From a virus (lineage: Duplodnaviria; Heunggongvirae; Uroviricota; Caudoviricetes): a DNA stretch of 4,001 nucleotides. Made by a program: the position numbers and the translations under genes. The DNA lies in the IMG/VR virus record IMGVR_UViG_2713897161_000002; one strand, written 5' to 3'. Under the pieces are notes generated by a model. It saw nothing but the letters and a program-made list of their open reading frames with translations. It was not told the DNA's origin and ran no database searches. This document shows, one piece after another, positions 1 through 4,001 of this stretch; the stretch's first letter is position 1; every line of letters starts with the position of its first letter.

Positions 1-127
1 GGTGTTTAATTATATCGAATGTGATTACAATCGGTGGCGGCGGCACAGTTGGTGTGGCGGCCTCAGTCCGGAACAATTTGAAAACCAGAACCTCGCTTAG
101 GCCTGTGTCCATATTACGTGGGTAGGA

Positions 128-1282
128 TCAGTCAGCGTACCATTGCATCATTTCTCGTCTTCCTTCAAGGTAACGAGCATGGTTGTATGTACCACGAATG
201 CTGTTTTTGTCCGTATGTGCAAGTTGCATTTCAATCCATGCACTATTGAATCCTTTCTCATGTAGAATAGTACTCATTGTATGACGAAAACCATGCCCGG
301 TAGCTTTTTTGTCATAGCCAATCTTCTTCAAAACCATATTGACGCTTGCATCGCTGATAGGCCTGTTAACATCATTTCTTCCGGCAAAGATGTATCTGTA
401 TCTTCCCGTCAGTTCTTTAAGGATTTGGAGAGACCGAATTGCCTGATTTGAGAGGGGAACAATATGTTCCTTCCTCATTTTCATCCGGGTCGGAGGCACT
501 TCCCATATTTTTTGGGAAAAATCGATCTCACACCATTCCCCCATACGTAATTCTACGGTCCTCAGCCCTGTGAGCATCAACAATTTTGTAGCTTCACGGG
601 TTACAATACTGCCGGTGTAGTTTTCGAGTTTGTACAAAAACTCTGGTAGTTCAGGAGGAAGCAGGAATGGGTAATGTGTTCGTTTATGGCTTTTCATTGC
701 TATAACCAGATCAGAGGCTGGATTGTATCGAGCCCTACCTGTAACAATGGCATACCGAAACACTTCACCACATCGTTGGCGAACTTTATTAGCTAGCTCG
801 CAGGCTCCGCGGCTTTCAATACGCTGAAGAACTGCGAGAAGTTCAAGAGGTTCGATATCACTGATGGGTCTGTTTCCAATGTAGGGAAACACATTATTTT
901 TGAATGCTCTGTCGACATAATCAGCGTAGCTGGCCGACCAGCCTGAAACTTTTGCGTTGTACCACTCGGTGGCGATTGTGGCAAAAGTTCTTCCTTCAGA
1001 AAGGTTTTTCTCAAGATTTTCAGCTTTCTTGACTTCACCGGGGTCTTTACCATCGGCATGTATTTTCTTGGCTTCATCCCGACGTTTGCGAGCTTCAGCC
1101 AATGTAATAGTTGGATAGGTGCCAAATGATAGTTTCTTTTCCTTCCCTGCATAGTGGTACTTCATTCGCCAGTACTTTGAGCCGTTAGGATTGACCTGCA
1201 GGTAGAGCCCACCACCATCGGCAATTTTATAAATTTTATCTTTGGGTTTGGCTGTTTCAACTTGTCGAGCTGTCAGTGGCAT
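128..1282 (-). CDS. int: Site-specific tyrosine recombinase, P4-type phage integrase
   Basis: N-terminus MPLTARQVETAKPKDKIYKIADGGGLYLQVNPNGSKYWR matches the arm-type DNA-binding domain of P4-like integrases. C-terminal catalytic signatures are present: GHGFRHT (HxxR box) and IRGTYNHARYLEGRREMMQWYAD with the catalytic Tyr. Start placed at the ATG at 1282 (GAGG 7 nt upstream); the ORF stays open to a TTG at 1309 (AGGGG 6 nt upstream), so the true start is ambiguous. Stop is TGA at 128-130. Confidence 0.95.
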   Translation of the reverse strand: MPLTARQVETAKPKDKIYKIADGGGLYLQVNPNGSKYWRMKYHYAGKEKKLSFGTYPTITLAEARKRRDEAKKIHADGKDPGEVKKAENLEKNLSEGRTFATIATEWYNAKVSGWSASYADYVDRAFKNNVFPYIGNRPISDIEPLELLAVLQRIESRGACELANKVRQRCGEVFRYAIVTGRARYNPASDLVIAMKSHKRTHYPFLLPPELPEFLYKLENYTGSIVTREATKLLMLTGLRTVELRMGEWCEIDFSQKIWEVPPTRMKMRKEHIVPLSNQAIRSLQILKELTGRYRYIFAGRNDVNRPISDASVNMVLKKIGYDKKATGHGFRHTMSTILHEKGFNSAWIEMQLAHTDKNSIRGTYNHARYLEGRREMMQWYAD

Positions 1283-1408
1283 CTGGGGGCCTCGCAATAG
1301 ATTGACCAATATGTGCCCCTAAATAGGCCCCCAAATGTGACTTGATTTACGTACCCCTGAGGAGAATCACGGCGACTATTTGAGTAACATAAGTAAGGGT
1401 ATATACTG

Positions 1409-1457
1409 ATTATAAAGGCTTTTTATGGGATATGGTAGATTTCAGGAGAGGTGTAAA
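1409..1457 (-). promoter_or_regulatory. Candidate int promoter region (perfect TATAAT -10 hexamer, weak -35)
   Basis: Minus-strand TATAAT at 1414..1409, about 130 nt upstream of the int ATG. The only -35-like element at reasonable spacing is poor; an alternative TTTACA (1457..1452) plus 17 nt plus CATATC (1434..1429) is also weak. By-eye call only. Confidence 0.2.
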
Positions 1458-1462
1458 TGGTG

Positions 1463-1496
1463 TCCCCTGCAGACATCTACTTGAGGCGGCAGGGGA
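1463..1496. promoter_or_regulatory. Inverted repeat TCCCCTGC-N18-GCAGGGGA between the excisionase-like gene and int; candidate protein-binding site or RNA stem-loop
   Basis: Perfect 8-bp inverted repeat (1463-1470 and 1489-1496) separated by 18 nt, in the alpA-int intergenic region. Not followed by a U-tract on the minus strand, so not a canonical terminator. Confidence 0.25.
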
Positions 1497-1545
1497 TTGA
1501 TTAGAATGGTTTTTTTTAGATGTGAAAAATATTTTACCCGCTATT

Positions 1546-1746
1546 TTACCCATTGGCGCGGCTTAAGAGCTTATTTTTGAATTCACAATGGTCACGATAT
1601 AACCATCTTGCTCGTCCGTGGATAACTTTGGCTTTTGGCAGGTCTCCGGACTTAATCCGGTCGTAGATGAAGGTTTTACCAAAGCCAGTATCAGCCATGA
1701 TGAATTTCAAATCAACCAGTGAATCAGGTTGTAGTTCGTGTTGCAT
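1546..1746 (-). CDS. AlpA/Vis-family excisionase-like DNA-binding protein (Xis / transcriptional regulator), 66 aa
   Basis: Segment LKFIMADTGFGKTFIYDRIKSGDLPKAKVIHGRARWLYRDHCEF fits the AlpA-type HTH pattern (tG.s.stiY..i..G.fP.p.k.g.r..W...e). ATG start with GGAG 9 nt upstream. Sits directly upstream of int on the same strand, the usual xis-int arrangement. Confidence 0.8.
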   Translation of the reverse strand: MQHELQPDSLVDLKFIMADTGFGKTFIYDRIKSGDLPKAKVIHGRARWLYRDHCEFKNKLLSRANG

Positions 1747-1790
1747 GAGTGCTATCTCCGAATAGGGAATCGAACCTGCAAATCAGGCAA

Positions 1791-1811
1791 TAAAAAACCG
1801 CCATCAGGCGG
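1791..1811 (-). terminator. Rho-independent terminator (minus strand)
   Basis: Minus-strand reading CCGCC-TGAT-GGCGG followed by TTTTTTATT: a 5-bp all-GC stem (extendable with G.U and A-U pairs), 4-nt loop and U-tract. The TGA stop of the 1804-1971 ORF lies in the loop. Confidence 0.6.
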
Positions 1812-1971
1812 CTTGGTGTTCTTTCAGTTCTTCAATTCGAATATTGGTTACGTCTGCATGTGCTATCTGCGCCCATATCATCCAGTGGTCGTAGCAGTCG
1901 TTGATGTTCTCTGCTTCGATAACTCTGTTAAATGGCTCTCCATTCCATTCACCTGTAACTCGGAAGTGCAT
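1804..1971 (-). CDS. Hypothetical small protein (~55 aa), unknown function
   Basis: Minus-strand ORF MHFRVTGEWNGEPFNRVIEAENINDCYDHWMIWAQIAHADVTNIRIEELKEHQAA. ATG at 1971 has GGAG 9 nt upstream; the ORF is open to a TTG at 1986 with no SD. Co-oriented with neighbours and ends inside a terminator hairpin. An overlapping plus-strand ORF (1738-1974) has low-complexity antisense-like composition. Confidence 0.45.
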   Translation of the reverse strand: MHFRVTGEWNGEPFNRVIEAENINDCYDHWMIWAQIAHADVTNIRIEELKEHQAA

Positions 1972-2006
1972 TAGTGATTTCTCCAAAAGATGCTTGAGTG
2001 CGCTTC

Positions 2007-2306
2007 TTATTCGATTCGCACACCTGGTATTTCGCCTTTTGATATTGCTAAGTCATAAATTTGCGCAGCACTATACCCATCTCGCATCCATGAATCTAAT
2101 GCGCGAATAGCCTCGTTACGCTTTTTATCTTCTCTCTCATTTTTGATATCAACGAGGACATCAACGCAATTAAGGCAAATGTGGATTTTGTCCTTACATT
2201 CGATCATGGCTGCTTTACCATGATTTACTCCACACAGTGAGCATAAATCTTCAGGGTCTAGCTGGTATTTCTGTAACGTTAGAGGGTTGAATGTTGAACA
2301 GACCAT
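2007..2306 (-). CDS. Hypothetical Zn-ribbon protein (CxxC...CxxC) with helical C-terminal half, ~99 aa
   Basis: Translation contains C-S-L-C ... C ... C-L-N-C with interspersed His, a treble-clef/zinc-ribbon-like arrangement, followed by a basic helical tail (RNEAIRALDSWMRDGYSAAQIYDLAISKGEIPG). Start placed at the ATG at 2306 (GGAG 6 nt upstream). The longest ORF extends to an ATG at 2318, but that codon directly abuts the upstream terminator U-tract and has no SD. Confidence 0.6.
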   Translation of the reverse strand: MVCSTFNPLTLQKYQLDPEDLCSLCGVNHGKAAMIECKDKIHICLNCVDVLVDIKNEREDKKRNEAIRALDSWMRDGYSAAQIYDLAISKGEIPGVRIE

Positions 2307-2318
2307 AATCATCTCCAT

Positions 2319-2342
2319 AAAACAAAACTCGCCGTAGCGAGT
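2319..2342 (-). terminator. Rho-independent terminator (minus strand)
   Basis: Minus-strand reading ACTCGC-TACG-GCGAGT followed by TTTGTTTT: 6-bp stem, tetraloop, U-tract. Lies 44 nt downstream of the stop of the 2386-2577 ORF. Confidence 0.6.
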
Positions 2343-2385
2343 TCAGATAAAAGAAATCCATCAATTGGTTAGGGTTTTTGTAATT

Positions 2386-2577
2386 CTACGAATTATGTTG
2401 TTTTTTAGCTTCAGTTTTCCATTCATCAAAGGCAGTGTCTTTGTTCATGGTGCTGATATTGATCTTACGGTCAATATCATATACACGCCACTCACCGTTA
2501 GGCCTCTCTTCGCATCTAACTAAGTATGAATTGCCATTAATATCTATGCGTCTGTCTATTTGCATGAACATTTTCAA
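2386..2577 (-). CDS. Hypothetical small protein (63 aa), AT-rich orphan or moron gene
   Basis: Minus-strand ORF MKMFMQIDRRIDINGNSYLVRCEERPNGEWRVYDIDRKINISTMNKDTAFDEWKTEAKKQHNS. AGAGGA SD 8 nt upstream of the TTG at 2577 (alternative ATG at 2571). Flanked upstream by a TATAAT hexamer and downstream by an intrinsic terminator. No recognisable family. Confidence 0.5.
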   Translation of the reverse strand: MKMFMQIDRRIDINGNSYLVRCEERPNGEWRVYDIDRKINISTMNKDTAFDEWKTEAKKQHNS

Positions 2578-2640
2578 TTTTCGAATCCTCTTTAATATGC
2601 ATTTTTTGCTATTTCAGTAGTTTACTATTGATGAGGCGTT

Positions 2641-2646
2641 ATTATA
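2641..2646 (-). promoter_or_regulatory. Candidate -10 hexamer (TATAAT) for the 63-aa orphan gene
   Basis: Perfect TATAAT on the minus strand inside a 157-bp AT-rich intergenic spacer, about 65 nt upstream of the 2577 start. TG-rich just upstream (GTGTG TATAAT) but no canonical -35 at 16-18 nt. Confidence 0.3.
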
Positions 2647-2734
2647 CACACTTCATTAATGCAAGCATCTTTATGCTATGCTACTAATTTAGCAATTGAT
2701 ATTCACCTTTATCGCGTATACCTTTACCGGCTTA

Positions 2735-2971
2735 TCACCGAAGTGGGGGGTGTGTGATTGTTTTCACTTCATATCCTCCATACGGAACATCAATTCTGCG
2801 ACTGGAGTCGTCGCGCTTCGGATATCCCTTTGTGATAATCAGGCGGTCATACTCCCGGAACATAATTCGCTTATTCCAATAGTCATTACACAGGCGATAC
2901 TCTTCCGTTTTCTCTCCTCGAATCATGGCATCGAAGTATTCACCTTTGACGGCAAGTTGTAGGTTAGCCAC
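2735..2971 (-). CDS. ASCH-like (DUF3850-type) small protein, 78 aa
   Basis: N-terminus LQLAVKGEYFDAMIRGEKTEEYR matches the ASCH-fold N-terminal signature (l.ik.eyf.ai..G.KT.E.R), and a GY motif follows. GTG start at 2971 with AGGAGG 6 nt upstream. The start overlaps the upstream Lar-like ORF by 8 nt. Domain call is by eye. Confidence 0.7.
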   Translation of the reverse strand: MANLQLAVKGEYFDAMIRGEKTEEYRLCNDYWNKRIMFREYDRLIITKGYPKRDDSSRRIDVPYGGYEVKTITHPPLR

Positions 2972-3266
2972 GGTTAACCTCCTGCGGAGTAGCCTTTACA
3001 AGCACTGGTGCAAATCCATCTTCATTAAGGTTATGAATATAGACTTCTGTTCTCCTGCGCTCTTCAACGTTTAATATTGTTTCTGGATCATAAACCCATA
3101 CTTTCATTCGACTATTCCATGAAGAAATCGCTTCAGATCTAGTTCGTTTTTCTGGTCCTTGGGCACCACATTTGCATGACACATAGCGCATTTTCCCTCT
3201 GATACTGAATGAGTATCCGATGTTAAGCACAGTGGAACCACAGAATGGGCAGCGATATAGATTCAT
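2964..3266 (-). CDS. Lar/RalR-family zinc-ribbon protein (restriction-alleviation family) with a ~45-aa C-terminal extension, 100 aa
   Basis: N-terminal ~55 aa (MNLYRCPFCGS ... VSCKCGAQGP ... EAISSWNSR) match the Lar/RalR pattern (CPFCG ... C.CG ... EA...WN.R) as I recall it from Rac prophage RalR. ATG overlaps the Ea22-like stop (ATGA). AAGGTGGA SD 7 nt upstream. Confidence 0.8.
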   Translation of the reverse strand: MNLYRCPFCGSTVLNIGYSFSIRGKMRYVSCKCGAQGPEKRTRSEAISSWNSRMKVWVYDPETILNVEERRRTEVYIHNLNEDGFAPVLVKATPQEVNRG

Positions 3267-3904
3267 AAATCATCCACCTTAGGCGCAGCTGAGACAGCAA
3301 CATTCCAGAACTCAGAAAACATATTGTATGCACCAGATAGATTGGAAGTGGCATACCCTCCAAGCTCACTTCTAATCTGAACGGCTCTCATCATTTCCGG
3401 TGTTAACTCCTTCGGCACCATAACCCAACCATCCGGAGTTACCGGAGAGTTGCCATCCAGCGCGTTCAACTTGTAAGCCTGGCTTACAAGTTCGGCTTCC
3501 AGTTCTGCTATGCGCTTCTCTGATGCTTCAAGTAACGCCTGCTTATCGCGTAGCGCTTCTTCCAGTTCAGCAACATGGCACTCACTATCAATAAGGTTGT
3601 TCTCTGCGGCTTCCAGCTCAACACGCAGCTTCCCTACCGTTAGCGCAATATCCTCGTTCTCCTGATCGCGGCGTTTTATGTATTGCTGGTTTCTTTCCCG
3701 TTCATCCAGTAGTGCCAAAGCAATCTTTGGATTAAAGGCAGCAATAAATTCAGCGTTGTTTTTCAGAACGTGTTGCGCAATGGCCTGACTACTTAGTCGG
3801 ACCTCATAACCACGTGCGCCACGGTGTGGTTTATATGAGTCCCAGTCTCCCCACGTTGCCTTCTCTGCCGCCTCACGCAGTGCCTGATAGTCAATCTTGC
3901 TCAC
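3263..3904 (-). CDS. Ea22-like (ead/Ea22 family) prophage protein with central coiled coil, 213 aa
   Basis: N-terminus MSKIDYQALREAAEKAT and the FIAAFNPKIALALLDE segment resemble the conserved N-terminal domain of enterobacterial Ea22-like proteins. The middle is heptad-like and charged (RVELEAAENNLIDSECHVAELEEALRDKQALLEASEKRIAELEAEL). GTG start at 3904 with AAGGAGG 6 nt upstream. The start overlaps the stop of the upstream ORF (GTGA). Confidence 0.8.
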   Translation of the reverse strand: MSKIDYQALREAAEKATWGDWDSYKPHRGARGYEVRLSSQAIAQHVLKNNAEFIAAFNPKIALALLDERERNQQYIKRRDQENEDIALTVGKLRVELEAAENNLIDSECHVAELEEALRDKQALLEASEKRIAELEAELVSQAYKLNALDGNSPVTPDGWVMVPKELTPEMMRAVQIRSELGGYATSNLSGAYNMFSEFWNVAVSAAPKVDDL

Positions 3905-4001
3905 TGGTTGCCTCCTTTGCGAAGCTGGTCGGCGAACAAACGTACACTAGACGCTTCACTGCGTAGAAACTTAACGGCATAATCAAAACCACCTCGTTCT
4001 G
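3901..4001 (-). CDS. 3' end of an upstream gene (truncated by the window edge), unknown function
   Basis: Minus-strand frame open from the window edge to a TGA at 3903..3901 (C-terminal peptide ...ERGGFDYAVKFLRSEASSVRLFADQLRKGGNQ). The stop overlaps the GTG start of the Ea22-like gene. A second minus frame is also open across this stretch, so the frame assignment is tentative. Confidence 0.35.
   Translation of the reverse strand, partial: ERGGFDYAVKFLRSEASSVRLFADQLRKGGNQ

Follow-up and report, generated by a model that had tools for sequence, protein, structure and literature searches.

ORF63, a 63-codon reading frame on the minus strand of a 4,001-nucleotide stretch of viral DNA (hereafter the window, meaning the whole stretch at that length), is by its substitution pattern a genuine protein-coding gene, and alignment with related phages identifies the mobile unit to which it belongs as leader plus gene, ~340 bp, set between an ASCH-domain gene and a pre-existing terminator junction. 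On balance we favour the reading that ORF63 is probably an ordinary mosaic accessory gene that has been inserted, together with its leader, upstream of a common operon-internal terminator and would be expressed at least from PL. The earlier note on this DNA had described the same region as a moron cassette of promoter, gene and terminator; the insertion between adjacent genes and its lower GC content are borne out, but the terminator lies outside the cassette and the −10 hexamer is at chance level.

To judge from its genes, the window comes from an Sf6/HK620-like, P22-like phage and covers the int-proximal end of that phage’s leftward early operon (Table 1). In the list of open reading frames, the window genes lie on the minus strand throughout, with stops overlapping starts. 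The gene order is that of Sf6 genes 16–26, and DNA identity to Sf6, HF4s, Kapi1 and many Stx phages is 95–97%, so synteny and identity together confirm the placement in an Sf6/HK620-like early-left operon. One viral contig, L039 (IMGVR_UViG_2778261184_000015), is near-identical to the window, with 1 mismatch in 2456 bp. The integrase gene, an attP core (~1456–1520) and the excisionase gene are contiguous within 128–1746, an order shared with HK620, Sf6 and KplE1, in which attP is flanked by int and xis; given this contiguity, the window represents the phage after excision, not an integrated prophage. The longest open reading frame of the gp19-like gene, downstream of ORF63, begins within the terminator U-tract, at 2318; as the 300-nt RefSeq version and the PHROG profile indicate, the true start is likely the ATG at 2306, which the GGAG of the junction element precedes by 6 nt. 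Further along the operon, a second strong hairpin resembling an intrinsic terminator overlaps the 60-aa gene at its stop codon, shortly before the TorI-type excisionase gene begins, and Sf6 has a putative promoter, ‘pI’, annotated in the homologous interval.

Table 1 Features of the window, in descending order of coordinates
Feature	Position	Strand	Details
Ead/Ea22 gene	3263–3904	minus	
Lar-like restriction alleviation gene	2964–3266	minus	
ASCH-domain gene	2689..2971	minus	frameshifted here; ORF stops early at 2735
Inserted segment	2360..2697	minus	338 bp, 33% GC; last ASCH codons, leader, ORF63, 26-nt trailer
Intergenic leader/spacer	2578..2688	minus	111 nt, 30% GC; accompanies ORF63 in all copies
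ORF63	2386..2577	minus	TTG start 2577..2575, TAG stop 2388..2386; phrog_16329
Junction element	2308..2359	minus	~52 bp; terminator hairpin, then GGAG ribosome-binding site of next gene
Sf6 gp19-like Zn-finger gene (phrog_3680)	2007..2318	minus	downstream of ORF63
60-aa protein gene	1804–1986	minus	
Second intrinsic-terminator-like hairpin	1795..1814	minus	AAGCCGCCTGATGGCGGTTTTTTATT
TorI/HK620-type excisionase gene	1546–1746	minus	
Integrase gene	128–1309		

The 63-aa frame picked out by the earlier note is present (2386–2577, minus strand, TTG start), as is the strong Shine–Dalgarno sequence that it named, AGAGGA at 2591..2586 (minus), 8 nt before the TTG; this motif is kept in all 30 close copies, bar one A-to-G change. 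The protein matches phrog_16329 along its full length (E = 4.2e-48, 162 bits, residues 1–63 on profile positions 1–63 of 63) and shares ~65% amino acid identity over 61 aa with the product of gene 31 of phage HK639 (YP_004934061.1). Between ORF63 and its HK639 counterpart, differences at the three codon positions number 14, 12 and 33, with pN 0.21 and pS 0.80 over the 61 aligned codons, and in substitution pattern the sense frame outdoes all five alternative frames. The frame is thus conserved as coding in its homologues, under purifying selection, which supports the earlier note on this point. An exhaustive HMMER search over 1.84 billion proteins adds two further true relatives (P0008 and P0009), at 49% and ~35–36% identity. 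Sixteen residues are invariant across four ORF63 lineages; the TTG of the window aligns with the ATG or GTG starts of the homologues, and a Shine–Dalgarno sequence precedes each. Matches that the same program spreads over many stretches of large repeat proteins (CCDC39, CVNH, LTD, MORN_2) are summed short-motif noise from unrelated families and were discarded. Two longer versions of the protein, a 75-aa extension (L014) and the 88-aa HK639 annotation, which begins 26 codons upstream of the conserved start, were also rejected: their upstream part is unconserved and crosses an A-run of variable length.

Of 5426 complete E. coli genomes, ~27 carry ORF63, and the family is represented at 33 IMG/VR loci; no relatives were found in 185,579 species-representative genomes. 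Judged by where it turns up, it is a rare, horizontally mobile small accessory gene. In E. coli OkiPb01684 (L012, 2290/2383) the leader is interrupted by an IS66-family element at a point matching window ~2597, ~20 nt before the TTG, and in two soil isolates (as in L013, from MEI1A-0323, at 2001–2150) only the 3′ 72 nt of ORF63 are left; to go by such copies, the module is decaying in some prophages.

The boundaries of the insertion emerge from a four-way alignment of the window with UMNK88, MG40 and Sf6. At the empty sites in UMNK88 and MG40, the ASCH gene is followed by ~30 bp and then by the hairpin element, and the window has ~338 bp instead; after the ~30 bp, UMNK88, MG40 and Sf6 continue with GGATTTCTTTTATCTGAACTCGCTACGGCGAG.... 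Because ~338 bp replace ~30 bp before the hairpin, the hairpin falls outside the insertion. The GC content of the inserted segment, 33%, compares with a window mean of 44%. The earlier note had proposed comparing related prophages for presence or absence of the cassette between the ASCH and Zn-finger genes; in such a comparison UMNK88 and MG40 lack the leader and the gene. The sequence CAATTG stands at both ends of the insertion, at 2360–2367 (ATCAATTGCT, left) and 2690–2697 (ACCAATTGAT, right), and could reflect insertion microhomology or mere chance in AT-rich DNA.

A second arrangement, hereafter type B, is seen in nine loci (L014, L016 and others), which carry the same leader and ORF63 without the 52-bp element. 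The block that they share with the window runs from window position 2730 or 2987 down to 2369; ~95 nt past the stop there is a different hairpin, of −25 kcal/mol and with a UUUUAC tail, and a DinI-like gene comes next. In L014 the upstream gene is a chimera with only the last ~13 ASCH codons, and, since the leader is kept there although the upstream gene differs, the leader always travels with the gene.

On the upstream side, the 157-bp spacer (2578–2734) by which the earlier note had set the cassette apart is an artefact of a frameshift in the ASCH gene. The window reads CCCCCC on the minus strand (plus-strand G-run 2745–2750) where 17 relatives have five bases; the extra C is private to the window and the near-identical contig L039, and the resulting frameshift shortens ASCH to 78 aa, versus 93 aa in relatives, where the annotation is a 93-aa ASCH domain-containing protein. 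As the extra C puts the 3′ end of ASCH out of frame, the apparent gap is inflated: 46 bp of it are that out-of-frame end, and the real intergenic spacer is 111 bp (2578–2688). The homopolymer expansion represents either recent pseudogenisation or a homopolymer sequencing error. Sf6 has an ASCH remnant of its own (L003 ~2215–2300, between genes 19 and 20), in which the ASCH ribosome-binding site and first ~10 codons are joined directly to the last codons; it looks as if the stretch between two AAAGGTGAAT direct repeats, one near either end of ASCH, had been deleted.

Downstream of ORF63, the hairpin with a U-tract reported by the earlier note is present, with an 8-bp stem at 2344..2325, a UACG loop, a U-tract at 2324..2315 and the tail TGTTTTATGG; the tract directly after the stem-loop is UUUUGUUUU. 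It folds at −11.9 kcal/mol (z = −4.5) and has the structure of a rho-independent (intrinsic) terminator. Two G·U changes in the MG40 variant keep the stem and pair only in minus-strand RNA, so the hairpin belongs to the minus strand, and the phage MG40 record annotates the element as ‘terminator’. Its distribution extends far beyond that of ORF63. The junction element occurs in 2226 of the 5426 complete E. coli genomes (about 41%), at ~3100 places, and in 178 phage records, with carriers including 434, HK140, mEp213, CUS-3, Sf6, 933W-type Stx phages and Salmonella P22-like phages. Among 120 viral contigs with the hairpin, there are at least 14 upstream flank classes and 5–6 downstream gene classes, and ORF63 lies upstream in only 4 contigs; Sf6, MG40, UMNK88, Kapi1 and 434 have the element without ORF63. 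By these comparisons, 2308–2359 is a junction within the leftward operon, combining a terminator with a ribosome-binding site, that thousands of lambdoid prophages have in common and that is not ORF63’s own, and the earlier assignment of the terminator to the cassette fails on three counts: it is outside the insertion, present at empty sites and absent from the type-B module.

In many phages the junction element extends to ~80 bp, from the TAA stop of the upstream gene to the next start codon. In the predicted RNA fold, AUUUCU on the upstream side of the hairpin pairs with the GGAGAU Shine–Dalgarno sequence beyond it, a pairing that might couple read-through to translation of the next gene. 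In phage 434 an internal terminator is annotated just upstream of pI (OL657226.1, citing PMID 6305007). The 434-type PL-operon terminators and the 2308–2359 element are alike in consisting of a GC-rich hairpin and a U-run within the leftward operon, upstream of xis/int, but sequence and position differ. By analogy, the element would be comparable in role to PL-operon internal terminators and read through only by antiterminated polymerase. In lambda, PL transcripts reach xis and int via N antitermination (PMC2951348).

ORF63 lies in the int-proximal accessory (‘ea’) region of the early-left operon. Its co-orientation with all neighbours suggests PL transcription: antiterminated transcripts from PL, made in lytic growth or on induction, would be its main source of message and make it a delayed-early gene, and its translation would start at its TTG, behind a strong Shine–Dalgarno sequence of its own. 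The terminator at 2308–2359 would act as a generic internal terminator of the leftward operon. ORF63 resembles the P22-like ‘ea’ genes (Sf6 genes 19–22; Ead/Ea22, Lar-like, ASCH) in location, orientation, small size and mosaic presence or absence, but it has an unusually long non-coding leader, whereas its neighbours overlap.

That leader is where the chief rival reading finds its footing. We regard it as possible, if rather unlikely, that ORF63 is a true moron, in which a leader sigma-70 promoter (−10 at 2646..2641, start near 2634) would be active in the repressed prophage, the transcript would end at the 2344..2325 hairpin, and ORF63 expressed in the lysogen would give host benefit, exclusion, defence or anti-defence. 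The moron criteria of Juhala and Hendrix (in PMC3594210) are extra DNA, different composition, its own promoter, its own terminator and prophage expression, and several features of the locus fit that definition: the insertion separates genes that stand next to each other in related phages and is lower in GC, the leader accompanies the gene even where the upstream gene differs (L014), a perfect −10 precedes the start codon and a functional-looking terminator follows directly. Every family member, moreover, precedes a terminator-like hairpin, which is the 3′ half of a moron layout. The lambdoid morons of HK97 and HK022 (PMC3594210) are likewise extra low-GC DNA between adjacent genes, with a single small gene and a factor-independent terminator; in contrast to them, the terminator of ORF63 is not cassette-specific, being already present at empty sites and missing from the type-B module, and its −10 is at chance level.

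The promoter half of the layout comes down to one hexamer. The perfect minus-strand TATAAT noted earlier is indeed present at 2646..2641, 57 nt upstream of the ORF63 start codon; as a promoter it is exact in the hexamer but at chance level and without a −35. The window holds 3 copies of TATAAT against 3.15 expected, and the chance that a dinucleotide-shuffled spacer has one or more on that strand is 0.23–0.35. At 15–19 nt spacing the best −35 matches at 2 of 6 positions, an extended −10 is absent, and a consensus promoter scan does not call the site. In the nine type-B loci, which form a sister lineage, the hexamer is AATAAT, a variant that retains the two most critical −10 bases, A at position 2 and T at position 6. 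The leaders of four divergent homologues have no shared promoter or motif, and CII-type (TTGC-N6-TTGC) and LexA-box motifs are absent from the ORF63 leader by eye. Between the TATAAT and the Shine–Dalgarno sequence, an A-run at 2607..2602 (minus) ranges from 6 to 9 bases among near-identical copies, a variation which indicates that the leader does not encode protein and can gain or lose bases. Two sublineages diverge by about 7% in the leader and 2% in the ORF, so that the supposed promoter region is less conserved than the gene that it would serve.

The composition and length of the leader lean the other way. It is AT-rich, as the earlier note had said of the spacer (30% GC), and a 111-nt AT-rich non-coding leader is unusual in an operon of otherwise overlapping genes; the further claim that the ORF itself is AT-richer than its neighbours holds for overall GC (37% vs 40–49%) but not for GC3, which at 0.42 is within the neighbours’ range. 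In HK639 the leader is ~124 nt long and contains a 9/12 promoter-like match, placed 43 nt before the start codon, and the L010 homologue has a ~123-nt AT-rich leader with no promoter-like match. Given these long leaders and the HK639 match, a promoter may exist, and a weak constitutive promoter in the ORF63 leader is possible. Against a true moron stands the L009 homologue, which is leaderless and translationally coupled, its start overlapping the stop of the upstream gene (ATGA).

The terminators beside the wider family bear on a further alternative. In all five lineages of the family a terminator-like hairpin comes soon after the gene, and these hairpins are unrelated in sequence; for the HK639, L010 and L009 homologues, a hairpin resembling an intrinsic terminator follows within ~20–45 nt. 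HK639 gene 31 is like ORF63 in lying close to int at the distal end of the leftward operon, with an annotated terminator straight after it, but its neighbours, leader and terminator sequence all differ; a search of the literature on HK639 terminators found nothing relevant. In L010, which has the most divergent homologue, four consecutive genes in 4200–6670 form a series of single-gene units, each closed by a strong intrinsic-terminator-like hairpin: the homologue itself (ORF62), a 91-aa ORF, an MT-A70 methylase and a P22_AR_N antirepressor-like gene.

It is therefore conceivable, though we think it improbable, that the ORF63 family has spread as ‘gene + terminator’ cassettes at operon ends, and that in the window the terminator has been swapped for the common junction by recombination. 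Four to five lineages each have their own hairpin and U-run 20–130 nt past the stop, in HK639 and L009 that hairpin is the only strong same-strand terminator in 5–8 kb, and a rough joint chance, our own estimate from terminator counts, comes to about 5e-4. Yet the terminators have no common sequence, so co-transfer with the gene cannot be shown, and intergenic regions that contain terminators are simply permissive places for new genes to land. The association is also weak in L010, with its four terminators in 2.5 kb, and the type-B hairpin, ~95 nt downstream, has a 4-U tail only.

The single-sequence AlphaFold2 model of ORF63 (pLDDT 86.3, pTM 0.69) has four beta strands and a C-terminal helix; from its sequence the protein is hydrophilic, without a membrane segment, and has no enzymatic motif. 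The earlier note could not place it in any family, and this stands in part: phrog_16329 is matched over the full length, and is a PHROG family without assigned function, but neither ORF63 nor any of six family members matches Pfam or NCBIfam even at E ≤ 10, and Foldseek of the model against the PDB and BFVD returns nothing at E ≤ 0.001. A sequence-profile search of the PDB with ORF63 gives noise only, and the PADLOC-DB defence models have no match at E ≤ 0.1 for ORF63 and its immediate neighbours. The product is predicted to be soluble and, tentatively, may act by binding and modulating a host or phage protein.

One fold resemblance was considered and set aside. TriX, the immunity protein of the Xenorhabdus Rhs toxin TreX (PDB 8s2m/9gco), has 11–12% identity to ORF63 with a Foldseek E-value of 0.28 and is double the length; scores much like that of TriX are reached by profilin and by many other sheet-plus-helix proteins, and there is no sign of homology or shared function.

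A more specific version of the binding idea, that the ORF63/HK639-gp31 family is a new class of small inhibitors of proteins, expressed from the prophage (binders of an immunity-like or anti-defence type, say), always carried as single-gene units right before an intrinsic terminator and transcribed from a −35-less promoter in the leader, strikes us as quite improbable. Least credible of all, to the point of being very nearly discounted, is a chance open frame, with the function of the AT-rich region residing in a non-coding RNA or an antisense gene: RefSeq/PGAP leaves the ORF63 interval unannotated in about 25 E. coli genomes and an antisense frame is open both in the window (2435–2620, plus) and in HK639, but the sense frame is free of stops at 64% amino acid identity, its changes concentrate at third positions (33 vs 14 and 12), the coding signal of the antisense frame is poorer (53% identity, pN 0.26, pS 0.50), the Shine–Dalgarno sequence and start codon are conserved in four lineages, the single-sequence AlphaFold2 fold is confident, the whole window has no Rfam match at E ≤ 1, and the RNA structure of the leader is not significant (z = −1.7). 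The antisense ORF at 2435–2620 was rejected on its substitution pattern.

The present value of ORF63 is mainly one of annotation, as a conserved 63-aa gene missed in about 25 E. coli genomes. The apparent terminator of its cassette is a ubiquitous recombination junction of lambdoid early-left operons, and since a shared junction could here be mistaken for a gene’s own terminator, a promoter–gene–terminator layout that has been read off one sequence may turn out to be composite. The constant position of the ORF63 family directly before terminators is a small regularity. Were a promoter present in the leader, ORF63 would join the small proteins that lysogens express and that are of possible interest for exclusion or anti-defence.
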